From contig JAPDJW010000003.1 of the NCBI GenBank assembly GCA_029258885.1, forward strand, positions 1-64,000: a DNA stretch of 64,000 bases. Reading direction: 5' to 3'. The notes beneath the pieces were generated by a model that was not told where the DNA came from, did not search any database, and was given only the letters and a program-made list of their open reading frames with translations. Source of the DNA: Thermoproteota archaeon (GTDB taxonomy: Archaea; Thermoproteota; Thermoprotei; Thermofilales; B9-G17). A program made the translations under genes and the position numbers. Shown in pieces: positions 1 to 64,000 of this stretch. Positions within the stretch are counted from its first letter, which is position 1; each line of letters starts with the position of its first letter.

Positions 1-2
1 CT

Positions 3-185
3 ACAGATATTAACATTGACGTATTTTGTAAGCTCTTAGGCTGGAAGAGTAGGGATGGATACATACTATCCCTACATTTAACTAGGCCTGAGAGATACGA
101 GAGGGTGGCGGATACAATAGTTGGCGGATTTATGAGGAAGATATGTATAGCCTATGGAGCAAAGAGGCAGATTAAAATATCCTAG
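3..185 (+). CDS. 3' end of an unidentified CDS entering from the left edge (partial)
   Basis: Frame open from position 3 to TAG at 183-185 (TDINIDVFCKLLGWKSRDGYILSLHLTRPERYERVADTIVGGFMRKICIAYGAKRQIKIS*); not in the ORF track because it has no start in the window. Confidence 0.5.
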   Translation, partial: TDINIDVFCKLLGWKSRDGYILSLHLTRPERYERVADTIVGGFMRKICIAYGAKRQIKIS

Positions 186-954
186 TCCAGCTATATATGG
201 CATGGGAAGGCTCAGCTTCCCTACGGTAAAGCTTAGAGGACACGATGTACCTAGGGTACTACTGGGTACATCTCCGTTTATAGCAGCTGGCCAGTTTGGA
301 AGGAGATCCTACGAATATTACGCTAGATTCGTACTAAATCCAGCCAATATAGTTAAGATAATGGAGTACTGCCTAAACATGGGAGTGACTGGGATACAGG
401 CGCTTGCATACGATTTCATAGTAGAATCCATACTTGAGGCAGCTAGGAGCACTGGAGTAAAGCCGATAGTGATCGGAACTGTTGATCCCGAGGATCCCAG
501 GGGAAGCTTAGATCTACTTGATCGAGTTGAGGCAATAGCTGCATTAATTCATGGAAGCATAACTTCATCTAAGATGTACGGTGAAATTGAGAGGGAACTT
601 AAGCTGATTAAGGATCACGGTATGATACCAGGCGTAGCACTTCATAGGATAGATGTACTCAATGAATTATTGGATAGATTCCCTAATATCGAGGTCGTAA
701 TGGCGCCAATAAATTATGCTGGATATATGATGGGAGACCGAGAGAATTCGCTTAAAATACTGGGTAGCTGCGGCAGATTTATAATAGCTAAAAAGGTCTT
801 AGCCGCCGGGAAACTAGACGTTAGAAGAGCGCTGAAATACGTCTTCTCAATACCCTACATAAAGTCGATTGCTGTAGGTATATCATCTGAGAGAGAAGCT
901 GAGGAGACATTCACTATAGCATATAAGGTACTTATAGGTCAAAAACCTAGCTAG
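154..954 (+). CDS. Aldo/keto reductase-like TIM-barrel protein (archaeal uncharacterised family)
   Basis: PRVLLGTSPF start motif, APIN..G, IAKKVLAAGKL and AVGISSEREAEET resemble the AKR-like fold; real start may be ATG at 201. Confidence 0.6.
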   Translation: MEQRGRLKYPSPAIYGMGRLSFPTVKLRGHDVPRVLLGTSPFIAAGQFGRRSYEYYARFVLNPANIVKIMEYCLNMGVTGIQALAYDFIVESILEAARSTGVKPIVIGTVDPEDPRGSLDLLDRVEAIAALIHGSITSSKMYGEIERELKLIKDHGMIPGVALHRIDVLNELLDRFPNIEVVMAPINYAGYMMGDRENSLKILGSCGRFIIAKKVLAAGKLDVRRALKYVFSIPYIKSIAVGISSEREAEETFTIAYKVLIGQKPS

Positions 955-971
955 AAAATTAACCCAATATG

Positions 972-2297
972 CTACCTGACTACGTAATACGTTTTTGCGC
1001 CTCTATTTCTCCTGCTTACTAGCCCTAGTTTCTCCAGCCTCTTTAGTCTAGCTACAACTGATGTTTTTGAAAGGCCTACCTGCTTAGCTATTTCACTACT
1101 CCTAGCTCTACCCAGCGTACTAATTACATCCAGTATCTCCCTATCCTTTTCGTCGAGCAGATCCTCTACATCTCCTTTTTTCTCGAAAATAACCTCCGTA
1201 TAGTAAGGCTGTATATTAAATTTAAGCTCGACTAGCGGATGTTCCCTACAAGCCTGTTTCATCCTATAGATGCCAGTGCCCCACTTCTCAATGTACCCTA
1301 TATCGTATAGGTACTGACATAGCAAGGGATTTCTCGGTACATGACGGGGATTATCCGGTGTAACCCCAGGCGGGAAGCTCCCTGGATTCTTTACAATAAT
1401 TTTATCGGGAATTATGAATACTTGGACTTCAGCTGGTATCAGGTAGTTCCTATGAGCTAGTGCATTAGTTATAGCCTCCCTTAATGCATCTACCGGATAC
1501 TCGTACAGCTCTATCCTCCTCCACCTAACTCCCCTTATAGGTATCCTAGCAAGGTTCATCCTAAAGTACTCCTCCAGTTCATCTATTATCCTCCATACAG
1601 GACCTTCAACGAACCTATGGTACGCTACCCTAGACATATCCCTATCCAAGAATTTTACTAGATGGATGCGTGCCCATGGAACATACTTGGAGGGATTTTC
1701 GCTGAAGAATAGCAGACCTGCGCCGCTTAGAAATTCCTCATTATTCTTCGAAACTATGATATTGAGTTTCCTAGCTATATCCAGGAAATCTCCGTAGCTC
1801 CTAACGTTCCTGACGTTCTCCCTAGTTTCAAGGAACCATTTAAGTATGTTTAAGTCTAACTCGCTTACTGGAGCGGCGCTAGGAGCTCTATCGAAGAAAT
1901 AGAGCACAGCCTCAGCGGCTCTCTCAAGCAGTTCATTTAAATCTAGAGGCCTAACGTTCCTACCCACCCTAACGTATGCGATGTACCTGAAGGTATGTAT
2001 CTTATCGCTCTTAGGAACCCTAATTAAATACACTTCCCTACCTTCAATAGTAACCCTATCCACTTTAACGCTTATATGCGGCACAATATTTAGGAGAACA
2101 TCAGAAAGCTTCTGCACTACACCCTCCTCAACCCCAACCACATTACCGTCATCATCCACGCCAATAAGTATCACGCCCCCCTCAGTATTAGCAAAAGCCA
2201 CTATATCCCTCCCTATATCTGAGGTAATTTTTCTTTTAAACTCTACAGTATCCCCCTCACCCAGCCTAATAAGCTCCAATACCTCAAGCAGGCTCAA
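972..2297 (-). CDS. Schlafen/AlbA_2 domain + HATPase_c_4 (RecG C-terminal-like) + C-terminal winged HTH protein
   Basis: GEGDTVEFKR...DIVAFANTEGGVILIGVDDDG (AlbA_2); ALREAITNALAHRNY and NPLL...L..IGYIEKWGTGI (HATPase_c_4); SEIAKQVGLSKTSVVARLKRL (wHTH). Confidence 0.85.
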   Translation of the reverse strand: MSLLEVLELIRLGEGDTVEFKRKITSDIGRDIVAFANTEGGVILIGVDDDGNVVGVEEGVVQKLSDVLLNIVPHISVKVDRVTIEGREVYLIRVPKSDKIHTFRYIAYVRVGRNVRPLDLNELLERAAEAVLYFFDRAPSAAPVSELDLNILKWFLETRENVRNVRSYGDFLDIARKLNIIVSKNNEEFLSGAGLLFFSENPSKYVPWARIHLVKFLDRDMSRVAYHRFVEGPVWRIIDELEEYFRMNLARIPIRGVRWRRIELYEYPVDALREAITNALAHRNYLIPAEVQVFIIPDKIIVKNPGSFPPGVTPDNPRHVPRNPLLCQYLYDIGYIEKWGTGIYRMKQACREHPLVELKFNIQPYYTEVIFEKKGDVEDLLDEKDREILDVISTLGRARSSEIAKQVGLSKTSVVARLKRLEKLGLVSRRNRGAKTYYVVR

Positions 2298-2315
2298 CTA
2301 ATCACCGTAAAGCAC

Positions 2316-2425
2316 CGTAAACCTATAATAACTTAACGATAAAACAATATATAAAGACACCTACTCCACTAAACCTAGAGTAGAGGAGGGTAACTGTATC
2401 GTAAACCTATAATAGCTTAACGATA
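2316..2425. repeat. Two 26-nt direct repeats (2316-2341, 2400-2425) with internal dyad symmetry flanking a TATA box; probable operators
   Basis: CGTAAACCTATAATA(A/G)CTTAACGATA, 25/26 identical; second copy reads TATCGTAA...TTAACGATA; minus-strand TTTATATA lies between the copies. Confidence 0.7.
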
Positions 2426-2474
2426 CTTTACGATAGACGCATTAACGTTCTGAATGCAATTTCAGATTCTCGCC

Positions 2475-3815
2475 TCAATCTTCCGTCTCCCTTATGCAGG
2501 TAAATTTTCCTGAAACTTTAAGGATCTTCCGCCTGCCAACATATTCACTTACAACGTAGCCTAGCCTCTCAAGCTCTCTAACATGAAGATATACTGCTGT
2601 TTTCGAGATATTTAATCCCCTCTCCCTAAGGCTCTTCCAAAGTGAATAAACATGCTGAGGCTTACGAGATAATATTTCAAGGATTAACTTCTTAGTCCCT
2701 CTGATCATAACGTTTCTTTCAAGGCTAGATAGAGCCTTAACAAGAGACCTAGGATTCTTCAAACCAGCACCAGTCGCAAGCACTACAACAGTATCCTTAG
2801 AATCTATCTCACCCTCTTCAAGAAGCTTCTTAAATGCGCTAAACGCAGCTGCACCAGCTGGCTCAACAAGTATACCTTCATACCTTGCAAGATCCCTTAA
2901 TGCCTCAATAATATCCATACTACTTACGGGTACTATCCTGCCACCAGTATCTCTCGATACCTTTATTGCCTCATCACCCATATAAGGCCTCCTCTCATTT
3001 ATCTCCACAGCAATACCCTTCCTACATTCTCTACGATCAATATTCTGAAACCTGTAGGCCAACGGCGCACATACATCCTCCTGAACACCATATAGCCTAG
3101 GAAAATCATCAATTACATTTAATTCCCGGAGCTCGTGAAAGCCTTTCCAGATAGAATATATTAAGCAGCCGTTACCAACAGGAACAACTATGGAATCAGG
3201 AACCTTAAACTCTAGGTCTTCATATATTTCAAAGGATAGAGTCTTATATCCCTCGATTAGAAACGGATCAGCCGGATAAACGCTGTAGTATGGAGCTATT
3301 TTCCTTTCGTCTGAAAGTATCTCGCCACCGTAAAGCAGTATCTGATAAAGCTTCCCCCTATCTATGTGACCCCTAATCTTCACATAGCACTTTATTCCGG
3401 AGAGACTTGAATATGCACTGAGCGAAGCTGCCAGATTACCCTTAGCTTCACAGAATACACGTTTATAGCCAAAGTGTTTCAACATTGAAACTAGTACGGT
3501 TGAGCCCCTATCTATAAATGATCCTGTAGGATTCCTTGTTTCATCCTTTATATACAGCTTCTCAACCCTAAACTTACGGCTTAATCTAAAGCTACGTATA
3601 AGCGGAGTTCTTCCTTCTCCAAGCGAGTATGCTTCAGTTAAAGGCAACTTTATCATGCAGGTATATTTCCATATACCGGGCAGTTTATCATCCGGCTTAA
3701 ATCCCACCTCATCCGCGTCGTAAAGGATCCTCATGTTGCCGCCGCATATAGGACATCGCGCTAGAGGTCTCTTAATATCATCCGTAAAGCCGCATTTAAA
3801 ACATCTATACTGCAT
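2475..3815 (-). CDS. Threonine synthase-like (PLP fold II) domain lacking the catalytic Lys, fused to a C-terminal winged HTH; probable transcription regulator
   Basis: N-terminal CxxC..CxxC, SLGEGRTPL, KDETRNPTGSFIDRG (canonical SFKDRG), GNLAASLSAY, VPVGNG, EPAGAAA, TGAGLK; C-terminal KKLILEILSRKPQHVYSLWK...ISKTAVYLHVRELERLGYV wHTH. Confidence 0.85.
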   Translation of the reverse strand: MQYRCFKCGFTDDIKRPLARCPICGGNMRILYDADEVGFKPDDKLPGIWKYTCMIKLPLTEAYSLGEGRTPLIRSFRLSRKFRVEKLYIKDETRNPTGSFIDRGSTVLVSMLKHFGYKRVFCEAKGNLAASLSAYSSLSGIKCYVKIRGHIDRGKLYQILLYGGEILSDERKIAPYYSVYPADPFLIEGYKTLSFEIYEDLEFKVPDSIVVPVGNGCLIYSIWKGFHELRELNVIDDFPRLYGVQEDVCAPLAYRFQNIDRRECRKGIAVEINERRPYMGDEAIKVSRDTGGRIVPVSSMDIIEALRDLARYEGILVEPAGAAAFSAFKKLLEEGEIDSKDTVVVLATGAGLKNPRSLVKALSSLERNVMIRGTKKLILEILSRKPQHVYSLWKSLRERGLNISKTAVYLHVRELERLGYVVSEYVGRRKILKVSGKFTCIRETED

Positions 3816-3818
3816 ATG

Positions 3819-3835
3819 TATTTAAGACTTAAATA
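3819..3835. promoter_or_regulatory. Perfect palindrome TATTTAAG-A-CTTAAATA in the divergent promoter region; candidate operator
   Basis: 8-bp arms, 1-nt spacer; begins 4 nt upstream of the ThrC-wHTH start codon and ends 44 nt before the ECF S-component start. Confidence 0.55.
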
Positions 3836-3878
3836 TTAAAATAAATACTACGCTTACCTAATTGATAACCGTGAGAGT

Positions 3879-4742
3879 ATGAGTAATCTCCACGTGTTCT
3901 GCCTTACAGTCCTGCTGTTATCGGCTGTTATGATAATTTCACTTTATGATGTCAGCGGCGGCTTCATCGAGAAGATAAGCTTAACTAGTAAAGAGAAAAA
4001 CTCGATTAGCCTGCTAGTTATATTGTTGCTTTCATCAATAGCGTTAAATCTTACCGTGATTTTCCTCGAACTACGTGAGCACAGAGGATATATTCCAACA
4101 GCTTCATTAGCACTATTCTGTACAACCGCCATATCATTCGTATACTACTTTGTGACGTTCAGGAGCCTTTATTCCTTACTTCTTCTACCTTTAATGGCCA
4201 TTTTTATAGTAGCCTATCTACGAAGTAGAAGTGAAGGTATCAGATTTTTCTCCTTGAACACTAAGGAGATATCTCTCATAGCTGTGCTATCCTCGCTTAC
4301 AGCAGTACTAACATCCGTAGTTGGATCAGTATTTCCATCACCTACGGGAGGTTATACCCATATAGGCGACACGATAATATTTCTAGCTGGACTAATGTTC
4401 GGATCCAAGGTAGGCTTCTTCACAGGATCTATTGGAGCAATGGTAGCAGACATTATAGTAGGCTATCCCAGATGGTACGTATCTATAGTAGCCCATGGGC
4501 TAGAAGGGTTTATAGCGGGCTTAGCTAAGAATAAGCGCACAGGAACTCAAGTTCTAACATTGGCTGTAGCTGGAATAGTTATGGCTTTAACATACTATAT
4601 CGTCAATATCTACATTAAAGGATATGCTCCTGCATTTATATCCTTATTAAGGGACGTGTTCGGCCAGGCTGGAGTCTCGCTAATACTATCAATACTTATA
4701 TATAAAAATATGGAGAAAACGGGTTTAATAGGCCGTATCTAA
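3879..4742 (+). CDS. ECF transporter S-component (HmpT/PdxU-like) with an extra N-terminal membrane domain
   Basis: PSPTGGYTHIGDTIIFLAGLMFGSKVGFFTGSIGAMVADIIVGY and HGLEGFIAG are typical of this S-component class; about 125 extra hydrophobic N-terminal residues. Confidence 0.8.
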   Translation: MSNLHVFCLTVLLLSAVMIISLYDVSGGFIEKISLTSKEKNSISLLVILLLSSIALNLTVIFLELREHRGYIPTASLALFCTTAISFVYYFVTFRSLYSLLLLPLMAIFIVAYLRSRSEGIRFFSLNTKEISLIAVLSSLTAVLTSVVGSVFPSPTGGYTHIGDTIIFLAGLMFGSKVGFFTGSIGAMVADIIVGYPRWYVSIVAHGLEGFIAGLAKNKRTGTQVLTLAVAGIVMALTYYIVNIYIKGYAPAFISLLRDVFGQAGVSLILSILIYKNMEKTGLIGRI

Positions 4743-5488
4743 TGTTTGTACATAGTCATCTTATAGACTGCGATTAGGGATAATGATAGAACTAGTATCG
4801 TTAAGCATATTTCAAGCCACTTTGGTTTAGCTTTAAGCGATATTCTACTCCCAATTCTCGCGCCTAACATTGATCCGATCGTCGTCGAGATAGCTGGCAG
4901 CCAGATAACGTTTCCACGATACCAGTAGATAAGTATAGCCATTGTAGCCGTGAATATCGTTGAAAAGAGGGACGTAGCGATGGCTCTACGTATATCTAGC
5001 TTCATCATCCTTAAAAACGGCGGAAAGAGTGATCCACCACTTCCTCCCCTCATTCCAGTGATAAGGTTCAGTATGAAGGCACCAGCTACTATTAGCTGTG
5101 GAGTCGGATTTATCCTTTCATACGTCCTCGGAGCTATCTTGTAGAGGTACATTCCAAATATCGTTATCAGCGAGCTGGCAAGAAAGAGTATCGCTAAGAC
5201 GACTTTCGAGACAAGTCCTACGAGTAGAGCTCCAGTCATCGAACCCAGGCATCCCCCTATAACCACATATAAGCCGGTCTTAGCATCCACGTTTCTCCTA
5301 TGGCTTATCGCTCCAACGATCGAAGAGAACGGTATCACGATTAAATTAATGGCAAAGGCGCTTAACGGTGGAATGCCTACAAGTATCAGCAGGGGAGTCC
5401 TTACGGAGCCTCCTCCAATACCAAATATACCGCTCATACAGCCAGCCAATACACCTATGATAAAGCATGCAATCAACATAGGATCCAT
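4739..5488 (-). CDS. Sulfite exporter TauE/SafE family protein
   Basis: SGIFGIGGGSVRTPLL, second repeat GMRGGSGGSLFPP, RRAIATSL, GSMLGARIG; about 8 TM segments. Confidence 0.88.
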   Translation of the reverse strand: MDPMLIACFIIGVLAGCMSGIFGIGGGSVRTPLLILVGIPPLSAFAINLIVIPFSSIVGAISHRRNVDAKTGLYVVIGGCLGSMTGALLVGLVSKVVLAILFLASSLITIFGMYLYKIAPRTYERINPTPQLIVAGAFILNLITGMRGGSGGSLFPPFLRMMKLDIRRAIATSLFSTIFTATMAILIYWYRGNVIWLPAISTTIGSMLGARIGSRISLKAKPKWLEICLTILVLSLSLIAVYKMTMYKH

Positions 5489-6012
5489 ACTAGAGCACCT
5501 TCATCCATCCACTTAGTATTATACAAAAATTTTGTGTAAATGCACATAAATATAAGCTTTTTCACTTAAAACTTTCTTAATCAGCCGTGAAGTTCCTCCA
5601 AGAGGTCCTAATGCAGACAATATATGTTTAGCAAAATGTCGTTAAACTTAGAACGACAACATTATCAAGATAAAGAGTTATCTCATACAATGGACATAGT
5701 ATATTGTTATTCCATAGAATTTCCTAACGGCTTTATGGGCACAATAAGCTTTTCAATAAAATGTATTAACACTTACCTTCAGGCAAATCTTAACTTATAA
5801 ATGCTACTAGAAAGCCCAGGATCATATACTACATTATACTAAATGCAGAGTAAAGAATATCTATGGTGGATCAGTTCGTATAGGAGATAACTTCATCGAG
5901 ATATTGCCCGAAAAACCTAAGGTATCCACGAGTTTTAATCTAATGAAGATGCAATGTATGATTAATAATCTAGTAGAAAAAATATATATATAGTATTTTT
6001 ATTACATGATTA

Positions 6013-6246
6013 ATGAAGCGGGTCAAGGTTGTTAGAAACTATCAAATCACGATTCCCTCTGAAATTAGAAAAGCTATCGGAATCGAAGTAGGTGACGTTC
6101 TTCTAATAAACGTTGTCGATAATAAAATAATATTGGAAAAGGTTAAGGATGATCTTCCAACTTTTAAGGTAGGAAAAAGGATAGAGGAGAAGGATATTGA
6201 GGAAGCACTACTTAAAGGGCTGAAGAGAAGCATAGTTGGTGGTTAA
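6013..6246 (+). CDS. vapB: AbrB/MazE/SpoVT-family antitoxin (VapB), pair 1
   Basis: KVVRNYQITIPSEIRKAIGIEVGD AbrB motif; overlaps the downstream PIN gene. Confidence 0.88.
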   Translation: MKRVKVVRNYQITIPSEIRKAIGIEVGDVLLINVVDNKIILEKVKDDLPTFKVGKRIEEKDIEEALLKGLKRSIVGG

Positions 6247-6661
6247 ATTGATAGCTGTCATTGATTCGAACGTTTACGTATATAGGGCTATAAAAGACGC
6301 AATCTATCATATTCAATCGAAAAATGTGTTAGATAAATTATCTCAGTGGCTAACGCCAAGCATAGTAATACATGAGGTGGTTTGGACATTGAATGAGCTT
6401 ATAGGCAGACAATCTACACTACTCTATGTTAAGGCGCTGCTTTCACATAGAAAGATGAATATTATCCCATTATCAAGGCAGGATATTTCTTGGAGCATAG
6501 GGAAAATCGCTGAGGAAGCGTTATCGCTGGCCAGGTACAATAATAAAATAATTTTATCTATAGCCAAAAGGAAAAATACTCCATTAGTCAGCTTTGATAA
6601 GCAACTTCTTTCTCAGGCATCAAAAGAAGGAATAGCGATAATAAATCCGTATTTAACTTAA
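6236..6661 (+). CDS. vapC: PIN-domain toxin (VapC), pair 1; third acidic residue replaced by Asn
   Basis: VIDSNV, VIHEVV, RYNNK (expected YND), SFDKQL. Confidence 0.85.
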   Translation: MVVKLIAVIDSNVYVYRAIKDAIYHIQSKNVLDKLSQWLTPSIVIHEVVWTLNELIGRQSTLLYVKALLSHRKMNIIPLSRQDISWSIGKIAEEALSLARYNNKIILSIAKRKNTPLVSFDKQLLSQASKEGIAIINPYLT

Positions 6662-6837
6662 TATCAGTTAATAGCCTATGCTCTTCGGCAACACTAAAAC
6701 CAAGTATATTACGCGTATCCTTTTCACTAGAAGAGGCATCACCTTAAGTTATTATTAGCCCTATTATCATTAACGAAATAGGGCTGGAGTATTCTTAATA
6801 TTAATGAAAATTAAAAACAGTTTCAGATTAAAAATAA

Positions 6838-7083
6838 CTATTCTCCTATTTCTTCAATGTGTATGACTTTTGCAGGGCATGCTTCAGCTGCATCAATGTT
6901 GCATCCTAGTTCATTCAGAATTATTTCCTCTCTAACTATCTCCTCATTCTCAACTATCCTTTTACCGCCTATAATATGCGAAAGCCCGTCGTCACCTAGA
7001 TCCCAATAGTCCGGGCATAGAGCAACGCAGGAACCGCATCCAATACATCCCTTCCTGTCAAGCCAAACCTTATACTTAACCAT
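6838..7083 (-). CDS. Single-cluster [4Fe-4S]/[3Fe-4S] ferredoxin
   Basis: CIGCGSCVALCP and distal AAEACP. Confidence 0.9.
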   Translation of the reverse strand: MVKYKVWLDRKGCIGCGSCVALCPDYWDLGDDGLSHIIGGKRIVENEEIVREEIILNELGCNIDAAEACPAKVIHIEEIGE

Positions 7084-7130
7084 GCCAATCCTCTCAGCTA
7101 CCTAAGGATTCTAAACATATATATGTCTTT

Positions 7131-7934
7131 CTAGGGCGGCTTAAACCCTAGCTCCCTAACCAGCCTAACAGCATTCCAATACAATATCTTATTCAACACA
7201 TCATCTTCAAAGCCTATAGACATAACGAAATCCAAGTATCTGCCTATCCTACATAAAGGCCAATCAGAGCCAAATAAAACCTTATCCTCACCACAGTATT
7301 CAACAAGAAACTTAAGCTCTCTCCTAAGGAAATTTAAATAGTATTCGCTGACCTCCTCAGACTCCTCAATCCAGCCTGAAATATCAACATAGACATTATC
7401 GTTCTTATAGGCAACTTCAGCTGCATCCCTAACCCATGGAAAGCCAGCATGAGCCAAAATAATTTTAAGCTCCGGGAAATCAACCGCTACATCATCGAAG
7501 TTGAGGGGATGACTATACCTAACGTAGCCACCCCACCTACGCCATAAACTACCAGTATGAAAGACGACCAGCTTACCCTTATCCTCAAGAAACTTATAGA
7601 GTTCATACAGCCTTCCATCGCGTGGGTCAATACGATCATACCCAACATACACCTTAACGCCCAAAACACGGTCAATAAAGCTGTCCAGAAGCCCTAAATC
7701 CAGACAACCACTATCAACGCCAATAATGGGATAAAAACAATTTTTCAAAGATAAAACCTCAGACCAATACCTACCACAAGGCAACGAAATAACAACAGCG
7801 GCAACAACACCGTGCTTCCTCATCTCCCTCAAAAGCCCATCCAAGCTAAAATCAATCCCAACATTAAATGTAACCTCACGAAAATCCTTGTAGCTAAAGT
7901 TCCCATGAACATGAAAGTCAAAGACTCTCTGCAT
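7131..7934 (-). CDS. Amidohydrolase family protein (Amidohydro_2)
   Basis: DFHVH, VFHTG, ILAHAGFPW, NVYVDIS, VLFGSDWP. Confidence 0.9.
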   Translation of the reverse strand: MQRVFDFHVHGNFSYKDFREVTFNVGIDFSLDGLLREMRKHGVVAAVVISLPCGRYWSEVLSLKNCFYPIIGVDSGCLDLGLLDSFIDRVLGVKVYVGYDRIDPRDGRLYELYKFLEDKGKLVVFHTGSLWRRWGGYVRYSHPLNFDDVAVDFPELKIILAHAGFPWVRDAAEVAYKNDNVYVDISGWIEESEEVSEYYLNFLRRELKFLVEYCGEDKVLFGSDWPLCRIGRYLDFVMSIGFEDDVLNKILYWNAVRLVRELGFKPP

Positions 7935-8231
7935 AGAAAATAAACAGCAAAATGAGTATATAAAAATGTACTATAATCATCGCAACCATTATCCTATATT
8001 CCCAAAGTAATAACTATAACACCGTTAAGTAAAGAAATCTAAGGCTAATATCCCATACTTAATTAAAAATTTTAAACAAAAGAAAAGTGAAACTAATAAA
8101 TCGTAAATCAGAATATATCATAATATTAATATAAGTCAAAAATTTTACATACGAACTTTTAACAATATAGAACATATACTTAAATATGAAGAAAAATAGT
8201 ATGAAAAACGAAAATAATAGAGGTGAGGAAT

Positions 8232-8306
8232 GTGATATATTATAGGAAACCTGGAGAGGAAGACGATAAAGAACCTCCTGGACCTATACCAGATCCGCCA
8301 CCTTAA
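8232..8306 (+). CDS. Candidate 24-aa acidic, Pro-rich micropeptide (MIYYRKPGEEDDKEPPGPIPDPPP)
   Basis: GTG start 5 nt after a perfect GAGGTGA SD (8220-8226); GC-richer than the very AT-rich flanks; TAA at 8304-8306; below the ORF-track size cut-off. Confidence 0.5.
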   Translation: MIYYRKPGEEDDKEPPGPIPDPPP

Positions 8307-8319
8307 AACAACTATTATT

Positions 8320-9402
8320 TTATTTCTTTATTTTTTGTATAATCAGTTTTTCATCAGGTATAATAAGTCTACGTCCTTGAATATATCTGGCGCTCCCCGG
8401 TAGCACATCGTGGAATAATATCTTTTCCATATAGCCTAAAAGCTGATAATCCTCTATTATGTTTTTGTCCTTCAACTTTGATACAATTTTTATAAAATTG
8501 AAATAATCTGCATGATCTAATCTCGTAAAGAGCATTACTTCAGGCTCTTCCTCATATACATACACATACCTAAATGCTGGATAAACTATAATGGAGCTAA
8601 TGAAGCTCAGCATTTTCTCTCTACTATTAAAGGATAGAACATGGTATGATGCGGGTATTTTACTGTATCTTCCAAATACTATATTCATACAGTAGTTTTC
8701 TATTAGTGGTTTTACATGTCTACTGTAGTGGTAATTTATTAGCTGAGAGTTTTTATTTAATCTTCTAGATATATATCCCATGTTTATTAATGCATTTTTC
8801 TCTAGTGCTCTAATAATGTTTAAATCTATTCTATCGATCTTGCCTACAAAGTCGTCGTCATCATCACCGTACTTCGGCAATACTTCTAGGTTTATATAGC
8901 CATCTAGTACATTATTTAGTATATTATTCCATCGTATGGGGAAATCTTCGCTTCCAAAGTCATAAAGCTTTGAAACAGGCCTCCATGTGAGTACATCATA
9001 TATTTTGAAGGATGAAATAATTTTCCCTCCAATCACTTCCTTACAGTACTCGATGAGTTTATTTTCGTATCCTTTTGGAGGAGTTATATATGTGAGAGCT
9101 ATCTCCCCTCTCGGAGTCAGTAGCTTCACTATTGCTCTAATATATCTATACATTAACGCGTTTTTATCGTCTATTCTATAGCCCTTTATCATTAGAAATA
9201 TTCTACTTAAGCCAATCCTCCTATAGTTTATTTTAGCCATAATTCTACCGTACGCCATTAGCTTTTTGAGCCTTTTCCTAACTGCCTCTTTACTCATATG
9301 TAGTTCCCGCGCTATCTGAGTCATTCTCTTCGTCTTATACAGCTTCTCTAGAATCAATGCATAGGTGTAATCCAGTTTAAGCTCATTCTTCATGTTTCTC
9401 AC
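8320..9402 (-). CDS. Tandem-duplicated Lrp/AsnC-like transcriptional regulator (two HTH modules)
   Basis: HTH1 MTQIARELHMSKEAVRKRLKKL; HTH2 IDRIDLNIIRALEKNALINMGYISRRLNKNSQLINYHY; AT-rich gene. Confidence 0.7.
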   Translation of the reverse strand: MRNMKNELKLDYTYALILEKLYKTKRMTQIARELHMSKEAVRKRLKKLMAYGRIMAKINYRRIGLSRIFLMIKGYRIDDKNALMYRYIRAIVKLLTPRGEIALTYITPPKGYENKLIEYCKEVIGGKIISSFKIYDVLTWRPVSKLYDFGSEDFPIRWNNILNNVLDGYINLEVLPKYGDDDDDFVGKIDRIDLNIIRALEKNALINMGYISRRLNKNSQLINYHYSRHVKPLIENYCMNIVFGRYSKIPASYHVLSFNSREKMLSFISSIIVYPAFRYVYVYEEEPEVMLFTRLDHADYFNFIKIVSKLKDKNIIEDYQLLGYMEKILFHDVLPGSARYIQGRRLIIPDEKLIIQKIKK

Positions 9403-9640
9403 CTTACTTTTAGGTTTTATCCTTTATAACTTTTACGTTCATTTTTATGCGATTATTTCAGCATTATATATGTTTTACTACCTTGTTTTACTTTGTATAA
9501 TAATCTTTAGTTATCTTCAATATTTAATCTTAGGATGCTGGCGCCATTAAATCTGCCTTTATATAGGTTTTGACTTCAAAAATCCTTTTGTATATTATTT
9601 TATGTCTATTGTTATTTGGCATATTTATTAGCTTAGTATT

Positions 9641-10639
9641 TTGGTTTTGTGTTTAGCATTGCGCTATTTAGTTTTCCTAGCTATATCATGCATCTATACT
9701 TATTGTTTAAGATTAAGCATATCAATAGGTGCTGGTGTTATGGTTTCTGTGGAAATCCTAGTAGTTGGTTTACTGCCCCGCGATTCGGGTAAGACTACGG
9801 TATCCAGGTTTATAGCCAGTTTTCTCAGGGAAAATGGGGTAGCTGTTAGCGTATTTAAGCCTGTAAGCGGCCATAACTGGTTTTACCAATACGAGGCTTA
9901 TTTAAGGAGCTTTGAATGCGGCGTACTTTTCTGTGAAGATATTATTAAGCTTAGGGATGCTGCTGGTATAGATGAACCCTACGAGCTTCTTAACCCGGTA
10001 GACTTTCTCCTTTCCCCTCTTGACCCATTCTTCTATGCAGATAGGGATTCCATAGGAGAATTCTTTATCAGATCCAGTATAGAGTTTGCACAGGCCATTA
10101 TAGGCAGGATAACGTACGTTGAGGATGATAAGCTTTTCAACACCTACCTGCTTAATGAGGAAGCATTACATGAATCCATTATGACAATTGAGTATATTGG
10201 AAGGTTTCTAGATAATGCCGATAAAGTCGTTAAGCCTAGGGATTGGAGGGAGTTTGAACATATACTCTATGATCTAACTCCCAAAGCCACTTCAACCTGC
10301 TACAATAGACTTAAAAGCAAATACGATGTAATGGTTATCGAAAGCTTCAACGACGCCGCATACCCCTGCAACGAAGCACTTAACTCAAAATACGTAGTTG
10401 CAGTATCTCCCGGCAGAGTCTTCCTCTACAGCGGAGAAGACTACGTGAAGGTGATATCCACCCTAGATTCACTATATAGGAAGCCTCTTAGACTCGAGGA
10501 CGTAATATCGTATCTAAAGCCCCTCGAAACATTTACGTACGAGCCAGCTCCACCCGAAGCCCTAAAGGATTTAGATAAATTATTAAAATGGTTTAAAGAG
10601 TATTTAGGTAAGTTAGTGAATATATTTCTAAAAGGATAA
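9641..10639 (+). CDS. Archaeal P-loop ATPase/GTPase (COG4028-like); probable start ATG 9740
   Basis: ILVVGLLPRDSGKTT, FKPVSGHN, NPVDFL, VIESFNDAAYP. Confidence 0.75.
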   Translation: MVLCLALRYLVFLAISCIYTYCLRLSISIGAGVMVSVEILVVGLLPRDSGKTTVSRFIASFLRENGVAVSVFKPVSGHNWFYQYEAYLRSFECGVLFCEDIIKLRDAAGIDEPYELLNPVDFLLSPLDPFFYADRDSIGEFFIRSSIEFAQAIIGRITYVEDDKLFNTYLLNEEALHESIMTIEYIGRFLDNADKVVKPRDWREFEHILYDLTPKATSTCYNRLKSKYDVMVIESFNDAAYPCNEALNSKYVVAVSPGRVFLYSGEDYVKVISTLDSLYRKPLRLEDVISYLKPLETFTYEPAPPEALKDLDKLLKWFKEYLGKLVNIFLKG

Positions 10640-10760
10640 GAAGATTCCATGTCTATGGTTATATTGTTGCTATGAAGCCAATGTGCCTAGATATTTAGCT
10701 TAATCGTGGATTATGGGTAACTTTATATTCATGTTAACTTAGATTTAATATGGGGAAATT

Positions 10761-11003
10761 ATGTATTATGTGGTACAAATAGATAAACGTGGGAGAATAA
10801 TTATCCCGCGGGAGATTAGGAGAAAAATAGGTATTAAACCTATGGATAAGATGGTTGTTAGAATTAGATCCGATGGCGTAATAGAGGTTTTTCCATTTGA
10901 TAGACTTTATAGGGAGGTCAGCAGGGTATTTGAGGAGAAGTTTAGGGGTTGGAGAGAGGAGAGCCACGAGGCAACAAAGGTACTTAGAGGAATGGTGAAG
11001 TAG
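10761..11003 (+). CDS. vapB: AbrB-family antitoxin (VapB), pair 2
   Basis: QIDKRGRIIIPREIRRKIGI; stop abuts the PIN start. Confidence 0.9.
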   Translation: MYYVVQIDKRGRIIIPREIRRKIGIKPMDKMVVRIRSDGVIEVFPFDRLYREVSRVFEEKFRGWREESHEATKVLRGMVK

Positions 11004-11426
11004 ATGGAGATAGTTGATACCATATATCTCATGGCCTTCCTTAGACCTAATGATCCCCTTCATGATGATGCCGTTAAAATAGTTGAGTCGGTTAATTCTG
11101 AGAGAAGAGTCTCTCAAGCTTCACTAGTAGAGCTAGATTTATTGATGAAGAGCCGTGGCTTCAGCTGGGAGGAGAGGTTTAAGACATGGGTTTTGCTTGA
11201 GGGATTGATAGCCAGCGAATACGTTGAGGCAATTTATCCCTCTGACTTAGCTCTAGCCACATTTATAGAGCATAAGTATGGACTAGACTACTTTGATGCA
11301 ATAGTATCTGCTCAATGCATCCTTAGGGATGCTAGACCGTTAACTACCGATAGGGAGATACTCTATGTCGTTTCAAGGCTTCCAGAGATAATTAATGAGT
11401 ATAGAAGCTTTAAATCATTCATGTAG
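11004..11426 (+). CDS. vapC: PIN-domain toxin (VapC), pair 2
   Basis: IVDTIYL, SLVELD, LDYFDAIV, LTTDRE: all four acidic residues present. Confidence 0.9.
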   Translation: MEIVDTIYLMAFLRPNDPLHDDAVKIVESVNSERRVSQASLVELDLLMKSRGFSWEERFKTWVLLEGLIASEYVEAIYPSDLALATFIEHKYGLDYFDAIVSAQCILRDARPLTTDREILYVVSRLPEIINEYRSFKSFM

Positions 11427-11468
11427 AGAGCTAACAGGTATATAGTTGCTGATATTGGGATCGTTGTC

Positions 11469-12199
11469 TCATTTAGAGTATAACGCAACGGTAGGCTTTT
11501 CAACAATACTTGACACCAGAGCTATTAGAAGTATAGTAAATAGGGTAAAACCTTGGGTTAATGCACATATTATGGATACTATGAGCATTGTTATTGAGTC
11601 TTCAAGGGGATTTACGTCTGCAGTAGGCAGCGCCTTCACTCCATGTGCTCTATCGCCTTCAATACTCTTAACTATCTTCCTTCTAAGGATTATTAGGAAG
11701 GCATATATGCCGGAAAAAGCGAGAGGACTGTTTTTTTCTCTTATCAATCCGCCATATATTATGCTGAGTATCGAAAGGAAGACTATCGTAAGATTCCCTA
11801 TAAACCCCATCTTTTATATTCTCTAGGCATAAAGGTATAGGGGCACAGAGGCTAAAATCGATGTAAGAATACAGTAGATATTATAGGTAAACATTGAAGC
11901 CAGAACCCTCAGCATAAAAACACTACAGCAACTATACGTGCAGTCCTCAAGCTGATTTCCCCGGGGGGAAGCGGCCTATAAGGCTTATTGATAAGGTCGA
12001 TTCCATAATCGTAGTAGTCGTTGATAATGTTTCCTGCAGCGGATATCAGGAATACCGACGCCAGCAGATATAACAGCTGATACGAGAAAACGTCTCCGCT
12101 ACACGAGACCACGTATCCAGTCACTGTAGCAACTGCAATAATTAGGCAGTTAGTTATCCTCATAAGCCTTAGAAGGTATTTAACCATGTAAAATATCAA
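11469..12199 (-). pseudogene. Disrupted UbiA-family prenyltransferase (digeranylgeranylglyceryl-phosphate-synthase-like)
   Basis: 5' part AGNIINDYYDYGIDLINKPYRPLP; frameshift at the T5 run (11916-11920); reconstructed LYLYA*RI*KMGFIGN with stops at 11823-25 and 11814-16; eroded second motif KIVKSIEGDRAHGVKALP. Confidence 0.85.
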
Positions 12200-12224
12200 C
12201 GTTTCATAATATTTAAGTAGTACG

Positions 12225-12784
12225 CTACATGAGTAAGTAGGCTAGTGTTGAGATAAAACCCACGAAACAGCCTGCTAAAACCTGTTTCCAGTTGTGTGCA
12301 CCAACTTTAACTCTAGCCCATCCCGACAGGGGAGTAGGGATGATAGGATAATAGCGGCTGGATAGCCGACGCTTGTGAAGAATACTATGGGTATGATTAG
12401 CGATGCTAAGTGAATGCTTACTTCCCATCGAAGCGAGATTATGAAGAGGGCGAATGATGAAATAAATGATATGAATTCCAGTGTAGCGAAGACCATGTAT
12501 CCAGCCTCATTAAACAGCATGTATGAAACAAGATAGGATATAATGCCTGGAATAAATAGCGGTATTCTATCTTTTCCTCTCGTAACGAAGAAGTTTCCCT
12601 TTCTACAGTGGATGGCATATCAATGGCGGTAAACAGGCACTACTACGTGGAAGATAAAGCCCGTTAATACGTAGATTAAAGTAAAATCCTCAATCATCTC
12701 TAAGAACGCAAGTTCACATAAACTTATAACAGGAAGTGAGAGAACGGCTGAAATAGTTCTAGCAACGCTCTCTTCTTCAACCAA
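12225..12784 (-). pseudogene. Disrupted PAP2-superfamily membrane phosphatase
   Basis: TTG start at 12784 after AGGTGA; pieces in three frames: ...VVVPVYRH*, then FFVTRGKDRIPLF...WEVSIHLASL...LLP, then LSGWARVKVGAHNWKQVLAG (frameshift at the C4 run 12329-12332). Confidence 0.75.
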
Positions 12785-12837
12785 CTAATCACCTAAATTG
12801 AAGATAGATCCCCCCTGACTTGCGAGCAGAGCTAAGT

Positions 12838-13200
12838 CTAAGCTACCAGCGAAATAATGGCATTAGCTATCCATGGTGCTAGCCTTATCCCGACGTAAAC
12901 AAAGGCTGTTATGATAGCTAGCTCAAGTCCAGCCTTAACGTTTAGGGCACCTAATAGTATAGCGGCTCCAAAGTCGAATACTGCAGCTAACACTATAGCA
13001 GCGGTGAGCCCCCAAAACTTTAGTGTATAGAATAGGATTATGAATAAGGGTATGCCAAGCATACATCCGAGAGCTATGACGACTAGCGGACTTATTCTCA
13101 TAATTTTTGCCTGAGAGACAAGCATGGCTGTCATTCTAGGGCAGGTAACGTAAAGCGCGAAGGCCAGGGAAGCTATAAACACGGGGAATATTTCTTTCAT
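12838..13200 (-). CDS. Small 4-TM membrane protein, function unknown
   Basis: 120-aa hydrophobic ORF with YVTCPRM motif and typical codon usage. Confidence 0.65.
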   Translation of the reverse strand: MKEIFPVFIASLAFALYVTCPRMTAMLVSQAKIMRISPLVVIALGCMLGIPLFIILFYTLKFWGLTAAIVLAAVFDFGAAILLGALNVKAGLELAIITAFVYVGIRLAPWIANAIISLVA

Positions 13201-13316
13201 AGCACTACACCTGCAAATAATAGCTTTGTTTGGTTATTATAATTTATTGCTGTAATAAAATACCATTAGCTATTAGAGGTGATAAGTTAGGTAGCTTAAA
13301 GCAAGAGCGATAACGT

Positions 13317-13781
13317 TTAATTATCATTATTTGAGCATATTCTAGGATGTTTTTCATATTCGTAATAATAATATAAATATTTTAAGAAATCAGGAAAGCC
13401 TTTAGGACATTCCTTAATAAATCTTATGAATTTTATAATTCTATCCAAAGTTATTTCATGGATTTTATGTTCAATATAGCAAGCATCCTCTTCTGCAATA
13501 TCTTCCGGTATTTTAAGAAGTAACATGAGAAACTCTTTTAACGCTACATGTCTTTTATAGATCTCCTTTGCTATTTTAAGCCCCTTATCAGTCAATGTTA
13601 TTAATTCATGCTTCTCATAATGTACAAGCCCCTTCCTTCTTAACCTGTCCAAATATTCTACTACCGATGAAGGTTTTATTTTGAGTATTTTAGCTAAGTC
13701 TTTTATCCTAATAATGCCTTTTCTTTTCATCAATATATACATGGCCTCTAAATACTCTTCTTCCCTTTTACTTCTAATCAT
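13317..13781 (-). CDS. DtxR/IdeR/MntR-family metal-dependent repressor
   Basis: EEYLEAMY, RIKDLAKILKIKPSSVVEYL, LTDKG, RHVALKEFL, AEEDACYIEH; divergent from feoA. Confidence 0.92.
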   Translation of the reverse strand: MIRSKREEEYLEAMYILMKRKGIIRIKDLAKILKIKPSSVVEYLDRLRRKGLVHYEKHELITLTDKGLKIAKEIYKRHVALKEFLMLLLKIPEDIAEEDACYIEHKIHEITLDRIIKFIRFIKECPKGFPDFLKYLYYYYEYEKHPRICSNNDN

Positions 13782-13923
13782 GCATAAGCCCCCTATAATT
13801 ACTTTAAACCCTTAATAAATATATTACTTTATTTATATAAAGTAAGATATCTCTATATTTTAATTTAAAATTAAATTTATTTAAGATTAATTTTGTGCAT
13901 ATGCTAGTAAAAAAATTTAAATA

Positions 13924-13956
13924 TTAGGTTATCCTAATATATTTCGGTTATCCTAA
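13924..13956 (+). promoter_or_regulatory. Tandem DtxR-type boxes upstream of feoA
   Basis: TTAGGTTATCCTAA (13924-13937, TTAGG/CCTAA dyad) and TTCGGTTATCCTAA (13943-13956), 19-nt period, between an AAAAAATTTAAAT BRE/TATA and the ATG; resembles the DtxR consensus TTAGGTTAGCCTAACCTAA. Confidence 0.75.
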
Positions 13957-13957
13957 T

Positions 13958-14191
13958 ATGATTAAGAAGCTTAGTGAGCTAAACATTGGCGAAAGAGGGA
14001 TAGTAGTAAATATTGTTGGTAAAGGAGCATTAATTAGGAGACTACTAGACATGGGGATAGTTAGGGGTGTCGAGATAAGAGTAATTAGGAAAGCTCCCCT
14101 AGGAGACCCAATAGAGTTTGAAATAAAGGGTTATTATCTATCTTTAAGGAGAGACGAAGCAAGGCATGTCTTTGTGGAGGTGGTGAAGTGA
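13958..14191 (+). CDS. feoA: Ferrous iron transport protein A
   Basis: LSELNIGERG, RRLLDMGIVRG, RKAPLGDPIE, LSLRRDEA. Confidence 0.95.
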   Translation: MIKKLSELNIGERGIVVNIVGKGALIRRLLDMGIVRGVEIRVIRKAPLGDPIEFEIKGYYLSLRRDEARHVFVEVVK

Positions 14192-14262
14192 AGGTTGTTC
14201 TGTTAGTATTTCCTCTCTCTAATCAAAGGGATCTGAAAATTCTAGTTGAGGTGAAAAATTGA
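14188..14262 (+). pseudogene. 24-codon linker ORF, probably the internally deleted remnant of a second feoA
   Basis: VKVVLLVFPLSNQRDLKILVEVKN*; GTGA overlap with the feoA stop and TTGA overlap with the feoB start; PLS and KILVEV resemble FeoA termini. Confidence 0.4.
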
Positions 14263-14765
14263 AGAAAGTAATTAGGGTAGCCTTAGCTGGAAATCCAAAT
14301 GTTGGAAAGTCTGTTATTTTCAATAACTTAACTAAAGGCCATCAACATGTTGGAAATTGGCCTGGTAAGACTATAGAGAAAAAAGAAGGTATTTGTAAGT
14401 ATAAGGGATATAGTATTTATATAGTTGACTTACCCGGAACTTATAGTTTAACAGCGTATTCGCTAGAGGAATTAATAGCTAGGAATTACATTATAGAGGA
14501 GAAACCTGATGTAGTGGTAAACATAGTTGATGCATCAAATCCAGAGAGAAACCTTTACCTAACGCTACAACTAATTGAGCTGGGAGCACCATTGGTTATT
14601 GCATTAAATAAAATGGATCTAGCTGAGGATAAGGGCTATGAGATAGATCATCGTGAACTTGAAAAACTGCTAGGAGTTCCAGTCGTTCCAACAATAGCGC
14701 CTAAAAAGATAGGGATGGAGGAATTGTGTGAAAAAATTCTTGAAGTAGCTGAGGTGAAAAAATGA
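14259..14765 (+). CDS. feoB: FeoB N-terminal GTPase domain (separate ORF)
   Basis: GNPNVGKS, VGNWPGKT, DLPG, NKMD. Confidence 0.9.
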   Translation: MKKVIRVALAGNPNVGKSVIFNNLTKGHQHVGNWPGKTIEKKEGICKYKGYSIYIVDLPGTYSLTAYSLEELIARNYIIEEKPDVVVNIVDASNPERNLYLTLQLIELGAPLVIALNKMDLAEDKGYEIDHRELEKLLGVPVVPTIAPKKIGMEELCEKILEVAEVKK

Positions 14766-16279
14766 GCACTGTAATATCGTATGGTAGGGATGTTGAAGAA
14801 TCCATAAGGAGAATAGAGCGAACGTTAAAAAGAGATCCAAAGATAACTTCAATGTACAACACAAGGTGGCTAGCCATAAAACTTCTCGAAGAGGATGAAG
14901 AGGTGATAAAGAGGTTAAAGGAATCATCTCTATTTAATGATATTATTAAGGTGTCAGGAGAGGAAAGAAATAAATTATCTGCTAAATATGGCGACGTCGA
15001 AGTGTTGCTCGCTGATGTGAGGTACAAGGTAATTGAAGATATAGTTAGAAGAGTGGTTAGGGGTAGAAAAGTAGCGTACACTTTAAGCGATCTTCTTGAT
15101 AAGGCTATTTTAGACAGAATACTAGGTATACCAATATTTCTCATTGTATTATGGGTCATGTTTCAGTTTACAATGCTAGTTTCAGCTCCTTTCTGCGATT
15201 TAGTAGGAGACTTTTTCGCATGGTTAGCTTCCCAAGAATGGTTATATACTGGTAACGATACGGTAGACTCCCTATTATTTGGAGATTATGGAGTAATAAA
15301 TGGAGTAGGCACTGTCCTCAGCTTCACGCCTTTGATTTTCTTCCTTTACTTCGCACTATCCATCCTAGAGGATAGCGGATACATGGCCAGAGCGGCTTTC
15401 ACTATGGATAGGATTATGCGCAAATTGGGCTTGACCGGTAGAACTATTTTCTCAATGATATTAGGTTTTGGATGCAATATTCCTGCTGTTTACTCAACAA
15501 GGGCGATTCCCTACGAAGAGGATAGGTTAATAGCCATATTAATTAACCCATTAATGCTTTGTAGTGCAAGATTAACAGCGCTTGCACTACTTGCTTCAAC
15601 ATTTTTTGGTGAAATGGCGGGTGACATCGTATTCTCCCTATACTTATTGGGAATTCTCCTAGCTATCATCTTGGCGAAAATATTTCGAAAGATTATTTTC
15701 GGCGGGAAAGTATCGCCTTTTATACTAGAATTACCAGATTATCAGAAACCTACATTCACATCAGTATTATTGCACGTGTGGTGGAGGGGCTCATTGTTCT
15801 TTAAAAAAGCCCTCATAGTAATAGTTCCAGGGCTACTGCTTATTCAAGTATTGGGAAGCATAGAATACGGTACATTTAAATGGGTTGGCAGTCAGTATAT
15901 AGAGTCGAGCGTTTTGGCTGCAATAGGTAGGCTATTCAGCCCAATTTTTAGTCCACTGGGTTGGGATTGGAGACTCGTTGTGGCAGCAATTTTCGGTTTC
16001 ATAGCTAAAGAAATCGTAATAGGCGCTACTGCAATGTTATATGGAGCTAGCGAAGAGGAATTACCTAACGTATTACGAGGCATTTATACTCCACTACAAG
16101 CATACGCATACATGGTATTTATTTTAGTATACGTACCTTGCATAGTAACAATAGCCGCTATTAAACACGAAGCTATGAGTTGGAAATGGGTTCTCTTTAC
16201 AATAGCTTATGAAGTAATATTAGCTTATCTATTAGCTCTTCTCGTAATGGCGTTAGGAAGCTTATTAGGATTTGGGTGA
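14762..16279 (+). CDS. feoB: FeoB helical linker plus membrane (Gate) domains (separate ORF)
   Basis: ILEDSGYMARAAF, GFGCNIPA, NPLMLCSARL, FILELP, FIAKEIV, LVYVPCIVT. Confidence 0.9.
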   Translation: MSTVISYGRDVEESIRRIERTLKRDPKITSMYNTRWLAIKLLEEDEEVIKRLKESSLFNDIIKVSGEERNKLSAKYGDVEVLLADVRYKVIEDIVRRVVRGRKVAYTLSDLLDKAILDRILGIPIFLIVLWVMFQFTMLVSAPFCDLVGDFFAWLASQEWLYTGNDTVDSLLFGDYGVINGVGTVLSFTPLIFFLYFALSILEDSGYMARAAFTMDRIMRKLGLTGRTIFSMILGFGCNIPAVYSTRAIPYEEDRLIAILINPLMLCSARLTALALLASTFFGEMAGDIVFSLYLLGILLAIILAKIFRKIIFGGKVSPFILELPDYQKPTFTSVLLHVWWRGSLFFKKALIVIVPGLLLIQVLGSIEYGTFKWVGSQYIESSVLAAIGRLFSPIFSPLGWDWRLVVAAIFGFIAKEIVIGATAMLYGASEEELPNVLRGIYTPLQAYAYMVFILVYVPCIVTIAAIKHEAMSWKWVLFTIAYEVILAYLLALLVMALGSLLGFG

Positions 16280-16826
16280 TGTGATGGAATTCGAAAAGTA
16301 TTGCAAAATTTTGGGGACATATAGCATGGTTATAGCACTTCTATATCTCACTTACGGAGTTCTAGAAGTCATATATGGAATGATATCTTGGTGGTTACCG
16401 TGGATTGAATTACCTAAAATACAACTAGGAATTACATTAAGTTTTCCTGGGAATGGAGAAAAACCATATATATGTGTTCCTAGGATAATTGCCGATCCAT
16501 TTGCTGGATTAGTTCTCGTGTTCGTATCCATGGTATTCATGAAGGCTTCTATAAATCTCTTTAAAACGAAGATAGAGGGTTGGTCTTTTATTACTGTTGG
16601 TTTGCTCTTAAGCGGTGCTCTTTTCACCTTAAACATCTTAATAGTGTTAGCCAATGGTGCCGATGTGTATTACCCGATGTTATGGGGTGAAGTACCTGAA
16701 GAAGATTGGAATATACTTACAGATGAATGGATGTTTAATCCCATGATGATGATATTTATATTAACCATCCCATTAATTAAGGTGTATAAGGAAAAAGAGG
16801 AGTTCTTAAATAAAGCCAAGATTTAA
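16272..16826 (+). CDS. Membrane protein in the feo operon, function unknown
   Basis: 184 aa, about 4 hydrophobic segments, overlaps the feoB stop. Confidence 0.65.
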   Translation: MGDVMEFEKYCKILGTYSMVIALLYLTYGVLEVIYGMISWWLPWIELPKIQLGITLSFPGNGEKPYICVPRIIADPFAGLVLVFVSMVFMKASINLFKTKIEGWSFITVGLLLSGALFTLNILIVLANGADVYYPMLWGEVPEEDWNILTDEWMFNPMMMIFILTIPLIKVYKEKEEFLNKAKI

Positions 16827-16901
16827 GATACCTATTTAGCTTCATGGTAAACGGTAGACTAATATAGTGGGTTAAGGTAGATTGCACAGCAGGGGCTACC
16901 T

Positions 16902-17945
16902 ATGGATTCAAAGCGTCTAGTCCACGAGGTTTTTGAGGAGGGAAGCGCCGCTAGAGTTCCTATTCACGTTGAGGCCGAGGATAAGCGATATGAATACGTA
17001 TTAGGCGACGTACTGGGAGTAGGGACGAGGATATCTGACTGGAGGGATTTCTACCTTAAAGGCGGCCCCTTCGCTAGAGGTAATGGTGTCAGTTTATCCG
17101 AGTGGGCCGATAGCTTGGATATAGATGCCTACGATTGGCCCGATATAGATGAGGCGGTAAATACGGCTGTTCTAAAATATAGGGAGAAAGTTCTGAGAAT
17201 AGGAGTCGATAGATTTATCCTATTTAAAGTGCTTGGTCCAACGGAGACTTCAGAGTCGTTTTTCGCCAGTAAGGTTCCGGAGAGGCTTTTAAGGCTCGGT
17301 CAGATAAGCCATAGATACGGGTTTGCGGTTATACTTAGGCTTAAGCCTAAGAAGGCGATTAAGGTGTACGATAGGATTTCCAGTTATTTACTTGAGCTAA
17401 TTAAAGCTGGCGTCGAGCTAGAGTTCGTTGATGCCGTGAGGATTGCAGATGATATGGCGAGCTACTTCGGCCCCGTCTATCCAATGTGGTTTATAGAGAA
17501 CCACTACTTAAGGTGGCATAGGGAGTTCACCAACGCCATTAAGAAGGGCGGTAAATACGCAATCCTACACTGCGATGGAGATCTCAGGAAGAGGGGAGTT
17601 ATTGTAAAGCTGGCCGAGCTATACGACGGATTTCATCCGCTTGACTTTATGCGTAAATCCACGGTAAGCGACGCATTGAAGTGGGTTGAAGCCATAGTTG
17701 AAGCCAGGAGAATGGTGAGTGAAGGCAAGGTGTTCTTCACGGGGATGCCCGTCGACCTAATATTCAGCGACAACGTCGATATTCAGGAGTTTCTAAGAGT
17801 CCCGAGAAGGCTAATCGAACTCCATGGTTCAAGATGGCTCGTACTAGCTACCACCCATAGACCATACCCCAGTAGAAGCTACAGTGAGGAGCTCCCACGG
17901 AGGAAAGTTGAGTCCGTTAGGAGGACGCTTATTCATCTGAAATAG
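16902..17945 (+). CDS. Uroporphyrinogen decarboxylase (URO-D)/MtaA-like family protein
   Basis: IADDMASYFGPVY, ILHCDGD, LVLATTH pattern typical of URO-D-like TIM barrels. Confidence 0.65.
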   Translation: MDSKRLVHEVFEEGSAARVPIHVEAEDKRYEYVLGDVLGVGTRISDWRDFYLKGGPFARGNGVSLSEWADSLDIDAYDWPDIDEAVNTAVLKYREKVLRIGVDRFILFKVLGPTETSESFFASKVPERLLRLGQISHRYGFAVILRLKPKKAIKVYDRISSYLLELIKAGVELEFVDAVRIADDMASYFGPVYPMWFIENHYLRWHREFTNAIKKGGKYAILHCDGDLRKRGVIVKLAELYDGFHPLDFMRKSTVSDALKWVEAIVEARRMVSEGKVFFTGMPVDLIFSDNVDIQEFLRVPRRLIELHGSRWLVLATTHRPYPSRSYSEELPRRKVESVRRTLIHLK

Positions 17946-17975
17946 ATATATTCGTTAAAACCATAACTATATTCC

Positions 17976-19208
17976 ATGAACACTAAGCTGTATAATGAGT
18001 TATGGAGCCACATCGATTGTCTGAGGGATAACGTTATAAAGTATATGGTTGAGGCTTTATCGATAAACTCCGTAAATCCATCCTACGGTGGACCGGGGGA
18101 GCTGAGGAAGGCTGAATATATCTATAGCCTGCTGGAGGGTATTGATTTCGATGAGCTTGAGAGGATAGATGTACCTGATGAGAGGGCTGAGGGCGGGGTT
18201 AGGCCTAATATAATAGCTAAGATAAAAGGTAAGGATAGTGGAAGAAGCCTATGGATAATTTCACACCTCGACGTTGTCCCTCCTGGAGACTTAAGCCTTT
18301 GGAAAACAGATCCCTTTAAACCAGTAGTTACCGACGGCAAAATATATGCTAGAGGGGCCGAGGACAACGGACAGGGAATATTCTCTTCAATAACTGCCGC
18401 CCTAGCTTTAAGGGAGCTTGAGCTTACTCCAAGTATAAACTTTGCATTAGCGATAGTTTCAGATGAGGAGGCTGGAAGCACATACGGTGTAAAACATTTG
18501 CTCGATAAAGGGGTATTTAAGGAGGGCGACTTAATAGTAGTTCCAGACGCTGGGTCATCCGACGGACTGTTTGTGGAGATAGCTGAGAAAAGCATACTCT
18601 GGCTTAAAATTACAACCTATGGAAAACAGGTTCACGCTAGTACTCCCCATTTAGGGTTAAACGCCCATAGACTTGGAATGAGGATAGCATTAACTTTAGA
18701 TGAGGTTCTGCATTCAAAGTACAGTGGCATTAATCCTCTATTCGACCCGCCGATATCGACGTTCGAGCCGACGATGAAGGAGGCCAACGTTGAGAACGTT
18801 AACACAATACCTGGGGTAGACGTCGTATACTTCGACTGTAGAGTGCTGCCAGAGGTAAACTTGGATGAGGTAATTGAAACCGTAAGGAAGCTGTGTACAT
18901 CGTTTGGGGAAGCCTATGGAGGCAGAGTTGAAGTTGAAATAAAGGCTAGGTCAGATGCTCCACCGCCGACTAGTCCGGATAGCGAGGTAGTCAAGAGACT
19001 AGTAGAGGCAATAAAAATGGTTAAAGGCAAGGAGCCGAGGGTAGGTGGAATAGGTGGAGGAACAGTTGCAGCTGCATTCAGGAGAAAAGGCATGGATGCA
19101 GTCGTATGGGCTACAATAGATGAAACCGCCCACCAGCCCAACGAATACTGTAAAATAGAAAACCTACTAAGCGATGCAAAGGTATTCGCTACAATGTCAC
19201 TGCTATAA
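17976..19208 (+). CDS. M20 family metallohydrolase (ArgE/DapE-like)
   Basis: ISHLDVVP, YARGAEDNGQG, SDEEAGS, VHASTP, GGGT, AHQPNEY. Confidence 0.93.
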   Translation: MNTKLYNELWSHIDCLRDNVIKYMVEALSINSVNPSYGGPGELRKAEYIYSLLEGIDFDELERIDVPDERAEGGVRPNIIAKIKGKDSGRSLWIISHLDVVPPGDLSLWKTDPFKPVVTDGKIYARGAEDNGQGIFSSITAALALRELELTPSINFALAIVSDEEAGSTYGVKHLLDKGVFKEGDLIVVPDAGSSDGLFVEIAEKSILWLKITTYGKQVHASTPHLGLNAHRLGMRIALTLDEVLHSKYSGINPLFDPPISTFEPTMKEANVENVNTIPGVDVVYFDCRVLPEVNLDEVIETVRKLCTSFGEAYGGRVEVEIKARSDAPPPTSPDSEVVKRLVEAIKMVKGKEPRVGGIGGGTVAAAFRRKGMDAVVWATIDETAHQPNEYCKIENLLSDAKVFATMSLL

Positions 19209-19248
19209 AGAGATTAAGAAAGCCTACTCAAGGTATTTTCTATTACTT

Positions 19249-19706
19249 TTAGTTAGGCGACTTGAAGCCCCATTCAAGCAGCACAAAATTTCTTTTCAGC
19301 CTATTGATGATGGAATATATGAACAGCCCTATTCCCGGCTCCCTTCTAACTTTGTCGGTAAAATGTGTTTTATCCACGCCGCAGGTTGGCGAACCCCTAA
19401 CGCCTACTAGTGCCACCATCTCTATGCTGGAGTTCTTAAGCATATATATAGTCTCCACAACCCTATCAGCTAGATCGTCTATCCTACGAAGATACTCTCT
19501 AGACGCCATTTCGCTTCTTATCGCACCAAAATACTCGAGCTCCGGACATGGAAGTTAAATTAAACCATAGTCCAGCCTAGCTAGCGTGGAGATGAGTCCG
19601 CTTGCCCTAGCTCTATGGAGAGGGTTTAAAACAAGACCCTGAGCTCTAACATTAGTGTTTAAAATACAGTGGGATAATAAAATAACCTTTCTACTTCTAT
19701 AGGCAT
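19249..19706 (-). pseudogene. DUF523/CD3072 (TudS-related Fe-S desulfidase-like) pseudogene
   Basis: Reconstructed RSRKVILLSHCILNTNVRAQGL...DYGLI*LPCPELEYFG...GVRGSPTCGV; TAA at 19555-19557 where Q is expected; ATG at 19706 is one base out of frame. Confidence 0.78.
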
Positions 19707-19707
19707 A

Positions 19708-20994
19708 CTAGATCTGCCATTCAGCCCTATACTTAATGGATTTCGGCGCCCTAAGCGACGAGAATAGCATTTTCAGCGTACTCTGTTTACTAATGTACTC
19801 GTAGAAGTACCTCGTATAATTGGGCTTCTTAGCTGACACAAGCACTACGAGCCTCTTAACAGCCTCCTCATCCCTCATCAGAGCCTTCAACCCTACCTCC
19901 ATTACCGTCTTAGACTTATACATCGAGGAGGCTATAAGCTTACCGTATTTAAACGCATCCTCCCCAAAGGCACTCCACCACTCCTTCTCATACTCAGCTA
20001 ACACTTTTACATCGCCCGCGTTATGAGCTTTCTCTATAATATCAGCTGCAATCGATCCGCTCTCAATGGCCATGGATATCCCCTCGCCCGTAACCGGGTG
20101 AACGAAGCCTGCAGCATCGCCTACGAGGAGAGCCCTATACTCCACAGAGTACGTCTTCTTTCTAGGTACATTACTGAAGGGCACCGGCCAGGCTTTCCTA
20201 ACCTTAAACTTAGCTACGTCCCTCGGGAGAAGCCCCTCATTAATCACTCTTGAGAGAAAGTTTCTGAAGAGCTTCCGCGGAGACTTAACGTAATCCATGT
20301 TGGTGCCCATACCTATATTCAGCCTATTCCTCTTCGGGAAAACCCATCCATAGCCCGCTGGAACAGGGCCGAAGAACAGGAACACGGGTATGATCCCTAC
20401 CTCCCTCTCCCACAGCTTAAACACCTTATCCATATCATAGTCCTCCTCAAAGCCCCAGCACAACGCAAGCTGATCCGTGGATAAGGGAGCGATACCCATC
20501 TGTTCTCCAAGCTTATCCTGGGAGCCCGTAGCTACAACTATATACCTAGATTCAATTTCATCTCCATTCCTTGTAGTTGATATTATCCTATCCCCCTCCT
20601 TCCTGACCCTAACGACCTCATTGTTTTCACGTAGTTCAGCACCCTCGGAGGCAGCGATTTCAGCTAGCCTAGAGTCAAACTTGGATCTAACCACTAGATA
20701 CGAGTAAAACTTCTCCGGTGGATATTCAACGATAAGCCTTCTACCGCTGGGCGATTCGAAAACCACTCCATTTACCCTAAAATCAAAAACCTCCTTAATT
20801 TCACTACCATATATCTTAAACAGCAACTCAGCAGTCCTATCGGCAAGCCCACCGCCACAGAACTTATCCCTATTAACAGTATGTTTCTCCAACAGCAATA
20901 CCTTAAACCCCTTCCTAGATAACTGTAGAGCAGCCGTCGAACCGGCTGGACCAGCACCCACAACAACTACATCATACAAGCTCCCAACCCACAA
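19708..20994 (-). CDS. Geranylgeranyl reductase family FAD-dependent oxidoreductase
   Basis: VVVGAGPAGS, KFCGGGL, GYGWVFP, LLVGDAAGFVHPVTGEGI. Confidence 0.9.
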   Translation of the reverse strand: MWVGSLYDVVVVGAGPAGSTAALQLSRKGFKVLLLEKHTVNRDKFCGGGLADRTAELLFKIYGSEIKEVFDFRVNGVVFESPSGRRLIVEYPPEKFYSYLVVRSKFDSRLAEIAASEGAELRENNEVVRVRKEGDRIISTTRNGDEIESRYIVVATGSQDKLGEQMGIAPLSTDQLALCWGFEEDYDMDKVFKLWEREVGIIPVFLFFGPVPAGYGWVFPKRNRLNIGMGTNMDYVKSPRKLFRNFLSRVINEGLLPRDVAKFKVRKAWPVPFSNVPRKKTYSVEYRALLVGDAAGFVHPVTGEGISMAIESGSIAADIIEKAHNAGDVKVLAEYEKEWWSAFGEDAFKYGKLIASSMYKSKTVMEVGLKALMRDEEAVKRLVVLVSAKKPNYTRYFYEYISKQSTLKMLFSSLRAPKSIKYRAEWQI

Positions 20995-21180
20995 TATTTA
21001 AAGTTTTTAAACTTAAAACTCTTTGCCAGCCCAGCCAGATAACATTTAAAACCTTTACATAATATTTGGTTACAATCCATGCTTTAAATACATAGGCTAA
21101 AGATATAAAGAAATATTATGGATGAGATTTAGCAATTCCCGCTCCAGTAGTATAAATTAGTTATTAGCTTTAAGCCTGTT

Positions 21181-21849
21181 TTAATCAAGTATGTTTACGA
21201 GGTCGTACAAGCTTTTAATAACGGCGCTGGGTTTTACTTCGAATTTCGGCACGTTATCCCTAGCCAGTAGGACGGCTTTCATTCCCGCTTGAATTGGTAC
21301 AGCCACATCCATTACCGGATGATCGCCTACAACAAGTATCTTATCAGCTGTAGTGTTTAGGTATTTGGCGGCTTTCCTATACGCTAGGGGACACGATTTA
21401 TCGCATCCAAGCTCGTAGGACGTTAATATAACGTCGAAATACCTCTTTATGGGCCATATATATTCCCTGAACATGAAATATGGGATATCGCTTACTATGC
21501 CTAGAGAGAAACCAGCTTTCTTTAAAGCCTTTATTGAGGGCTTAACGTCCTCGTACAACCTATACTTTAGGTGTTTAGAGTAGTATCTAGTTAAATCATT
21601 TAGTAGATCATCGCTATAGTTTATGTTCAGCCTATAAAGCACTCTTTTCATAAAACTCCGCATACGCTTATATCCGTATCGAGGGTAATCAATGTAGGTG
21701 ACGTAATCGTACGCTGCCTTCCACATATTAACTGTAATCATCACGCCGTATTCCAGAAAAATCTCAATAATATCCTCGTAGTTGATGCATCCAATACGTG
21801 ATATCAATGTCCCCTCAACGTCAAAGTATATAGCGTTTACCTTGAGCAT
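21181..21849 (-). CDS. HAD-superfamily hydrolase
   Basis: FDVEGTL (motif I variant), IVSD, K, VVGDHPVMD. Confidence 0.85.
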   Translation of the reverse strand: MLKVNAIYFDVEGTLISRIGCINYEDIIEIFLEYGVMITVNMWKAAYDYVTYIDYPRYGYKRMRSFMKRVLYRLNINYSDDLLNDLTRYYSKHLKYRLYEDVKPSIKALKKAGFSLGIVSDIPYFMFREYIWPIKRYFDVILTSYELGCDKSCPLAYRKAAKYLNTTADKILVVGDHPVMDVAVPIQAGMKAVLLARDNVPKFEVKPSAVIKSLYDLVNILD

Positions 21850-22046
21850 AATGTTCTATTTATTAATGAATGTTATAAAAATATTATTAAATACATTTTT
21901 GAGTAAAAATGTATCAAATTTTGAGGTTTTTGCTTAAACCATTTTACATTTAACATTTCAATACCTAATAGATTGAGAAGAATACTTCTTCGATATGAAA
22001 AAACTTAAGAAAGATGGGTATTCCTCTATGAATTAGGCTGATAATC

Positions 22047-22361
22047 TTGTCCACTAGAAGGGAGAGAATTATTGATATCCTCAAGAAATCCGGAAGACCT
22101 CTAACCATAAATGAAATCGCCTATGAACTGGGATTAAATGACCCTAAGGAGATCAAACATCTATATGACGATATTATACACGCATCCCGCTCGTTGCAGA
22201 GGAGAAGTAATGGGAGATTGATGATAGTTATGGAGCCGCCGAAATGCGCTGTATGCGGCTTCACCTTCAAGGAGCTCAAGAGATTGAGAAAACCAAGCAA
22301 GTGTCCCAAGTGTAGGAGCGAGAGAATTCTTCCCCCTAGGTTTCTAATAGTTGAAACCTAA
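22047..22361 (+). CDS. HTH + Zn-ribbon transcriptional regulator (COG3357-like)
   Basis: TRRERIIDIL..RPLTINEIA, PPKCAVCGF, PSKCPKCRSE. Confidence 0.85.
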   Translation: MSTRRERIIDILKKSGRPLTINEIAYELGLNDPKEIKHLYDDIIHASRSLQRRSNGRLMIVMEPPKCAVCGFTFKELKRLRKPSKCPKCRSERILPPRFLIVET

Positions 22362-22600
22362 GAGTATGTTGAGAGGGCTATAAGTATACCCTTAGACGTT
22401 AAATAGTAGTATTTCTCCCCATTCTTATCGACGGCCTCAATGTAGTTTTGATTAACTAACTTCTCCACAATGCTCCTAAGAACGTCCTCCCTAACCCTAA
22501 GGCTCGCTAGGAGGTTGCTGAAAGATATAGCCTTCTCAGGCCTTATAGCACCAATATTATTAAGAGTCGTTAAAACGGTTATCTCATTCGGATGGTTCAA
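22358..22600 (-). CDS. Small winged-helix protein
   Basis: IVEKLVNQNYIE...YYLTSKG wing motif; coupled to the upstream GT4 gene. Confidence 0.7.
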   Translation of the reverse strand: MNHPNEITVLTTLNNIGAIRPEKAISFSNLLASLRVREDVLRSIVEKLVNQNYIEAVDKNGEKYYYLTSKGILIALSTYS

Positions 22601-23775
22601 ACGCCTTCACCCAAAACTCTCCTATAAATCTTAATCGTCTCCCTCGCTATACTATCCCAGCTATACTTACTAGCGACTTTATTAAAAGCATTACGTCTAA
22701 TATAGTTTGCGAACCCAGGATCCGATAAAACCCTATCTATACCCCAGGCTATAGAATCAGGATTCGCCGGATAAACCCATACACCATCCTTCTCATGCTC
22801 AACTATCTCCCTTAAACCACCGACGCTACTTACAACTACTGGTATTCCAGCGGCCATGCCCTCTAGGGCAGTTATCCCGAAAGGTTCATAAACTGAGGGA
22901 ATAACCATAACGTCGCCGCTCTTAAGTATCTCAACAACCTCTCTGTCACCTATAAACCCCGTAAATATAACCTTATCCCTAACGCCTAGGCTCCACGCTA
23001 TCGATTCAAGCTCCCCCCTCATCCATCCATCACCAATTATTATCAGCCTAGCGTTAGGATACTTATGGAGAATCTTAGCGAAGGCTGGAATAAGGTGCTG
23101 AAACCCCTTCTGGCTAGTCAACCTACCCAAGGCAACAATAAGCGGAGCATCCAGCGGTATCCCCCACTTCATCCTCACAGAGTTCCTATCAATGTTAACC
23201 TTAAACCTATCCAAATCAATACCATTCGGAAGAGCATACACCTTCCACTCAGGCACCTTAAAGTGGTTAATAATCTCCCACCTAAGAGAGCTACTCACAG
23301 CTATAACCGCGGAGGCCTCATAGGTACCCCACCACTCAATCGAATCCTTAGTATATGCATCCGGGTTATCCAGCGTCGTACTCCTACCAATCTCAGTACT
23401 ATGCATAGTCAACACAAGCCTCCTATCCATAATGTGTTTCAGCGCTATTCCAGCGGGCGTAGTAAGCCAGTCGTGAACATGAATAATATCAAAGCTACAC
23501 CCGGACTGAAGAAGCATACCAACCTGCTTCTCCATAAAATGGTTAAAAATAAACACCCAAGTGAGAAAGTTAGGATTACCTATCTCAACCCTAACCCTAT
23601 ACACCTTAACCCCATCAACCTCCTCATAACCCTTAGCACCAGGAAACTCCAGAGTAATTACGTGCACGTCTACGCCAGCCCTAGCTAAAGCCCTACTCAA
23701 ACCCATACAGTGCCTACTAATACCACCTACAATCCTCGGAGGATACTCCCACGTCAACATAGCGACGCTAAGCAA
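22597..23775 (-). CDS. Glycosyltransferase family 4
   Basis: WEYPPRIVGG, IHVHDW, PNGID, GRLTSQKG, PSVYEPFGITALEGMAAG. Confidence 0.95.
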   Translation of the reverse strand: MLSVAMLTWEYPPRIVGGISRHCMGLSRALARAGVDVHVITLEFPGAKGYEEVDGVKVYRVRVEIGNPNFLTWVFIFNHFMEKQVGMLLQSGCSFDIIHVHDWLTTPAGIALKHIMDRRLVLTMHSTEIGRSTTLDNPDAYTKDSIEWWGTYEASAVIAVSSSLRWEIINHFKVPEWKVYALPNGIDLDRFKVNIDRNSVRMKWGIPLDAPLIVALGRLTSQKGFQHLIPAFAKILHKYPNARLIIIGDGWMRGELESIAWSLGVRDKVIFTGFIGDREVVEILKSGDVMVIPSVYEPFGITALEGMAAGIPVVVSSVGGLREIVEHEKDGVWVYPANPDSIAWGIDRVLSDPGFANYIRRNAFNKVASKYSWDSIARETIKIYRRVLGEGV

Positions 23776-23824
23776 ACCCTAACACCACGCCTCAAAGTAT
23801 CATTAAAATAATATTAATATAAAA

Positions 23825-24274
23825 TTGTTTAGAATAAATGAGCAAACAATTTTGAAGATATCCATGAAGAGACCCGAAATATATCTTAAGATAAGGGAGG
23901 TAATCGAAGACCTAAACTACAGCGCAGGCAGTGTAATAGTTGAGGGTAGACACGACGAACTAGTCCTAAGAAGCTACGGCTACAGCGGAAAAATATTCAG
24001 ATTCTCAGACTCACGCATGAACATCCTGGAATTCACGGAAATGGTAGCGGAGAAATGCATCGAGCCAGTAGCAATCCTAACAGACTTCGACGAAGAGGGA
24101 GACAGAATTTACAAGAGGATAAAATCCGAGCTCCAAGCACTCGGAATAAAAATACTCGACAGCCCAAGAAACGAACTCTACAAAATAGCTAGTAGCCATG
24201 GAGTACATACAATAGAGGGACTAGCCCACTTCAAACCATCATTATTCCAAACCAGCAACAAGCCCAAGAAATAA
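23825..24274 (+). CDS. Small stand-alone TOPRIM-domain protein; probable start ATG 23864
   Basis: IVEGRHD and ILTDFDEEG TOPRIM motifs. Confidence 0.85.
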   Translation: MFRINEQTILKISMKRPEIYLKIREVIEDLNYSAGSVIVEGRHDELVLRSYGYSGKIFRFSDSRMNILEFTEMVAEKCIEPVAILTDFDEEGDRIYKRIKSELQALGIKILDSPRNELYKIASSHGVHTIEGLAHFKPSLFQTSNKPKK

Positions 24275-24509
24275 CTCAAATAAATTAAAGCGTCCCATTG
24301 CACATCGAGAACAAATATAAAACGCATAACATTTACTTCAATCACAGCTAAGAAAACTACGAAGAATCGATTGAGCTTTTGGCAAATTAATGGCTTACAT
24401 TATCCAATACCCTTTACATACGATTTAATTATCTTTTCACGGAAACACCTACAATACATTTACAAGATATTCTAGAGCTAAATACATTAATAGTTTATCT
24501 GCTACATTA

Positions 24510-24782
24510 GTGTTGATGGCTAAATACGTTATTAGGATTGTTATTCCTAAGAGGGATTATGGCAGGATTAAATGGCTTATAGAGGAGCTTAACGGAAGGG
24601 GGATTAGGCCTGTTAAGTCGAGTTCAACCATGCTTTTCGAGAATAGGAGGGATCTTGATGTTCTTGAGGCAGTATACGTGCTTGAGCTGGATATTGAGGA
24701 GAAGAAGAGGTTGAGCAAGAGGCTTGCCTCCAGTTTATCTAAGTCGCTCGGCTTCTTCCTAATATATAAATTTAAGGATTAA
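24510..24782 (+). CDS. Hypothetical protein
   Basis: 90-aa ORF preceded by a TTTA box, with normal codon usage. Confidence 0.55.
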   Translation: MLMAKYVIRIVIPKRDYGRIKWLIEELNGRGIRPVKSSSTMLFENRRDLDVLEAVYVLELDIEEKKRLSKRLASSLSKSLGFFLIYKFKD

Positions 24783-24930
24783 TTCATATTACGAATCTTA
24801 TCTTCACCCATTTAATTATAAAGAAAATTCTCAAAGAAATTAGGATTTCCTATTACCCGTTCACATCAGTTACGGGGAAGTAATCATTCCGAACTACCTA
24901 CAGAAAGTAGTAGCCATTAAGCTCTCTTAA

Positions 24931-24952
24931 ATTGTTTACTACAGTAAACAAT
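24931..24952. promoter_or_regulatory. Perfect palindrome ATTGTTTACT-AC-AGTAAACAAT adjacent to a TTATATAAA box
   Basis: 10-bp arms with a 2-nt spacer in a 500-nt gap lacking any ORF of 60 aa or more. Confidence 0.5.
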
Positions 24953-25270
24953 ATTATATAAAGACTTATTTCCTTAAGGAGAATAAAGTAAACATTTCAC
25001 ACAGAGATGAGGACTAGAGAATTTCAGAATGGCAATATGGCTAGGGAAATGGCGAAACGTAAATCGCCGAGATAGCCAAGGAAAAACCAGTATACCTTCT
25101 ACTGAAGGTATAAGGCTAGTATTTTAGGATCTGTTTCAAAAGTCTTAGAGAAAGGCCGTTTTCCGCTGAATTTAAAGCTACCGTGCGTCTATTCGCTTTG
25201 AAATGTCTCTTTATAGGAGCAGAAGAGCTCTGGCTATATTGCGAGAGACTGTCTATCATAAGGATATATT

Positions 25271-25286
25271 TATATACTGGTATATA
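25271..25286 (+). promoter_or_regulatory. Palindrome TATATAC-TG-GTATATA overlapping the TATA box; candidate autoregulatory operator
   Basis: 7-bp arms, 11 nt upstream of the ATG at 25298. Confidence 0.45.
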
Positions 25287-25297
25287 TTTGGTATATT

Positions 25298-25687
25298 ATG
25301 GGTAAAGGTTTCTATTTGAAGAACCTAGATGTAGAAGCTTATAGAGCTATTAAAGCTATAGCGGCGAGAAGGGGCGTACCTGTGTATAAAGTTATTAACG
25401 AGGCTCTAGCATTATATGTTAATTTATACGATAGTTTAGCGGCTGAAACTGAGGAGGAGGCCAATAATAGGGTTTATGAATCATTAATGGGTGATCCACG
25501 TTATAAAGGTAAATGGGTTGCAATAGCTAAGGGCAAGCTGATTGCTGTCACTGAATCCTGGGATGAGGCAGTTAAAGCCTTAAGGAGGTTCCTACTTCGC
25601 GAGAAGACATCTCACGGAATAGTTTCTAGAGTAAGTGAGGAAGTAGAGGAGGTTGAAATTCTTGGAAGCTCACTGGAAATGCTTTAG
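25298..25687 (+). CDS. RHH-like N-terminus + DUF5678-like domain protein (putative antitoxin)
   Basis: FYLKNLDVEAYRAIKAIAARRGVPVYKVINEAL (RHH-like); YKGKWVAIAKGKLIAVTESWDEA (DUF5678-like). Confidence 0.65.
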   Translation: MGKGFYLKNLDVEAYRAIKAIAARRGVPVYKVINEALALYVNLYDSLAAETEEEANNRVYESLMGDPRYKGKWVAIAKGKLIAVTESWDEAVKALRRFLLREKTSHGIVSRVSEEVEEVEILGSSLEML

Positions 25688-26057
25688 ATATAAGGATTTT
25701 TATTTAGTTAAAGGTGACATCTACTCGCCTATTTTAGATAAATGGTCTGAGGTTGACTTTATACTTGATACAGGCTTCAGGGGGGACGTGTTTTTAGAGA
25801 GAAGGCTCTACGATGATCTTAAACTTAACTTAATAGAGTTACCTACTAGGCTAGCTCCGATAGCCAGAACTATGTCCGGTGCAATTCCTCTAAGAGTAGC
25901 GGCTACCAAGCTTAAGGTAGCTAACTATACTTTTCATGTTAAAATATATACCCCGCAATACGGCCATGGAAAAAACCTTATTGGCAGAGGAGTTGCTAAT
26001 AGGCTTATTCTACTTCTTGAGAAAGACCGCAAGACATGTATAAAACTGGAGGTTTAA
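25653..26057 (+). CDS. Clan AA (retropepsin-like) aspartic protease
   Basis: FILDTGFRGD catalytic motif and C-terminal NLIGRG motif; overlaps the upstream gene. Confidence 0.8.
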   Translation: MKFLEAHWKCFRYKDFYLVKGDIYSPILDKWSEVDFILDTGFRGDVFLERRLYDDLKLNLIELPTRLAPIARTMSGAIPLRVAATKLKVANYTFHVKIYTPQYGHGKNLIGRGVANRLILLLEKDRKTCIKLEV

Positions 26058-26203
26058 TATTGGGAGCTAACCTCCAGTTTCGGCTAAAATATAGAGTAGC
26101 TTTTCCAATTGCTTAATGCCCTAATTATACTGGATCAGGGTCTTGAGGGGTCTCGGGTATTTAATTATATATAGCTTATATCATAGAATAGGTTGGTGTC
26201 TCC

Positions 26204-28690
26204 ATGAAGTGGTATAAGATTGGTCGTGAATTCGTTTACCCAGACTATAAGCCGATGTTCCCTAGGGATCCCGAGTACAAGCTTCTCTCTGTTGACCTAG
26301 AGCTTAAGCTCAACTTTATGGAGAGGAGGGCCTTTGGGAAAGTGCTACATAAGGTTGAGGCCTTAACCAATATTTCATCCATAAAGCTGGATGCAGTCGA
26401 CATGGAGATTACTAGTGTTCACGTAAATGGTAAAGATGTGGACTTCAGCTATGATGGTAGTGTACTGGAGATATATCCCGGAGAGATTAAGAAGGGGGAG
26501 AAGGCTGAGGTCGAGATAGAATATGTGATTGAGAAGCCCATGAAGGGGCTATATTTCGTACCCTTTGATTCGGATGAGCCTGCCTATCAGGTCTGGACTC
26601 AGGGTGAAGCCGAGGATACTAGATACTGGATACCCATATACGATTACCCGAATATGAAGGCTAAGGTTAAGCTGAGCCTAATAGTTCCCAGCAACTATAT
26701 TGCCGTAGCCAACGGTAGGCTTATTGAGAAGGAGAAGCTGGAGGATGGATACTGTAAGTGGACGTGGCTTCAGGAGGAGCCCATATCGATATACTTGATC
26801 GCGTTTATAGCCGGCGACTTCCACATTCAGGAGGATGAGGTGGATGGATTAAAGCTAATGTACATCGTGCCTAGGGGGAGGGAGGAGGATATAGAGAGGA
26901 GCTTCTCCAAGACGCCTAAGATGATTAAATTCTTTGAGGAGTTTACGGGGGTTAAGTTTCCATACGTTAAGTATGCACAGGCATGCGTAACCGACTTCGT
27001 GGCCGGAGGCATGGAGAATGTTTCACTAACTATATTAACTGAATCGACGCTCCACGATGAGCATGCACATATGGACTTTAGAAGCGAGCCTCTAGTGGCA
27101 CACGAGCTTGCACACCAGTGGTTCGGCGACCTAGTAACCTGTAGGGATTGGAGCCATATATGGTTGAACGAGAGCTTCGCCACCTTCATGGAGATACTTT
27201 GGAGGAGGTTCGACCTGGGCGAGGACGAGTTTATCTACGGACTGATAGGGATGATGGATTCCTACCTGAGTGAATACGGCCGCTACTCTAGGCCAATAGT
27301 TATGAGGATATACGGTTCACCGGATGAATTGTTCGACGCCCACAGCTACCCTAAGGGAGCGCTGATACTGAGGATGCTCATGGAGATTCTAGGCGAGGAC
27401 GGCTTCAGGAAGGTAATAAAGAGTTACCTTGGAAAATACTCCAATAAAACAGCTGATACTGAGGATTTAAGGAAGGTTTTCGAGGAGGTCTGTGGACTGC
27501 AGCTCGACTGGTTCTTCGAGCAGTACATATATAACGCTGGACACCCGGTGCTTAAGGTTAGGTGGAAGTGGATTAATGAGGATAAGATGCTTGAAGTAAA
27601 TATCGAGCAGACGCAGAAGGATGATTCGTGGAGTGAATACAGGCTCCCACTCGAAATAGAGGTCGTCGGGGATAAGCCCGTTAGGAAGAAGCTATGGATA
27701 ACAGAGAAGTCAAAGACCGTATACATAATGCTCGATAGGAAGCCTAAGGCTGTGCTGATAGATCCAGAGTTTAAGACGTTTAAGGCGCTCAATCTCGACG
27801 TAGGCGTTGAAGAGCTGATAAACATAGTTGAAGCCAGTAAATACCTCTATCCAAGGGTTATGGCCGTAAGGAAGCTGGGAGAGAAGGGAGGACTGAAGGC
27901 TATTAAGAAGCTACACGAGATACTTGTAAATGAGGACGAGTTTTGGGGATTAAGGAGGGAGGCAGCTAAGGCTCTAGGCAAGATAGGTAGCAGTGATGCT
28001 TTAGATAAACTAGTTGAGGCTTTAAAAACAGCTAAACATCCCAAGGTTAGGAGGGCGATAGTAGAGGCTCTCGGCTCGTTTAAGGAAGATAAAGTCGTCA
28101 AGCCTCTAATAGAGGTTTTAAGAAATAGCAGGGAAAGCTACTATGTTAGGGCATCAGCCGTCCTCAGCCTAGCTAAGACGAGGCATAGGGACGCCTTTAA
28201 CGAGCTCGTAAAAGCCCTAGAATACAAGTCGCACAACCACGTTATATTAACGAGCGCACTGGAGGGGCTCGGAATACTGGAGCTGAACGAATCTAAGGAG
28301 ATAATACTGAAATACGTTAAGGACAAATCTATAATAGTAAAGTCTGCGGCAATATCAGCTCTAGGATACTTCACCTCAGATAGGAGGATTAGGGAGATAC
28401 TTTCATCCTATGCTAAACATCCTCATCCAAGAGTTAGAAGGGCAGTAATATCCGCAATAGAGAAGAGCATGGACGAAAGACTGCTGGAAGTACTCGACCA
28501 GATAGCATCAACAGACATACACGGAGGACTTAGGAGGAGAGCTAGGGACGCCGCTAAGAAGATAAGGAAACATATGGAGAAGGGAGTAGAATACAGGAAG
28601 CTTAGGGAGGAGCTGGAGAAGATCAGGAGGGAAGAGAGAAGGCTCGCCGAGAGAATAGAGAGGCTCGAAGCTAAAGGAGCCTACACATAG
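26204..28690 (+). CDS. pepN: M1 family aminopeptidase N with C-terminal HEAT repeats and coiled coil
   Basis: GGMEN, HELAHQWFG...WLNESFA, YPKG; repeated VRRA..EALG HEAT units. Confidence 0.93.
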   Translation: MKWYKIGREFVYPDYKPMFPRDPEYKLLSVDLELKLNFMERRAFGKVLHKVEALTNISSIKLDAVDMEITSVHVNGKDVDFSYDGSVLEIYPGEIKKGEKAEVEIEYVIEKPMKGLYFVPFDSDEPAYQVWTQGEAEDTRYWIPIYDYPNMKAKVKLSLIVPSNYIAVANGRLIEKEKLEDGYCKWTWLQEEPISIYLIAFIAGDFHIQEDEVDGLKLMYIVPRGREEDIERSFSKTPKMIKFFEEFTGVKFPYVKYAQACVTDFVAGGMENVSLTILTESTLHDEHAHMDFRSEPLVAHELAHQWFGDLVTCRDWSHIWLNESFATFMEILWRRFDLGEDEFIYGLIGMMDSYLSEYGRYSRPIVMRIYGSPDELFDAHSYPKGALILRMLMEILGEDGFRKVIKSYLGKYSNKTADTEDLRKVFEEVCGLQLDWFFEQYIYNAGHPVLKVRWKWINEDKMLEVNIEQTQKDDSWSEYRLPLEIEVVGDKPVRKKLWITEKSKTVYIMLDRKPKAVLIDPEFKTFKALNLDVGVEELINIVEASKYLYPRVMAVRKLGEKGGLKAIKKLHEILVNEDEFWGLRREAAKALGKIGSSDALDKLVEALKTAKHPKVRRAIVEALGSFKEDKVVKPLIEVLRNSRESYYVRASAVLSLAKTRHRDAFNELVKALEYKSHNHVILTSALEGLGILELNESKEIILKYVKDKSIIVKSAAISALGYFTSDRRIREILSSYAKHPHPRVRRAVISAIEKSMDERLLEVLDQIASTDIHGGLRRRARDAAKKIRKHMEKGVEYRKLREELEKIRREERRLAERIERLEAKGAYT

Positions 28691-28692
28691 GC

Positions 28693-28762
28693 TGTGCGGG
28701 CCCCGGGATCCCCTCCTTCATCGACGGGCCACCCCTACTCGGAGGGTGATACTAGGGCCCGC
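28693..28762 (-). ncRNA. Single-hairpin H/ACA box guide RNA
   Basis: GCGGGCCC-U-AGUAUCA-CCCUCC-GA-(GUAGGGGUGGCCCGUC)-GAUGAA-GGAGGG-GAUCCC-G-GGGCCCGC-ACA: lower stem, bipartite pocket, upper stem, GA/UGA K-turn-like motif, and ACA 15 nt from the top of the pocket; GC-rich island in an AT-rich intergenic gap. Confidence 0.8.
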
Positions 28763-28805
28763 CAATATATAATATCTACTTGCTACTTTTATTTTTGGTG
28801 CTTTA

Positions 28806-29519
28806 ATGTACATCTATAGGCTCATGGATGAAGTCTACGAATGTAGCATAGTTGAGAGAGTAAACAGGTTCGTTGTTTTAATAGAGATGGAAGGTAGGAG
28901 GTATAGGGCTAGAATAACCAATACAGGTCGCCTCCACGGCCTTCTCTATAGGGGTGCTAAGGGCTACTGTATAAGGAACAGAGGAGGCAGTACGGACTAT
29001 CATCTTATAGGAATTAACGTAGGCTTAGGGGATAGGGCGGCGCTAATAGATACAAAGATCCAAGAGGACGTATTCTACAATGCAGCTTCTGATGAAGCTA
29101 TACCATGGCTTAAACCATACACTATAGTTAAACGATACCCTAAGGTGGAGGGAAGGAGGCTCGACTTTAAGATAGGCTATGGCGATAAATTGGGTTTCAT
29201 AGAGCTTAAGAGCGCAGTACTGCTACACGATGGAATATACGGCGGCTACCCGGATTGTCCAAGCATAAGAGGAAGGGATCATATAAGGATACTAATTAAC
29301 CTTAAGAGGCGAGGATATAGGGCAATTCTAGCCTTTGTAGTAGCACATCCCCTAGCCGTAGCCTTTAAACCCTATAGAAAAGGAGACCCCATAATCGCAA
29401 GCCTTATAGAGGAAGCTCATAAGATTGGCGTGGAGACCTACGCATTGAAGATGTCTTTTCTTCCAATAAAAGAATTAATTATTATAGAAAATTTTCAGAT
29501 TAAAATAAATTATATATAG
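28806..29519 (+). CDS. sfsA: Sugar fermentation stimulation protein A (PD-(D/E)xK nuclease-like)
   Basis: RVNRFV, ITNTGRL, RLDF, IELKS, YPDCPSIRGRDHI. Confidence 0.92.
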   Translation: MYIYRLMDEVYECSIVERVNRFVVLIEMEGRRYRARITNTGRLHGLLYRGAKGYCIRNRGGSTDYHLIGINVGLGDRAALIDTKIQEDVFYNAASDEAIPWLKPYTIVKRYPKVEGRRLDFKIGYGDKLGFIELKSAVLLHDGIYGGYPDCPSIRGRDHIRILINLKRRGYRAILAFVVAHPLAVAFKPYRKGDPIIASLIEEAHKIGVETYALKMSFLPIKELIIIENFQIKINYI

Positions 29520-29609
29520 GCTGGAATTTAGTCGAGGTATGTAATTTTAAGCTTAAAATTATTAGATATGTATTTATATATCCCTTTACAAACATAATAA
29601 ATAAACTAA

Positions 29610-30989
29610 TTGTCGTTAATTAAGGTGTACTTTATGCGTATAATACCTACAGGTATACCTGTATTAGATGAAATATTAGACGGTGGATTAACCGAAGGGT
29701 CTCTTACGCTGATAAGCGGCTATGCAGGCTCCGGTAAATCGACTTTAGCTTCACAGATAGCATATAATTACGTTAAAAACTATGGTCAGCCAGTTCTATA
29801 CGTTAACTTCACCGAGAGTAAGGATAGCTTCTACCTTCACATGTCAAAGTTCGGCTTTAACTTTAAGGAGTATGAGGAGAAGGGTTTATTCCACTATATA
29901 GAGGCTGTACCAGGAAGCCTGAGGAGGACTGAGGAGCTACTGGCTAGGCTTAAGGATCTCATTAAGGAGAAGAAGGTAAGTATGCTTATAATCGATTCAG
30001 TTTCAGCAATGCTTGCTCCACTTGAAATTAACGAGGCTAGGAGGCTTTTTACATCCATAATTAACCATTTAACGAGAATTCACAAGGTTACCGTCATAGC
30101 AACTGCTGAGATGAGGATCGGTGAGGAGAGGGTTGGAATGGGTTTCGAGGAATTTATTGCTGACAACATTTTTGTCCTAGGCTTTGAGGAGAGAGACAAC
30201 CTGATATATAGGAAGATGGAAATTAGAAAGACGCGTTTCTCACATACCGAGAGGATATGTTTTGAGTTTATTCTCTCGGATGAAGGCATTAAGATATATT
30301 CCCCCCTAATAAAGGAGTATGAGCATAAGTTCTCGGATGAAAGAATTCCCACAGGCATAAAGAAGCTCGATGACATGCTTGGAGGTGGGCTTATAAGGGG
30401 TTGTCTAACATTATTTACAGGGCCCGTAGGTACTGGTAAATCTTTAGTGGCTCTATTGGCTGCCGTAACCAATGCTCTTCACGGCAGGAGATCTCTATTT
30501 ATAAGCTTCATGGAGGGGGTGGAACAACTTAAATTCAGGAGTAGAATGATGTTCGGCGATATATCTATGCTTGAATCAAATGGGAGATTACGGTTTTCCT
30601 ACATTAATCCAGTACTATATACCGTTGGAACTATTATACATAAGATAAATCAGTTAATTGAGGAGACAAAGCCTGACGTACTAATAGTGGATTCTCTACA
30701 CATGATCAAGCTAGCTCACAGAGGCATAAATCTGCCCGAATTCCTTTACCTATTAAGGCATTTAATAAGATCTAATGATATGGTGGGGCTAATAACTATA
30801 GTTTGCAATGCAGGGGAGGCCGTATGTGGAGAATACTCGAGTATGGCTGACATAGTAGTTCTCTTCGAGCTAAGGCGTGTCGACGATGAGGCTGAGAGAA
30901 CGGTGCTTGTTATCAAGAGCATAGCACCCGAAACATACGATAAACCAAGTAGAATAATCATTAAAGACTGGAAGATAGACCTAGAGTAG
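29610..30989 (+). CDS. Double-domain KaiC/RAD55-like ATPase; probable start ATG 29634
   Basis: IPTGIPVLDEILDGG, GYAGSGKS, IIDS, EEFIADNIFVL; second domain IPTGIKKLDDMLGGG, GPVGTGKS, IVDS. Confidence 0.9.
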   Translation: MSLIKVYFMRIIPTGIPVLDEILDGGLTEGSLTLISGYAGSGKSTLASQIAYNYVKNYGQPVLYVNFTESKDSFYLHMSKFGFNFKEYEEKGLFHYIEAVPGSLRRTEELLARLKDLIKEKKVSMLIIDSVSAMLAPLEINEARRLFTSIINHLTRIHKVTVIATAEMRIGEERVGMGFEEFIADNIFVLGFEERDNLIYRKMEIRKTRFSHTERICFEFILSDEGIKIYSPLIKEYEHKFSDERIPTGIKKLDDMLGGGLIRGCLTLFTGPVGTGKSLVALLAAVTNALHGRRSLFISFMEGVEQLKFRSRMMFGDISMLESNGRLRFSYINPVLYTVGTIIHKINQLIEETKPDVLIVDSLHMIKLAHRGINLPEFLYLLRHLIRSNDMVGLITIVCNAGEAVCGEYSSMADIVVLFELRRVDDEAERTVLVIKSIAPETYDKPSRIIIKDWKIDLE

Positions 30990-31063
30990 TGGCAATTAAA
31001 TATTCATAAATATTTTATTTTTTCTATTATAAGTAATAGTTACATTACCTTAGCGTATTTGTA

Positions 31064-31363
31064 TTGTTTCCAGGATACATGTATCGTAAGCTATATTTAT
31101 ATAAAGTTAGATATCAGAGTATAATGTCGTCTGTAGAGATTATTGACCTGAGGTATGAGGATTATAGCTGTAGAGGAAATGCTGTAGATTATCTAATTGA
31201 GGCTTTAAGGGGATTTGAAAAAGGAGATAAAGTTAGGATTTTAGCTGATAGCAGTGACCTGCCTTTGCGAATATTAAAATATATAGTTAGATTGAGGGGC
31301 TTTAAGATACTTGAAAGCAGGGAGGAAGGCGGTGTATCCTACGTTTTAGCTATTAAAGAGTAA
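31064..31363 (+). CDS. TusA/SirA-like small protein; probable start ATG 31124
   Basis: IIDLRYEDYSC...GDKVRILADSSD...GFKILESREEGGVSYVLAIK matches the TusA fold pattern; CPxP motif is altered. Confidence 0.65.
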   Translation: MFPGYMYRKLYLYKVRYQSIMSSVEIIDLRYEDYSCRGNAVDYLIEALRGFEKGDKVRILADSSDLPLRILKYIVRLRGFKILESREEGGVSYVLAIKE

Positions 31364-31416
31364 AGGTTTTATTTGCTAAAATAATTCTTATATTACAGCT
31401 TTAATCGGCTGATACA

Positions 31417-31785
31417 ATGAAGATGTATTGTGAAGTATTTACTAGATACGTATTGCCGTCGTTTAGGCTACTGATATCGAAGAAGCTGGTAAAGGAATAC
31501 GGCTTCAGTCAAGTAAAGACGGCGGGGATACTCGGTATATCTCAGGCAGCGGTAAACTACTACCTTAGGTTAAAGAGGGGAACTAGGCTGACTGGTATAC
31601 TTGAGAACGATGAGAAAATACAGAGTTTTGTAGATGAAGCTACGAGGCTTATAAGCGAAAACAGGATGATGGAGATAGAAAAGGTAATATGCGATATGTG
31701 TAAATACGTGAAGTCAAATAGTGAACTGCTTGAAAAAATACTTACAGCAGTAGGATTAACTAGGGCGGATATCTACATGGCTTAA
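31417..31785 (+). CDS. Archaeal HTH transcriptional regulator (COG2522-like)
   Basis: MYCEVFTRYVLPSFR..ISKKLVKEYGFSQVKTAGILGISQAAVNYYL. Confidence 0.85.
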   Translation: MKMYCEVFTRYVLPSFRLLISKKLVKEYGFSQVKTAGILGISQAAVNYYLRLKRGTRLTGILENDEKIQSFVDEATRLISENRMMEIEKVICDMCKYVKSNSELLEKILTAVGLTRADIYMA

Positions 31786-31918
31786 AGCAACACTATTTAC
31801 TTCCCCTTCCCCCAAATCTACGTTAAAAGATTTTACCGTAGTTTCTAAGTAATTAAAATCTGCGAGATACTTAACGCTTAATTTCAACTGCCAGTTAAGC
31901 AGGTACGTCTATGGATTA

Positions 31919-33202
31919 ATGTTTGTAGCGAGTAGTTTATTTACCAGAATACTTACAATATTACCCGAGGAAAATATGAGAATAAAGCTCGTACTGTTCC
32001 TAATTCTAATACTAGCATTGCTTCAAGCCGATGTATGGGCACAGCCGTTAATAGTGGTCGTTGAAATTAAAGGACGTATAGATGAGGGGGCCTACTATAC
32101 TCTAAAGAAAGCGGTTGCTGCCGCCACTAAATACGGTGCACAGTATCTTATAGTAGTTATAGACAGCTATGGAGGATACCTCTATTCAATGGATAAGATA
32201 ATAAGCGAGATAAGCAAGTGTCCCAGTCCATGTATCGTATGGATTCCGCCCGGAGGCAAGGCTGTTTCAGCTGGAGCTATAGTAGCTCTAAGTGGAGACG
32301 ATATATTGGTCGGCGAGGGAAGCGTACTGGGGGCATGTAAGCCATATCCAGCTGACGAGAAGGTGGTTCAGTATGTTAAGGCTAGGATAAGAAGCCTAGC
32401 CGAAAGAAGAAACCTCAATGAGTCCGTCATATTACTTCTGGAGGAGATGGTTACTAGAAGCAGAGCATTCTCTGCAAGCGAATTGCTTTCACTAGGTCTT
32501 GTAACGAGGTATGCAAACAGCTTAAATGAGGTGTTGAACTACTTAAATGTAAGCAACGCTAAATTCGTTAAAATTGAGGCCGACGTAGTTTCGGAGATTG
32601 CATCTATAATATTCGATCCTGGAATAGCGTCAATGATGCTGATAATAGGAATACTCCTTATAATACTGGAGCTTAAGGCTACAGGGTTCCAGGGATGGGG
32701 CGTAGTGGGTGGAGTAATGGTTGCAATAGCACTTTACGTGTATGGGTTTATAGGCTGGAATCTAATGACGCTGACGCTAATACTATTGGGCATCACTGCA
32801 ATAATAGCTGAACTTAAAAAGCCTGGAATACAGGTTTTCGGAGCCATGGGAATATCGATGATGCTCCTAGCAATACTACTTGAATATATGAGGCAGCCGT
32901 ATATAGACATCTTATCCTACGCCGTACCAATACTAGCATTCACGGGCGTGGTATCCGGCGTAATACTTGTAGTTATAATTAAGGCGGCCGAAGCCATTAG
33001 AATGAAGAAGCTAACCATTAGGGATAAGCTGATGGGTAAAGAGGGTATTGCCAAGACAAGCATTAAGCCTGGAGGCACTGGAGTAGTACATGTTGAAGGG
33101 GAGGACTGGACCGCAACTTCAAGCGAATCCATAGATAGGGGCAGTAGGGTTAAAGTCATTGATGTTGAAGGATTAACGGTGATCGTGGAAAAAGTTAAAT
33201 AA
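31919..33202 (+). CDS. nfeD: Long-form NfeD (ClpP-like protease domain + TM + OB fold); probable start ATG 31976
   Basis: IDSYGG, AVSAGA, GEGSVLGA, C-terminal G.V.VEGEDWTA. Confidence 0.9.
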   Translation: MFVASSLFTRILTILPEENMRIKLVLFLILILALLQADVWAQPLIVVVEIKGRIDEGAYYTLKKAVAAATKYGAQYLIVVIDSYGGYLYSMDKIISEISKCPSPCIVWIPPGGKAVSAGAIVALSGDDILVGEGSVLGACKPYPADEKVVQYVKARIRSLAERRNLNESVILLLEEMVTRSRAFSASELLSLGLVTRYANSLNEVLNYLNVSNAKFVKIEADVVSEIASIIFDPGIASMMLIIGILLIILELKATGFQGWGVVGGVMVAIALYVYGFIGWNLMTLTLILLGITAIIAELKKPGIQVFGAMGISMMLLAILLEYMRQPYIDILSYAVPILAFTGVVSGVILVVIIKAAEAIRMKKLTIRDKLMGKEGIAKTSIKPGGTGVVHVEGEDWTATSSESIDRGSRVKVIDVEGLTVIVEKVK

Positions 33203-33229
33203 GAGGGGCTGAGAGATATTCTTGAGGGT

Positions 33230-34135
33230 ATGTTTCAAGAAATATTCTTTGAATTAGGGTACCAGCTTATAGTGCTTATAATCCTTCTAATATTTATTCT
33301 CGCCATAATCGCCGCTTACATTAAAATCGTGCCAGAGTACCAGAGGCTAGTAGTGTTCAGGCTTGGTCGAGCCATAGCAGTAAGAGGACCCGGACTGGTA
33401 ATACTGACTCCCTTTATAGATAAGGGAGTAGTGGTCGACTTAAGGGAGCAGTATATCGAGATTACTAGGCAGACCTGTATCACTAAGGATAACGCGCCAG
33501 TGGATATAGACTTCCTAATATACTTCAAGATACTCGATCCTATGAAGAGCGTGCTTGAGGTAAGCGACTTCAAGGGCGCAGCAGTAGGCATAGCTACCAC
33601 GACCCTGAGAGCGGTCGTGGGAGATATAGATCTAGATCAAGTCCTAGCGAGGAGGGAGTATATAAACGAGGTCTTGAGATCCAAGCTTGACGAGGTTACA
33701 GCAAGGTGGGGAGTAAAGGTAACAGCGGTAGAGATAAGGGAGATACTTCCACCGAGAGATGTACAGGAGGCAATGATCAAGCAAATGGCAGCTGAGAGAA
33801 ATAGGAGGGCTATGGTTACAGAAGCGGAAGGTAAGAAGGAATCGGCAATTAGGGTGGCTGAGGGTGAGAAGCAATCACTAATTTTAAAGGCCGAAGGCGA
33901 GAAGCAGGCCACAATACTTAGGGCTGAGGGTATAACTCAGGCTCTCTCCATGATAAATAAGGTTGCACGGGAGCTTGACTCAAGGGCGATGCTACTACAG
34001 TACTTCGAAGCGCTGAAGAGTATCGCATCATCTCCATCAACCAAGATAGTTTTGCCCATGGAGGTATTCAAGCTACTGGGACCCTTGGAGAAGTTCAGCA
34101 GAGCTATAATTGGTGGAGGAGAGAAGGAGAGCTAG
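33230..34135 (+). CDS. Stomatin/SPFH (band 7) protein
   Basis: PEYQRLVVFRLGR, DLREQ, ITKDNAPV, WGVKVTAVEIREI, QMAAERNRRA; follows nfeD. Confidence 0.95.
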   Translation: MFQEIFFELGYQLIVLIILLIFILAIIAAYIKIVPEYQRLVVFRLGRAIAVRGPGLVILTPFIDKGVVVDLREQYIEITRQTCITKDNAPVDIDFLIYFKILDPMKSVLEVSDFKGAAVGIATTTLRAVVGDIDLDQVLARREYINEVLRSKLDEVTARWGVKVTAVEIREILPPRDVQEAMIKQMAAERNRRAMVTEAEGKKESAIRVAEGEKQSLILKAEGEKQATILRAEGITQALSMINKVARELDSRAMLLQYFEALKSIASSPSTKIVLPMEVFKLLGPLEKFSRAIIGGGEKES

Positions 34136-34191
34136 TGTTCATATTTTGAACATAAAATAGTTTTTTATTTTACATCTAAACTTTCTAAAAC

Positions 34192-35058
34192 ATGCCACTT
34201 TCACTCATACTGCTTATGCTCCACATATTATCCATAATTTTAGCGTCATATAATTCTCCAGTTAATACGGGCGCCCAGCCATCCATTATCCTATACTGTA
34301 ATGGTCAGGCGCTGGAGGTAAGCGAGGATTCATTCGCCTATAAAACGGTGCTGGCACTAGTTAATAAAATACTGGATAGCAATTTAACGCTACTTAGATG
34401 CGTCCTACCCGACAGCTACGTTAATAGTAGGGTGCGGTTAGTAGTATCCTATGGAGAGCATGTACGTATCCCGTTGAATGGAGGCGTCTACGTAAATGCT
34501 TCGAAAATAGCCATCATACTATTTGAACGTAAACTAGTCTATAAGGATGGCTCAAAATACTGGGGCTGCCTAGCGGGAGACATAGACTACCTAGTAGACG
34601 ACCTGATAAACGTTTTAAAGGATTATCTCTCCGAGCTTTCGCCTATAAGCTACGTGGAACACTTAAGCTTTTTCTCAGGAATTAAGGAGCCTTCAGTATA
34701 TACCTTAAGCCTTCCATTCATACCCTCAGCCTTCCTAAGAAACTTCAGTAGCTACGTATCATCCACCATTAAAAGCGGGGAATACTTCGGTCTCATAGTG
34801 GGAAGAGGACTGAAGAATACGGGAGGATACTGGGTGAAGCTTATCAGCGTAAACATAGACTATCAGAGGAAGCTCATAACATTCCTCTTCTACGCTAGAA
34901 ATCCCAGACCCGGTGAAATAGTCATACAAGTACTAACGGAGCCAGCCTCAATGGTAGTAATAACCAGCCAATTAAAGCCGGGAACTTATGCTGTAAATGT
35001 AACGGTTACTGGAGACGAGCATCTAACGTATACTATGACTATAACTGTTGAAGATTAA
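34192..35058 (+). CDS. Secreted protein with C-terminal PrcB-like domain
   Basis: Hydrophobic N-terminus; GLKNTGGYWVKL...PRPGEIVIQVLTEP matches the PrcB C-terminal pattern. Confidence 0.65.
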   Translation: MPLSLILLMLHILSIILASYNSPVNTGAQPSIILYCNGQALEVSEDSFAYKTVLALVNKILDSNLTLLRCVLPDSYVNSRVRLVVSYGEHVRIPLNGGVYVNASKIAIILFERKLVYKDGSKYWGCLAGDIDYLVDDLINVLKDYLSELSPISYVEHLSFFSGIKEPSVYTLSLPFIPSAFLRNFSSYVSSTIKSGEYFGLIVGRGLKNTGGYWVKLISVNIDYQRKLITFLFYARNPRPGEIVIQVLTEPASMVVITSQLKPGTYAVNVTVTGDEHLTYTMTITVED

Positions 35059-35188
35059 GCATATAACGTGGAGCATCGCTAAACTACATGTTGAATTGAA
35101 GTCATCGCTAAATCTATTTAAATCGATATAGAGGATCCGCCGTAATCGAAATATATATCACGTATATAAACCATGATATTGTGATAAT

Positions 35189-36427
35189 ATGAGGATATTA
35201 AATATATTCACGCTAGTTTTATTCTTAGTTCTATTGACAATTATTCTACCTCCTCGGCTAATAGCATTATCGTCCGGAGGAAAGAGGCTAAATGTTATTA
35301 GCTTAAGGATAAGCTTCAGCGTTCCCTATGGAGCCCATGGGCTTACCTATAGGCTCAGGATATATAATCTAACTAACTGTATGTTTAAATTGATATGGAG
35401 AGCGAGCATTAAATATGTGCCTCCAGAGTACGGTATGGAGATTCCATTAAGGATGTGGGTAATACCTGCTTCATACAGCCATATTACATCAAAGACCACA
35501 TACGAACACCAGGACATATGGATATATGTATATGCCTTCGACACAAATAGGAAGGCTATATACTATGGATCAACTACGTTAAGTATATTTCCCGATAAAG
35601 ATAAGGTGGTTTATGTAACATTAAATATAGAAGAATATACTCTCTATTCCAGCGATAAGCAGGTATTAGCCGAGGAGGTTCCAGATATAAACCAGTATGA
35701 TAGCAGGATTGAACAAAAATGCGAACAAGCAGTAATGTGTGCTGCTAAGATTCCGGGAATGGGCACTTACGCGAAATGCATTATACCCTCAGGAACTCGT
35801 GTTAAAATTCAGAGTTTTGAGAGATTCTACTATTCATACGACGATCATCCAAGAGATCCCGATGCAGTATGGTATATGAGAGACTGGAGCCCCTCAGGAT
35901 ATACGACTATTCTCATAGATGGCGACCATATCCGCGAGGTAAATGACTCTGCTTCAATGAAGTGGTATCTCACGAACGTTAAATTTGTTACGTATACCTC
36001 GGGAAGCGTAAATGAGGCATCAGACGATGGATCTCCACTGCCCGATTGTTACAGTTTTGTTGTCGTAAAGTTCTTTGCATCAGACACTAGCTCGAATGGC
36101 GTAAGCTCTGAACGGTGGAATCCACTGAGTAGTGGAAGCTACTATGATGAATTTGATAGACCCGAGATAGGCGAAGATAAATTCCCCTTAAGTTCAGTTT
36201 ATAGCCTACAGGAGGTAATGTATCAATTTGAATTTTGGGCAGTTGTAGGATGTAAAAAGTGTGAAGTAGATATTTGGGCTGAGGTATCCTTTAGGTATAG
36301 GTGTAGTGACTTTATCCTCAAGGCGGGGATAAGCTCTTGGAATCAAGTTCCAGGCCAATATAATAAGTTTGTAATATACACCTATGATTCTGCTAAGAGT
36401 AGAGTAAGAGGAGCTTTCGAAGGCTAA
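35189..36427 (+). CDS. Secreted or surface hypothetical protein
   Basis: Signal-peptide-like N-terminus; 412-aa beta-rich, Tyr/Ser/Asp-rich sequence; no family recognised. Confidence 0.65.
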   Translation: MRILNIFTLVLFLVLLTIILPPRLIALSSGGKRLNVISLRISFSVPYGAHGLTYRLRIYNLTNCMFKLIWRASIKYVPPEYGMEIPLRMWVIPASYSHITSKTTYEHQDIWIYVYAFDTNRKAIYYGSTTLSIFPDKDKVVYVTLNIEEYTLYSSDKQVLAEEVPDINQYDSRIEQKCEQAVMCAAKIPGMGTYAKCIIPSGTRVKIQSFERFYYSYDDHPRDPDAVWYMRDWSPSGYTTILIDGDHIREVNDSASMKWYLTNVKFVTYTSGSVNEASDDGSPLPDCYSFVVVKFFASDTSSNGVSSERWNPLSSGSYYDEFDRPEIGEDKFPLSSVYSLQEVMYQFEFWAVVGCKKCEVDIWAEVSFRYRCSDFILKAGISSWNQVPGQYNKFVIYTYDSAKSRVRGAFEG

Positions 36428-36705
36428 AGCCTTGTTTTAAGACCTCTTAAAACAATTTTATCCCGCGTAAATATTTTTCATTTCACTTATTGTATCAAAA
36501 CCATAGAACATATACTACATAAGGAGTATTTGAGGCTACTATTATGAGGGAAAGCTAATAACCTAAGTTTAATGGAGGTGTTTATAGCAACTTGAATTTA
36601 GAAGTATTCATAGTATCCGTAGTAGTTACTGGAAATAGCTACGGTAATAATAGTGAAGAGCTAAAGGCATAAAAAGATATTAAGTCTCTAGCTAGATTAC
36701 TACCT

Positions 36706-37410
36706 ATGGCTGGTTCCATCAGAATTCTCATGATAAGCGATCTCCACTTCTCGAGAGAAGGTGTTAGTGAATCACTTGCATTTAAGTGGCTTGAAGAAAT
36801 TGTTTCATATCATAGTCCTGATGTACTGTTGTCCTGCGGTGATTGGGGGGAAGATTGTTCAATTGAAAACTTTAACTCAATCCTAGCTTTAACGAGAATA
36901 TATAGCATCTACGGTAATCACGATAATTTACCAGTTTTACGTGCTTTAAGGAATGTTGATGGAACACTTGTTCTACTGGAGGATAAGGTCGTAAATATTA
37001 ATGGCTTAAGGATTGCAGGCATATGTGGCATAATTGCTGAAAGAAGGAGAGTGAAGAAGGGGGTGCCTAGGAAGCGGCCGGAGGAATATGTGGAGGCTGC
37101 TATGAAAATCGCTAGGCGGGGCGGAGCAGATATACTGTTAATTCATGAAACACCGCCATTTTCGGAGTACAGGCGTGTAATGCATTTTAGGGAATCCCTT
37201 CAGGCCGTGATTGAGGCCATGGAAATCATTAGGCCGAAGCTCGTCCTAAACGGTCATCTGCACTTCTCCCCCTATACTCTAATTAAACTTGAGGATTACC
37301 TCTACCTTAGAATTATTAGCTCCCAGAAGATGAGGCACTACGCCCTACTAGACGACAGCAAAATTTCAATATATCACGATAGGGTAAAGATACTCGAGGA
37401 GCAACTTTAG
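36706..37410 (+). CDS. Calcineurin-like metallophosphoesterase
   Basis: SDLH, CGDW, YGNHD, IHETP, GHLH. Confidence 0.9.
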   Translation: MAGSIRILMISDLHFSREGVSESLAFKWLEEIVSYHSPDVLLSCGDWGEDCSIENFNSILALTRIYSIYGNHDNLPVLRALRNVDGTLVLLEDKVVNINGLRIAGICGIIAERRRVKKGVPRKRPEEYVEAAMKIARRGGADILLIHETPPFSEYRRVMHFRESLQAVIEAMEIIRPKLVLNGHLHFSPYTLIKLEDYLYLRIISSQKMRHYALLDDSKISIYHDRVKILEEQL

Positions 37411-37414
37411 GGTA

Positions 37415-37858
37415 CTATAGATCGAATACTACTTTAAGCTCCGCTTTATCGTTCTGCTTTATCTCCATAAGCGAGTAGGTTACCGCCTTTATCTCACACC
37501 TACTCTCATGCCTGGATAAATCGACCTTTTCACCCCACGCCTCGCCCCTAAGCATGTATTCTCCATCCTGTTTCCCGATTTCATGAACCTTAAACTTCGA
37601 GAATAGAAGCCTCTCGGCATCATAGTAGTAGAGGAGTTCTTCAAGCCAATTTAATAGCAGCTGATAGAGGTCTATGCCCTTAACCTCTACCTCGATCCTA
37701 ACCTCAGGCTTAACCTTAGACGTGTCCGTCATAACCTCAAACATCGCTAGTGCAGCATACTCGAACGCCTCCTCCAGGGTATCGCCCCACGCATGGATAT
37801 AGGCATCCGACATATGCTCAAGGAACCTGAATCCACCAGCCATCAAACCACCACCCAA
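37415..37858 (-). CDS. Archease
   Basis: FLEHMSDAYI.AWG.TLEEAF, WLEELL, EIKAVTY. Confidence 0.95.
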   Translation of the reverse strand: MGGGLMAGGFRFLEHMSDAYIHAWGDTLEEAFEYAALAMFEVMTDTSKVKPEVRIEVEVKGIDLYQLLLNWLEELLYYYDAERLLFSKFKVHEIGKQDGEYMLRGEAWGEKVDLSRHESRCEIKAVTYSLMEIKQNDKAELKVVFDL

Positions 37859-37873
37859 TATTTACGTTATTAT

Positions 37874-38206
37874 TTAGAGTAGCCTCGGAAGATGGAACAT
37901 GCTTAGAATAACCAGTACAACATATATTATGACTGCGAGAGCTATTGCCTTCAGGAGCCCTATATCATACATCTTCATTAACACTAGAATCCACACCAGT
38001 ACAGCTATGGGCGTAAGTATCCACGATATCAGGTTAAATAGAGTAAAGATTATTGCACCGATAAGCGCCGTCCACAATGCAGTTGAGAAGTTCTTCCTCG
38101 CCCCAACTATTATGGCCGAGACGTGTATTGCAAGTGCGCTGATAATCCATCCTATAGCGAAAATTATAATGTTTTCAATAACCCTGACAATTTCCGGGGA
38201 CATCAT
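37874..38206 (-). CDS. Small membrane protein
   Basis: 110 aa, 4 hydrophobic segments, co-oriented with archease. Confidence 0.65.
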   Translation of the reverse strand: MMSPEIVRVIENIIIFAIGWIISALAIHVSAIIVGARKNFSTALWTALIGAIIFTLFNLISWILTPIAVLVWILVLMKMYDIGLLKAIALAVIIYVVLVILSMFHLPRLL

Positions 38207-38275
38207 CGATTAGCATATAGGGGGTCTCGCTTAAATATTTGCTCCTCCATAAATATCGGATAGAGGCTCGGAGAC

Positions 38276-39427
38276 ATGGCTGAATACAGGTATTCCGGTA
38301 GAACGAGGGATGGAGTATACGTCTACCTAGTAGTTAAAGCTGAAGTAGCCAGTGGGCAGGAGGAGCTTTTCTCTAGAGCAATGCCGTTAATTGTAAGTGA
38401 GGTATTAAACCTATTCAACTTTAACGAGCTAACAGGAGTAAAATGCAGGAGATATATAGTTGATAATCTGAGGCGGAAGGGCGTTGCGGCCTCTAACGTG
38501 AGGATAATAACATCATTTAGATGCCCAAGATGTAACGCTTCCCTAGAATACTCTCCCGAATCCGTGATGCTTATATGCTCGTACTGCGGCTGGGTAGGCA
38601 ATATATATGGAGTTGAGGAGGAGGCCTACTTCTGGAAGCCCGTAGACTTGAGCACAGCTTTCAGCAAGCTCTCCCGTAGAGTCGGAGGCCGCATTAGGCT
38701 ATCCGAATACAACCTTAAGTTTGTGCCAGTATACGTCTATAGGGCTGACGTTGATGTAAGCTATAGGGGATACAAGGTGGTTAGAGGTAGTAAGGGGAGA
38801 GTCAGGTACGTCCCTAGGAGCGGAGCCTTCAGGGAGAGCATAATCTATCCAGTTATCCTGAGAATGAATACCGAAATATACGGTGAGGAGTTCAGGAGAG
38901 CTGTAGCATACAATTTCGAGAGAATAGGTATAATGGTCCTAGATAGCGAGCACGGTAAGAAGTACTCTAAGAACATCCTAGCTCCCGAGGTTAGCTGTGA
39001 GGAGGCTGAAGGAATGGCTGTAGATGGAATAGAGGACCACTATTTAGAGCGTGTAAGGGAGCATCTTGACGGAATCACCAGCTTCAACTGTAAGGTAAAC
39101 TTAAGCAAGCCCATGCTGGTCTTCACTCCCATATGGACGATAATATACGAAGCTGGCAGAAGAATATATAGAGCGGTAATTGACGGAGTAACTGGAAACA
39201 TTCTTGTCTCAGAAGCACCCTTAGGGACGACGGCCAGGATTGGATACATAATGGCCGCCTATGGGGTTGCGTTGGCTGCGCCTCTAGCTTTAGAGTTTCT
39301 TCTTAGGATGGAGGACTCCGACGTATTCAGCCTTGTATTGATAGTGTTTCTCGGCGCATTCGCATTCATATATAAGTTTATTTCAAGCATATTCAAGCCG
39401 TATAGGAGAGTGAGCGATTATCTATGA
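38276..39427 (+). CDS. Double Zn-ribbon membrane protein (YdjG-like) with an N-terminal extension
   Basis: CPRCNA...CSYCG; FVPVYVY; PIWTIIY..G..YRAVIDGVTG; two C-terminal TM helices. Confidence 0.65.
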   Translation: MAEYRYSGRTRDGVYVYLVVKAEVASGQEELFSRAMPLIVSEVLNLFNFNELTGVKCRRYIVDNLRRKGVAASNVRIITSFRCPRCNASLEYSPESVMLICSYCGWVGNIYGVEEEAYFWKPVDLSTAFSKLSRRVGGRIRLSEYNLKFVPVYVYRADVDVSYRGYKVVRGSKGRVRYVPRSGAFRESIIYPVILRMNTEIYGEEFRRAVAYNFERIGIMVLDSEHGKKYSKNILAPEVSCEEAEGMAVDGIEDHYLERVREHLDGITSFNCKVNLSKPMLVFTPIWTIIYEAGRRIYRAVIDGVTGNILVSEAPLGTTARIGYIMAAYGVALAAPLALEFLLRMEDSDVFSLVLIVFLGAFAFIYKFISSIFKPYRRVSDYL

Positions 39428-40407
39428 GAATTAGATGCACCTACTGTGGAGCCGAATTAGAAATTAATCCAGAGGACAAGGTAGTTACCTGTCAATACTG
39501 TGGAACAACATTCATGGTAGGCGGCGGTGAAATCGAAAGACATCTAATGGGTACAGTTAACTATAGCGTCCAAGAGATCTTCAAAATATTCAAGGAGTGG
39601 GCATTGAGAAAGCCTGAAACCCCAAACGACTTCGAGCTATCTTCATCACTAAGATCTTGGAGGCTAATGTTTCTCCCATACTGGCTGTTTAAAGTTAGGG
39701 TGAAGAGTAATTATAGAGGCTATGTTAGAGAGGTTACAAGAGGTCTATGGAGGCGCTTCAGGACGACAACTGTAACAGGATACGAAGAGGAAGTTTACGA
39801 TATTGCCGTTCCAGCATCCTCGAAAAGCCTAAAGCACGAGTTCGGGCTAAGGGGTAAGGTATTCTTCAACGAAAGGGAGGTTAGGGACAACAACGGCATA
39901 TTAGTACATGCATCCGTAGATATGGGGTACGCCAAGAATAGGGCTAAAAGCATGGCAGTGGAGAGGCTTATCGGCAAGCTCGGGAGAAGGGGAGTATTTA
40001 ACGTGAATATCGTGGGCAGTACAGTTGATATACTGGATGAATCCTTCGTACATATCCCAATCTACGAAATAGAATACCGGTACAGGGGCGGGACATACAA
40101 GTTCTACGCCGACGCCTCTGATTCCAGGATAATTCTCGCCGAGATACCGAGTGGATTAGTCTTTAGAACCGGACTAATCACACTAGCATTAACCTCGTTT
40201 GCAGCTGGCGTAGGAGCGTTCATCCTAGGCTTAACCTTAAGCATGCCAATATTTGCAGTAACTTCAGCAATATACTTCGGGACGATAGGCGTATTACTGG
40301 GTAGAAAAGCCGCTGAAAGGAAGGTTGTTCTACATAGATACGGGAGCAGAGAGGAGGGAGAGATTCCCAGGAAACTGCTGGATATTATAGGTGTTAAAGC
40401 TGTATAA
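39424..40407 (+). CDS. Double Zn-ribbon membrane protein (YdjG-like), paralogue of the upstream gene
   Basis: CTYCGA...CQYCG; FLPYWLF; IPIYEIEYRYRG..Y.FYADAS; two C-terminal TM helices; ATGA overlap with the upstream gene. Confidence 0.65.
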   Translation: MRIRCTYCGAELEINPEDKVVTCQYCGTTFMVGGGEIERHLMGTVNYSVQEIFKIFKEWALRKPETPNDFELSSSLRSWRLMFLPYWLFKVRVKSNYRGYVREVTRGLWRRFRTTTVTGYEEEVYDIAVPASSKSLKHEFGLRGKVFFNEREVRDNNGILVHASVDMGYAKNRAKSMAVERLIGKLGRRGVFNVNIVGSTVDILDESFVHIPIYEIEYRYRGGTYKFYADASDSRIILAEIPSGLVFRTGLITLALTSFAAGVGAFILGLTLSMPIFAVTSAIYFGTIGVLLGRKAAERKVVLHRYGSREEGEIPRKLLDIIGVKAV

Positions 40408-40795
40408 ACGATGGCTTAACGAGCCTAACCCCGCTTATTGATTCCAGCTCGTTAATGAGGCGCACAACCTCCCCGCTGTAGCCTTCAATAAGTATTACAT
40501 CCATACATCTATCCCTTGTAATGTGTACATGCACGAGCGACTTTATGATGTATAGATACTTGTGCTGGATAGATATCAGCCGTTTATTCGTATCGGCAAC
40601 CGCATGATCATAGATTACTATGATTGCACCAACCAGTTTAGCTGGACTTTCAATCCACTCCCTCTCACTAAGGTATAGCCTAACAGCTTCCTCGATAACT
40701 CTAGACCTATTTCTCAATCCCCGCTTTTGAATGAACTCGTCAAGCCTTTTAAGCAGATCCTTATCTATTGAAATTCCCGTTCTAACGATTCTCAT
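40394..40795 (-). CDS. nikR: Nickel-responsive regulator NikR
   Basis: RHH N-terminus (GISIDKDLLKRLD..NRSRVI); YDH, HVH and C ligands (IYDH...LVHVHITRDRCMD) all intact. Confidence 0.92.
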   Translation of the reverse strand: MRIVRTGISIDKDLLKRLDEFIQKRGLRNRSRVIEEAVRLYLSEREWIESPAKLVGAIIVIYDHAVADTNKRLISIQHKYLYIIKSLVHVHITRDRCMDVILIEGYSGEVVRLINELESISGVRLVKPSFIQL

Positions 40796-40856
40796 GCTAT
40801 GTTTATTAAAGAAATAATTGCTATAAAAATCTTAATGCTGAAATCATTTTACGCAA

Positions 40857-41423
40857 CTAAATGGGTTTAGCAAGTATCTTCCTTATCCTAAGATCAAACA
40901 GCCTCCTGGAGGTCGATGGCTTAACTAACAAGACCGTATCTGCTCCTCTCCCTGTGCCACCTATGGCAATTACGTCCTCATCCAGTGGAATACATCCAGC
41001 ATCCGCAGCCATCAAAACTATCTCAACACAAACCTTCACACCCTGACAGAACAGCCTCAATACATCGGCTATAAGGTCGGCTGGAGAAAGACCACCATAT
41101 TTATCCCTAACAGCCCTATCAACTCCCCTAAAGGCGTGGGCAGCCGTAACAACCTTAACACCCCTACTAACCAGCTTCCTCCTTATCTCCTCATCAAACT
41201 CCTGCCTAACACTAGGCCTAAACCACGCTTCATGAGTAACCACGACAAGGTTATAGCCTTCACCAAAATACTCCAAAGCCTTCTCCGCAGTCTTACCCCT
41301 CGTCGAAGCCACCACAATACTCCTTATACCATGCTTATCAGCGTATTCCTTAGCTATCCTTAAAGCCTCGTCGGTATTCTCCTCACCAGCCTTCTCAAAG
41401 TAGAGAACCCTCTCAACAGCCAT
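40857..41423 (-). CDS. Stand-alone pyruvate-kinase C-terminal (alpha/beta) domain protein (COG1751-like)
   Basis: YFEKAGEENT, IVVASTRGKTA, GVKVCVEIVLMAADAG, IGGTGRGADT. Confidence 0.85.
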   Translation of the reverse strand: MAVERVLYFEKAGEENTDEALRIAKEYADKHGIRSIVVASTRGKTAEKALEYFGEGYNLVVVTHEAWFRPSVRQEFDEEIRRKLVSRGVKVVTAAHAFRGVDRAVRDKYGGLSPADLIADVLRLFCQGVKVCVEIVLMAADAGCIPLDEDVIAIGGTGRGADTVLLVKPSTSRRLFDLRIRKILAKPI

Positions 41424-41730
41424 ACATTAGTATAGTCGACTAAAACTTAAAAGCATTAATAATTTAAAACACTGTTAAAACATTAAATTAAAATAAACTG
41501 CCTTACCAAAATCTATTAATTAATATATAATTAACTTAATGCGACTAATACAAAGTGTATTAAGTTTATGAAAGAGAATATTATTAAACAAAATTTATTA
41601 TTTCAAGGATGAAGATTTAAAGAAATATTAAGAATAATGCATGTTCGCAAATGAAATTAATCATAAAAATAGTGCATTTTAAATAAGTAGAGTAGAAAAT
41701 ATTAATATTCATTAAGTAAATATTTTATTA

Positions 41731-42510
41731 TTGAGAGAATATGAGAAAAATAATTTTTTACTGCTTTTATCTCTAATAGTCGTAGGAGTTTATTTGTTCT
41801 TTTATGTTTCATCTATGACGGGAAGTAGGTCGGGAGAGGAGAGAGCTAGATTCTGGTATAAGATGTTGAATATAACCAAGGTTGATGGCAATACAAGGTT
41901 AAACAGAACTATCGTTTTCATGGTGCTTAGGTCAAGTGATGAGCTCTATGCTATTGTACTGCTTGCTACTGTTCTTGTAGGAGGTGTAAGTAACAATACG
42001 TATTCTTATGGTATTACAGTTTATGTGTTTCCTTTAAATTATTCTGCGGGCGATGTTGTTGGCTGTGGATGGTACGACTTCAATATTTCTAAGCTTTTAA
42101 TAAGCTCAGAGTACAGCGATTATCTAAATATAACTAATCTAGGGCCACGTGTTATTAATTTAAAGTATAGATCTGGAGAAGTCAGATCCGATGGTATTCA
42201 TCATGGCGAGGATCTCTTTGGCTATATAGGTATAGGTCCTGGCAGGGATTTTAATGTTAGCGAGATGAAGGGAATTTCATGGTTTGCAATGTATATATCT
42301 GTTAGAAATCCTATGGTTTTTCTCAAGGATGGGGATATTATAATTTCCCCTATTACTTTCAGGCTTAAATATGTATTCGTTAGATCGGGTAATGGATGGA
42401 ACTCCCTCTTCTTCCTCGAGGTGTTAAAGAAGAGTAGCATCCTTAAGGTCAAGCTTCACCGTGAGGGTGAGATATATTATCTAAACCTCGTATTAAAAAC
42501 TAATTTTTAA
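41731..42510 (+). CDS. Membrane-anchored hypothetical protein (AT-rich)
   Basis: Single N-terminal TM helix; no family recognised. Confidence 0.55.
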   Translation: MREYEKNNFLLLLSLIVVGVYLFFYVSSMTGSRSGEERARFWYKMLNITKVDGNTRLNRTIVFMVLRSSDELYAIVLLATVLVGGVSNNTYSYGITVYVFPLNYSAGDVVGCGWYDFNISKLLISSEYSDYLNITNLGPRVINLKYRSGEVRSDGIHHGEDLFGYIGIGPGRDFNVSEMKGISWFAMYISVRNPMVFLKDGDIIISPITFRLKYVFVRSGNGWNSLFFLEVLKKSSILKVKLHREGEIYYLNLVLKTNF

Positions 42511-42625
42511 ACTTTTACCAAGCTCGGCTGATTGTTTCGTAGGATACTTTTTAGAGAACCTAGTTACGGAAGGAGATCTTGAAGATATAATTTCCGTAGC
42601 TACTACGAATATTTAAGCTAAGGGA

Positions 42626-42659
42626 TACATTTATAAGTGTATGTATACATTTATAAATG
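42626..42659 (+). promoter_or_regulatory. Tandem palindromes CATTTATAAGTG / CATTTATAAATG (20-nt period); VapB operator candidates
   Basis: At 42628-42639 and 42648-42659, directly upstream of the probable antitoxin ATG at 42668. Confidence 0.5.
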
Positions 42660-42889
42660 GGGTTAAAATGGGAGTGAAAACGATAACTATATCTTCAGTA
42701 GCGTATGAAGCTCTAGTTAGAGAAAAAAGACCTGGTGAAAGTTTCTCCGACGTTATTCTAAGGCTGGTTAAAAAGAGCGGAGATCTAATGGAGCTAGCTG
42801 GCTCATGGAAAGGTGTAAGTGATGAGTTTGTAGAAGAGTTTTTGAAAGGAGTTAGGGAGGCATGGGCTATATGGAAAAATACGCATTAG
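42641..42889 (+). CDS. vapB: Antitoxin VapB (DUF217-type), pair 3; probable start 42668
   Basis: KTITISSVAYEALVREKRPGESFSDVILRL. Confidence 0.9.
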   Translation: MYTFINGVKMGVKTITISSVAYEALVREKRPGESFSDVILRLVKKSGDLMELAGSWKGVSDEFVEEFLKGVREAWAIWKNTH

Positions 42890-43281
42890 ATACAGATATT
42901 CTTATAGACTTTTTAAGGGGGAAGAATAAGGCTGTATCTGTAATTAAAAAGCTTAAGGAGGAAGGTTTTTTAGCGACTACAGTCATTAATATCTTTGAAT
43001 TATTTTGGGGGGCTTATAAACTTGGGAAGAAAAAGAGGATAGATGCCGTAAGAAGACTTACGGAACGATTAGAAATTCTATTTTTTAATGAAAAAATAGC
43101 AGAAAGCGCAGGTAAAGAGATCGCTCACCTTGAGAGCATAGGCTTACCCATAAATATAAGAGACCTATTAATCGGGACAATTGCTAGAGAGCATGGCTAC
43201 ATTATAGTGACTAGCGATGAGAAACATTTCCAGAGGATAAGAGAGTTAGAGGTCGTGAACTGGAGAAAAATGGCTACCTAA
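42862..43281 (+). CDS. vapC: PIN-domain toxin (VapC), pair 3
   Basis: LDTDILID, NIFEL, IRDLLIG, VTSDEKHF. Confidence 0.92.
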   Translation: MGYMEKYALDTDILIDFLRGKNKAVSVIKKLKEEGFLATTVINIFELFWGAYKLGKKKRIDAVRRLTERLEILFFNEKIAESAGKEIAHLESIGLPINIRDLLIGTIAREHGYIIVTSDEKHFQRIRELEVVNWRKMAT

Positions 43282-43410
43282 ATAAAAACCTTAAGCACTA
43301 AATTCTCTATAGATTTCTTTAGGGTGATCTTAGCTCTGATTAAATAAGAGATTCTTTAGTTAAGGCTCTCTGAAGGATAACAAACGAAACCTAAAGTTTA
43401 ATTGTAAAGC

Positions 43411-44778
43411 CTAGCGTTTAATTAATATGAACCTACCGTAGCTGGCTACTATTTTGCCTGGAGGCGGCTTCTTCATTCTGGTAGTTTCAACTATAAAATA
43501 CAGTGCAGGCTGCGGCTCAATCTTCTTACCGCCTCTAATAACGTCTATGTTTTTCTTTAAGGCTATGTATTCGACCCAGTAGAAGGCATGTGTCATCGCA
43601 ATCACCGTGGAGCCCTCTGGTACTTGGCTGATAAGATGCTCGAGGTCGTGATAATCCTTCATGGAGATAATCGGCCTGACCATATTTCGGCCGAAGTAGA
43701 AGTCTATCACGTAGGGCGACGCCACAATAACTAATAGCGTTAAGGCTAAGGCCTTCTCAACCCTAAGCCTAGAGAATATTCCGCCTATAACTATGGAGCC
43801 CGGATAGAATTGAACCAATGCAAACCTCCATAGGAAGTTCGTAGGTATTATCGGTAGCGTTAAACCGAGTCCTATAGCTAGGGAGGAAGCTAGAAGGGCT
43901 AGGTTAGGTATATCGTTCAGCTTACCCTTATAGGCGTAATATATTATGAAGGCTAAACATGCGAAGTCCGCTGGGAGAAATGATAGTATGAACTTATTTC
44001 TAAGGAATGCTTCAAATTCTGTACGCTCCATCTCGACAATTTCTTTAACTAGTGCCTCGCCCTTAAATACGTCGGCGAAGAAATCTGGATAGAGTGCTAG
44101 GCCAGCTAGAACCAGTGCTACTGTAAACGCTACGCCAGCAAATATAAGCTTATAACATCTGCTTTTATCCTCTGTCTTAAGCCCCAGTAGTGGATAGAGT
44201 ATTAGATATGATAGGCTTAAGCCGAAATCGAGTATATGTGTAAGGCCAGCTAAAGCCACGGATGCTAGCGCCAATACAAGATATATTTTACCGCCCCTTT
44301 TCACATACATTGAGGTAAAAAGTATAGTTAATGTAACGAAGATTAATCCAGTTGCATTTTTAAGGAAGTCTCCCGTAAGCCTTAGTAGTCCGGTGGAGAA
44401 GTAGTAGATAAACATGGTTAAGAATATTGATACTGTATTGAAGCCATGTATACGGAGCATAAGGTAGAGGGGTATAGCTGATAAAGCTATCGTGAGGGAG
44501 AGAGCAAGTCTTATGCTGAACGTTGGGTCGCCGAAGATGAGGGTGAACAGGTAGAATAGGTAGAAGGCGAGCGGAGGATCAGCATACTTCATCCTACCGT
44601 ATCTAGCTATATATTCGAGCTGGATTAAATAGTATGGTCCATCGATGCCGTAAAGCAGTGGAAATCTATTAAGAATAAGCATGTAAGTTGAAAATACTAT
44701 AACGATAAATATAGCTAGAAAAACTGCATCCGTTTTACGTAGCATAGATTTCTTGAGAGAAAACGCTAATTTAAGCAT
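43411..44778 (-). CDS. Polytopic GT-C-like membrane glycosyltransferase
   Basis: YGIDGPYY first-loop motif, DPPLAF, about 11 TM segments, C-terminal soluble tail. Confidence 0.6.
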   Translation of the reverse strand: MLKLAFSLKKSMLRKTDAVFLAIFIVIVFSTYMLILNRFPLLYGIDGPYYLIQLEYIARYGRMKYADPPLAFYLFYLFTLIFGDPTFSIRLALSLTIALSAIPLYLMLRIHGFNTVSIFLTMFIYYFSTGLLRLTGDFLKNATGLIFVTLTILFTSMYVKRGGKIYLVLALASVALAGLTHILDFGLSLSYLILYPLLGLKTEDKSRCYKLIFAGVAFTVALVLAGLALYPDFFADVFKGEALVKEIVEMERTEFEAFLRNKFILSFLPADFACLAFIIYYAYKGKLNDIPNLALLASSLAIGLGLTLPIIPTNFLWRFALVQFYPGSIVIGGIFSRLRVEKALALTLLVIVASPYVIDFYFGRNMVRPIISMKDYHDLEHLISQVPEGSTVIAMTHAFYWVEYIALKKNIDVIRGGKKIEPQPALYFIVETTRMKKPPPGKIVASYGRFILIKR

Positions 44779-44806
44779 TACGTATATAGCATTCCTTTGA
44801 ATTACG

Positions 44807-45142
44807 TTGGAGTTAACGTTGTATATTTTCTTAGAAAAATATAAATTGCTAAGTTATAGTATTATTCTTAGAATATGTTTAGGGACTAATATGATAGTTA
44901 GCAGGGTTTCAGCGAAGGGTTTAACGAGTATTCCAGCTAAAGTTAAGAGGGCCTTAAACATTGAGGAAGGGGATATTCTGGTATGGGAGGTGGATACAAG
45001 GCAGGGAGTTGCTATTGTTAAAGTCATTAAAAATCCCGTTAAGCATCTGAAGGGTAAATATAATGATCCCAATTTAACCTACGATAAGGTTGAGGGAATA
45101 GCGGATTCTATCGTTATGGGAGAGCTACATGCCGATAATTGA
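44807..45142 (+). CDS. vapB: AbrB-family antitoxin (VapB), pair 4; probable start ATG 44891
   Basis: SRVSAKGLTSIPAKVKRALNIEEGD. Confidence 0.88.
   Translation: MELTLYIFLEKYKLLSYSIILRICLGTNMIVSRVSAKGLTSIPAKVKRALNIEEGDILVWEVDTRQGVAIVKVIKNPVKHLKGKYNDPNLTYDKVEGIADSIVMGELHADN
44826..44875 (+). promoter_or_regulatory. Two palindromes with core TTCT-T-AGAA upstream of antitoxin pair 4
   Basis: TTTTCT-T-AGAAAA (44826-44838) and TATTCT-T-AGAATA (44863-44875). Confidence 0.45.
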
Positions 45143-45548
45143 GCTAGATATGTTGATAGCTTTCGTTAATAGAGCCGATAAGCTCCATACAGTGGCATCC
45201 GAAATCTTCGATAGAATCGCTAGGGGAAATCTTAAGAAAGTAGCAGTGCCTACGTCGGCATACATGGAGTATGAGCTGGTGCTTAAGTCGAAGGGTTATA
45301 ATGAAGATAAGGTGCGTGGGGATATTAAATCATTTAGGAGTATAAGAAACCTCGGCGAAATACCATTAACATCCCACGTTATCATAAAAGCTTCAAAACT
45401 AAGGATAGAGTATGGTTTATCATATTTTGACTCACTCCACGCAGCATCAGCTTTCTTTCATGATAAAACTGTAATATCAGTTGATAAAGCCTACGGTAAA
45501 ATACCCGAAATTAAGGCGTTAGATCCCAGATGCATTGCAGCGACATAA
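45129..45548 (+). CDS. vapC: PIN-domain toxin (VapC), pair 4
   Basis: IIELDML, YMEYE, SYFDSLHAA, SVDKAY. Confidence 0.9.
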   Translation: MPIIELDMLIAFVNRADKLHTVASEIFDRIARGNLKKVAVPTSAYMEYELVLKSKGYNEDKVRGDIKSFRSIRNLGEIPLTSHVIIKASKLRIEYGLSYFDSLHAASAFFHDKTVISVDKAYGKIPEIKALDPRCIAAT

Positions 45549-45572
45549 TATCTTTACTACATTATAACCTCC

Positions 45573-45902
45573 TTAGACCTTCATGTTGTCTTTCTTTATA
45601 GGCTGCATTATTTTGAGGAATATGTCGCTATATACTTTCCACCTTATTTTCTCGTACTCCGAGGTCTCCCACTCAAACCCCTCCAAATGTAGCTTGCATG
45701 GAAAATCAGGACATAGAAGGCAGTTTCTAACATTCCTTTCCATTAAACACGCTATATACTTACATGAATCCGCATGTGAATCGCATCCAGGGCATTTTCG
45801 TGCTCTATATGCGGGACAATATTCACATATAATTCCACAGTATGAGATAAATACATCCTTCACCTTAGGCATCCTACTCCCCAGGCGTTGAATTAAATAC
45901 AT
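45573..45902 (-). CDS. DUF3795-like Cys-rich protein
   Basis: SYCGIICEYCP...CPGC...C...C...NCLLCPDFPC. Confidence 0.75.
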   Translation of the reverse strand: MYLIQRLGSRMPKVKDVFISYCGIICEYCPAYRARKCPGCDSHADSCKYIACLMERNVRNCLLCPDFPCKLHLEGFEWETSEYEKIRWKVYSDIFLKIMQPIKKDNMKV

Positions 45903-45937
45903 TAAAGCTTTAATACTTTAAGTTTCACTACTAAAGT

Positions 45938-47335
45938 ATGCACGATAATCTACTGTATTTTATGACGTCAAGAATTCCACGCCATATAACCAGGCTGTAT
46001 AGGAGGGGCGAATTCTCCAAGGCAATAGTTCTCCTAAGGAGGCTTCTCGCATCCAATGGTAGGCTCAATGATGAATATAAAACCCGCATACTCTATGAAA
46101 TTGAAAGACTTAAGAGGATAAGGCTCGATTTCCGCTACACCAGGAGCGATGCATTGAAAATGCTTAGCGAGGAGATAAGGGACTTTAAGCCTAGCGAGTT
46201 TGACGAATGGATGAGGAGGGGATGCATAGATTATAGGGTTATCGACGGCGAAATATTGTTCTTTGAAAGGTTCATAGACAATCTCTTCAAACTGTGTCCG
46301 GATCTCAGGGAGAGGAGGGTTAAGCCTGAGGATGCGAGGAGGAGGGAGGCTAGGGAGAAGCTGTTTAAACATATAGAGGCCGTATCTACGGGTTCCGACG
46401 GATATAAGATGCCCGTGAGGAATAGGATTAAAATGACTATAAAGGTTAAGCCCAACGTTGTCCCCGAAGGGGAGGTTATAAGGTGCTGGATACCGTTCCC
46501 GAGGATATGTCCCCTACAGCCCGAGGTAAAGCTGTTATCAACCGATCCCGCAAGCTATATCCTCGCACCGGAAGATCATCTCCAGAGAACTATATACATG
46601 GAGCGTGAATCTAGGAGCGGTGAGCCGACCACCTTTACGGTTGAATACGAGTATACTGTACGGGCATTCTATAGGAGGATTAACCCGGATGAGGTTGAGG
46701 AATACGATGAAGGCAGCGATGTCTACCGTAGATATACGGCTGAAAAGCCACCTCACATATCCTTTACTAGGAGGCTTGAGGAGCTGGCATGGAAGATAGT
46801 TGATGGTGAGAGGAATCCATACTTGAAGGCGCTTAAAATAATGAAGTGGATAATAGGAAACGTTAGATACGCCTTTGCTTTCGAGTATTCAACTTATGAG
46901 AACATAAGCGAATATGTAGCGGAGCACAAGAGGGGAGACTGCGGCATGCAGGCGCTATTATTCATAACATTATGTAGGATTGTCGGTGTACCAGCTAGAT
47001 GGCAGTCCGGATGGTATGCGCACCCCGATAGACCAAGCCTACACGATTGGGCGCAGTTCTACGTAGAGCCCTATGGATGGCTGTATGCCGATCCATCTTT
47101 CGCGAACTCGATCACTAAGGAGAGGGGTAAGCTGGGTCTATTCTACTTCGGAAACATCGACCATTATAGGCTGGTGTTCAACAACGACATCTCAATACAG
47201 TTCTATCCGGAGAAGAAGTTCTTTAGGTCGGAGCCAGTTGACTCGCAGAGGGGAGAGCTGGAGTGGCGTGGAGGAAACCTATACTACGATAAATGGAAGT
47301 ATAAGCTGGAGCTCGTGAGGGTAAAGAATGGCTAA
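45938..47335 (+). CDS. Transglutaminase-like domain protein
   Basis: GDCGMQALLFITLCRIVGVPAR, HDWAQFY, WLYADP (Cys-His-Asp triad). Confidence 0.88.
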   Translation: MHDNLLYFMTSRIPRHITRLYRRGEFSKAIVLLRRLLASNGRLNDEYKTRILYEIERLKRIRLDFRYTRSDALKMLSEEIRDFKPSEFDEWMRRGCIDYRVIDGEILFFERFIDNLFKLCPDLRERRVKPEDARRREAREKLFKHIEAVSTGSDGYKMPVRNRIKMTIKVKPNVVPEGEVIRCWIPFPRICPLQPEVKLLSTDPASYILAPEDHLQRTIYMERESRSGEPTTFTVEYEYTVRAFYRRINPDEVEEYDEGSDVYRRYTAEKPPHISFTRRLEELAWKIVDGERNPYLKALKIMKWIIGNVRYAFAFEYSTYENISEYVAEHKRGDCGMQALLFITLCRIVGVPARWQSGWYAHPDRPSLHDWAQFYVEPYGWLYADPSFANSITKERGKLGLFYFGNIDHYRLVFNNDISIQFYPEKKFFRSEPVDSQRGELEWRGGNLYYDKWKYKLELVRVKNG

Positions 47336-47561
47336 GAAACACTACTACGTATACATATGCCCGAAGTGTAATCACAGCTTCATATCGACCTCTAACAGGG
47401 GATCGACGTGTAGGTACTGTGGGCATAAATGTAGGAGCGATGACGTAAAGTTCATCTATGACGATCTGGATAAGGCAAGACTAAAGAAAACACTACTAGA
47501 CATGGAGTACTTTAGAAAGAAAGGCAAAGGATTCAAAAGCCTAGGTGATTTCCTTGAGTAA
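47328..47561 (+). CDS. Small Zn-ribbon protein (DUF1922-like)
   Basis: CPKC...CRYCG; GFKSL tail. Confidence 0.6.
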   Translation: MAKKHYYVYICPKCNHSFISTSNRGSTCRYCGHKCRSDDVKFIYDDLDKARLKKTLLDMEYFRKKGKGFKSLGDFLE

Positions 47562-47835
47562 ATCCGATTCCAGATTTCTACTACTGCTTGCGATAGCAGC
47601 ACTAAACGATGCAGTAGACCTGCTCGCAATACTAAATCCGGTAGTGGAGACATTGCTAGATATACTTACAGCAATTCTAATATGCATAATACTCGGGGAA
47701 ATAAACCCATGGCTATTCCTAACAACAATACTGGACGCAATACCAGGAGTAGATTTCGCCCCAATATGGACACTATACGTAATCTACCGATACATATCAA
47801 AGAAAGCTAAAACATACAAGGTAAAAGTAGAATAG
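47545..47835 (+). CDS. Small membrane protein
   Basis: Hydrophobic 96-aa ORF with a DAIPGVDFAPIWT motif. Confidence 0.6.
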   Translation: MISLSKSDSRFLLLLAIAALNDAVDLLAILNPVVETLLDILTAILICIILGEINPWLFLTTILDAIPGVDFAPIWTLYVIYRYISKKAKTYKVKVE

Positions 47836-47978
47836 CATATCATTTCCACTATCTGTAGTTCATTTCATCTTGTGGCAATTTAAGCTTCTTGTGTTAAATA
47901 AAGACTCTGGAGCAGATGAACTTCAAGTTATAGTTAAGGCTATTAGGATGTGCCGCTATTCTCATAATTGGTGCTTGA

Positions 47979-48410
47979 ATGAGCGGTAAGTATCCGGAAC
48001 TACTGAAAAAGAGGGCTTTGAATGCATTAAAATGGGCTAATAAAGCCTACACGGATGGAGACTACGATACAGCTGTCCGGGAGGCTGAGTATGGAGTACA
48101 ACTGTATATTAAATCCGTTATCCACCGCGTGCTTGGAGAGGAGGTGCGGGGACATAATATACGTGAGCTACTGGGAGTACTCACTTCAGCCCTACTTGAG
48201 GAAGGACTCAGGGATGAGGCTGAATTACTGCTAGATTATGTTAGGAAACGTAGGCGTGAGCTGGCCGAATTATCCGATGCACATACCCGTGCTACCTACG
48301 GACTCACCGAATACGGGAGAAATGAGGCTAAGCTTCTACTTGAAATAGCGGAAAATATCGTTGATATGCTTAAGAAGCTGGAGGCGAAGGTATTTGGCGG
48401 GGAGGTTTAA
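47979..48410 (+). CDS. HEPN domain protein
   Basis: YDTAVREAEYGVQLYIKS, GHNIRELL, TRATY. Confidence 0.88.
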   Translation: MSGKYPELLKKRALNALKWANKAYTDGDYDTAVREAEYGVQLYIKSVIHRVLGEEVRGHNIRELLGVLTSALLEEGLRDEAELLLDYVRKRRRELAELSDAHTRATYGLTEYGRNEAKLLLEIAENIVDMLKKLEAKVFGGEV

Positions 48411-48723
48411 AAGTAGACTACTGTTGCTCCGCAGATGGAGAGAGATAGCAAATAAAGTTACAGAAGCTGTTAAGAGGCTATATCCTCAAGCAGAGGTCTA
48501 TCTTATAGGCGGTATAGCCGAGAATAGAGCCACCATAAATAGCGATGTTGACATAGCCATAGTTTTTAAGGAGCCCCTGGACAGAAGCCGAAGAATAGAC
48601 ATACTCACACATATATGGGAATTTATCGAGAGCGAGGTACCCATGTATTATCCGCTTGAAATACATATCTTAGAAGCCAAGGAATTTGGGAGAATAAGAG
48701 GCAGAAAGATAAAGTTATCGTAA
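48361..48723 (+). CDS. Minimal nucleotidyltransferase (MNT); probable start TTG 48394
   Basis: VYLIGGIAENRATINSDVDIAIV, LEIHI; overlaps the HEPN gene. Confidence 0.85.
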   Translation: MICLRSWRRRYLAGRFKSRLLLLRRWREIANKVTEAVKRLYPQAEVYLIGGIAENRATINSDVDIAIVFKEPLDRSRRIDILTHIWEFIESEVPMYYPLEIHILEAKEFGRIRGRKIKLS

Positions 48724-48839
48724 ACCAGCGGTAAGTTTACTCTAGGATTAGGGTACTATGGTTTTATACCAGTACCTCAGCCAGTATGGTACTCAGATTA
48801 TGAAGAACCGCCACTGAAGGAATGGTGTCTCTAATGGGG

Positions 48840-49577
48840 TTACTTCTCAAGAAGCTTACCTATCTCCTTTTTCCGCTCTTTAAACTGAGATTTATAGTTT
48901 CTCTCAGCCTCAATCCTCGCCCTAGCTACTGCCTTCTCTACAAGCTCCTTAACCTCCTCATATAGGTACCACTTATCGACTTTTTCACCGCTGCATGCTA
49001 GGTAAATTGTTCTACCGACGTTATAGGCATCCATAATTCTATTAAAATCGTCTAGGACATTCCCCTTATCGTGATAGTACGCCAGAGCCCACGGCGGAAT
49101 TAAGGCACCCATACTATTCAACACCGAATACATCAGGGATATCGTCTGAATAGTCCCACTATCATTACCGACAGCTATTATACCGCAAACCTTACCCTCA
49201 AGCCAGCTCCTACCGTCGATATAGATCATGTTTTCAAAGGCTGTAAGTCTATCAAGCATCGACTTAACTAGCGTCGACGGGGAATACCAGTAGACAGGAG
49301 TCGCAACGATAAACCCATCGCATTCAAGAATCATGTCGTAGATCTTCTTCATATCGTCTTCGATGACGCATGGATAGCGGCAGGCTAGAATATTGTCTGA
49401 GACGCATCCGATACAGGGCTTTATATTGTAGTCGTAGAGGTGAATAAGCTTAACTTCGCCGCCGAGATCCCTAACAGCTGATAGAGCCACGTAGAGCATC
49501 TTAAAGGTATTACCGTACTTCCTAGGTGATCCGTTAATACCTAAAATCCTGACAACCATAGACGCCACCAGCAACAA
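48840..49577 (-). CDS. Flavodoxin-like iron-sulfur flavoprotein / NADPH-dependent FMN reductase
   Basis: GSPRKYGNT, CIGC...C, IEDDM, TPVYW, LDRL. Confidence 0.88.
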   Translation of the reverse strand: MLLVASMVVRILGINGSPRKYGNTFKMLYVALSAVRDLGGEVKLIHLYDYNIKPCIGCVSDNILACRYPCVIEDDMKKIYDMILECDGFIVATPVYWYSPSTLVKSMLDRLTAFENMIYIDGRSWLEGKVCGIIAVGNDSGTIQTISLMYSVLNSMGALIPPWALAYYHDKGNVLDDFNRIMDAYNVGRTIYLACSGEKVDKWYLYEEVKELVEKAVARARIEAERNYKSQFKERKKEIGKLLEK

Positions 49578-49859
49578 TGGTTATAAGAAGAACAACACAA
49601 CATTAAACGAGTTAGCAATATATATCTTTCCCTAAAGCTCTGCCACTATTTAGGATTCAGGGGGCTGGAGACTATTAAAAGACTAAGTAATGATGGGGAG
49701 GTAAGGATAAGGGCATTAACGGTAGCCATCGATCTAGACGGACAGGCAGAAGGTATTCTTAGGAAAGTCAAGCAGATAAAATCGGCATTCAATATCTGGA
49801 CCTTTAGGATAGCTTTAAAACCTACAGTCTTCAGCGCAGATCTATTTAAAGATGCTTCA

Positions 49860-50726
49860 ATGAAGTGTAGGAGTCTAGGCTACGACTGTATTTCGATACC
49901 GTTATCTGTAGATGAGGATTTCGTGGAGGTTGCGGATGAGCTGAGAAAACATAGCAACCTTTACATTAGCTTTAACGTTAGAAAACTTACTCTTGAAACT
50001 ATTCCTTCATTAGCTAGAAGATATCATGAGGCACTAGTTTACCTTAGGGATTGTGAAGACTACTTTACTCAAACAAGGATATGTTTAACTATTAGAGGTC
50101 CTCTTTCAACACCATATTTTCCATCAGCATCCTACTTAGGCAGCAAACCCTACTATTCTGTAGCATTACTCTATGCAGATTATCTATATGAAAATCGTCT
50201 AAATATACCCGAGGCAATCTTAGCCGCATACAATGGTGTAGTCGGAAGCCTACTTAAAGAACTAGAGGATTCCGGATTAGAGTTTAGAGGAGTGGATTTA
50301 TCTATTTCGCCTTGGATGGAGGAGAGCGCTGCTAAGCTTGTACTTGAAGATAATGGCATAAGTTTATTAAAAATATTTGAAGTAAATAATGTGCTTAGAA
50401 GTATCGCCGAAAAGGTAAAGGCATGCGGTTTCAATGAGTTAATGTTACCCCTAGCGGAGGATAACGTTCTTAAGGCTCTTGTAGAGGAAGGGAAGATTAA
50501 GGCTAGAGATTTCATATACTACTCCAGTGTATGCGTAGCGGGTGTAGATATGGTTCCATTACCTAAGGCAGATGATGGGAAGCTGTTAAGATATATCAAG
50601 TGGACTCTAATGGCAGCTCTAGTTAAAAACAGGGTTTACGGTATAAGACTAATATATACGAACAGTAGATCGGGGGAAAAGATCGAGTTAGGAAAGTTTC
50701 TGGAGACTCCTGTGACATGCTTATAG
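49860..50726 (+). CDS. DUF711 family protein (family-like sequence extends upstream to about 49698)
   Basis: GVDLSISPW, GFNELMLPLAED, SSVCVAGVDMVP; upstream in-frame VRIRALTVAI lacks a canonical start. Confidence 0.8.
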   Translation: MKCRSLGYDCISIPLSVDEDFVEVADELRKHSNLYISFNVRKLTLETIPSLARRYHEALVYLRDCEDYFTQTRICLTIRGPLSTPYFPSASYLGSKPYYSVALLYADYLYENRLNIPEAILAAYNGVVGSLLKELEDSGLEFRGVDLSISPWMEESAAKLVLEDNGISLLKIFEVNNVLRSIAEKVKACGFNELMLPLAEDNVLKALVEEGKIKARDFIYYSSVCVAGVDMVPLPKADDGKLLRYIKWTLMAALVKNRVYGIRLIYTNSRSGEKIELGKFLETPVTCL

Positions 50727-50775
50727 CGATAATGTATATTAGTAATGATGTTCTATAGAGGCTTAGTGATTTAAC

Positions 50776-51471
50776 TTGAATGCTATGGAGAGGGTTTTCA
50801 GGGCTATTGAGAAGGCTACTAGGGGAGGCAGATTTAAGCCTAGGATGAGGATACTCTATACGCTTACCGACGATACGTATTCTCACCTGCTCTTTGAAGC
50901 ATTCATAAAGTACGAGAGGAAGTTCCCTTATGTTGAGATTGAGGTCTTATTCGTGGATGAGGGGTTAGGCAGGGACATTAATTCTGTAAGGAAATTCTGT
51001 GAAGAACTGGATTTAAAACTTAATATAGTGTCATTCAGGGACGTATTTAACGTGGATCTTCAACATCTCCAAGGTTCCTGGATTTTCCCTGATAAATGCT
51101 TCCTATGTAGATATCTGAAGAGGCTTATTATGGTACGATACATGAAGAACTATGGCTTCGATATAGTGGTTCTAGGAACATATCTAGAGCGCTTCATTGT
51201 AAATAGTATATTGGAACTAGTGTTGAAGCCTAGGATAATTAATATATTTAATGATTATATTGCCGAGCCTTTTAGAAGAGTTTCCCTGAGCGATATTGAA
51301 AGGATCGCTGACGATAGAGGGATTAAGTTGAAAAGCTTTAAATGTCCGCTTAAGAGCAGAATAGAGTTAACGTGCAAGAAATACGTGAATGAAATTCTTG
51401 ATAAAGGATATTTTCCGAAATACGCGATGGCTAAAGGGTTTGAGGAAGTAGCTAAAAGGATTAAACCTTAA
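50776..51471 (+). CDS. TtuA/Ncs6/TtcA-like protein lacking the PP-loop
   Basis: Collinear motifs VDEGLG, IVSF, CFLC, KR, EPF, CP; SGGKDS replaced by TDDTYS and TGHNLDD by LGTYLER. Confidence 0.7.
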   Translation: MNAMERVFRAIEKATRGGRFKPRMRILYTLTDDTYSHLLFEAFIKYERKFPYVEIEVLFVDEGLGRDINSVRKFCEELDLKLNIVSFRDVFNVDLQHLQGSWIFPDKCFLCRYLKRLIMVRYMKNYGFDIVVLGTYLERFIVNSILELVLKPRIINIFNDYIAEPFRRVSLSDIERIADDRGIKLKSFKCPLKSRIELTCKKYVNEILDKGYFPKYAMAKGFEEVAKRIKP

Positions 51472-51513
51472 ATTTCTATTAACAAATATATTCCTCTCGA
51501 CATTGCGGTTAAA

Positions 51514-51978
51514 GTGGTAAACATGGATCTACTGCTAAATATCGTAGCAAAATATGGTTTAATAGGCTTATTCATACTCACCATAGTTCAATCCATTATA
51601 CCGCCTATACCAAGCGATCTCATAGTATTCTCACTCACCTTACTAAAGGTGAATCCATCTCTAGCAACAATAGTCTCTACAGCTGGCTTAACCATAGGCT
51701 CAGCCATAAACTACTATGTAGGCCTAAAGGGCTTAAGAAAAATAGTCGTCAAACTACTCAATAGGAAGAGCGTAGCTAAGGCTGAGGAAATAATAGAAAA
51801 ACACGGTGTAAAAGCCGTATTTGTCCTCCGACTAATACCGCTAGTCTCAATAGATGCAGTCTCTTATGCTGCTGGAGTACTGAGGCTAGACTTCAAAAAA
51901 TTCATCCTAGCAAGCATTCCGGGAATAGCCGTCCGTATGGCAGTCGTAAGCTTTCTAGGATACAGCATTCCACTATAA
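51514..51978 (+). CDS. VTT/DedA (SNARE-associated) membrane protein
   Basis: PPIPSD, TIGSAINYYVG, LRLIPLVSIDAVSYAAG. Confidence 0.9.
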   Translation: MVNMDLLLNIVAKYGLIGLFILTIVQSIIPPIPSDLIVFSLTLLKVNPSLATIVSTAGLTIGSAINYYVGLKGLRKIVVKLLNRKSVAKAEEIIEKHGVKAVFVLRLIPLVSIDAVSYAAGVLRLDFKKFILASIPGIAVRMAVVSFLGYSIPL

Positions 51979-52095
51979 TATCCTATTCATTCTAGCTACC
52001 TATTGAAGAATTCTTCCATCTACAATATATATGGTAATTAATATATTTTAGGTAAATTTAAATATTCTTCCATTCTAGTATTTATTGGTGATTAA

Positions 52096-52326
52096 GTGGA
52101 ATCCATAGTTAAAATGGATAAGCAGGGCAGAATATTAATCCCCATCGAAATTAGGAAGAAGATTAGTTCAAGAGTCTTTATAGTAAACATAAGCAATGAT
52201 GAAATAATATTAAAACCTATTAAGGATACTAAGTTGACAGATTTCTTCGACAGTATTGAAGTGGACGTAGACGACTTTACGGATACTCATAAGCTACGTA
52301 AAGCCCTACTAGAGGGAAGAAAATGA
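52096..52326 (+). CDS. vapB: AbrB-family antitoxin (VapB), pair 5
   Basis: KMDKQGRILIPIEIRK; ATGA overlap with the PIN gene. Confidence 0.9.
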   Translation: MESIVKMDKQGRILIPIEIRKKISSRVFIVNISNDEIILKPIKDTKLTDFFDSIEVDVDDFTDTHKLRKALLEGRK

Positions 52327-52748
52327 GGTTTATCGATTCAAGCGTCTTCCTACATGCATTTCTCAAGCCAAGGAGAAGATTAAGTCCTAGGGAGGCTACG
52401 ATTAAAGCCGAGGCTAAAAGAATAATAAAGCGAATTGACGAGGAAGAAGAAAACGTAGCAACTACGGTTGTTCACTTAAGCGAGGTTGTAAATATCATTG
52501 AAGCTAGGCATGGGCTTCAGAAAAGCCTAAGTTTTCTCGCTAGAATACTGAAACTGGAGAATGTTGAAGTTCTCGGTGTAACAGCGAGAGATTATGAGAA
52601 GGCCTTAATTTTTTCAGAAAAATACTATGTAAGCATAAATGATGCACTGGCCTACGTTAAAATGGTAGGCTCGGGAGTAAATGAAATATATACGTTTGAC
52701 AGACACTTTAAAAATATCCCTGGAATAATTATCCTTCCAAAGGTTTAG
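52323..52748 (+). CDS. vapC: PIN-domain toxin (VapC), pair 5
   Basis: FIDSSVF, HLSEVVN, INDALAY, TFDRHF. Confidence 0.92.
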   Translation: MRFIDSSVFLHAFLKPRRRLSPREATIKAEAKRIIKRIDEEEENVATTVVHLSEVVNIIEARHGLQKSLSFLARILKLENVEVLGVTARDYEKALIFSEKYYVSINDALAYVKMVGSGVNEIYTFDRHFKNIPGIIILPKV

Positions 52749-52811
52749 ATTAAAATTTCTTGATAACGAAATTGTCAAAGACCTGCACTCAGGGGGAGGA
52801 GGAAAAGGTTT

Positions 52812-52832
52812 AAATTTGACGCAGTCAAATTT
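52812..52832 (+). promoter_or_regulatory. Perfect palindrome AAATTTGAC-GCA-GTCAAATTT; candidate operator of the in-operon metal regulator
   Basis: 9-bp arms overlapping a TTTAAA box, upstream of the metal ABC operon. Confidence 0.7.
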
Positions 52833-52848
52833 TATTATATAAAATTAA

Positions 52849-53862
52849 TTGGGTGCAGATATGAGAGGTCATATAGCAGCTACTTTAATACTTTTAGTGA
52901 TACTATCTGCTATTAGTAATGTAGGATCTGGGTTGAAGGGAATAGTCGTAGCTGCGTCTATAGAGCCCCTTGCAGCTATAGCCTCTGAAATATGCGGAGC
53001 CATGGGGGATGTTCTTGTGCTTGTTCCTGAGGGAGTTGAACCCCATGCCTTCCAGCTTACTCCGGACGTTATTAAGGTAGCTGAGTCTGCGGATCTGATA
53101 GTCCATACCGGTCACATGAGCTGGGAATTTAAGCTCGTGAACGTTACGGGTAAGCCTTCGGTTGGCTTGGATGAATACCTGGCGTATGGTTTGAACTTAT
53201 CCTATATTCCAGGTACAGGCGATTTGAATCTCCATGGGTACTGGCTTAAAGTCGAAAATTCAATCGCCATAGCTAGGGCTATAGCCCATAAGCTTGCGGA
53301 GATAGATCCAGGTAATGCTGAATTCTATATGGATAACTTGAAGCATTTTGAGAATAAGGTTAAGGCATTAAAGTCCTTTATTGAAAGCACTGTGGAATCA
53401 TACGGTATAAATGGCGTAAAGGTTATAGTAACCTTTCCGGCTGAGGCATATGTTGCCGAATCATTTAGTCTGGAGCCCGTAGCCTCAATAGTTAAGGGAC
53501 CTAACCTATTCATATCTGGAAGCGAGCTATATAGGGTTTCGGAGATGCTTAAAAACGGTTCGGTTAAGCTAATTCTTTTATCGAAGTTATCTCAGAAGAT
53601 GAAGGCAGTCGAGTACGCTTATCAGCTCTCAAGGGATACTGGGGTAAAAATAGCCTATGTGAGGACTATAAGTATTCAAGGTTTAAATGACTATTTCGGT
53701 CTAGTAACGTATAACCTAGGGTCGATAGTCTCAGCTCTCAGTAGCTCATCATCCAATACTAGTAGCATAAATGAGGTTTACTACCTAGTTACAATAGTTT
53801 TATTAACCCTTATATCCGTAGTCGAGCTGATAATAATATTTAGGTTGAAGGTGATGATATGA
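52849..53862 (+). CDS. Zn/Mn ABC transporter substrate-binding protein (ZnuA/TroA family), C-terminally anchored
   Basis: VPEGVEPHAFQLTP, NLHGYWL, IAHKLAEIDP.N...Y..N; C-terminal TM helix. Confidence 0.88.
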   Translation: MGADMRGHIAATLILLVILSAISNVGSGLKGIVVAASIEPLAAIASEICGAMGDVLVLVPEGVEPHAFQLTPDVIKVAESADLIVHTGHMSWEFKLVNVTGKPSVGLDEYLAYGLNLSYIPGTGDLNLHGYWLKVENSIAIARAIAHKLAEIDPGNAEFYMDNLKHFENKVKALKSFIESTVESYGINGVKVIVTFPAEAYVAESFSLEPVASIVKGPNLFISGSELYRVSEMLKNGSVKLILLSKLSQKMKAVEYAYQLSRDTGVKIAYVRTISIQGLNDYFGLVTYNLGSIVSALSSSSSNTSSINEVYYLVTIVLLTLISVVELIIIFRLKVMI

Positions 53863-54281
53863 GCGTTAAACCTTCTAGGAGGGAACTAGACTACATAGTA
53901 GTTCTCTACGAGCTCGAAGCTATTCCGGGTACTAATAAGCTTGTAGGTCCTCAAATAATCTCAAAGAAGCTAGGTGTAGATCCATCCACAGCCGTCATAA
54001 TGCTTAAGAAGCTATATAGGAAGGGCTACGTCAAGTATAGGCGCAGAAGAGGCTATGCCCTGACAGTTAAGGGCTTAAAGGTTGTTGAGGAGGTAGTCTG
54101 GAGGCATAGGATCCTAGAGGTATTCTACGTCGAATACCTAGGGCTTGAAGTCGAGGAGGCATGCTGTTTAGCTAGGGAGACCGACCTACACACCCCCGTA
54201 CAGGTCATAGAGAGGCTTTCAAAGTACATAGGCAAGCCTAAGTGCTGTCCCCATGGTAAGCCGATACCTTATCCGAGGTGA
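53859..54281 (+). CDS. DtxR/MntR/TroR-family metal-dependent regulator
   Basis: ISKKLGVDPSTAVIMLKKL, LTVKG, RHRILE, CCPHGKPIP. Confidence 0.9.
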   Translation: MSVKPSRRELDYIVVLYELEAIPGTNKLVGPQIISKKLGVDPSTAVIMLKKLYRKGYVKYRRRRGYALTVKGLKVVEEVVWRHRILEVFYVEYLGLEVEEACCLARETDLHTPVQVIERLSKYIGKPKCCPHGKPIPYPR

Positions 54282-54288
54282 GGGCTAA

Positions 54289-55065
54289 ATGTATTCCCTT
54301 GAGGTTGAAAATCTGAGGGTTGCCTACAACTCCCACATAGCTTTAGAAGATGTCTCGTTCAAGTCTAAGCATCCATCAATTCTCACGATTATAGGTCCTA
54401 ATGGCGCTGGAAAATCTACGCTAGTTAAAGCTGCCCTAGGCCTAGTAGACTTCGAGGGAAAGATAAAGGTTCTCGGAATAGATGTTAAGAGCCATGCGAA
54501 TGAGGTTAGGAGAATATCTGGCTATGTGCCTCAGAAGGAACATATAGAATACAGTATACCCGTTAAGGTCAAAGACGTCGTTTTAATGGGCCTACTTGCT
54601 AAACGTGCACCACCTAGAGTAGTCACTAAGAGAGATATATTGAGGGCTAAGGAGGCCCTAAGGATGGTTAACGCCGAGAACCTATGGGATAGAAGATTCA
54701 CCGACCTCTCTGGTGGACAGCAACAGAGGGTTATGATAGCTAGAGCCCTTGTATCAAACCCTAAGATACTGTTCCTTGATGAGCCGTTCTCAGGAGTTGA
54801 CAGCACCACGCAGCTGACGCTAATAAGGTTCCTCTACGAGCTTAGGATAAAGCATGGGGTCTCAATAGTACTGGTGGTGCACGATGTGAACCATATTATG
54901 GAGTGCATAGATGAAATACTGATATTAAACAGGAGGCTTATAGCCCACGGACGCCCAGACGAAGTTATCAGCGAGGAGATACTCGAAAAGGCTTATGGAA
55001 AGGGTGTTAAGGTAATTAGACACGGTGGAATATGTTACCCAATAACGGGTGACTTCCATGCATGA
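54289..55065 (+). CDS. Metal ABC transporter ATP-binding protein (ZnuC-like)
   Basis: GPNGAGKST, GYVPQ, LSGGQQQR, LDEP, HD. Confidence 0.95.
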   Translation: MYSLEVENLRVAYNSHIALEDVSFKSKHPSILTIIGPNGAGKSTLVKAALGLVDFEGKIKVLGIDVKSHANEVRRISGYVPQKEHIEYSIPVKVKDVVLMGLLAKRAPPRVVTKRDILRAKEALRMVNAENLWDRRFTDLSGGQQQRVMIARALVSNPKILFLDEPFSGVDSTTQLTLIRFLYELRIKHGVSIVLVVHDVNHIMECIDEILILNRRLIAHGRPDEVISEEILEKAYGKGVKVIRHGGICYPITGDFHA

Positions 55066-55894
55066 ACTAGTACAGTATCTGCTACAGCCCTTCGTCATCA
55101 GAGCATTGATATCGGCAGTACTGACCAGTACGATTGCTGCAATGATAGGTTCGTTCATGGTATTTAGAGGACTATCATTTATGGCTTCAGGTGTAGCCCA
55201 CGCAGCACTGGGGGGAGCGGCACTTGGGCTATTCCTCCAAGTCATTGGGTTATCGTGGTTTGACCCGATCCTAGGGGCTCTACTATTTGGAGTGCTGGTG
55301 GCAGTAGTTACTGGCTACGTTGGCGAACGTGGAATAGCCAGTAAAATGGAGGTAGCGATAGGAGTAACCTTTGCATTCGCTATGAGTATAGCAGTACTCT
55401 TCATGACCGTATTACCTGCAGAACACCTACCGAGGATATGGGGTCTCCTAGTGGGAGATATACTCCTCCTAACTAATACTGATATACTTATCCTATTGGT
55501 TTCGTCGATCATTGTATCGCTTATAACCATGCTCTTCTTCAAGGAGTTTATCTATATATCGTTCGATATCGAGGGTGCCTCAGCTCACGGGATGAACGTA
55601 AGGCTATACAACTACCTACTCCTAATACTTATGGCTATATCAATAATTGTTGCAGTAAAATCCGTTGGAGCAATACTAGTCTACACAGTAATGGTAATAC
55701 CCGCTGCAGCGGCCAGTGAAATTGGAGAAAGTATACATAAAATCATAGTATTAATCTTCGTAATAGCTTTCCTATCACAGTTTATTGGAATAATAGCATC
55801 ATATTACTTAAGCACATCGCCAAGTGCAATAGCTGGCATAATATCTTCAACAATTTACATGATAGTTATCGTTAAAAGGAGGGTTAAGGGCTGA
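55049..55894 (+). CDS. Metal ABC transporter permease (ZnuB-like); probable start ATG 55058
   Basis: GVAHAALGG, LVGDIL, SFDIEGA..GM, VGAILV..VMVIPA. Confidence 0.93.
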   Translation: MTSMHELVQYLLQPFVIRALISAVLTSTIAAMIGSFMVFRGLSFMASGVAHAALGGAALGLFLQVIGLSWFDPILGALLFGVLVAVVTGYVGERGIASKMEVAIGVTFAFAMSIAVLFMTVLPAEHLPRIWGLLVGDILLLTNTDILILLVSSIIVSLITMLFFKEFIYISFDIEGASAHGMNVRLYNYLLLILMAISIIVAVKSVGAILVYTVMVIPAAAASEIGESIHKIIVLIFVIAFLSQFIGIIASYYLSTSPSAIAGIISSTIYMIVIVKRRVKG

Positions 55895-56175
55895 ATGTCT
55901 GCTCTTGAACATGAATTCGCAGCATGAACTCTTTTAACAAATGCTACTATTATCCAGAGCGAGATTTCATTCGAATCATTCAATAACCTATATTTACTCT
56001 TAAATACTTTTAACTTGTAAAGGTTATAGGAGATAGGTGAAAGTAATATTGCTGCATAATTATTTTTCTTTTCAATTATATTAATGATATTTAACTCGAT
56101 TAAGTATTTAAAACCCCTTTCTTTCAACTGGAAAAGTGTATATATGTGTATTAGCTAAATAATACGGGAGCTACT

Positions 56176-56691
56176 ATGGCCACCATACCCTTGGTAGATC
56201 TTTTTCTCAAGGAGATCTCTAAATTAGCTAAGATGTACGGAATGGACGTAAATGTTTATTCGCTCAATAGGGGCTTTGGCCTAGATTTAGATGAGAAGTA
56301 TGAAGCAGTAAAACTGTTTGAATTATTAAATATTCTGACTATTAAGGATGCATCTGTTAAGCTTACGGACGTGGGGGAGAAGTTGGTAGTTAAGTGTATA
56401 AGGATAGCTAACCACGTAATTACAAACCACCTCGATTTCAAGGATGATAGAGGCAGGGTTTTAGGTAAGGTTCTCTATATCTGTTCAAGAATGATGCCAA
56501 GCTGGAGAAATATAGACGATGCACTAAACTATCTAGATACTGTGCTTGAGAAGCTGGAAGAGCTGAGGGAGAAAAACTACGATAAATATCTAGCTATACT
56601 TGGAGTCATAGGGTATTACAATAAATATGCACACGAGGATATTTTAACGGAAATATTAAAAATAGAGGAGATTCAGGCTGAGATTACCTGA
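56176..56691 (+). CDS. Hypothetical protein
   Basis: 171-aa ORF preceded by an SD-like GGGAG; no family recognised. Confidence 0.6.
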   Translation: MATIPLVDLFLKEISKLAKMYGMDVNVYSLNRGFGLDLDEKYEAVKLFELLNILTIKDASVKLTDVGEKLVVKCIRIANHVITNHLDFKDDRGRVLGKVLYICSRMMPSWRNIDDALNYLDTVLEKLEELREKNYDKYLAILGVIGYYNKYAHEDILTEILKIEEIQAEIT

Positions 56692-58007
56692 TCCCTTATA
56701 AGCATTGATCCAGTTACTAGGTTGCCTATTTTTTCTCTATCCCTGCCTAATGCTACGATCTTAGCTAGTAGATCTAGGATGTTACCCCCAAGCATAGCCT
56801 GCCTAACTGAATACTTAATCTCCCCGTTTTCAACGTAGTAGCCTTCTCCTACGGCTACACTAAATTCCCCCGTAATGATATTTGCTGTATGTGCGCCTAT
56901 AATCCACCTAATAATCAACCCCCTATCAACTTCAGATATTAAGTCTTCATAGCTCTTCTCATATGTAGAGTTAATTATGAGGTTTGATGGACTTATGCTC
57001 GGCTCCGAGCTGTAGCCTCGTGACGCGTGTCCTGTACTTTCAATTCCTTCGCGCTGGGCACGATAGGTATCATAGAGGTACGATTTAAGGATTCCATTCT
57101 CTACAACGGTAAGTCTTCTGGAGGCCACTCCCTCGGCATCAAAGGGCCTAGAGTTTATTCCTTCAGGCATAAGTGGGTCATCAATTATATTCAGTCCTCT
57201 AAACGCTATCTCTTTCTCAAGCTTATTGACTAGGAAGGATCTCTTCTCCTGAACGTTATCTGCTGTTACAGCACTATTAAAAGTATTTGAGAACAGTAGC
57301 ATTACAGCTATTGGGTTGAGGACAACCCACATTCGCCCTCCAGTAATTCTCTTAGAATTCAGTTGATCAATTGACCGTTTCACAGCCTTCCTACAGAGAG
57401 AATCGAAGTCTATCTTCCTAACGTCTCTCTCGTGTTTTAGTTCGAAGCCGGATGCACTTAATCCCTTATCCTTAGATACTATGAATACTGATGCTGAGGC
57501 GCTAGCAGATCTATAGTTAAACTCCATGCCAAGGGAATTAGCTATATAGACTTCACCAGCACTTAAAGATATATTTCCAGCCACAGACTTGACCCTAGGA
57601 TCCTCTTCGAGGGCTTTCTCAACCATATTTCGGGCAACCTTGATGGCTTCATCCAGCTCGAACTCCACTGTTGAGTTGAAGTATATTCCCTCAACTCTAG
57701 GTATAGGCTTAGGCTCGGGGAAGCTCTTGAAGTAGGGATCAGGGCCCCTAATCTTAGCTACAGATATAGCCTTCTTAACGGTATAATCTATGCTCTCCTC
57801 GCTTAAATTCTCAGTATAAGCGAAGCCTATTCCTCCGCTGTAGATCAGCCTAATACCTATGCCTCGCGACATGCGCTCCCTGACAGTCTTTATATCGTTG
57901 CCTTCAATCTCAACTATACGGTTTAGAGAGCTGGATCCATAGGCTTCAACTTGGCTGGCGCCGTACTTCAATCCCAGCTTAATAGCCTTATTTAATACAT
58001 CCATCAT
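56673..58007 (-). CDS. pmbA: PmbA/TldE metalloprotease subunit
   Basis: GIGIRL, IIDDP, SRPFDAEG, LKSYLYD, STGHA, GEFS; lacks HExxxH. Confidence 0.9.
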   Translation of the reverse strand: MMDVLNKAIKLGLKYGASQVEAYGSSSLNRIVEIEGNDIKTVRERMSRGIGIRLIYSGGIGFAYTENLSEESIDYTVKKAISVAKIRGPDPYFKSFPEPKPIPRVEGIYFNSTVEFELDEAIKVARNMVEKALEEDPRVKSVAGNISLSAGEVYIANSLGMEFNYRSASASASVFIVSKDKGLSASGFELKHERDVRKIDFDSLCRKAVKRSIDQLNSKRITGGRMWVVLNPIAVMLLFSNTFNSAVTADNVQEKRSFLVNKLEKEIAFRGLNIIDDPLMPEGINSRPFDAEGVASRRLTVVENGILKSYLYDTYRAQREGIESTGHASRGYSSEPSISPSNLIINSTYEKSYEDLISEVDRGLIIRWIIGAHTANIITGEFSVAVGEGYYVENGEIKYSVRQAMLGGNILDLLAKIVALGRDREKIGNLVTGSMLIRDQVISA

Positions 58008-59395
58008 CTTCTACCACCCACTACGGCATTAACTATCCTAACATGGGGACCTCCCGTTCCCGCGGGGACGCCTTGCCCTCCCTTACCACATGTACCTGAC
58101 CTAAGCTTAAAGTCCTTTCCTACAGCATCTATATTTTTAAGCGTCTCTAGAGTCAATCCTGAAAGCGATACATCGAGTAAAGGTTTAGTTATCTCCCCAT
58201 TCTCTATCAAATACGCCTCCTTAGCATTAAACTGGAACGTGCCTTTAGCCGTATCCACCTGCCCTCCCCTACTGCCCAGCAGGTATACGCCATACTTTAT
58301 TTCGGATACCATTTCCTCAAAGCTCCAGTCCCCAGGAGCCATGTACGTATTGCTCATCCTAACTATAGGTGGATGCATGTAGTCCTGAGCTCTAGCTCCT
58401 CCATTAGGCTTCATTCCAAGCTTAAACGCTGTATACCTATCATTGATGTAGCCGACCAATATTCCTTCGTCGATCAATAGCCTCTTCTCCGTAGGCACAC
58501 CCTCATCATCATATTTAAGCGACCCCCAGCCATTAGGATAGGTTGAATCATCGTAGATAGTAACTAGTTCGGAGCCTATCCTCTCCCCAAGCATATTAGT
58601 TAAAATAGATTCCTTAGCTACGATTCCATCCCCCTCACAGGCGTGTCCTACGGCTTCATGTGTAAACACGCCGGTCAAATCCGGGTCGGCTATAACCGTA
58701 AACCTTCCAGACGGTGCAGGCTCAGCCTTAAGCATCTTTACGGCTTTCTCAGAAATCCTTTTAGCCCAGCCTTCCAAATCAAATTTCCTATATGCCTCGT
58801 ATCCAGAGACGAAGCTTTCTCCATCCATATGGGAGCTTATACGTCCTGCCTCAAACGCCGTAACTATAAGAAATATCCTAGTCCTAGGGGTAACGTATCT
58901 TATAAGTGTGCCCTCGCTAGTGGCAATAATCTTCTCCCTATATTCGTCGAGCAGCCTAACTGTTGAGTTAACTATCCTTGAATCAAATGCTCTAGCAAAC
59001 TTGCTGACCTCAAGCGCTATATTCTTCTTAAAGTCAAGATCCACCACATGAGGCTTTTCAGTAGATGGAACAACCAAATCATCCCTTACACACTTAACTT
59101 CCGCTAACTGTATCTTCTCCCTCTTAAATAGCGACGACAATTTAGCGGATTTTACACACGACCTAGCAAGCCTATCTAAGAGATCCTTATCTAGGGAGCT
59201 TGCTGATACGAAGGAGTATGCACCATCAGCGAGAACCCTTAAACCCATGCCCCTCCTAACGCCTACATTAACTCTTTCAATTCTATCGTTCGTAACCACT
59301 ATCTGAGTAGTATATATTTGCTCAATCCTCACGTCGGCATAGCTAGCGCCGTAACTAATAGCTCTATCTAGAATATACTCAACTAAATCATTCAT
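58004..59395 (-). CDS. tldD: TldD metalloprotease subunit
   Basis: FTHEAVGHACEGD, GSLKYDDEG, GGARAQ, VRMSNT, CGKGGQ.VP.G.GGP. Confidence 0.93.
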   Translation of the reverse strand: MNDLVEYILDRAISYGASYADVRIEQIYTTQIVVTNDRIERVNVGVRRGMGLRVLADGAYSFVSASSLDKDLLDRLARSCVKSAKLSSLFKREKIQLAEVKCVRDDLVVPSTEKPHVVDLDFKKNIALEVSKFARAFDSRIVNSTVRLLDEYREKIIATSEGTLIRYVTPRTRIFLIVTAFEAGRISSHMDGESFVSGYEAYRKFDLEGWAKRISEKAVKMLKAEPAPSGRFTVIADPDLTGVFTHEAVGHACEGDGIVAKESILTNMLGERIGSELVTIYDDSTYPNGWGSLKYDDEGVPTEKRLLIDEGILVGYINDRYTAFKLGMKPNGGARAQDYMHPPIVRMSNTYMAPGDWSFEEMVSEIKYGVYLLGSRGGQVDTAKGTFQFNAKEAYLIENGEITKPLLDVSLSGLTLETLKNIDAVGKDFKLRSGTCGKGGQGVPAGTGGPHVRIVNAVVGGRR

Positions 59396-59474
59396 AATTA
59401 TCCGAAAAAGCCTTTAGATATAAAAGTTCTGCTATCTTGCAATCCCCTTTATCCTATCAACTGACCTTTTGAAC

Positions 59475-59777
59475 CTAAATTAATCCAAGCTTCTTTTTAG
59501 CTTTCTCAGACATTCTATCTGGAGTCCAGGGCGGATCCCATACAAGCTCTACTTTAACATCACTAACATCCTTAATACTTCTAATCTTAGCCTCAACAAG
59601 CCTTACTAAATAGAAGCTCATCGGACATCCGGGCGTAGTTAAAGTCATCTTAACGTACACATTCTTCTCGTTCTCAACCTTAACATCGTATATAAAACCT
59701 AGGTCAACAATACTTAAGCCAAGCTCCGGATCATAAACCTCTCTAAGCTTATCCCAAACCTCTTCCTTAGTAACCAT
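59475..59777 (-). CDS. DUF59/SufT (MIP18-family) metal-sulfur cluster assembly factor
   Basis: VYDPELGLSIVDLG, MTLTTPGCP, VWDPPWTP.RMS. Confidence 0.95.
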   Translation of the reverse strand: MVTKEEVWDKLREVYDPELGLSIVDLGFIYDVKVENEKNVYVKMTLTTPGCPMSFYLVRLVEAKIRSIKDVSDVKVELVWDPPWTPDRMSEKAKKKLGLI

Positions 59778-60219
59778 TTAAAACACCGCTATACTTTTCA
59801 AGTATACTTAGAGGAACTCGTATTTTAAGATATCCATGATAATCAAGACTGTAAGCATGGGCGTTGATAAAGCTTTAGTTTTCCCGCTATGCCTACGAGG
59901 CCGCTTTAGTTAGCGAATAATCTATAAATTATGAATATGCAGCTAAATATGGTGATGTGATACCATAGTGAGGTCTAAGGTAGGGGGCAAGGTTTTACTT
60001 CTAAAAGTCCCCTCTTCACAGCTACGGAAACATAGAGGCAACCGTAACGACGCCCTGTAATCTAAAGGCCAACTGGACGTGGAACTGCAACATTAAAGAG
60101 GATAAATGCGGGCTTAAGGTGTTATTGAGGGCTAAAACTCCAGGAGTAATTGAGCTAGCGAAAATATAGAATTTAAACTTCTAAAATATTTATAAACCAT
60201 TAGAAGTCTTATTTCTAAT

Positions 60220-61428
60220 ATGGAGGATTTAATAGCTAAACATAATCCATGGTGGATTGGACGTGAGGATATTACTGTTAAGCGTTGGAGAAATACTAGG
60301 ATAAGGTGGATCCCCGGATGGATAGATAAGGTAAGCCTCAAGCCTTTCTCCCTAAACTTCATCGTAGGGCCCAGGCAGATAGGCAAAACCACCGGAGTAA
60401 AACTGTTGATACATAGGATGCTGAAGAGCCGTTCCCCAGAGTCAATCTTCTACTTCAACTGCGACTTCCTCCCCGATATAGAATCCCTTAGAAAAGTACT
60501 CGATACATACCTTAAGTTCAGAGAGGCTCGCGGCATAAAGACGAGCTACATATTCCTAGATGAAATAACGAGCGTCCCAGAGTGGTGGAGAGTTATAAAG
60601 GGCTATATAGACCTAGGAGTATTTGAAGCAGACGTACTGACGATAACAGGATCTTCCTCAATTAGGCCTAAGGGAGAGACGGAGCTTTTCCCCGGGAGAA
60701 GAGGATTCGGACAAGACATAATTGTACATCCATTATCGTTTAGAGAATTCCTAGAAATACATGGATTAAAGCTCGAGATCACTGGAGACTTAAATAGAGA
60801 TATGGCTACAGCACTAAAATACTCTAGTGAAATTAAGGATATGTTTCCAAGATACTTGGGGAAGGGCGGTTTTCCACTATCAATAAACGACGACCCGACG
60901 GCAGAGGAACAGTTTATGGCTGGGTTTGAGGGCGAGATATTAAAGGCTAAACGAAGCCTAGAGATAGTAAAAGGGATAGTTTCATGCATACTACGTAAAG
61001 CCCCATCGCCTCTCTCGTTCTTAACCATAGGGAGGGAGATAGGCGTATCATACAAAACCGTACAGGACTATATAGGTGTCCTGAGAAACCTATTCGTACT
61101 AGAGGTAGCCCTATACAGGGAGAGCGGGAGAATAATATGGAGAAAAGAGAGAAAGTTCTTCTTCACAGACCCCTTCATAGCACAAACCCTCTCACACTGG
61201 ACAATCACCGAATACCTTAAGGGGGCACTATACGAGTGGATAGTCCAATCCCACCTGCTAAGGCGGTATGGATCAGTATACTACTTCAGAAACAGGTATG
61301 AGGTAGACTGTATAGCCGACAATCTAAAAATAGAGGTAAAAGCAGGCAAGCCGCACAGAAAATACCCCAGAAACACCCTAATACTCGACGAGGAGAAGCT
61401 GCCCGTATTCCTCAGCATAATAGTTTAA
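60220..61428 (+). CDS. Archaeal AAA+ ATPase (AAA_14 + DUF4143, COG1373-like)
   Basis: HNPWW, GPRQIGKTT, FLDEIT, TGSS, PLSFREF, GGFP, FFTDP, EVD...IEVK. Confidence 0.9.
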   Translation: MEDLIAKHNPWWIGREDITVKRWRNTRIRWIPGWIDKVSLKPFSLNFIVGPRQIGKTTGVKLLIHRMLKSRSPESIFYFNCDFLPDIESLRKVLDTYLKFREARGIKTSYIFLDEITSVPEWWRVIKGYIDLGVFEADVLTITGSSSIRPKGETELFPGRRGFGQDIIVHPLSFREFLEIHGLKLEITGDLNRDMATALKYSSEIKDMFPRYLGKGGFPLSINDDPTAEEQFMAGFEGEILKAKRSLEIVKGIVSCILRKAPSPLSFLTIGREIGVSYKTVQDYIGVLRNLFVLEVALYRESGRIIWRKERKFFFTDPFIAQTLSHWTITEYLKGALYEWIVQSHLLRRYGSVYYFRNRYEVDCIADNLKIEVKAGKPHRKYPRNTLILDEEKLPVFLSIIV

Positions 61429-61453
61429 TTCCAGCAAACAATTATATCAGATA

Positions 61454-62209
61454 GTGGTCGAAATGAGCCCTAAAATACTATTCTTCATACTAGCATCAAT
61501 AGCCGTAATCCTAGGAATAATGCTATACAGAATCCTCACTCCAGCTCAAGAGGAATATAAGGAGAAGAGGGTCTGCATATACGCTGGCGAGGGGGCAGTA
61601 TTAGCTGGAGACGTAGAGAAGGCTTTAAAGAAGCTCGGCATACCGTACTATAAGGTAGATGAAAACTTCATTAAAAGCGGGAAACTACTAAACTACTGTA
61701 CAGTCCTAATAGTACCAGGTGGATACACTGCGAAATACGTATCAGCGCTAGGAAAAGACGGATTCGAGAAGATAAGGGAGTTTATAGCTAAGGGAGGAGG
61801 ATACATAGGAATATGCGCAGGAGCATACATCGCAGCAAAAACAGTAGAAGTACAGGGACGCCCCGAAGGACTAGGAATAATAAACATAACAAACATTAGA
61901 GTAAGCGGACACGGCCTAGTAAACATAACAATAGTAAACCCAGACTATCCAATAGCAAAAAACCTTCCAGCAAAAATCGAAATATGGTACCAGAACGGCC
62001 CCCACATGAAACCAGGCGAAGGTGTCGAGGTAATAGCAGTATACGACGATGGAACAGCAGCAATAGTAGCAGCAAAATATGGCAATGGAACAGTAATAAT
62101 ATTCAGTCCACATCCAGAGGGGAGCACCTGGGGAAATATAGACCCAGAGAAGGTAGGAACACTAAAACTGCTCGAAAACGCCATAAACTATACGTTAAAT
62201 AGATGTTAA
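61454..62209 (+). CDS. Membrane-anchored BPL_N / class-I glutamine-amidotransferase-like protein
   Basis: N-terminal TM; VPGG, YIGICAGAY, NGP, SPHPE (Cys-His-Glu). Confidence 0.8.
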   Translation: MVEMSPKILFFILASIAVILGIMLYRILTPAQEEYKEKRVCIYAGEGAVLAGDVEKALKKLGIPYYKVDENFIKSGKLLNYCTVLIVPGGYTAKYVSALGKDGFEKIREFIAKGGGYIGICAGAYIAAKTVEVQGRPEGLGIINITNIRVSGHGLVNITIVNPDYPIAKNLPAKIEIWYQNGPHMKPGEGVEVIAVYDDGTAAIVAAKYGNGTVIIFSPHPEGSTWGNIDPEKVGTLKLLENAINYTLNRC

Positions 62210-62296
62210 ATCATATCATGAATAAAGTATCCAATTTAATTTATTCTATGTTGCTATATTTTATTGAGAAGATGTCGGGTTAACTAGAGTATTTAC

Positions 62297-63472
62297 TTAT
62301 GGGCTTAAGCGAACGTATTTCATGATTTTTCTCGATTTCTGGTATCCAACTATCTTCTCCAGATCCCTAAAGTCCCTTATCTTATGTCCCTCATTAACTG
62401 CATTAAGTATCTTCCTAGCCGTCCTTGGTCCTACCCCAGGCATCCTTATCAAATCCCAATAACTAGCATTATTCAAGTCTATCGGATATAGATACCTATG
62501 TTGTTCAGCATATACTTTCTTCAGGTTTCCTTTGGGTAGCATTCCGTTTTTTGTTAGGTCTAATAGCTCATCCAATCTAAAGCCGTAGTATTTCATTAGG
62601 TAGAATGCTTGATATAGCGTGTAGTCTCTGCCTTCTACACATGGTAGCTTATTTTCCAGTGGTGTGTTGTGTATCGGCGTGAAGGGGCTGTAGTATACTC
62701 TCCTTAATCCATACTCCGTTATTAGTTTGTGGGTTGTTTCGAGGACTTCGACGTCTGTTTCGCCTAATCCGATTATCATTTGCGTTATTACGCCTGATCT
62801 GAGGTATCCATATCCTGACTCCATCCTTTTTTCCGCTAGGTCTCTGTATGCCCTATAGCAGTACTCTAGTCTCTTTAGGATATCGTTTCTATAGCTTCCT
62901 TTATCGGGGCATATGCTATAGAATATGCCCGCTACCGGCGATTCAATGTTTACGCCTATTCTGTCGGCGACTTCAGCAGCCCTATATATTAGATGCCTGC
63001 TTGTGCCAGGCATCATCCTTAAATGTATATATCCCCTGTAGCCGCGTCTCCTAAGCTCCTCGGCCACTAATATTTCCTCCTCTGTTACTTTATCTGGGTC
63101 GCCGTCGACGGATGATGATAGGAATACTCCTCTCACGTACCTCTTTTTGACTAGGTAGAGCGCTACCTTAATCAGCTTCTCGGGATCCCATCTGCATCTC
63201 TCTATGCTTCTATCTCTTCTGAACATGCAGTATAGGCAGTCGTTACTGCATCTATTGGAAAGCAGCGTTTTAAATAGTGGTATGCATCTACTCCTGCCTG
63301 CCGCTTCGAATATGGGTACTATAGTTCTATCCCATTTTGCGCCTAGTACTAGGTGTCTCCACTTGCTCCCTATCATCTCTATATAAGCGGTTAATGAGCT
63401 ACTTTTAAAGGTATTTCCTAGAGTTTGGGGAAAGTATTCTTTGGAAACTCTAATATAGCTATCATCTACCAT
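62297..63472 (-). CDS. Putative DNA modification/repair radical SAM protein with C-terminal HhH
   Basis: LLSNRCSNDCLYC, GVFLSS, GYIHL, TQMIIG, RRVYYSPF, LYQAFYL, LIRMPGVGPRTARKI. Confidence 0.85.
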   Translation of the reverse strand: MVDDSYIRVSKEYFPQTLGNTFKSSSLTAYIEMIGSKWRHLVLGAKWDRTIVPIFEAAGRSRCIPLFKTLLSNRCSNDCLYCMFRRDRSIERCRWDPEKLIKVALYLVKKRYVRGVFLSSSVDGDPDKVTEEEILVAEELRRRGYRGYIHLRMMPGTSRHLIYRAAEVADRIGVNIESPVAGIFYSICPDKGSYRNDILKRLEYCYRAYRDLAEKRMESGYGYLRSGVITQMIIGLGETDVEVLETTHKLITEYGLRRVYYSPFTPIHNTPLENKLPCVEGRDYTLYQAFYLMKYYGFRLDELLDLTKNGMLPKGNLKKVYAEQHRYLYPIDLNNASYWDLIRMPGVGPRTARKILNAVNEGHKIRDFRDLEKIVGYQKSRKIMKYVRLSP

Positions 63473-63493
63473 ATCTATTGAACGGTGTACCCG

Positions 63494-64000
63494 ATGATTT
63501 CAATAGTTATACCGACTTATAATGAGAGAGAGAATCTGGAGGAGCTTTTCAAGCGAGTAGATCATGCAATGAGGGGGTTGGATTATGAGATAATTATTGT
63601 GGATGATGATTCACCTGATGGCACGTGGATGAAGGCGAAGGAACTAAGCAGAATGTATCCCGTCAAAGTTATCAGGAGAGTTAATGAACGTGGATTAGCC
63701 TCGGCGGTATTAAGAGGTTTTAGGGAGGCCTCCGGAGATATCATTGTAGTTATGGATGCAGATCTTCAGCATCCCCCTGAAGTAATCCCTAATCTCGTTA
63801 GGAAAGCTTATGAGGGATATGATCTAGTGGTTGCGTCAAGATACATTAAGGGTGGGGGAATGGAGGACTGGCCAATATATAGGAGGCTTGTGTCGAAGGG
63901 AGCTATATTTTTAGCTAGAGTTATTCTGCCTGAGGCTAGGAGAGTTAGAGACTGTGTCTCCGGCTTTTTCCTAGTTAAACGTAGTATAGTCGAGGGCGTA
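63494..64000 (+). CDS. dpm1: Polyprenol/dolichol monophosphomannose synthase (GT2), runs off the right edge
   Basis: My translation: MISIVIPTYNERENL...IVDDDSPDGT...RGLASAV..GF...MDADLQHPPE...ASRY; no stop in the window. Confidence 0.9.
   Translation, partial: MISIVIPTYNERENLEELFKRVDHAMRGLDYEIIIVDDDSPDGTWMKAKELSRMYPVKVIRRVNERGLASAVLRGFREASGDIIVVMDADLQHPPEVIPNLVRKAYEGYDLVVASRYIKGGGMEDWPIYRRLVSKGAIFLARVILPEARRVRDCVSGFFLVKRSIVEGV

Follow-up and report, generated by a model that had tools for sequence, protein, structure and literature searches.

A probable vitamin B6-responsive uptake switch in an archaeon, with a regulator related to threonine synthase

The gene pair P0001-P0002 in the window (the whole stretch of 64,000 nucleotides that was analysed) is probably an autoregulated, B6-responsive uptake switch, in which a regulator derived from a threonine synthase (ThrC) without its lysine is encoded next to the transporter that it controls. 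We infer both the effector, predicted to be a B6 vitamer, and the sign of the regulation. An earlier note, made from the letters of the sequence alone, had described a regulator gene and an ECF S-component gene transcribed divergently from a 63-nt spacer that carries a perfect palindrome. Both open reading frames were confirmed, and the palindrome is present 3 nt from the regulator ATG. The features of the locus are as follows.

2475-3815, minus strand: regulator gene P0001, 446 aa; zinc ribbon, Lys-less ThrC-fold sensor and C-terminal PadR-type winged helix-turn-helix (wHTH)
3744-3803, minus strand: N-terminal C4 zinc ribbon, residues 5-24, CxxC...CxxC
2769-3626, minus strand: PALP (fold-type II, ThrC-like) domain, residues 64-349, PF00291 E 3.9e-59
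3513-3515, minus strand: Ile101 codon of the regulator, within the PALP domain
2523-2696, minus strand: PadR-type wHTH, residues ~374-431, Pfam PF03551
3816-3878, no strand: divergent promoter region of regulator and transporter, 63 nt
3819-3835, no strand: candidate operator, perfect 8-N1-8 palindrome TATTTAAG-A-CTTAAATA
3836-3848, no strand: AT-rich block TTAAAATAAATAC, likely common TATA region, read from the sequence
3879-4742, plus strand: ECF S-component P0002, PF07155/COG4720, HmpT-PdxU2-like, 287 aa
3879-4253, plus strand: N-terminal extension of P0002 with four hydrophobic segments
4254-4739, plus strand: S-core of P0002

The fusion of a threonine synthase fold to a wHTH, as first proposed from the letters, is borne out by the PALP match listed above and by a score of 28.9 bits against PF03551 (cutoff 27, residues 378-426). 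The top PDB sequence matches of the wHTH are the PadR-like proteins 4ejo and 3elk, and PF03551 is also precomputed for most homologues of the regulator. No GntR or Aminotran_1_2 match was obtained when the protein was scanned for the domains of MocR/PdxR. The regulator shares the zinc ribbon and PALP fold of archaeal zinc-ribbon ThrC (EC 4.2.3.1) at 35-40% identity, together with many structural and PLP-ring contact residues; its PALP domain matches ThrC structures at E 1e-42 to 1e-47, and the ribbon, whose C5, C8, C21 and C24 are invariant in the family alignment, is also found in archaeal true ThrCs. However, it differs from ThrC in that it has neither the Schiff-base Lys nor a recognisable substrate-phosphate site, carries the extra wHTH, and scores under the threonine synthase cutoffs of PRK05638 (293.9 bits, cutoff 421) and TIGR00260 (142.3 bits, cutoff 167.1), while a Lys-bearing bona fide ThrC is encoded at another site in the same genome. 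The ThrC motif PTGSFKDR reads NPTGSFIDR in the regulator, with Ile101, which aligns with K61 of Thermus thermophilus ThrC, in place of the Lys that forms the PLP Schiff base. In T. thermophilus numbering (checked by alignment), K61, T88, N154, S155, R160 and N191 are all replaced, F60, N87, G187 and T317 are retained, and the phosphate loop is partly altered (GNGCL vs GNAGN in ThrC). The positions T88, N154, S155 and R160, the ligands of the substrate phosphate in T. thermophilus ThrC, are L128, Y180, P181 and L186 in the regulator.

Judged by these residues, the ThrC-like domain looks catalytically dead, and P0001 looks like a transcription factor rather than an enzyme; the Lys-less pocket, with its partly altered phosphate loop, may bind PLP. 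That P0001 might still be a divergent catalyst, PLP-dependent or PLP-independent, with its wHTH employed otherwise, would agree with the database names of its homologues (threonine synthase) and with one Bathyarchaeia subclade of the fusion family that retains Lys at the Schiff-base position. This is scarcely credible given the loss of the Lys, of the substrate-phosphate site and of part of the phosphate loop, the complete ThrC in the same genome, and a conserved DNA motif that goes with the gene across phyla.

The regulator belongs to a broad family. Approximately 110 of its 120 best matches are PALP plus PadR fusions without the Lys, and 80 genome loci were collected from Bathyarchaeia, Nitrososphaerota, Asgard lineages, Methanomethylicota and Hadarchaeota. 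In the tree the family is near-monophyletic, with the window protein inside the hydrophobic-residue clade; it has the traits of the family, namely a zinc ribbon, a PALP domain without a functional ThrC site, a C-terminal wHTH and a neighbouring S-component or pdxST, here an S-component. The synteny check proposed earlier, linkage of homologues to S-components, came out positively: an S gene lies within 150 nt of the regulator at 51 of 76 loci in several phyla. These S-component neighbours occur with or without EcfAA'T, and one locus (L009) has a full S-A-A'-T operon. Elsewhere the neighbours are B6 synthesis genes, the regulator being divergent from pdxS (L030; also genomes G141 and G170) or arranged as REG-pdxS-pdxT-AIRS-like (L048) or pdxS-pdxT-REG (L076).

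The S gene is often followed by a gene of the PurM superfamily (AIRS-like) with weak similarity to ThiL. It was not accepted as either ThiL or HypE: its scores fall far under the cutoffs, and there is a separate ThiL as well as a HypE candidate. In Bathyarchaeial genomes the separate ThiL passes the cutoff, so that the AIRS-like gene is not ThiL.

A different neighbourhood was seen at eight Bathyarchaeia loci, where the regulator is divergent from a true thrC, and hom, an ACT gene and ilvD are close by. Together with the ThrC fold itself (E 1e-47), it could indicate that the regulator senses O-phosphohomoserine or threonine and controls an amino-acid-related importer. However, thrC is next to the regulator in one lineage alone, an arrangement compatible with an origin of the regulator by tandem duplication; what recurs beside the regulator is pdxST or a PdxU2-like S-component, and not threonine genes; and the four presumed substrate-phosphate ligands are replaced in almost all members (retention 0-4% across the family), making O-phosphohomoserine unlikely. 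We therefore regard a threonine-related effector as highly improbable and retain the B6 reading.

The transporter gene points in the same direction. P0002 matches PF07155 with 90.5 bits (cutoff 26.7, residues 126-280), preceded by ~125 additional N-terminal residues with four hydrophobic segments. This long form is common to ~100 of the 120 best homologues, so that the S-gene start at 3879, and with it the 63-nt spacer, holds. The only PDB match is HmpT/PdxU2 (4hzu_S), with E 1.6e-10 for P0002 and 7.9e-14 for the subfamily profile, and the structures of RibU, ThiT, FolT and BioY gave no match to either at E up to 10. A riboflavin (RibU) reading of PF07155 was rejected, as archaeal RibU belongs to COG3601 (PMC5397151) and no RibU structure matched. 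HmpT/PdxU2 of Lactobacillus brevis (PDB 4HZU chain S; PMC4860826) and PdxU (PF07155, COG4720; PMC9997740) are in the same Pfam family as P0002. Opposite the HmpT pocket residues E41, W76, H84, Q87, Y120, S136, N140 and Q143 (PMC4860826), P0002 has D, W, H, E, Y, S, D and Q, respectively, the last only with a one-residue shift. Four of these residues (W, H, Y and S) are identical without the shift, and the exchanges of E by D, Q by E and N by D are conservative. The two proteins appear to have most pocket residues in common and share the DxxxGYPxW and H..(Q/E)G motifs, and they are further alike in the shared EcfAA'T module found in the window's genome; they differ in the ~125-residue N-terminal region and in three pocket positions that are more acidic in P0002 (E41D, Q87E, N140D). 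The assignment to the HmpT/PdxU class made in the earlier note is upheld by the sole PDB match and by pocket residues most of which appear retained, and we infer that P0002 is an HmpT/PdxU2-class S-component with a B6 vitamer as its predicted substrate. The commoner partner S-type of the family differs from HmpT at several pocket positions. The difference of P0002 from this usual S-type counts against the proposed switch: at H161, H206 and S255 of P0002, 52-53 of 54 family partners carry N, K and E. The same genome does encode an S gene of the canonical type, on contig C5 and unlinked to the regulator.

The phyletic distribution of B6 synthesis is consistent with a role in uptake. Of 51 genomes in which the S gene adjoins the regulator, 2 encode PdxS, as compared to 47% of a phylum sample (150 genomes, at least 90% complete), in which 5 of 43 regulator-positive and 65 of 107 other genomes have it; these counts take in related genomes and many MAGs and are not independent. 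In the window's own genome (99.9% complete), PdxS and PdxJ were not found, and an EcfAA'T module is encoded at C2:434851-437260, with two genes for ABC ATPases and one of the CbiQ family (87.8 bits). By its gene content, this vent archaeon appears unable to make B6 and would be a B6 auxotroph.

ThiC was likewise not found in this genome, so gene content alone does not separate the uptake of B6 from that of hydroxymethylpyrimidine (HMP). The locus could then be an HMP uptake system whose pseudoenzyme senses HMP-P or a PLP-like, thiamine-related pyrimidine, a view to which the first prediction of HmpT-class proteins as HMP carriers (PMC4860826) and the weak ThiL similarity of the AIRS-like gene frequently found behind the S gene would both lend themselves. 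We consider it improbable, as: family members sit in pdxS-pdxT operons and their operator precedes pdxS; ThiC occurs in 15 of 40 regulator genomes vs PdxS in 4 of the same 40; the AIRS-like gene is distinct from ThiL, as stated above; and a separate NCS1-type permease-ThiD cluster in the window's genome could serve HMP salvage.

A conserved family operator, CCTATATATAGG-N6-CTTATATAT, is present ahead of S genes and of pdxS, including unlinked pdxS genes (L107, L113 and L114), and ATATATAAG-N6-CCTATATATAGG occurs upstream of the regulators in ~20 loci. The canonical operator, a composite site, occurs once per genome and separates the regulator gene from the TATA-like element of the target. In L117 and L118 it precedes S genes of the long subfamily to which P0002 belongs. 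In five other genomes, copies of the 12-mer with one mismatch were not above the control, and so no wider regulon is indicated there.

The window's lineage departs from this pattern. With a PWM built from 18 sites, all of which score at least 27.9, no canonical operator was recognised: the spacer scored ~-10 and the best site genome-wide 17.7. The one perfect copy of CCTATATATAGG in this genome, at C5:66341, was rejected as an operator because it lies within a coding frame and was treated as chance; the second S-component operon, on C5, showed no recognisable operator-like site in its upstream region. The recognition helix of the regulator reads YLHV where the family has YQHL (tail alignment), and the operator has presumably diverged from the family consensus along with this Q-to-L change.

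The spacer of the window carries instead the palindrome at 3819-3835, with half-sites TATTWAAG separated by 1 nt. Perfect 8-N(0-4)-8 palindromes number 352 in the 2.1-Mb genome, so that a stretch of 63 nt should contain ~0.01 of them by chance; this one, allowing up to one mismatch, occurs once. At up to two mismatches there are five other genome sites vs four for a reversed control, and a wider regulon of the palindrome in this genome was accordingly rejected. Approximately 30 nt of the spacer aligns with that of a 53%-identical relative (L010), which reads TATTCAAG-A-CTTTAATA and keeps 14 of the 17 palindrome positions, whereas its flanks differ in length and sequence. The conservation of the site, which the earlier note had proposed to check, therefore holds in part: an operator is conserved in the family, but the palindrome of the window is a lineage variant, found elsewhere only in this closest relative. 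Contigs from four metagenome studies are ~99% identical over 3500-4200, with seven variable sites and none in the spacer, a variation too low for footprinting.

The palindrome lies between the regulator ATG and the AT-rich block at 3836-3848, in the same order as the canonical operator of L118. On the minus strand, TATTTATT is at -30 to -23 from the regulator ATG, and on the plus strand the block is ~31-43 nt ahead of the S-gene ATG; by archaeal promoter geometry, the block is likely a TATA region shared by both genes. A search for RNA runs that cover the locus gave none. The palindrome itself might be a symmetric, AT-rich promoter element of the TATA/BRE type, with the true operator elsewhere or absent. 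Its composition is indeed AT-rich and TATA-like, its N1 spacing departs from the canonical N6, the PWM finds no canonical site, and the site is shared with just one independent relative, the strain variants being too alike to add a footprint. Nevertheless, this explanation appears rather unlikely, as the palindrome is rare by chance and unique in the genome, is kept in L010 while its flanks are not, has half-sites resembling the canonical ones (TATATAAG and CCTATATA), holds the same place relative to the ATG and TATA region as in L118, and is accompanied by a parallel alteration of the recognition helix.

The switch may have arisen and may work as follows. A duplicated archaeal threonine synthase would have lost the Schiff-base Lys and the substrate-phosphate site, retained the PLP-ring contacts and part of the PLP-phosphate contacts, and acquired a PadR-type wHTH, giving the ancestor of P0001. 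The effector, bound reversibly in the Lys-less pocket, would be PLP or a different phosphorylated B6 vitamer. A P0001 dimer on the palindrome, between the TATA region and the leaderless start of its own gene, would repress that gene, and, as the site is also immediately next to the BRE/TATA side of the promoter of the transporter gene, its occupancy, shifting with B6 status, could adjust the import of B6 by P0002 together with the shared EcfAA'T module. Either the PLP-bound form would repress, or, like bacterial PdxR, the apo form would activate the target and repress itself. The proposal that a B6 regulator controls its transporter thus finds support in the linkage of homologues to S-components, the grouping of the S-component with HmpT/PdxU2 and the operator conserved in the family. 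Of the two ligands suggested at the outset, the B6 vitamer is strengthened (pdxS-pdxT operons, an operator before distant pdxS, near-exclusion of PdxS), and O-phosphohomoserine has become unlikely.

In the literature that could be searched, we found neither a publication on the Lys-less ThrC-fold/PadR family, in line with the earlier statement that the arrangement was not known to be described, nor a description of a B6 regulator for Archaea. B6 transporters and alternative B6 kinases are still to be identified in most prokaryotes (PMC9997740). If the switch is as proposed: many archaeal "threonine synthase" genes would be re-annotated as regulators; B6 uptake would become the assigned role of two archaeal subfamilies of PF07155 S-components; lineages of Bathyarchaeia, Asgard archaea and Thermoproteota with the pair would be marked as likely B6 auxotrophs, with consequences for cultivation media; and direct tests could be made of the operator motif and of a candidate new family of B6 enzymes. 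Our confidence is evenly divided on the wider claim that this is the first B6-responsive transcription factor family of Archaea, rewired in the window's organism to a new operator geometry and gating a route of B6 entry there, and that the PurM-superfamily gene accompanying these operons codes for an enzyme still lacking in B6 salvage, such as a non-orthologous B6 kinase.

Two known systems resemble the one proposed here. RbkR, the archaeal riboflavin kinase/regulator (PMC5397151), also joins an enzyme domain to a wHTH and autoregulates. Through palindromes of 16-20 bp it controls vitamin synthesis genes in prototrophs and, in auxotrophs, the ECF S-component gene ribU. However, its fold and its vitamin are different, and it has kept its enzyme activity, whereas the ThrC-like domain here looks dead. 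PdxR/MocR of Bacteria (PMC5320631) likewise uses the fold of a PLP enzyme as a sensor fused to a wHTH, controls pdxST and B6 uptake (PdxU), autoregulates, and has operators in divergent promoters. Yet both domains are non-homologous to those of the archaeal family (fold-type I vs fold-type II ThrC, GntR vs PadR), the domain order is reversed, and MocR proteins keep the PLP Lys that most archaeal family members, P0001 included, do not have. By analogy, P0001 may function like PdxR while not being a member of the MocR family, and, if so, a dead PLP enzyme would have become a PLP sensor by evolution convergent with that of bacterial PdxR.

The region is organised as the earlier note had described it: a threonine-synthase-fold/wHTH fusion and an ECF S-component of the HmpT/PdxU class are transcribed divergently from a 63-nt spacer containing a perfect palindrome. 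The features are as follows.

2475-3815, minus strand: ORF of the candidate regulator P0001, 446 aa
3816-3878: divergent spacer between the P0001 and P0002 ORFs, 63 nt
3819-3835: perfect palindrome, TATTTAAG-A-CTTAAATA, 3 nt from the regulator ATG
3879-4742, plus strand: ORF of the S-component P0002, 287 aa

P0001 carries a PALP domain (residues 64-349; Pfam E 3.9e-59) and a PadR wHTH (residues 378-426; 28.9 bits against a cutoff of 27), with weak Zn-ribbon matches at the N-terminus. It matched solved ThrC structures with E values of 1e-42 to 1e-47, and the top PDB sequence matches of its C-terminal tail were PadR-like regulators. The NCBIfam threonine-synthase models matched P0001 with scores below their cutoffs; PRK05638, which aligned over the full length, gave 293.9 bits for a cutoff of 421. 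In the alignment to solved ThrC, the Schiff-base Lys position is occupied by Ile (motif NPTGSFIDR).

To compare residues, 114 fusion proteins were aligned with 15 true ThrCs, using T. thermophilus numbering checked by alignment. K61, T88, N154, S155, R160 and N191 are replaced in the fusions, the ThrC residue being retained in 0-4% of them, while F60, N87, G187, T317 and most structural residues are kept; a fusion-specific Asp (P0001 position 152) is present in 103 of the 114, with Glu or Asn in the remainder. We take T88, N154, S155 and R160 to be the residues that hold the substrate phosphate in T. thermophilus ThrC, and F60, N87, the Gly loop and T317 to be those that hold PLP. On that basis, the O-phosphohomoserine site has been dismantled in the family, with much of the cofactor site under selection. 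This argues against O-phosphohomoserine, proposed previously as an alternative effector. Judged from its residues, P0001 is no enzyme; the genome, 2.10 Mb in size and 99.9% complete, also encodes an ordinary ThrC of 385 aa that has the Lys, together with an IlvA-like dehydratase.

About 110 of the 120 best database matches to P0001 are PALP+PadR fusions of 440-500 aa with I, L, V, M, F, R or T at the Lys position, whereas the matches of about 400 aa without a wHTH retain the Lys. A scan of species-representative genomes yielded 80 loci, in Bathyarchaeia, Nitrososphaerota, Thor-, Hermod-, Odin- and Jord-archaeia, Methanomethylicota, Hadarchaeota and Desulfurococcaceae. In a tree of the PALP core, true ThrCs separate from the fusions, which split into two main clades: one is the hydrophobic-residue clade, to which P0001 belongs, and the other is an Arg clade within which a Lys subclade is nested. 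This subclade consists of Bathyarchaeia loci (L035, L051, L056, L059, L062, L073, L077-L079 and L086; L-numbers denote fusion loci in other genomes), and, given this nested Lys, some of its members may, by analogy, bind PLP covalently in a MocR-like manner. In one Bathyarchaeia lineage (L025, L027, L034, L040, L046, L049, L052 and L054), the regulator and a true thrC are divergently arranged, and several of these loci have hom, an ACT-domain gene and ilvD close by. The arrangement is consistent with the regulator having arisen through a tandem thrC duplication.

Across phyla, these regulators are linked to S-components and to pdxST. Synteny across archaeal homologues, the check proposed in the earlier note, supports the pairing: among 76 non-redundant fusion loci, a PF07155 S-component gene lies within 150 nt of the regulator in 51, being divergent and upstream in 14 (hydrophobic clade, as in the window), directly downstream on the same strand in 34, and downstream on the opposite strand in three. 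Two further loci have an S-component within 3.5 kb, and seven of the 23 fusion loci without one are at contig ends. L009 has a complete S-EcfA-EcfA'-EcfT operon divergent from the regulator.

P0002 matches PF07155 over residues 126-280 (90.5 bits), and its sole solved relative is L. brevis HmpT/PdxU2 (4HZU chain S, E 1.6e-10). It belongs to a "long" subfamily (about 100 of the 120 best matches have 287-324 aa; 17 homologues are core-only, with 159-201 aa), the profile of which also finds HmpT/PdxU2 alone in the PDB (E 7.9e-14). The N-terminal extension (3879-4253), about 125 residues long, contains four hydrophobic segments. The residues named for the HmpT pocket are E41, W76, H84, Q87, Y120, S136, N140 and Q143 (PMC4860826); W76, H84, Y120 and S136 are identical in P0002, Q143 is the same after a one-residue shift, and E41, Q87 and N140 have conservative replacements. 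P0002 lacks the long internal insertion of the commoner partner type and has H161, H206 and S255 where 52-53 of 54 such partners have N, K and E. Two of four sampled long-subfamily members adjoin a fusion regulator.

Genes of B6 synthesis adjoin the regulator elsewhere: L048 has a tight operon, regulator-pdxS-pdxT followed by a PurM-superfamily ("AIRS-like") gene, L076 has the order pdxS-pdxT-regulator, and the regulator is divergent from pdxS in L030 and in two phylum sample genomes, G141 and G170. In about 20 loci, a conserved composite site, ATATATAAG-N6-CCTATATATAGG, ends 11-13 nt before the regulator ATG; in the direction of the target gene, this canonical operator reads CCTATATATAGG-N6-CTTATATAT. 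Its perfect 12-mer occurs once per genome in the four genomes tested. The same site precedes pdxS genes on contigs other than that of the regulator (perfect in L113, near-copies in L114 and L107), and among long-subfamily loci it is perfect in L117 and L118 and degenerate in L119. The pairing of regulator and S-component is complementary to PdxS, which was found in 2 of the 51 genomes that have the S gene adjacent versus 6 of 21 searched genomes that do not, and which, among 150 phylum genomes (each at least 90% complete), scored above cutoff in 70, namely 5 of 43 regulator-positive versus 65 of 107 other genomes, a strong trend rather than a formal test because related genomes are non-independent. 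ThiC served as a control: of 40 regulator genomes, 15 have it, and 4 of the same 40 have PdxS.

The window palindrome is single-copy in its genome, and about 0.01 perfect palindromes of this kind are expected per 63 nt. L010, the nearest relative (53% protein identity; its S partner is of the canonical type), has an aligned element, TATTCAAG-A-CTTTAATA, which lies 13 nt farther from the ATG and inside a conserved stretch of about 30 nt. No canonical operator was found in the spacer (about -10) or genome-wide (best 17.7) with a PWM derived from 18 canonical sites, which themselves score at least 27.9. The half-sites resemble canonical TATATAAG and CCTATATA, spaced by 1 nt instead of 6, and the recognition helix reads YLHV instead of the family's YQHL; at the same position, L006-L008 have K or R, and L010 keeps Q. 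The order of regulator ATG, palindrome, AT-rich TATA-like block, about 31 nt and S-gene ATG is the layout of the canonical locus L118. In L007, a related regulator without an adjacent S gene, two copies of TATTAAACTTAT, about 22 nt apart, form a direct repeat upstream of the regulator (about 3950-4000), the second copy abutting the ATG; this may be a further operator variant within the window's clade.

PdxS, PdxJ and ThiC were not found in the window's genome; an ECF module is present on contig C2, and two further loci of interest are on contig C5.

C2:434851-437260: EcfA-EcfA'-EcfT module
C5:~4756-6500, minus strand: second PF07155 S-component of the canonical partner type (gene ~5775-6500), then an AIRS-like gene
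C5:126482-129699: NCS1-type permease, 457-aa ThiD-like protein and small membrane protein

The C5 S-component has the long internal insertion and 37% identity to the L009 partner; it is unlinked to the regulator, and no operator was recognised upstream. The permease/ThiD-like cluster looks like a thiamine-pyrimidine salvage locus and would offer the genome a separate pyrimidine salvage route.

An AIRS-like gene follows the S gene in 24 of the 76 loci. Examples of this uncharacterised AIRS/AIRS_C gene are C5:4756-5763(-), L058:2303-3310 and, after pdxS-pdxT, L048:9045-10052. It was rejected as ThiL (94-113 bits against a cutoff of 184, with a separate ThiL present) and as HypE, for which a separate candidate is present. 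Its product is a candidate for a missing B6 salvage enzyme, e.g. a kinase; B6 transporters and alternative kinases are still to be found (PMC9997740). A TauE/SafE-family membrane protein gene (4739-5488, minus strand) converges on the S gene with a 4-nt end overlap. In the relative L004, too, a TauE gene is found at a distance of 3.5 kb from its regulator; this is probably lineage synteny only. Downstream of P0001 on the same strand, 972-2297 (TTG start) encodes a 441-aa AlbA_2 (Schlafen-like) protein with HATPase_c_4 and a C-terminal wHTH, probably unconnected with the B6 system.

We propose that the Lys-less pocket would bind PLP or another vitamer reversibly and that a dimer would sit on the palindrome. 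Its occupancy would autorepress the regulator, because the site lies between the TATA-like element (-30 to -23) and the leaderless start, and the S promoter would be controlled from the BRE-proximal side. Control could run either way: by corepression, or by activation through the apo form as in PdxR. Full-text literature searches returned no description of such a regulator. The new features of the window are a variant operator that goes with a changed recognition helix, a partner S-component of the long subtype, and an auxotrophic setting. The bacterial PdxR/MocR regulators (PMC5320631) and archaeal RbkR (PMC5397151) are functional parallels of the system, but PdxR has neither domain family in common with it.

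Follow-up and report, generated by a model that had tools for sequence, protein, structure and literature searches.

What is the function of a protein that keeps the fold of threonine synthase (ThrC), carries an isoleucine in place of the lysine that holds pyridoxal phosphate (PLP), and ends in a DNA-binding domain? Such a protein is encoded in the DNA analyzed here, a 64,000-nucleotide stretch from a Thermoproteota archaeon (the window). In fold-type II PLP enzymes, the lysine in question is both the anchor of the internal aldimine and the catalytic base, and without it PLP binding can only be non-covalent and no turnover is expected. With Ile101 at the Schiff-base position, the window protein should thus form no internal aldimine and perform no catalysis. 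We consider it likely, on the strength of sequence comparisons, that this lysine-less fusion of a ThrC-like domain to a PadR-type winged helix-turn-helix (wHTH) is a non-covalent sensor of PLP or vitamin B6 that regulates B6 uptake; from these comparisons we infer that it binds PLP and DNA, which gene it targets, and in which sense it regulates.

Architecture of the fusion protein

The regulator gene encodes 446 amino acids without an internal stop codon (Table 1). A first-pass annotation, made from the letters of the DNA alone, had described a motif NPTGSFIDRG with an ATA codon at the lysine position, retained PLP-site motifs, an N-terminal zinc ribbon, an otherwise intact reading frame, and a C-terminal wHTH, and each of these elements was recovered on the minus strand. 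The motif spans res. 95–104, its ATA codon is one substitution away from AAA, and VPVGNG, EPAGAAA, and TGAGLK are all present. The contigs of four public metagenome runs, from four studies of hydrothermal-vent and marine samples, span this stretch at ~99% identity; each contig differs from the window at 9–29 positions, none of them at 3513–3515 or between 3586 and 4111, and all four keep ATA rather than AAA.

The enzyme part matches the PALP family at res. 64–349 (E = 4e-59), and its top structural matches in Foldseek are the ThrC structures 2ZSJ (E = 3e-29), 6CGQ, and 1UIM, with E-values of ~1e-29 and 33–36% identity. With ThrC, and specifically with its archaeal zinc-ribbon form, the regulator shares the fold, the PLP-phosphate loop, the Asn loop, the TGxGLK motif, and the ribbon itself, in which C5, C8, and C24 are invariant and C21 is nearly so in an alignment of 54 sequences; a zinc ribbon is also found in the canonical ThrC of the same genome. 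An AlphaFold2 model calculated from this alignment has a pLDDT of 92 and a floppy, low-confidence linker at res. 366–370. Beyond the linker, a compact module (res. 374–445) consists of three helices (res. 374–384, 389–398, and 405–417), a β-wing (res. 421–434), and a final helix (res. 436–445). Pfam assigns res. 378–426 to PadR with 28.9 bits, above the cut-off of 27; the same assignment is precomputed for nearly all fused homologues, in which the wHTH has the signature GTK..IL..L...GY.lWK.L...vYQHL.eLe..G.

A homodimer model of the regulator associates two subunits through their ThrC-like domains in a ThrC-type interface. The model scores 0.52 against 0.00 for the best control, its runs agree in at least 67% of the contacts, and its pLDDT is 84. 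Of the proteins solved as pairs, 20 of 30 attain this mark, as does 1 of the 23 solved as single chains. ThrC dimers have already been solved, so the pass may reflect only the likeness to them.

Table 1 Features of the regulator locus in the window.
Feature	Position	Strand	Description	Basis
ThrC-like/PadR fusion gene	2475..3815	(-)	446 aa; proposed B6-responsive transcription factor	ORF, Pfam, AlphaFold2
PadR-type winged helix-turn-helix, C-terminal	2478..2696	(-)	res. 374–446	PF03551, AlphaFold2
Fold-type II PLP-enzyme (ThrC-like) domain	2769..3626	(-)	res. 64–349; proposed sensor	PF00291
ATA codon	3513..3515	(-)	Ile101 at the Schiff-base lysine position	translation, four metagenome runs
Zinc ribbon, four-Cys, N-terminal	3723..3815	(-)	~res. 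1–31	54-sequence alignment
Perfect 8-1-8 palindrome TATTTAAGACTTAAATA	3819..3835	(.)	17 bp; candidate operator	sequence, comparison with L005
ECF-transporter S-component gene	3879..4742	(+)	287 aa; divergent; proposed regulated B6 importer	PF07155

Lysine loss in the fused family

Two large searches yielded 264 homologues, in which we defined a tail as a C-terminal extension of at least 45 amino acids. The Schiff-base lysine is missing in 187 of the 193 tailed homologues (replaced by Ile in 61, Leu in 32, Val in 18, Met in 8, Arg in 55, and other residues in a few) and kept in 70 of the 72 homologues without a tail. When the homologues were combined with 80 genomic loci, the lysine was absent from 247 of 262 fused proteins versus none of 75 unfused ones, which include the ThrC of the window genome. 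Loss of the lysine thus co-occurs with the wHTH, as had been suspected from the window sequence. A strain-specific lesion would require close homologues that keep the lysine, and the homologues lack it too; the replacement is a family trait.

In a tree built from the enzyme domain alone, a single branch separates all 262 fused proteins from the 75 canonical ThrCs. Two parts make up the fused clade: a hydrophobic (H) clade with 150 members, the window protein among them, and an Arg/Lys clade, which has a support of 1.0. The lysine position is occupied in the family by I/L/V/M/F/T or R, with I/L/V/M found in one clade and Arg in the other. Fifteen fused proteins retain the lysine and form two well-supported clades nested among the Arg-holders, so fusion to the wHTH and loss of the lysine are not strictly coupled. 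These clades (motif NPTNSFKDR) include the Asgard loci L064, L068, L071, L072, L077, L078, and L084, as well as L027, L047, L051, L053, and L067. Their members may be covalent sensors of PLP, like MocR proteins, or revertants from Arg to Lys, and the Arg/Lys switching within one subfamily may correspond to a shift between non-covalent and covalent modes of sensing. A fusion that preceded the loss of the lysine was considered as an order of events; the nested Lys clades fit ancestral retention and Arg-to-Lys reversal alike.

The PLP site has otherwise been maintained. Among 131 H-clade proteins, each of the residues N95, P96, T97, S99, F100, D102, R103, G126, N127, K155, Q158, E188, K191, T192, E196, G214, G216, E318, P319, T348, G349, G351, L352, and K353 is found in 86–100% of the sequences. 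If the lysine is set aside, conservation of the PLP-site motifs is about equal in the fused family and in real ThrCs, which argues for a ligand-binding pocket under selection. A specific loss of the phosphate site for O-phosphohomoserine, represented in bacterial ThrC by NSxNPxR, was also considered; the Arg of this motif is missing from the ThrC of the same genome and from the nearest canonical archaeal ThrCs, making the substrate-site comparison uninformative.

The genome encodes a separate, 385-residue ThrC with the motif MPTGSFKDRG, in addition to IlvA and TrpB2. Unlike this enzyme, the regulator has the threonine-synthase fold with Ile101 in place of the hallmark lysine of S-F-K-D-R, carries a PadR wHTH, and scores below the curated thresholds, reaching 293.9 bits against NF004170 (cut-off 421) and 142.3 bits against TIGR00260 (cut-off 167.1). 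The first-pass proposal of an enzyme-derived, ligand-sensing domain that may bind PLP or substrate non-covalently and is joined to a wHTH draws support from the lost lysine, the conserved PLP site, and the separate ThrC.

The family is systematically called threonine synthase. NF004170, a "threonine synthase" equivalog, can be aligned with the fusion over its full extent, wHTH included; it gives Arg-clade members scores of 407–415, close to the cut-off, and one protein (P0021) exceeds the TIGR00260 cut-off. The misnaming is thus built into annotation pipelines. With its 442 positions, the curated NF004170 model (PRK05638) extends across the PadR tail of the fused proteins; lysine-less or Arg-type regulators seem to be the sequences from which it was made, and the wrong enzyme name spreads with it. 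Such a label inflates threonine-pathway calls and hides B6 auxotrophy.

Genomic neighbors and distribution of B6 genes

The gene divergent from the regulator encodes an S-component (PF07155, E = 1.6e-25, 90.5 bits), which we propose to be a B6 importer of the PdxU/HmpT type. Substrates of PF07155 proteins are hard to assign by homology (PMC9997740). The sole relative by sequence in the PDB is chain S of entry 4HZU (4HZU_S, E = 1.6e-10). This protein is the "HmpT" of Lactobacillus brevis, and pyridoxamine was identified as the substrate bound to it (PMC4860826); among the residues highlighted in that study, His84 is kept in the window S-component and Glu41 is replaced by Asp.

We called and clustered open reading frames in the 80 loci plus the window. 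A PF07155 S-component adjoins the fused gene in 62 of 76 loci, nearly always within 150 bp, versus none of five loci with a canonical ThrC. Its placement follows the subfamily. In the H clade the S-component gene is upstream and divergent, as it is in the window with its 63-bp spacer; Arg-clade loci have it downstream within an operon, and in the lysine-holding Asgard clade the two genes converge. Both clades of fused proteins that keep the lysine still adjoin an S-component. In five genomes (G059, G083, G130, G137, and G266; four of one genus and one of another family), pdxS-pdxT is divergent from the regulator, and in the Arg-clade locus L039 pdxS-pdxT follows the regulator in an operon, in the slot usually taken by the S-component. 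The conserved neighbors of the family are B6 genes, not thr genes.

The phyletic distribution has the same slant. In a sample of 401 genomes from the phylum of the window organism, PdxS is found in 14 of 103 carriers (14%) and in 176 of 298 other genomes (59%), with carriers limited to high-scoring, full-length family members; the p-value of 1e-16 overstates the case, given the kinship among the genomes and the restriction of the carriers to high-scoring matches. ThiC, taken as a control for import of the thiamine precursor hydroxymethylpyrimidine (HMP), occurs in 46 of 103 carriers (45%) and 145 of 298 others (49%). The contrast between PdxS and ThiC is clear, and the phyletic pattern is B6-specific. 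Among the 14 carriers with PdxS, 5 have the regulator and pdxS-pdxT as divergent neighbors, and a PdxS search of five further carrier genomes, whose completeness is not given, returned no match. The family is widespread, with members in Thermoproteales, Bathyarchaeia, Nitrososphaeria, Aigarchaeota, Korarchaeota, and several Asgard lineages.

The window genome, 99.9% complete, contains no PdxS, no PdxT above the cut-off, and no ThiC. It also lacks a dedicated PdxK, encoding only a ThiD-ThiN fusion and a ribokinase-like protein. Judged from this gene content, the organism is probably auxotrophic for B6 and for the thiamine pyrimidine, and in the absence of a PLP synthase, uptake would be its sole source of B6.

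These data bear on what else the regulator could sense. Given its descent from ThrC and its partly kept Asn-loop and carboxylate-side motifs, the protein could respond to O-phosphohomoserine, threonine, or a related pathway ligand, with or without non-covalent PLP, and control amino-acid metabolism or transport; homoserine dehydrogenase lies no more than 3 kb away in six Arg-clade loci. We regard this as unlikely, since those six loci are probably closely related, the genes conserved beside the regulator are those for a vitamin-type ECF S-component or pdxS-pdxT, and an amino-acid signal leaves the anticorrelation with PdxS without explanation. A thiamine-precursor sensor is a very unlikely alternative. 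The S-component would then be an HmpT-type importer of HMP, with HMP-P or thiamine diphosphate as the ligand of the regulator, in keeping with the transporters annotated HmpT in PF07155 and with the missing ThiC, which on its own prevents this genome from separating B6 import from HMP import. But carriage of the regulator is unrelated to ThiC, the genes that take the transporter's place in six genomes are pdxS-pdxT rather than thi genes, the solved "HmpT" (4HZU) binds pyridoxamine (PMC4860826), and the sensor fold is a PLP fold. The thiamine reading can also draw on an AIR-synthase-like protein with weak similarity to ThiL, encoded in many loci after the S-component.

It is highly improbable that the protein has remained an enzyme that works without an internal aldimine, whether or not it depends on PLP, and that the wHTH was added to it for autoregulation. 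The pocket is highly conserved, and the two nested clades with a lysine mean that some members could be active; yet the missing residue serves as aldimine anchor and catalytic base at once, its position tolerates I/L/V/M/F/T/R, and the genome also encodes a canonical ThrC. The single substitution between the Ile and Lys codons might speak for a sequencing error or for a thrC paralogue that is decaying without function. Both are refuted by the codon identical in four independent assemblies and by the family-wide change; the frame is also intact, and purifying selection is strong over both domains. A B6-responsive regulator remains the reading that we prefer.

Several further observations concern the transporter genes. 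The genome has three PF07155 S-components and two genes for the energizing EcfT component (PF02361), both of the latter on C2. The S-component of the window is a divergent paralogue with a 125-residue N-terminal extension and four extra hydrophobic segments, and it lacks an insertion of ~75 residues typical of the family's partner; an orthologue of the usual partner is encoded elsewhere in the genome (G000:C5, L086:1261–2112), with 40–42% identity over the full length. Beside this copy lies the gene for the AIR-synthase-superfamily protein (L086:242–1249), with relatives in 23 other loci (e.g., L013:12272–13306 and L039:13045–14052). The protein resembles HypE and ThiL and falls below every NCBIfam cut-off. 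In 23 of 80 loci its gene comes after the S-component in a regulator operon, and in L039 it comes after pdxS-pdxT; the protein is a candidate B6-related enzyme and may be a salvage kinase.

Candidate operators and a proposed mechanism of B6 sensing

The spacer between the two divergent genes contains the palindrome TATTTAAGACTTAAATA, located 3 bp upstream of the regulator ATG and 43 bp upstream of the S-component ATG, downstream of an AT-rich, TATA-like stretch. Archaeal repressors typically act downstream of the TATA element. Palindrome arms of at least 8 bp arose in 325 of 20,000 shuffles of the 63-bp spacer (1.6%), and the 2.1-Mb genome contains the 15-bp core only once. The site is invariant in the four strains represented by the metagenome contigs. 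In L005, the closest sequenced relative, whose regulator is 53% identical, 20 of 22 bases of the palindrome block are the same at the same position, and the rest of the spacer is dissimilar. Further copies were considered, but matches with up to two mismatches lie mostly inside open reading frames and look like noise, and no matching site was found upstream of the orthologous S-component on C5. With one occurrence in the genome, the regulon of this organism rests on one site.

In the wider family, a different palindrome, CCTATATATAGG, has 22 occurrences with at most one mismatch in 1.26 Mb of loci. Eighteen of the 22 adjoin a regulator start, in 18 of 25 H-clade loci from both Asgard and Thermoproteota genomes; none was found at the regulator start of Arg or Lys loci. 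The same palindrome appears in the spacers between pdxS and the regulator within the hydrophobic subfamily. A shared operator for importer, synthase, and autoregulation would be expected to look like this candidate, which also overlaps TATA-like sequence. A change in the recognition helix, in which Leu replaces the family's Gln in VYQHL (P0001), was rejected as the cause of the different operator of the window, because L005 keeps the Gln and shares the window-type palindrome.

The proposed mechanism is that of a transcription factor derived from a dead ThrC paralogue. Its ThrC-like domain would keep the PLP pocket and bind PLP, or another phosphorylated B6 vitamer, reversibly, so that occupancy of the pocket would report the free B6 pool and set the DNA affinity of the dimer. 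The dimer, probably formed through the ThrC-like domain, would present its two PadR winged helices to the palindrome in the 63-bp divergent promoter region, and would thereby control both its own gene and the adjacent S-component, a putative B6 importer of PdxU/HmpT type. Negative feedback, with the ligand-bound form repressing uptake, would be the most likely logic and the simplest for an auxotroph; an apo-activator would be the alternative. PadR-family regulators usually leave DNA upon ligand binding, a behavior with which simple feedback repression fits poorly.

Parts of this design are known from other regulators. In the bacterial MocR proteins PdxR, GabR, and TauR, the fold of a PLP enzyme has likewise been reused as the sensor of a transcription factor, with palindromic or repeat operators near divergent promoters, as proposed here; PdxR has pdxST as its target, and the targets of some MocR regulators are genes for membrane or B6 transport (PMC5320631). 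MocR proteins place an N-terminal GntR wHTH before an aminotransferase-like domain of fold-type I that keeps its lysine and forms an aldimine, whereas the regulator places a C-terminal PadR wHTH after a fold-type II sensor without the lysine. The two are analogous, not homologous. Similarly, the PadR family (PF03551) shares the wHTH signature, a predicted dimer, and a palindromic candidate operator with the regulator, but classical members are short (~110–180 aa), with an N-terminal wHTH and a small C-terminal dimerization helix. In the regulator, the wHTH follows an enzyme-derived domain of 360 residues, which would supply both dimerization and ligand binding.

Closer to home, the archaeal regulators ThiR (with a ThiN domain) and RbkR (with a riboflavin kinase domain) reportedly join the fold of a vitamin enzyme to a DNA-binding domain and control genes for synthesis or uptake of their own vitamin. 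They differ in vitamin, folds, and DNA-binding domain, and their sensors come from an enzyme of the same pathway, whereas the sensor described here comes from a user of the cofactor. Riboswitches are rare in Archaea, and to our knowledge the control of B6 homeostasis in this domain is virtually unexplored. For prokaryotes in general, little is known of B6 transporters (PMC9997740). Our literature search, whose coverage excluded most subscription journals, found no description of the lysine-less ThrC-PadR family, a large archaeal family that is apparently undescribed. Whether archaeal B6 sensing evolved independently of PdxR, by way of a ThrC-derived pseudoenzyme fused to PadR with a regulon of importer, pdxST (where a genome has it), and the AIR-synthase-like protein, is in our judgment evenly poised. 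The family offers a clean natural case in which an enzyme that relied on a cofactor became a sensor for it. It could also help to predict which uncultured archaea depend on B6, and it provides, from thermophiles, a candidate scaffold for PLP biosensors.

A few observations concern the surroundings of the locus. DNA nearly identical to the window is present in hydrothermal-vent and marine-sediment metagenomes from ~12 studies, and no RNA datasets covering the regulator stretch are listed. Between the regulator stop codon and the next gene, a direct repeat of ~27 bp, ATCGTTAAGYTATTATAGGTTTACG, is found in two copies (~2310–2440). The gene directly downstream of the regulator (972–2297, minus strand) encodes a 441-residue protein with Schlafen AlbA_2 and HATPase_c_4 domains and a C-terminal wHTH, which looks like an ATP-dependent DNA-binding or defence-like regulator. 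On the plus strand, positions 6013–6661 hold the overlapping genes for an AbrB/MazE-type antitoxin (77 aa) and a PIN-domain toxin (141 aa), a VapBC-like pair.

Follow-up and report, generated by a model that had tools for sequence, protein, structure and literature searches.

On the minus strand of the window, the whole 64,000-nucleotide stretch of Thermoproteota DNA that was analysed, a short intergenic hairpin is very likely a functional box H/ACA sRNA gene, and the full reading, in which this minus-strand sRNA guides pseudouridylation in the 790 loop of 16S rRNA, is probably correct. The predicted modification falls in a functionally important loop, adjacent to one that has been proven in Sulfolobus and has long been known from eukaryotes. 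Since pseudouridylation of this loop is already documented, the prediction is plausible rather than surprising, and the modestly new element is an evolutionary one, namely that a scaffold fitting the peptidyl-transferase centre of 23S rRNA (U2586) appears to have been redirected to the 790 loop. The hairpin belongs to an uncatalogued H/ACA sRNA family with 12 members, two of them in the host genome, in one order of a poorly sampled Thermoproteota branch.

The hairpin, as read from the sequence, spans 73 nt on the minus strand (28691-28763), which is probably also the extent of the sRNA. Its core at 28693-28762, with the ACA box 15 nt from the pocket top, had been described in the first-pass annotation, and that description is exact in the sequence. 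The lower stem, P1, is formed by GCGGGCCC (28755-28762) and GGGCCCGC (28696-28703); it comprises 8 bp, or 9 if U10.G60 is counted, and is followed directly by the ACA box (28693-28695). Above it opens a bipartite pocket, whose 5' guide strand UAGUAUCA (28747-28754) contains a GUAUC (28752-28748) complementary to 16S GAUAC, and whose 3' guide strand GAUCCCG (28704-28710) contains an AUCCC (28709-28705) complementary to 16S GGGAU. The upper stem, P2, pairs CCCUCC (28741-28746) with GGAGGG (28711-28716) and has 6-7 layers, depending on a non-Watson-Crick layer between A17 (28747) and G54, which closes the pocket in the window RNA. Between the final Watson-Crick pair of P2 (G53) and the ACA box the distance is 15 nt, or 14 nt if the A17.G54 layer is counted. 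Both stems were assigned from the sequence, the predicted fold and covariation.

On top of P2 the sequence forms a K-turn module (28717-28740), in which GA (28740-28739) stands opposite a GAU bulge (28722-28720), a second GA (28719-28718) and an extra A (28717). The C-stem is small and irregular, opening with a G-C pair (28738/28723) that is followed by a GGG/CCC stem-loop. With A17.G54 counted, the stretch from the pocket to the second G.A pair comprises 9 layers along its 5' side and 10 along its 3' side, where classic hairpins have 8-11. The fold has an energy of -40.8 kcal/mol (z = -3.1 relative to shuffles); in the minimum-energy fold at 37 C the pocket is partly closed by AUC-GAU self-pairing, which counts against the preferred explanation. 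Productive archaeal guides follow a '10/5/9' rule, with about 10 layers stacked between the closing pair of the pocket and the second of the G.A pairs, a single-stranded 3' segment of 5-6 nt and a lower stem of 8-9 bp, and hence 14-15 nt to the ANA box (Toffano-Nioche et al., PMC4652768). The corresponding values in the window RNA are 9-10 layers, a 5-nt 3' guide (AUCCC), a 9-bp P1 that includes U10.G60, and 14 nt. The slight irregularity of the K-turn, noted at first pass as one extra A, is visible at 28717, and an extra nucleotide recurs in the family. As a bulged base is found beside the G.A pairs in several Pyrobaculum sRNAs (PMC4652768), and as the two sides of P2 comprise 8 and 10 bases in stem-loop SL1 of the H. 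volcanii guide sR-h45 (Majumder et al., PMC7075261), this extra A lies within known variation.

Most of the 115 nt that separate two plus-strand genes are taken up by the hairpin, which is antisense to both. The first encodes an M1-family aminopeptidase with HEAT repeats (26204-28690, stop codon at 28688-28690), and the second, on the other flank, an SfsA homolog (28806-29519). A TATA-like A/T-rich box on the minus strand, AAAAAUAAAAG (28796-28786), has its centre approximately 28 nt upstream of the hairpin's first G, which is the expected place of an archaeal TATA box, and is a putative promoter of the sRNA. A/T-rich boxes likewise occur approximately 21-32 nt upstream of the hairpin in the three closest homologs (genomes G021, G024 and G022). 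At its other end, the sRNA abuts the stop codon of the convergent M1-peptidase gene. Directly 3' of the ACA box, at 28678-28693 on the minus strand, AGCCUAUGUGUAGGCU makes up a small hairpin, after which comes CCUUUAGCUU; these elements lie within the closing codons of the peptidase gene, in antisense orientation, and may represent the 3' end of the sRNA or a terminator. The sRNA is convergent with a protein gene in four genomes (L005:1501-1572, L006:1501-1572, L011:1501-1573 and the window, 28691-28763), its 3' end starting 0-9 nt from the stop codon of that gene in each case, and the four protein genes are unrelated.

The host 16S rRNA gene (contig 3, 67677-69174) reads AAAGGGGAU-UA-GAUACCCCC around position 750. 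AUCCC pairs with GGGAU (745-749) and GUAUC with GAUAC (752-756), which yields 5+5 pairs, all of them Watson-Crick, and leaves U750-A751 unpaired between the two guide duplexes. This is the complementarity to GGGAU-UA-GAUAC that had been read from the pocket at first pass; the optional sixth pair proposed there, with CGGGAU, is absent, as the host 16S has a G where the C is needed. When every U in the host 16S, the 23S and 27 tRNA genes found by aragorn was scanned as a target, the U750 site ranked first with 10 pairs, the next best site having 8. Only 1.4% of 1000 shuffled guide pairs reached 10 Watson-Crick pairs anywhere. Summed over the two arms, the pairing energy is -13.1 kcal/mol at the 16S site, as against -7.6 kcal/mol at the runner-up, 23S U319, and -4.8 kcal/mol at the 23S U2586 site.

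Searches for 16S and 23S genes in the homolog-bearing genomes G021, G022 and G024 and in a sister genus (G001) returned none, and the target was therefore checked against the order-wide 16S, which is invariant: the core motif occurs exactly once in each of 17 genomes of the order, and the 37-nt target context is identical in all 12 of the 16S loci that were read out, that of the host included. Points against the preferred explanation include the pairing of only 5+5, the A.G layer that closes the pocket in place of a standard pair, and the location of the proven Sulfolobus and yeast pseudouridine one nucleotide to the 5' side of the base that canonical geometry predicts. In H. volcanii SL1, 3+5 pairs suffice (PMC7075261). 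The first rank in the scan, the rarity of equally good shuffles, the invariance of the target and a second GUAUC copy in another family of the order (genome G035, described below) together bear out the 790-loop target named at first pass, which as a prediction is well supported by computation.

The foremost rival is that the hairpin is a genuine H/ACA sRNA whose true substrate lies elsewhere, or which has several substrates, with host 23S U319, an intron-containing pre-tRNA missed by aragorn, a crRNA or an mRNA as candidates. Archaeal guides are known to act on multiple targets, S. islandicus sR435 having eight, and many predicted targets fail while some real ones pair weakly (PMC11077068, PMC2377435); moreover, the tRNA scan covered just 27 genes. 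The best of the candidates, 23S U319, forms 4+8 pairs, three of them G.U, and thereby ties with the 16S site in a weighted pair score. It was nonetheless ranked lower on three counts: its weaker arm energy, the location of its 3'-guide half in sequence that varies among relatives, and the two guide bases that it leaves unpaired at the pocket top. The convergent guide in G035 also lengthens complementarity to the 16S site specifically, and a different or additional substrate appears unlikely.

Within the 790 loop, the pocket of the window RNA pairs the U788 equivalent with A55 and presents the U789 equivalent. In archaeal H/ACA guides the most 5' unpaired U is modified, a paired U is modified occasionally, and the pocket top takes up to four bases (PMC7075261). 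By these rules, host U750 (E. coli U789) is more likely to be the modified base, with U749 (E. coli U788) as a serious alternative. The first-pass annotation had likewise favoured the U789 equivalent; canonical geometry speaks for this choice, whereas the site proven in Sulfolobus and yeast is U788, which had been offered only as the alternative.

The S. islandicus site comes from a study in which all rRNA pseudouridines were mapped, and in which guide deletion and in vitro reconstitution established that 16S U747 is pseudouridylated via sR563 (Li, Wu, Ye 2024, PMC11077068). There, Psi747 is listed as the equivalent of yeast Psi999 (PMC11077068, Table 1), in agreement with the equivalence invoked at first pass for the yeast snR31 site. 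The sR563 guide acts in a crenarchaeon, and in a Cbf5-dependent manner, on the same 16S helix-24 (790) loop as is predicted for the window RNA. Compared by description, the two differ in the base addressed: the proven site of sR563 is the first U of GAUUAG, while the window RNA canonically presents the second (789). The numbering was checked by placing U747 on the 16S of a Sulfolobaceae-like genome (G216, 2.7 Mb) with a 2-nt offset, at which six of eight published sites are U (477, 747, 930, 943, 1009 and 1162) and position 747 falls on the first U in GAUUAG, which aligns with E. coli 788. The offsets agree with the host, as Sulfolobus U930 corresponds to host U932, and U1009 to host U1011. 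No paper giving the precise base of yeast Psi999 turned up in a literature search, and its assignment to the first U comes from PMC11077068 and the G216 numbering. Yeast snR31 (18S Psi999) is likewise an H/ACA guide for the equivalent small-subunit loop, but unlike the window RNA it is a two-hairpin snoRNA, with Nhp2 in place of L7Ae and the K-turn. The eukaryotic loop reads GAUCAG, so that only the U788 equivalent exists there.

The first-pass annotation had called the RNA unannotated, and indeed no Rfam model matches it: at gathering thresholds the whole 64-kb window gave no match for the sRNA, and at E<=10 the region 28400-29100 gave only an irrelevant lncRNA model at 10 bits. Homologs were instead sought with covariance models. 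With the first model (R1), for which only the single sequence was used, three homologs came up in a sister family within the order, and the second (R2) brought the number to 11, all in that order, which together with the window copy make up a 12-sequence alignment. A third model (R3) reached complete genomes of cultured type in the same order and other Thermoproteota. The window copy scores 92 bits with R2 and 77 bits with R3. Two further candidates (G097/L008 and L018 on contig 67 of G035) were rejected as homologs, as they have no ACA. A BLAST search with the hairpin gave no copy in the only other genome from the host's family, and a locus search based on SfsA led to one distant Thermofilaceae MAG with no syntenic sRNA. 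As the nearest named relative of a flanking gene comes from a Thermofilaceae MAG, the order looks Thermofilales-like, a placing for which this is the sole hint.

Most of this family appears to be built for a different target. In 10 of the 12 members, the 5' guide ends in (A/U)(C/U)GGUC and fits 23S GGGUU-UA-GACCGU, at host U2791, which by the E. coli sequence (U2580-GGG-U2584-U2585-U2586-A2587) is U2586. The 5' guides form 4-6 pairs with GACCGU (six in eight of the ten), or up to seven if the preceding G is counted. The 3' guides are more varied. Four members have AUACCC or ACACCC, which forms five pairs with one bulged guide base, and six have AUCCC, which leaves a U.U mismatch with 23S GGGUU but is perfect for 16S GGGAU. 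These six 23S-type members are L005, L006, L007, L010, L012 and L014, as read from the guide columns of alignment A5. The pockets of the ten fit the same site, with the same geometry, as H. volcanii sR-h45 SL1, the guide for 23S Psi2605 (E. coli U2586); in H. volcanii, the target is the third U of UUUA, the two preceding U's being paired and the next A unpaired (PMC7075261). The H. volcanii RNA differs in that it has two hairpins, with an AUA box serving SL1, and the window copy in that it has lost the 23S complementarity.

GUAUC is found in just two of the 12 members, the window copy and the copy of G035 (L011), which belongs to another family. Against the 23S site, the 5' guide of the window copy has only two pairs left (G-C and A-U), and it therefore falls outside the 23S-type guides; as UAGUAUC it prefers the 16S, at -11.0 compared with -4.4 kcal/mol for the 23S. 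In G035, AGGUAUC and AUCCCC form 6+6 Watson-Crick pairs with the 16S, at -16.2 compared with -7.4 kcal/mol for the 23S. As both targets share GGGNU-UA-GA, approximately three changes in the 5' guide (GGUC to UAUC) would have moved the window copy to the 16S, and judged from these guide sequences it looks to have been retargeted from 23S to 16S. It would thus exemplify a guide that gains a new rRNA target, for which few substitutions suffice when the targets share a motif. An example of this kind helps with annotation and with tracing how RNA-guided modification evolves, and leaves the known mechanism unchanged.

The remainder of the scaffold suggests that this happened more than once. With the guide columns left out, identity between the G035 copy and the 23S-type guides in its own family (f8) is 72-78%, and that with the host copy just 53%; the host copy in turn is closest to the 23S-type guides of families f3 and f6 (62-76%). 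As the G035 scaffold is nearer to the 23S guides of its own family than to the host copy, the same retargeting apparently arose twice, and two independent changes from 23S to 16S are the simplest reading of the sequences. The alternative is an old pair of paralogs that has been homogenised within lineages. With either history, complementarity to the 16S loop would have been preserved or brought about by selection. In a sample of 400 Thermoproteota that did not include G035, a strict pattern describing the 16S-type scaffold matched only the host copy and one chance match (G329/L050); the latter has neither lower stem nor ACA, and the reversed control pattern also gave one match.

The host itself retains a 23S-type member of the family on the minus strand of contig 3 (116865-116926; L019:1066-1127), to which R2 gives 26.5 bits and R3 51.5 bits. 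This paralog is of the K-loop form, with a 5' guide UAGGUC and a 3' guide ACACCC that fit U2791. Its presence would have left the window copy free to take a new target. The paralog sits in a divergent intergenic spacer, where an outer helix, GCCCGCUC/GAGCGGGC, encloses it and puts its ACA in an internal loop.

The same paralog also lends some weight to the second rival, in which the window hairpin would be a duplicate of the 23S-U2586 guide that is redundant or in decay, weakly active on 23S or functionless, and its 16S match a by-product of the likeness of the two target sequences. With a 23S-type 5' guide in 10 of the 12 relatives, and with AUCCC inherited together with the two uppermost bases of the 5' guide, only about three bases make up the extra fit to the 16S. 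A decaying copy would sit poorly with the window RNA, in which P1, P2, the K-turn, the ACA box and the spacing are all intact, and in which the 5' guide retains only two pairs with the 23S. Furthermore, GUAUC recurs on a different scaffold in G035, with longer complementarity to the 16S, and the chance that three free positions would all be Watson-Crick to the 16S is estimated at 1.6-3%. Drift from a 23S duplicate is therefore improbable, and ranks below another or additional substrate in likelihood.

As evidence that the hairpin is an RNA gene, the architecture by itself is weak. A loose H/ACA descriptor (8-bp P1, ACA, 5-bp P2 at 14-16 nt from the ACA and GA..GA on top) gave 51 raw matches in the 2.1-Mb host genome, four of them with GA..GA, as against 48 and one in the reversed genome. 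The alignment of the homologs decides the question, although its fit to a covariance model somewhat inflates the covariation figures: 93.1% of cells in the 12 sequences are in standard pairs, compared with 66% when shuffled and 37-53% with slid partners. Compensatory changes on both sides are seen in 17 of the 19 pairs, and none of 500 shuffles reached any of the observed measures. In P1, all 8 pairs have changed on both sides among the 12 members, with 96.9% of cells paired, as have 6 of the 7 pairs in P2, and between families the stems are almost wholly rewritten (for example GCGGGCCC, GCCUCCCC and GCCGGGC). The layer equivalent to A17.G54 covaries in the homologs (G.U in six, C-G in two, U-A in two and A-U in one), indicating a genuine closing pair whose make-up is non-canonical in the window copy.

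Against this rewriting, the functional elements stand out as constant. The ACA box is present in all 12 members, at 14-16 nt from the pocket in the homologs, and the distance from AUCCC to ACA is fixed across the family. GA...AUGA is kept in all long-form homologs, and the G26-C41 pair, the first of the C-stem, in ten of ten, while a K-loop replaces the K-turn in two members (G022 and the host copy on contig 3). The homologs adjoin unrelated genes. The host copy has M1 peptidase and SfsA as neighbours, the G022 copy an iron-dependent repressor, and those of G021 and G024 a DUF2067-RpoL-RNase III-like operon and NrdD. It follows that the conserved unit is the hairpin itself, on the sRNA strand, and that orthology is not arguable from gene order. 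The covariation, the conserved ACA and K-turn, the spacing and the genes for the four RNP proteins described below together lend strong support to the box H/ACA identity assigned at first pass. It is thus hardly credible that there is no RNA gene here, but merely a GC-rich palindrome that serves plus-strand mRNAs, for example at the 3' end of the M1-peptidase transcript, or a chance structure: the hairpin does lie 3 nt past the peptidase stop codon, its reverse complement also folds and scores 20.8 bits with R1 on the plus strand, and the loose descriptor yields about one chance match per genome, yet the strand-specific ACA and GA/AUGA K-turn are kept in 12 sequences beside unrelated genes, G.U pairs are kept only on the sRNA strand, and the rRNA complementarity is itself strand-specific.

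In overall design, the window RNA resembles the classic archaeal H/ACA sRNAs, such as Pf9/Pab91 from Pyrococcus, sR115/sR435 from S. islandicus and sR201/sR202 from Pyrobaculum. It shares with these the 8-9 bp lower stem with ACA immediately after it, the bipartite pocket, the K-turn with tandem G.A pairs, the distance of 14-15 nt to the ACA and rRNA complementarity flanking an unpaired UN. It differs in its A.G closing layer, in the extra A between the G.A pairs and P2, and in its target, and the Rfam searches detected no sequence or family relationship to these RNAs. Although it is predicted to act on the same loop as sR563, it has a lower stem as well as an ACA box and is thus distinct from the atypical class, comprising guides of the sR563 type and Pyrobaculum sR203-210, in which both are missing; sR563 itself also has a second target, Psi1162 (PMC11077068).

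Genes for Cbf5, Gar1, Nop10 and two L7Ae-family proteins are present in the host, all above the Pfam cut-offs. The TruB_N domain of its cbf5 gene (contig 2, 422792-423160, minus strand; L022) spans one in-frame TAA, which is probably a pre-mRNA intron as known in crenarchaeal cbf5; the S. islandicus Cbf5 is likewise encoded by two exons (PMC11077068). With these proteins, a course of events can be proposed. The sRNA would presumably be transcribed from its own A/T-rich promoter and, by analogy with solved archaeal H/ACA RNPs, L7Ae would bind its K-turn. The two pocket strands would then pair with pre-16S rRNA at 745-749 and 752-756, leaving U750-A751 at the pocket top, 14-15 nt from the ACA. 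In this position, Cbf5 would isomerise U750 (E. coli U789) to pseudouridine, or alternatively its neighbour U749.

As the 3' guides of many members fit the 16S better than the 23S, the family raises the further possibility of guides that serve both subunits. We tentatively suggest that one scaffold switches between 23S U2586 and 16S U788/789, which rank among the ribosome's most conserved sites, because both read GGGNU-UA-GA, and has done so at least twice independently in the order, and that the AUCCC members may be dual-subunit guides; in its entirety, this proposal is doubtful.

The third covariance model also found classic H/ACA hairpins in the complete genomes of genus g21 and in two other Thermoproteota families (L039:763-839, minus strand; L040:1501-1577, plus strand; L041, L042, L044, L043, L045 and L047). 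In two complete genomes of genus g21 the 3' guide is AACCC, which is perfect for GGGUU and gives the hairpins of this genus a clean fit to 23S U2586. Two of the R3 hairpins lie in a single Sulfolobaceae-like genome of 2.7 Mb.
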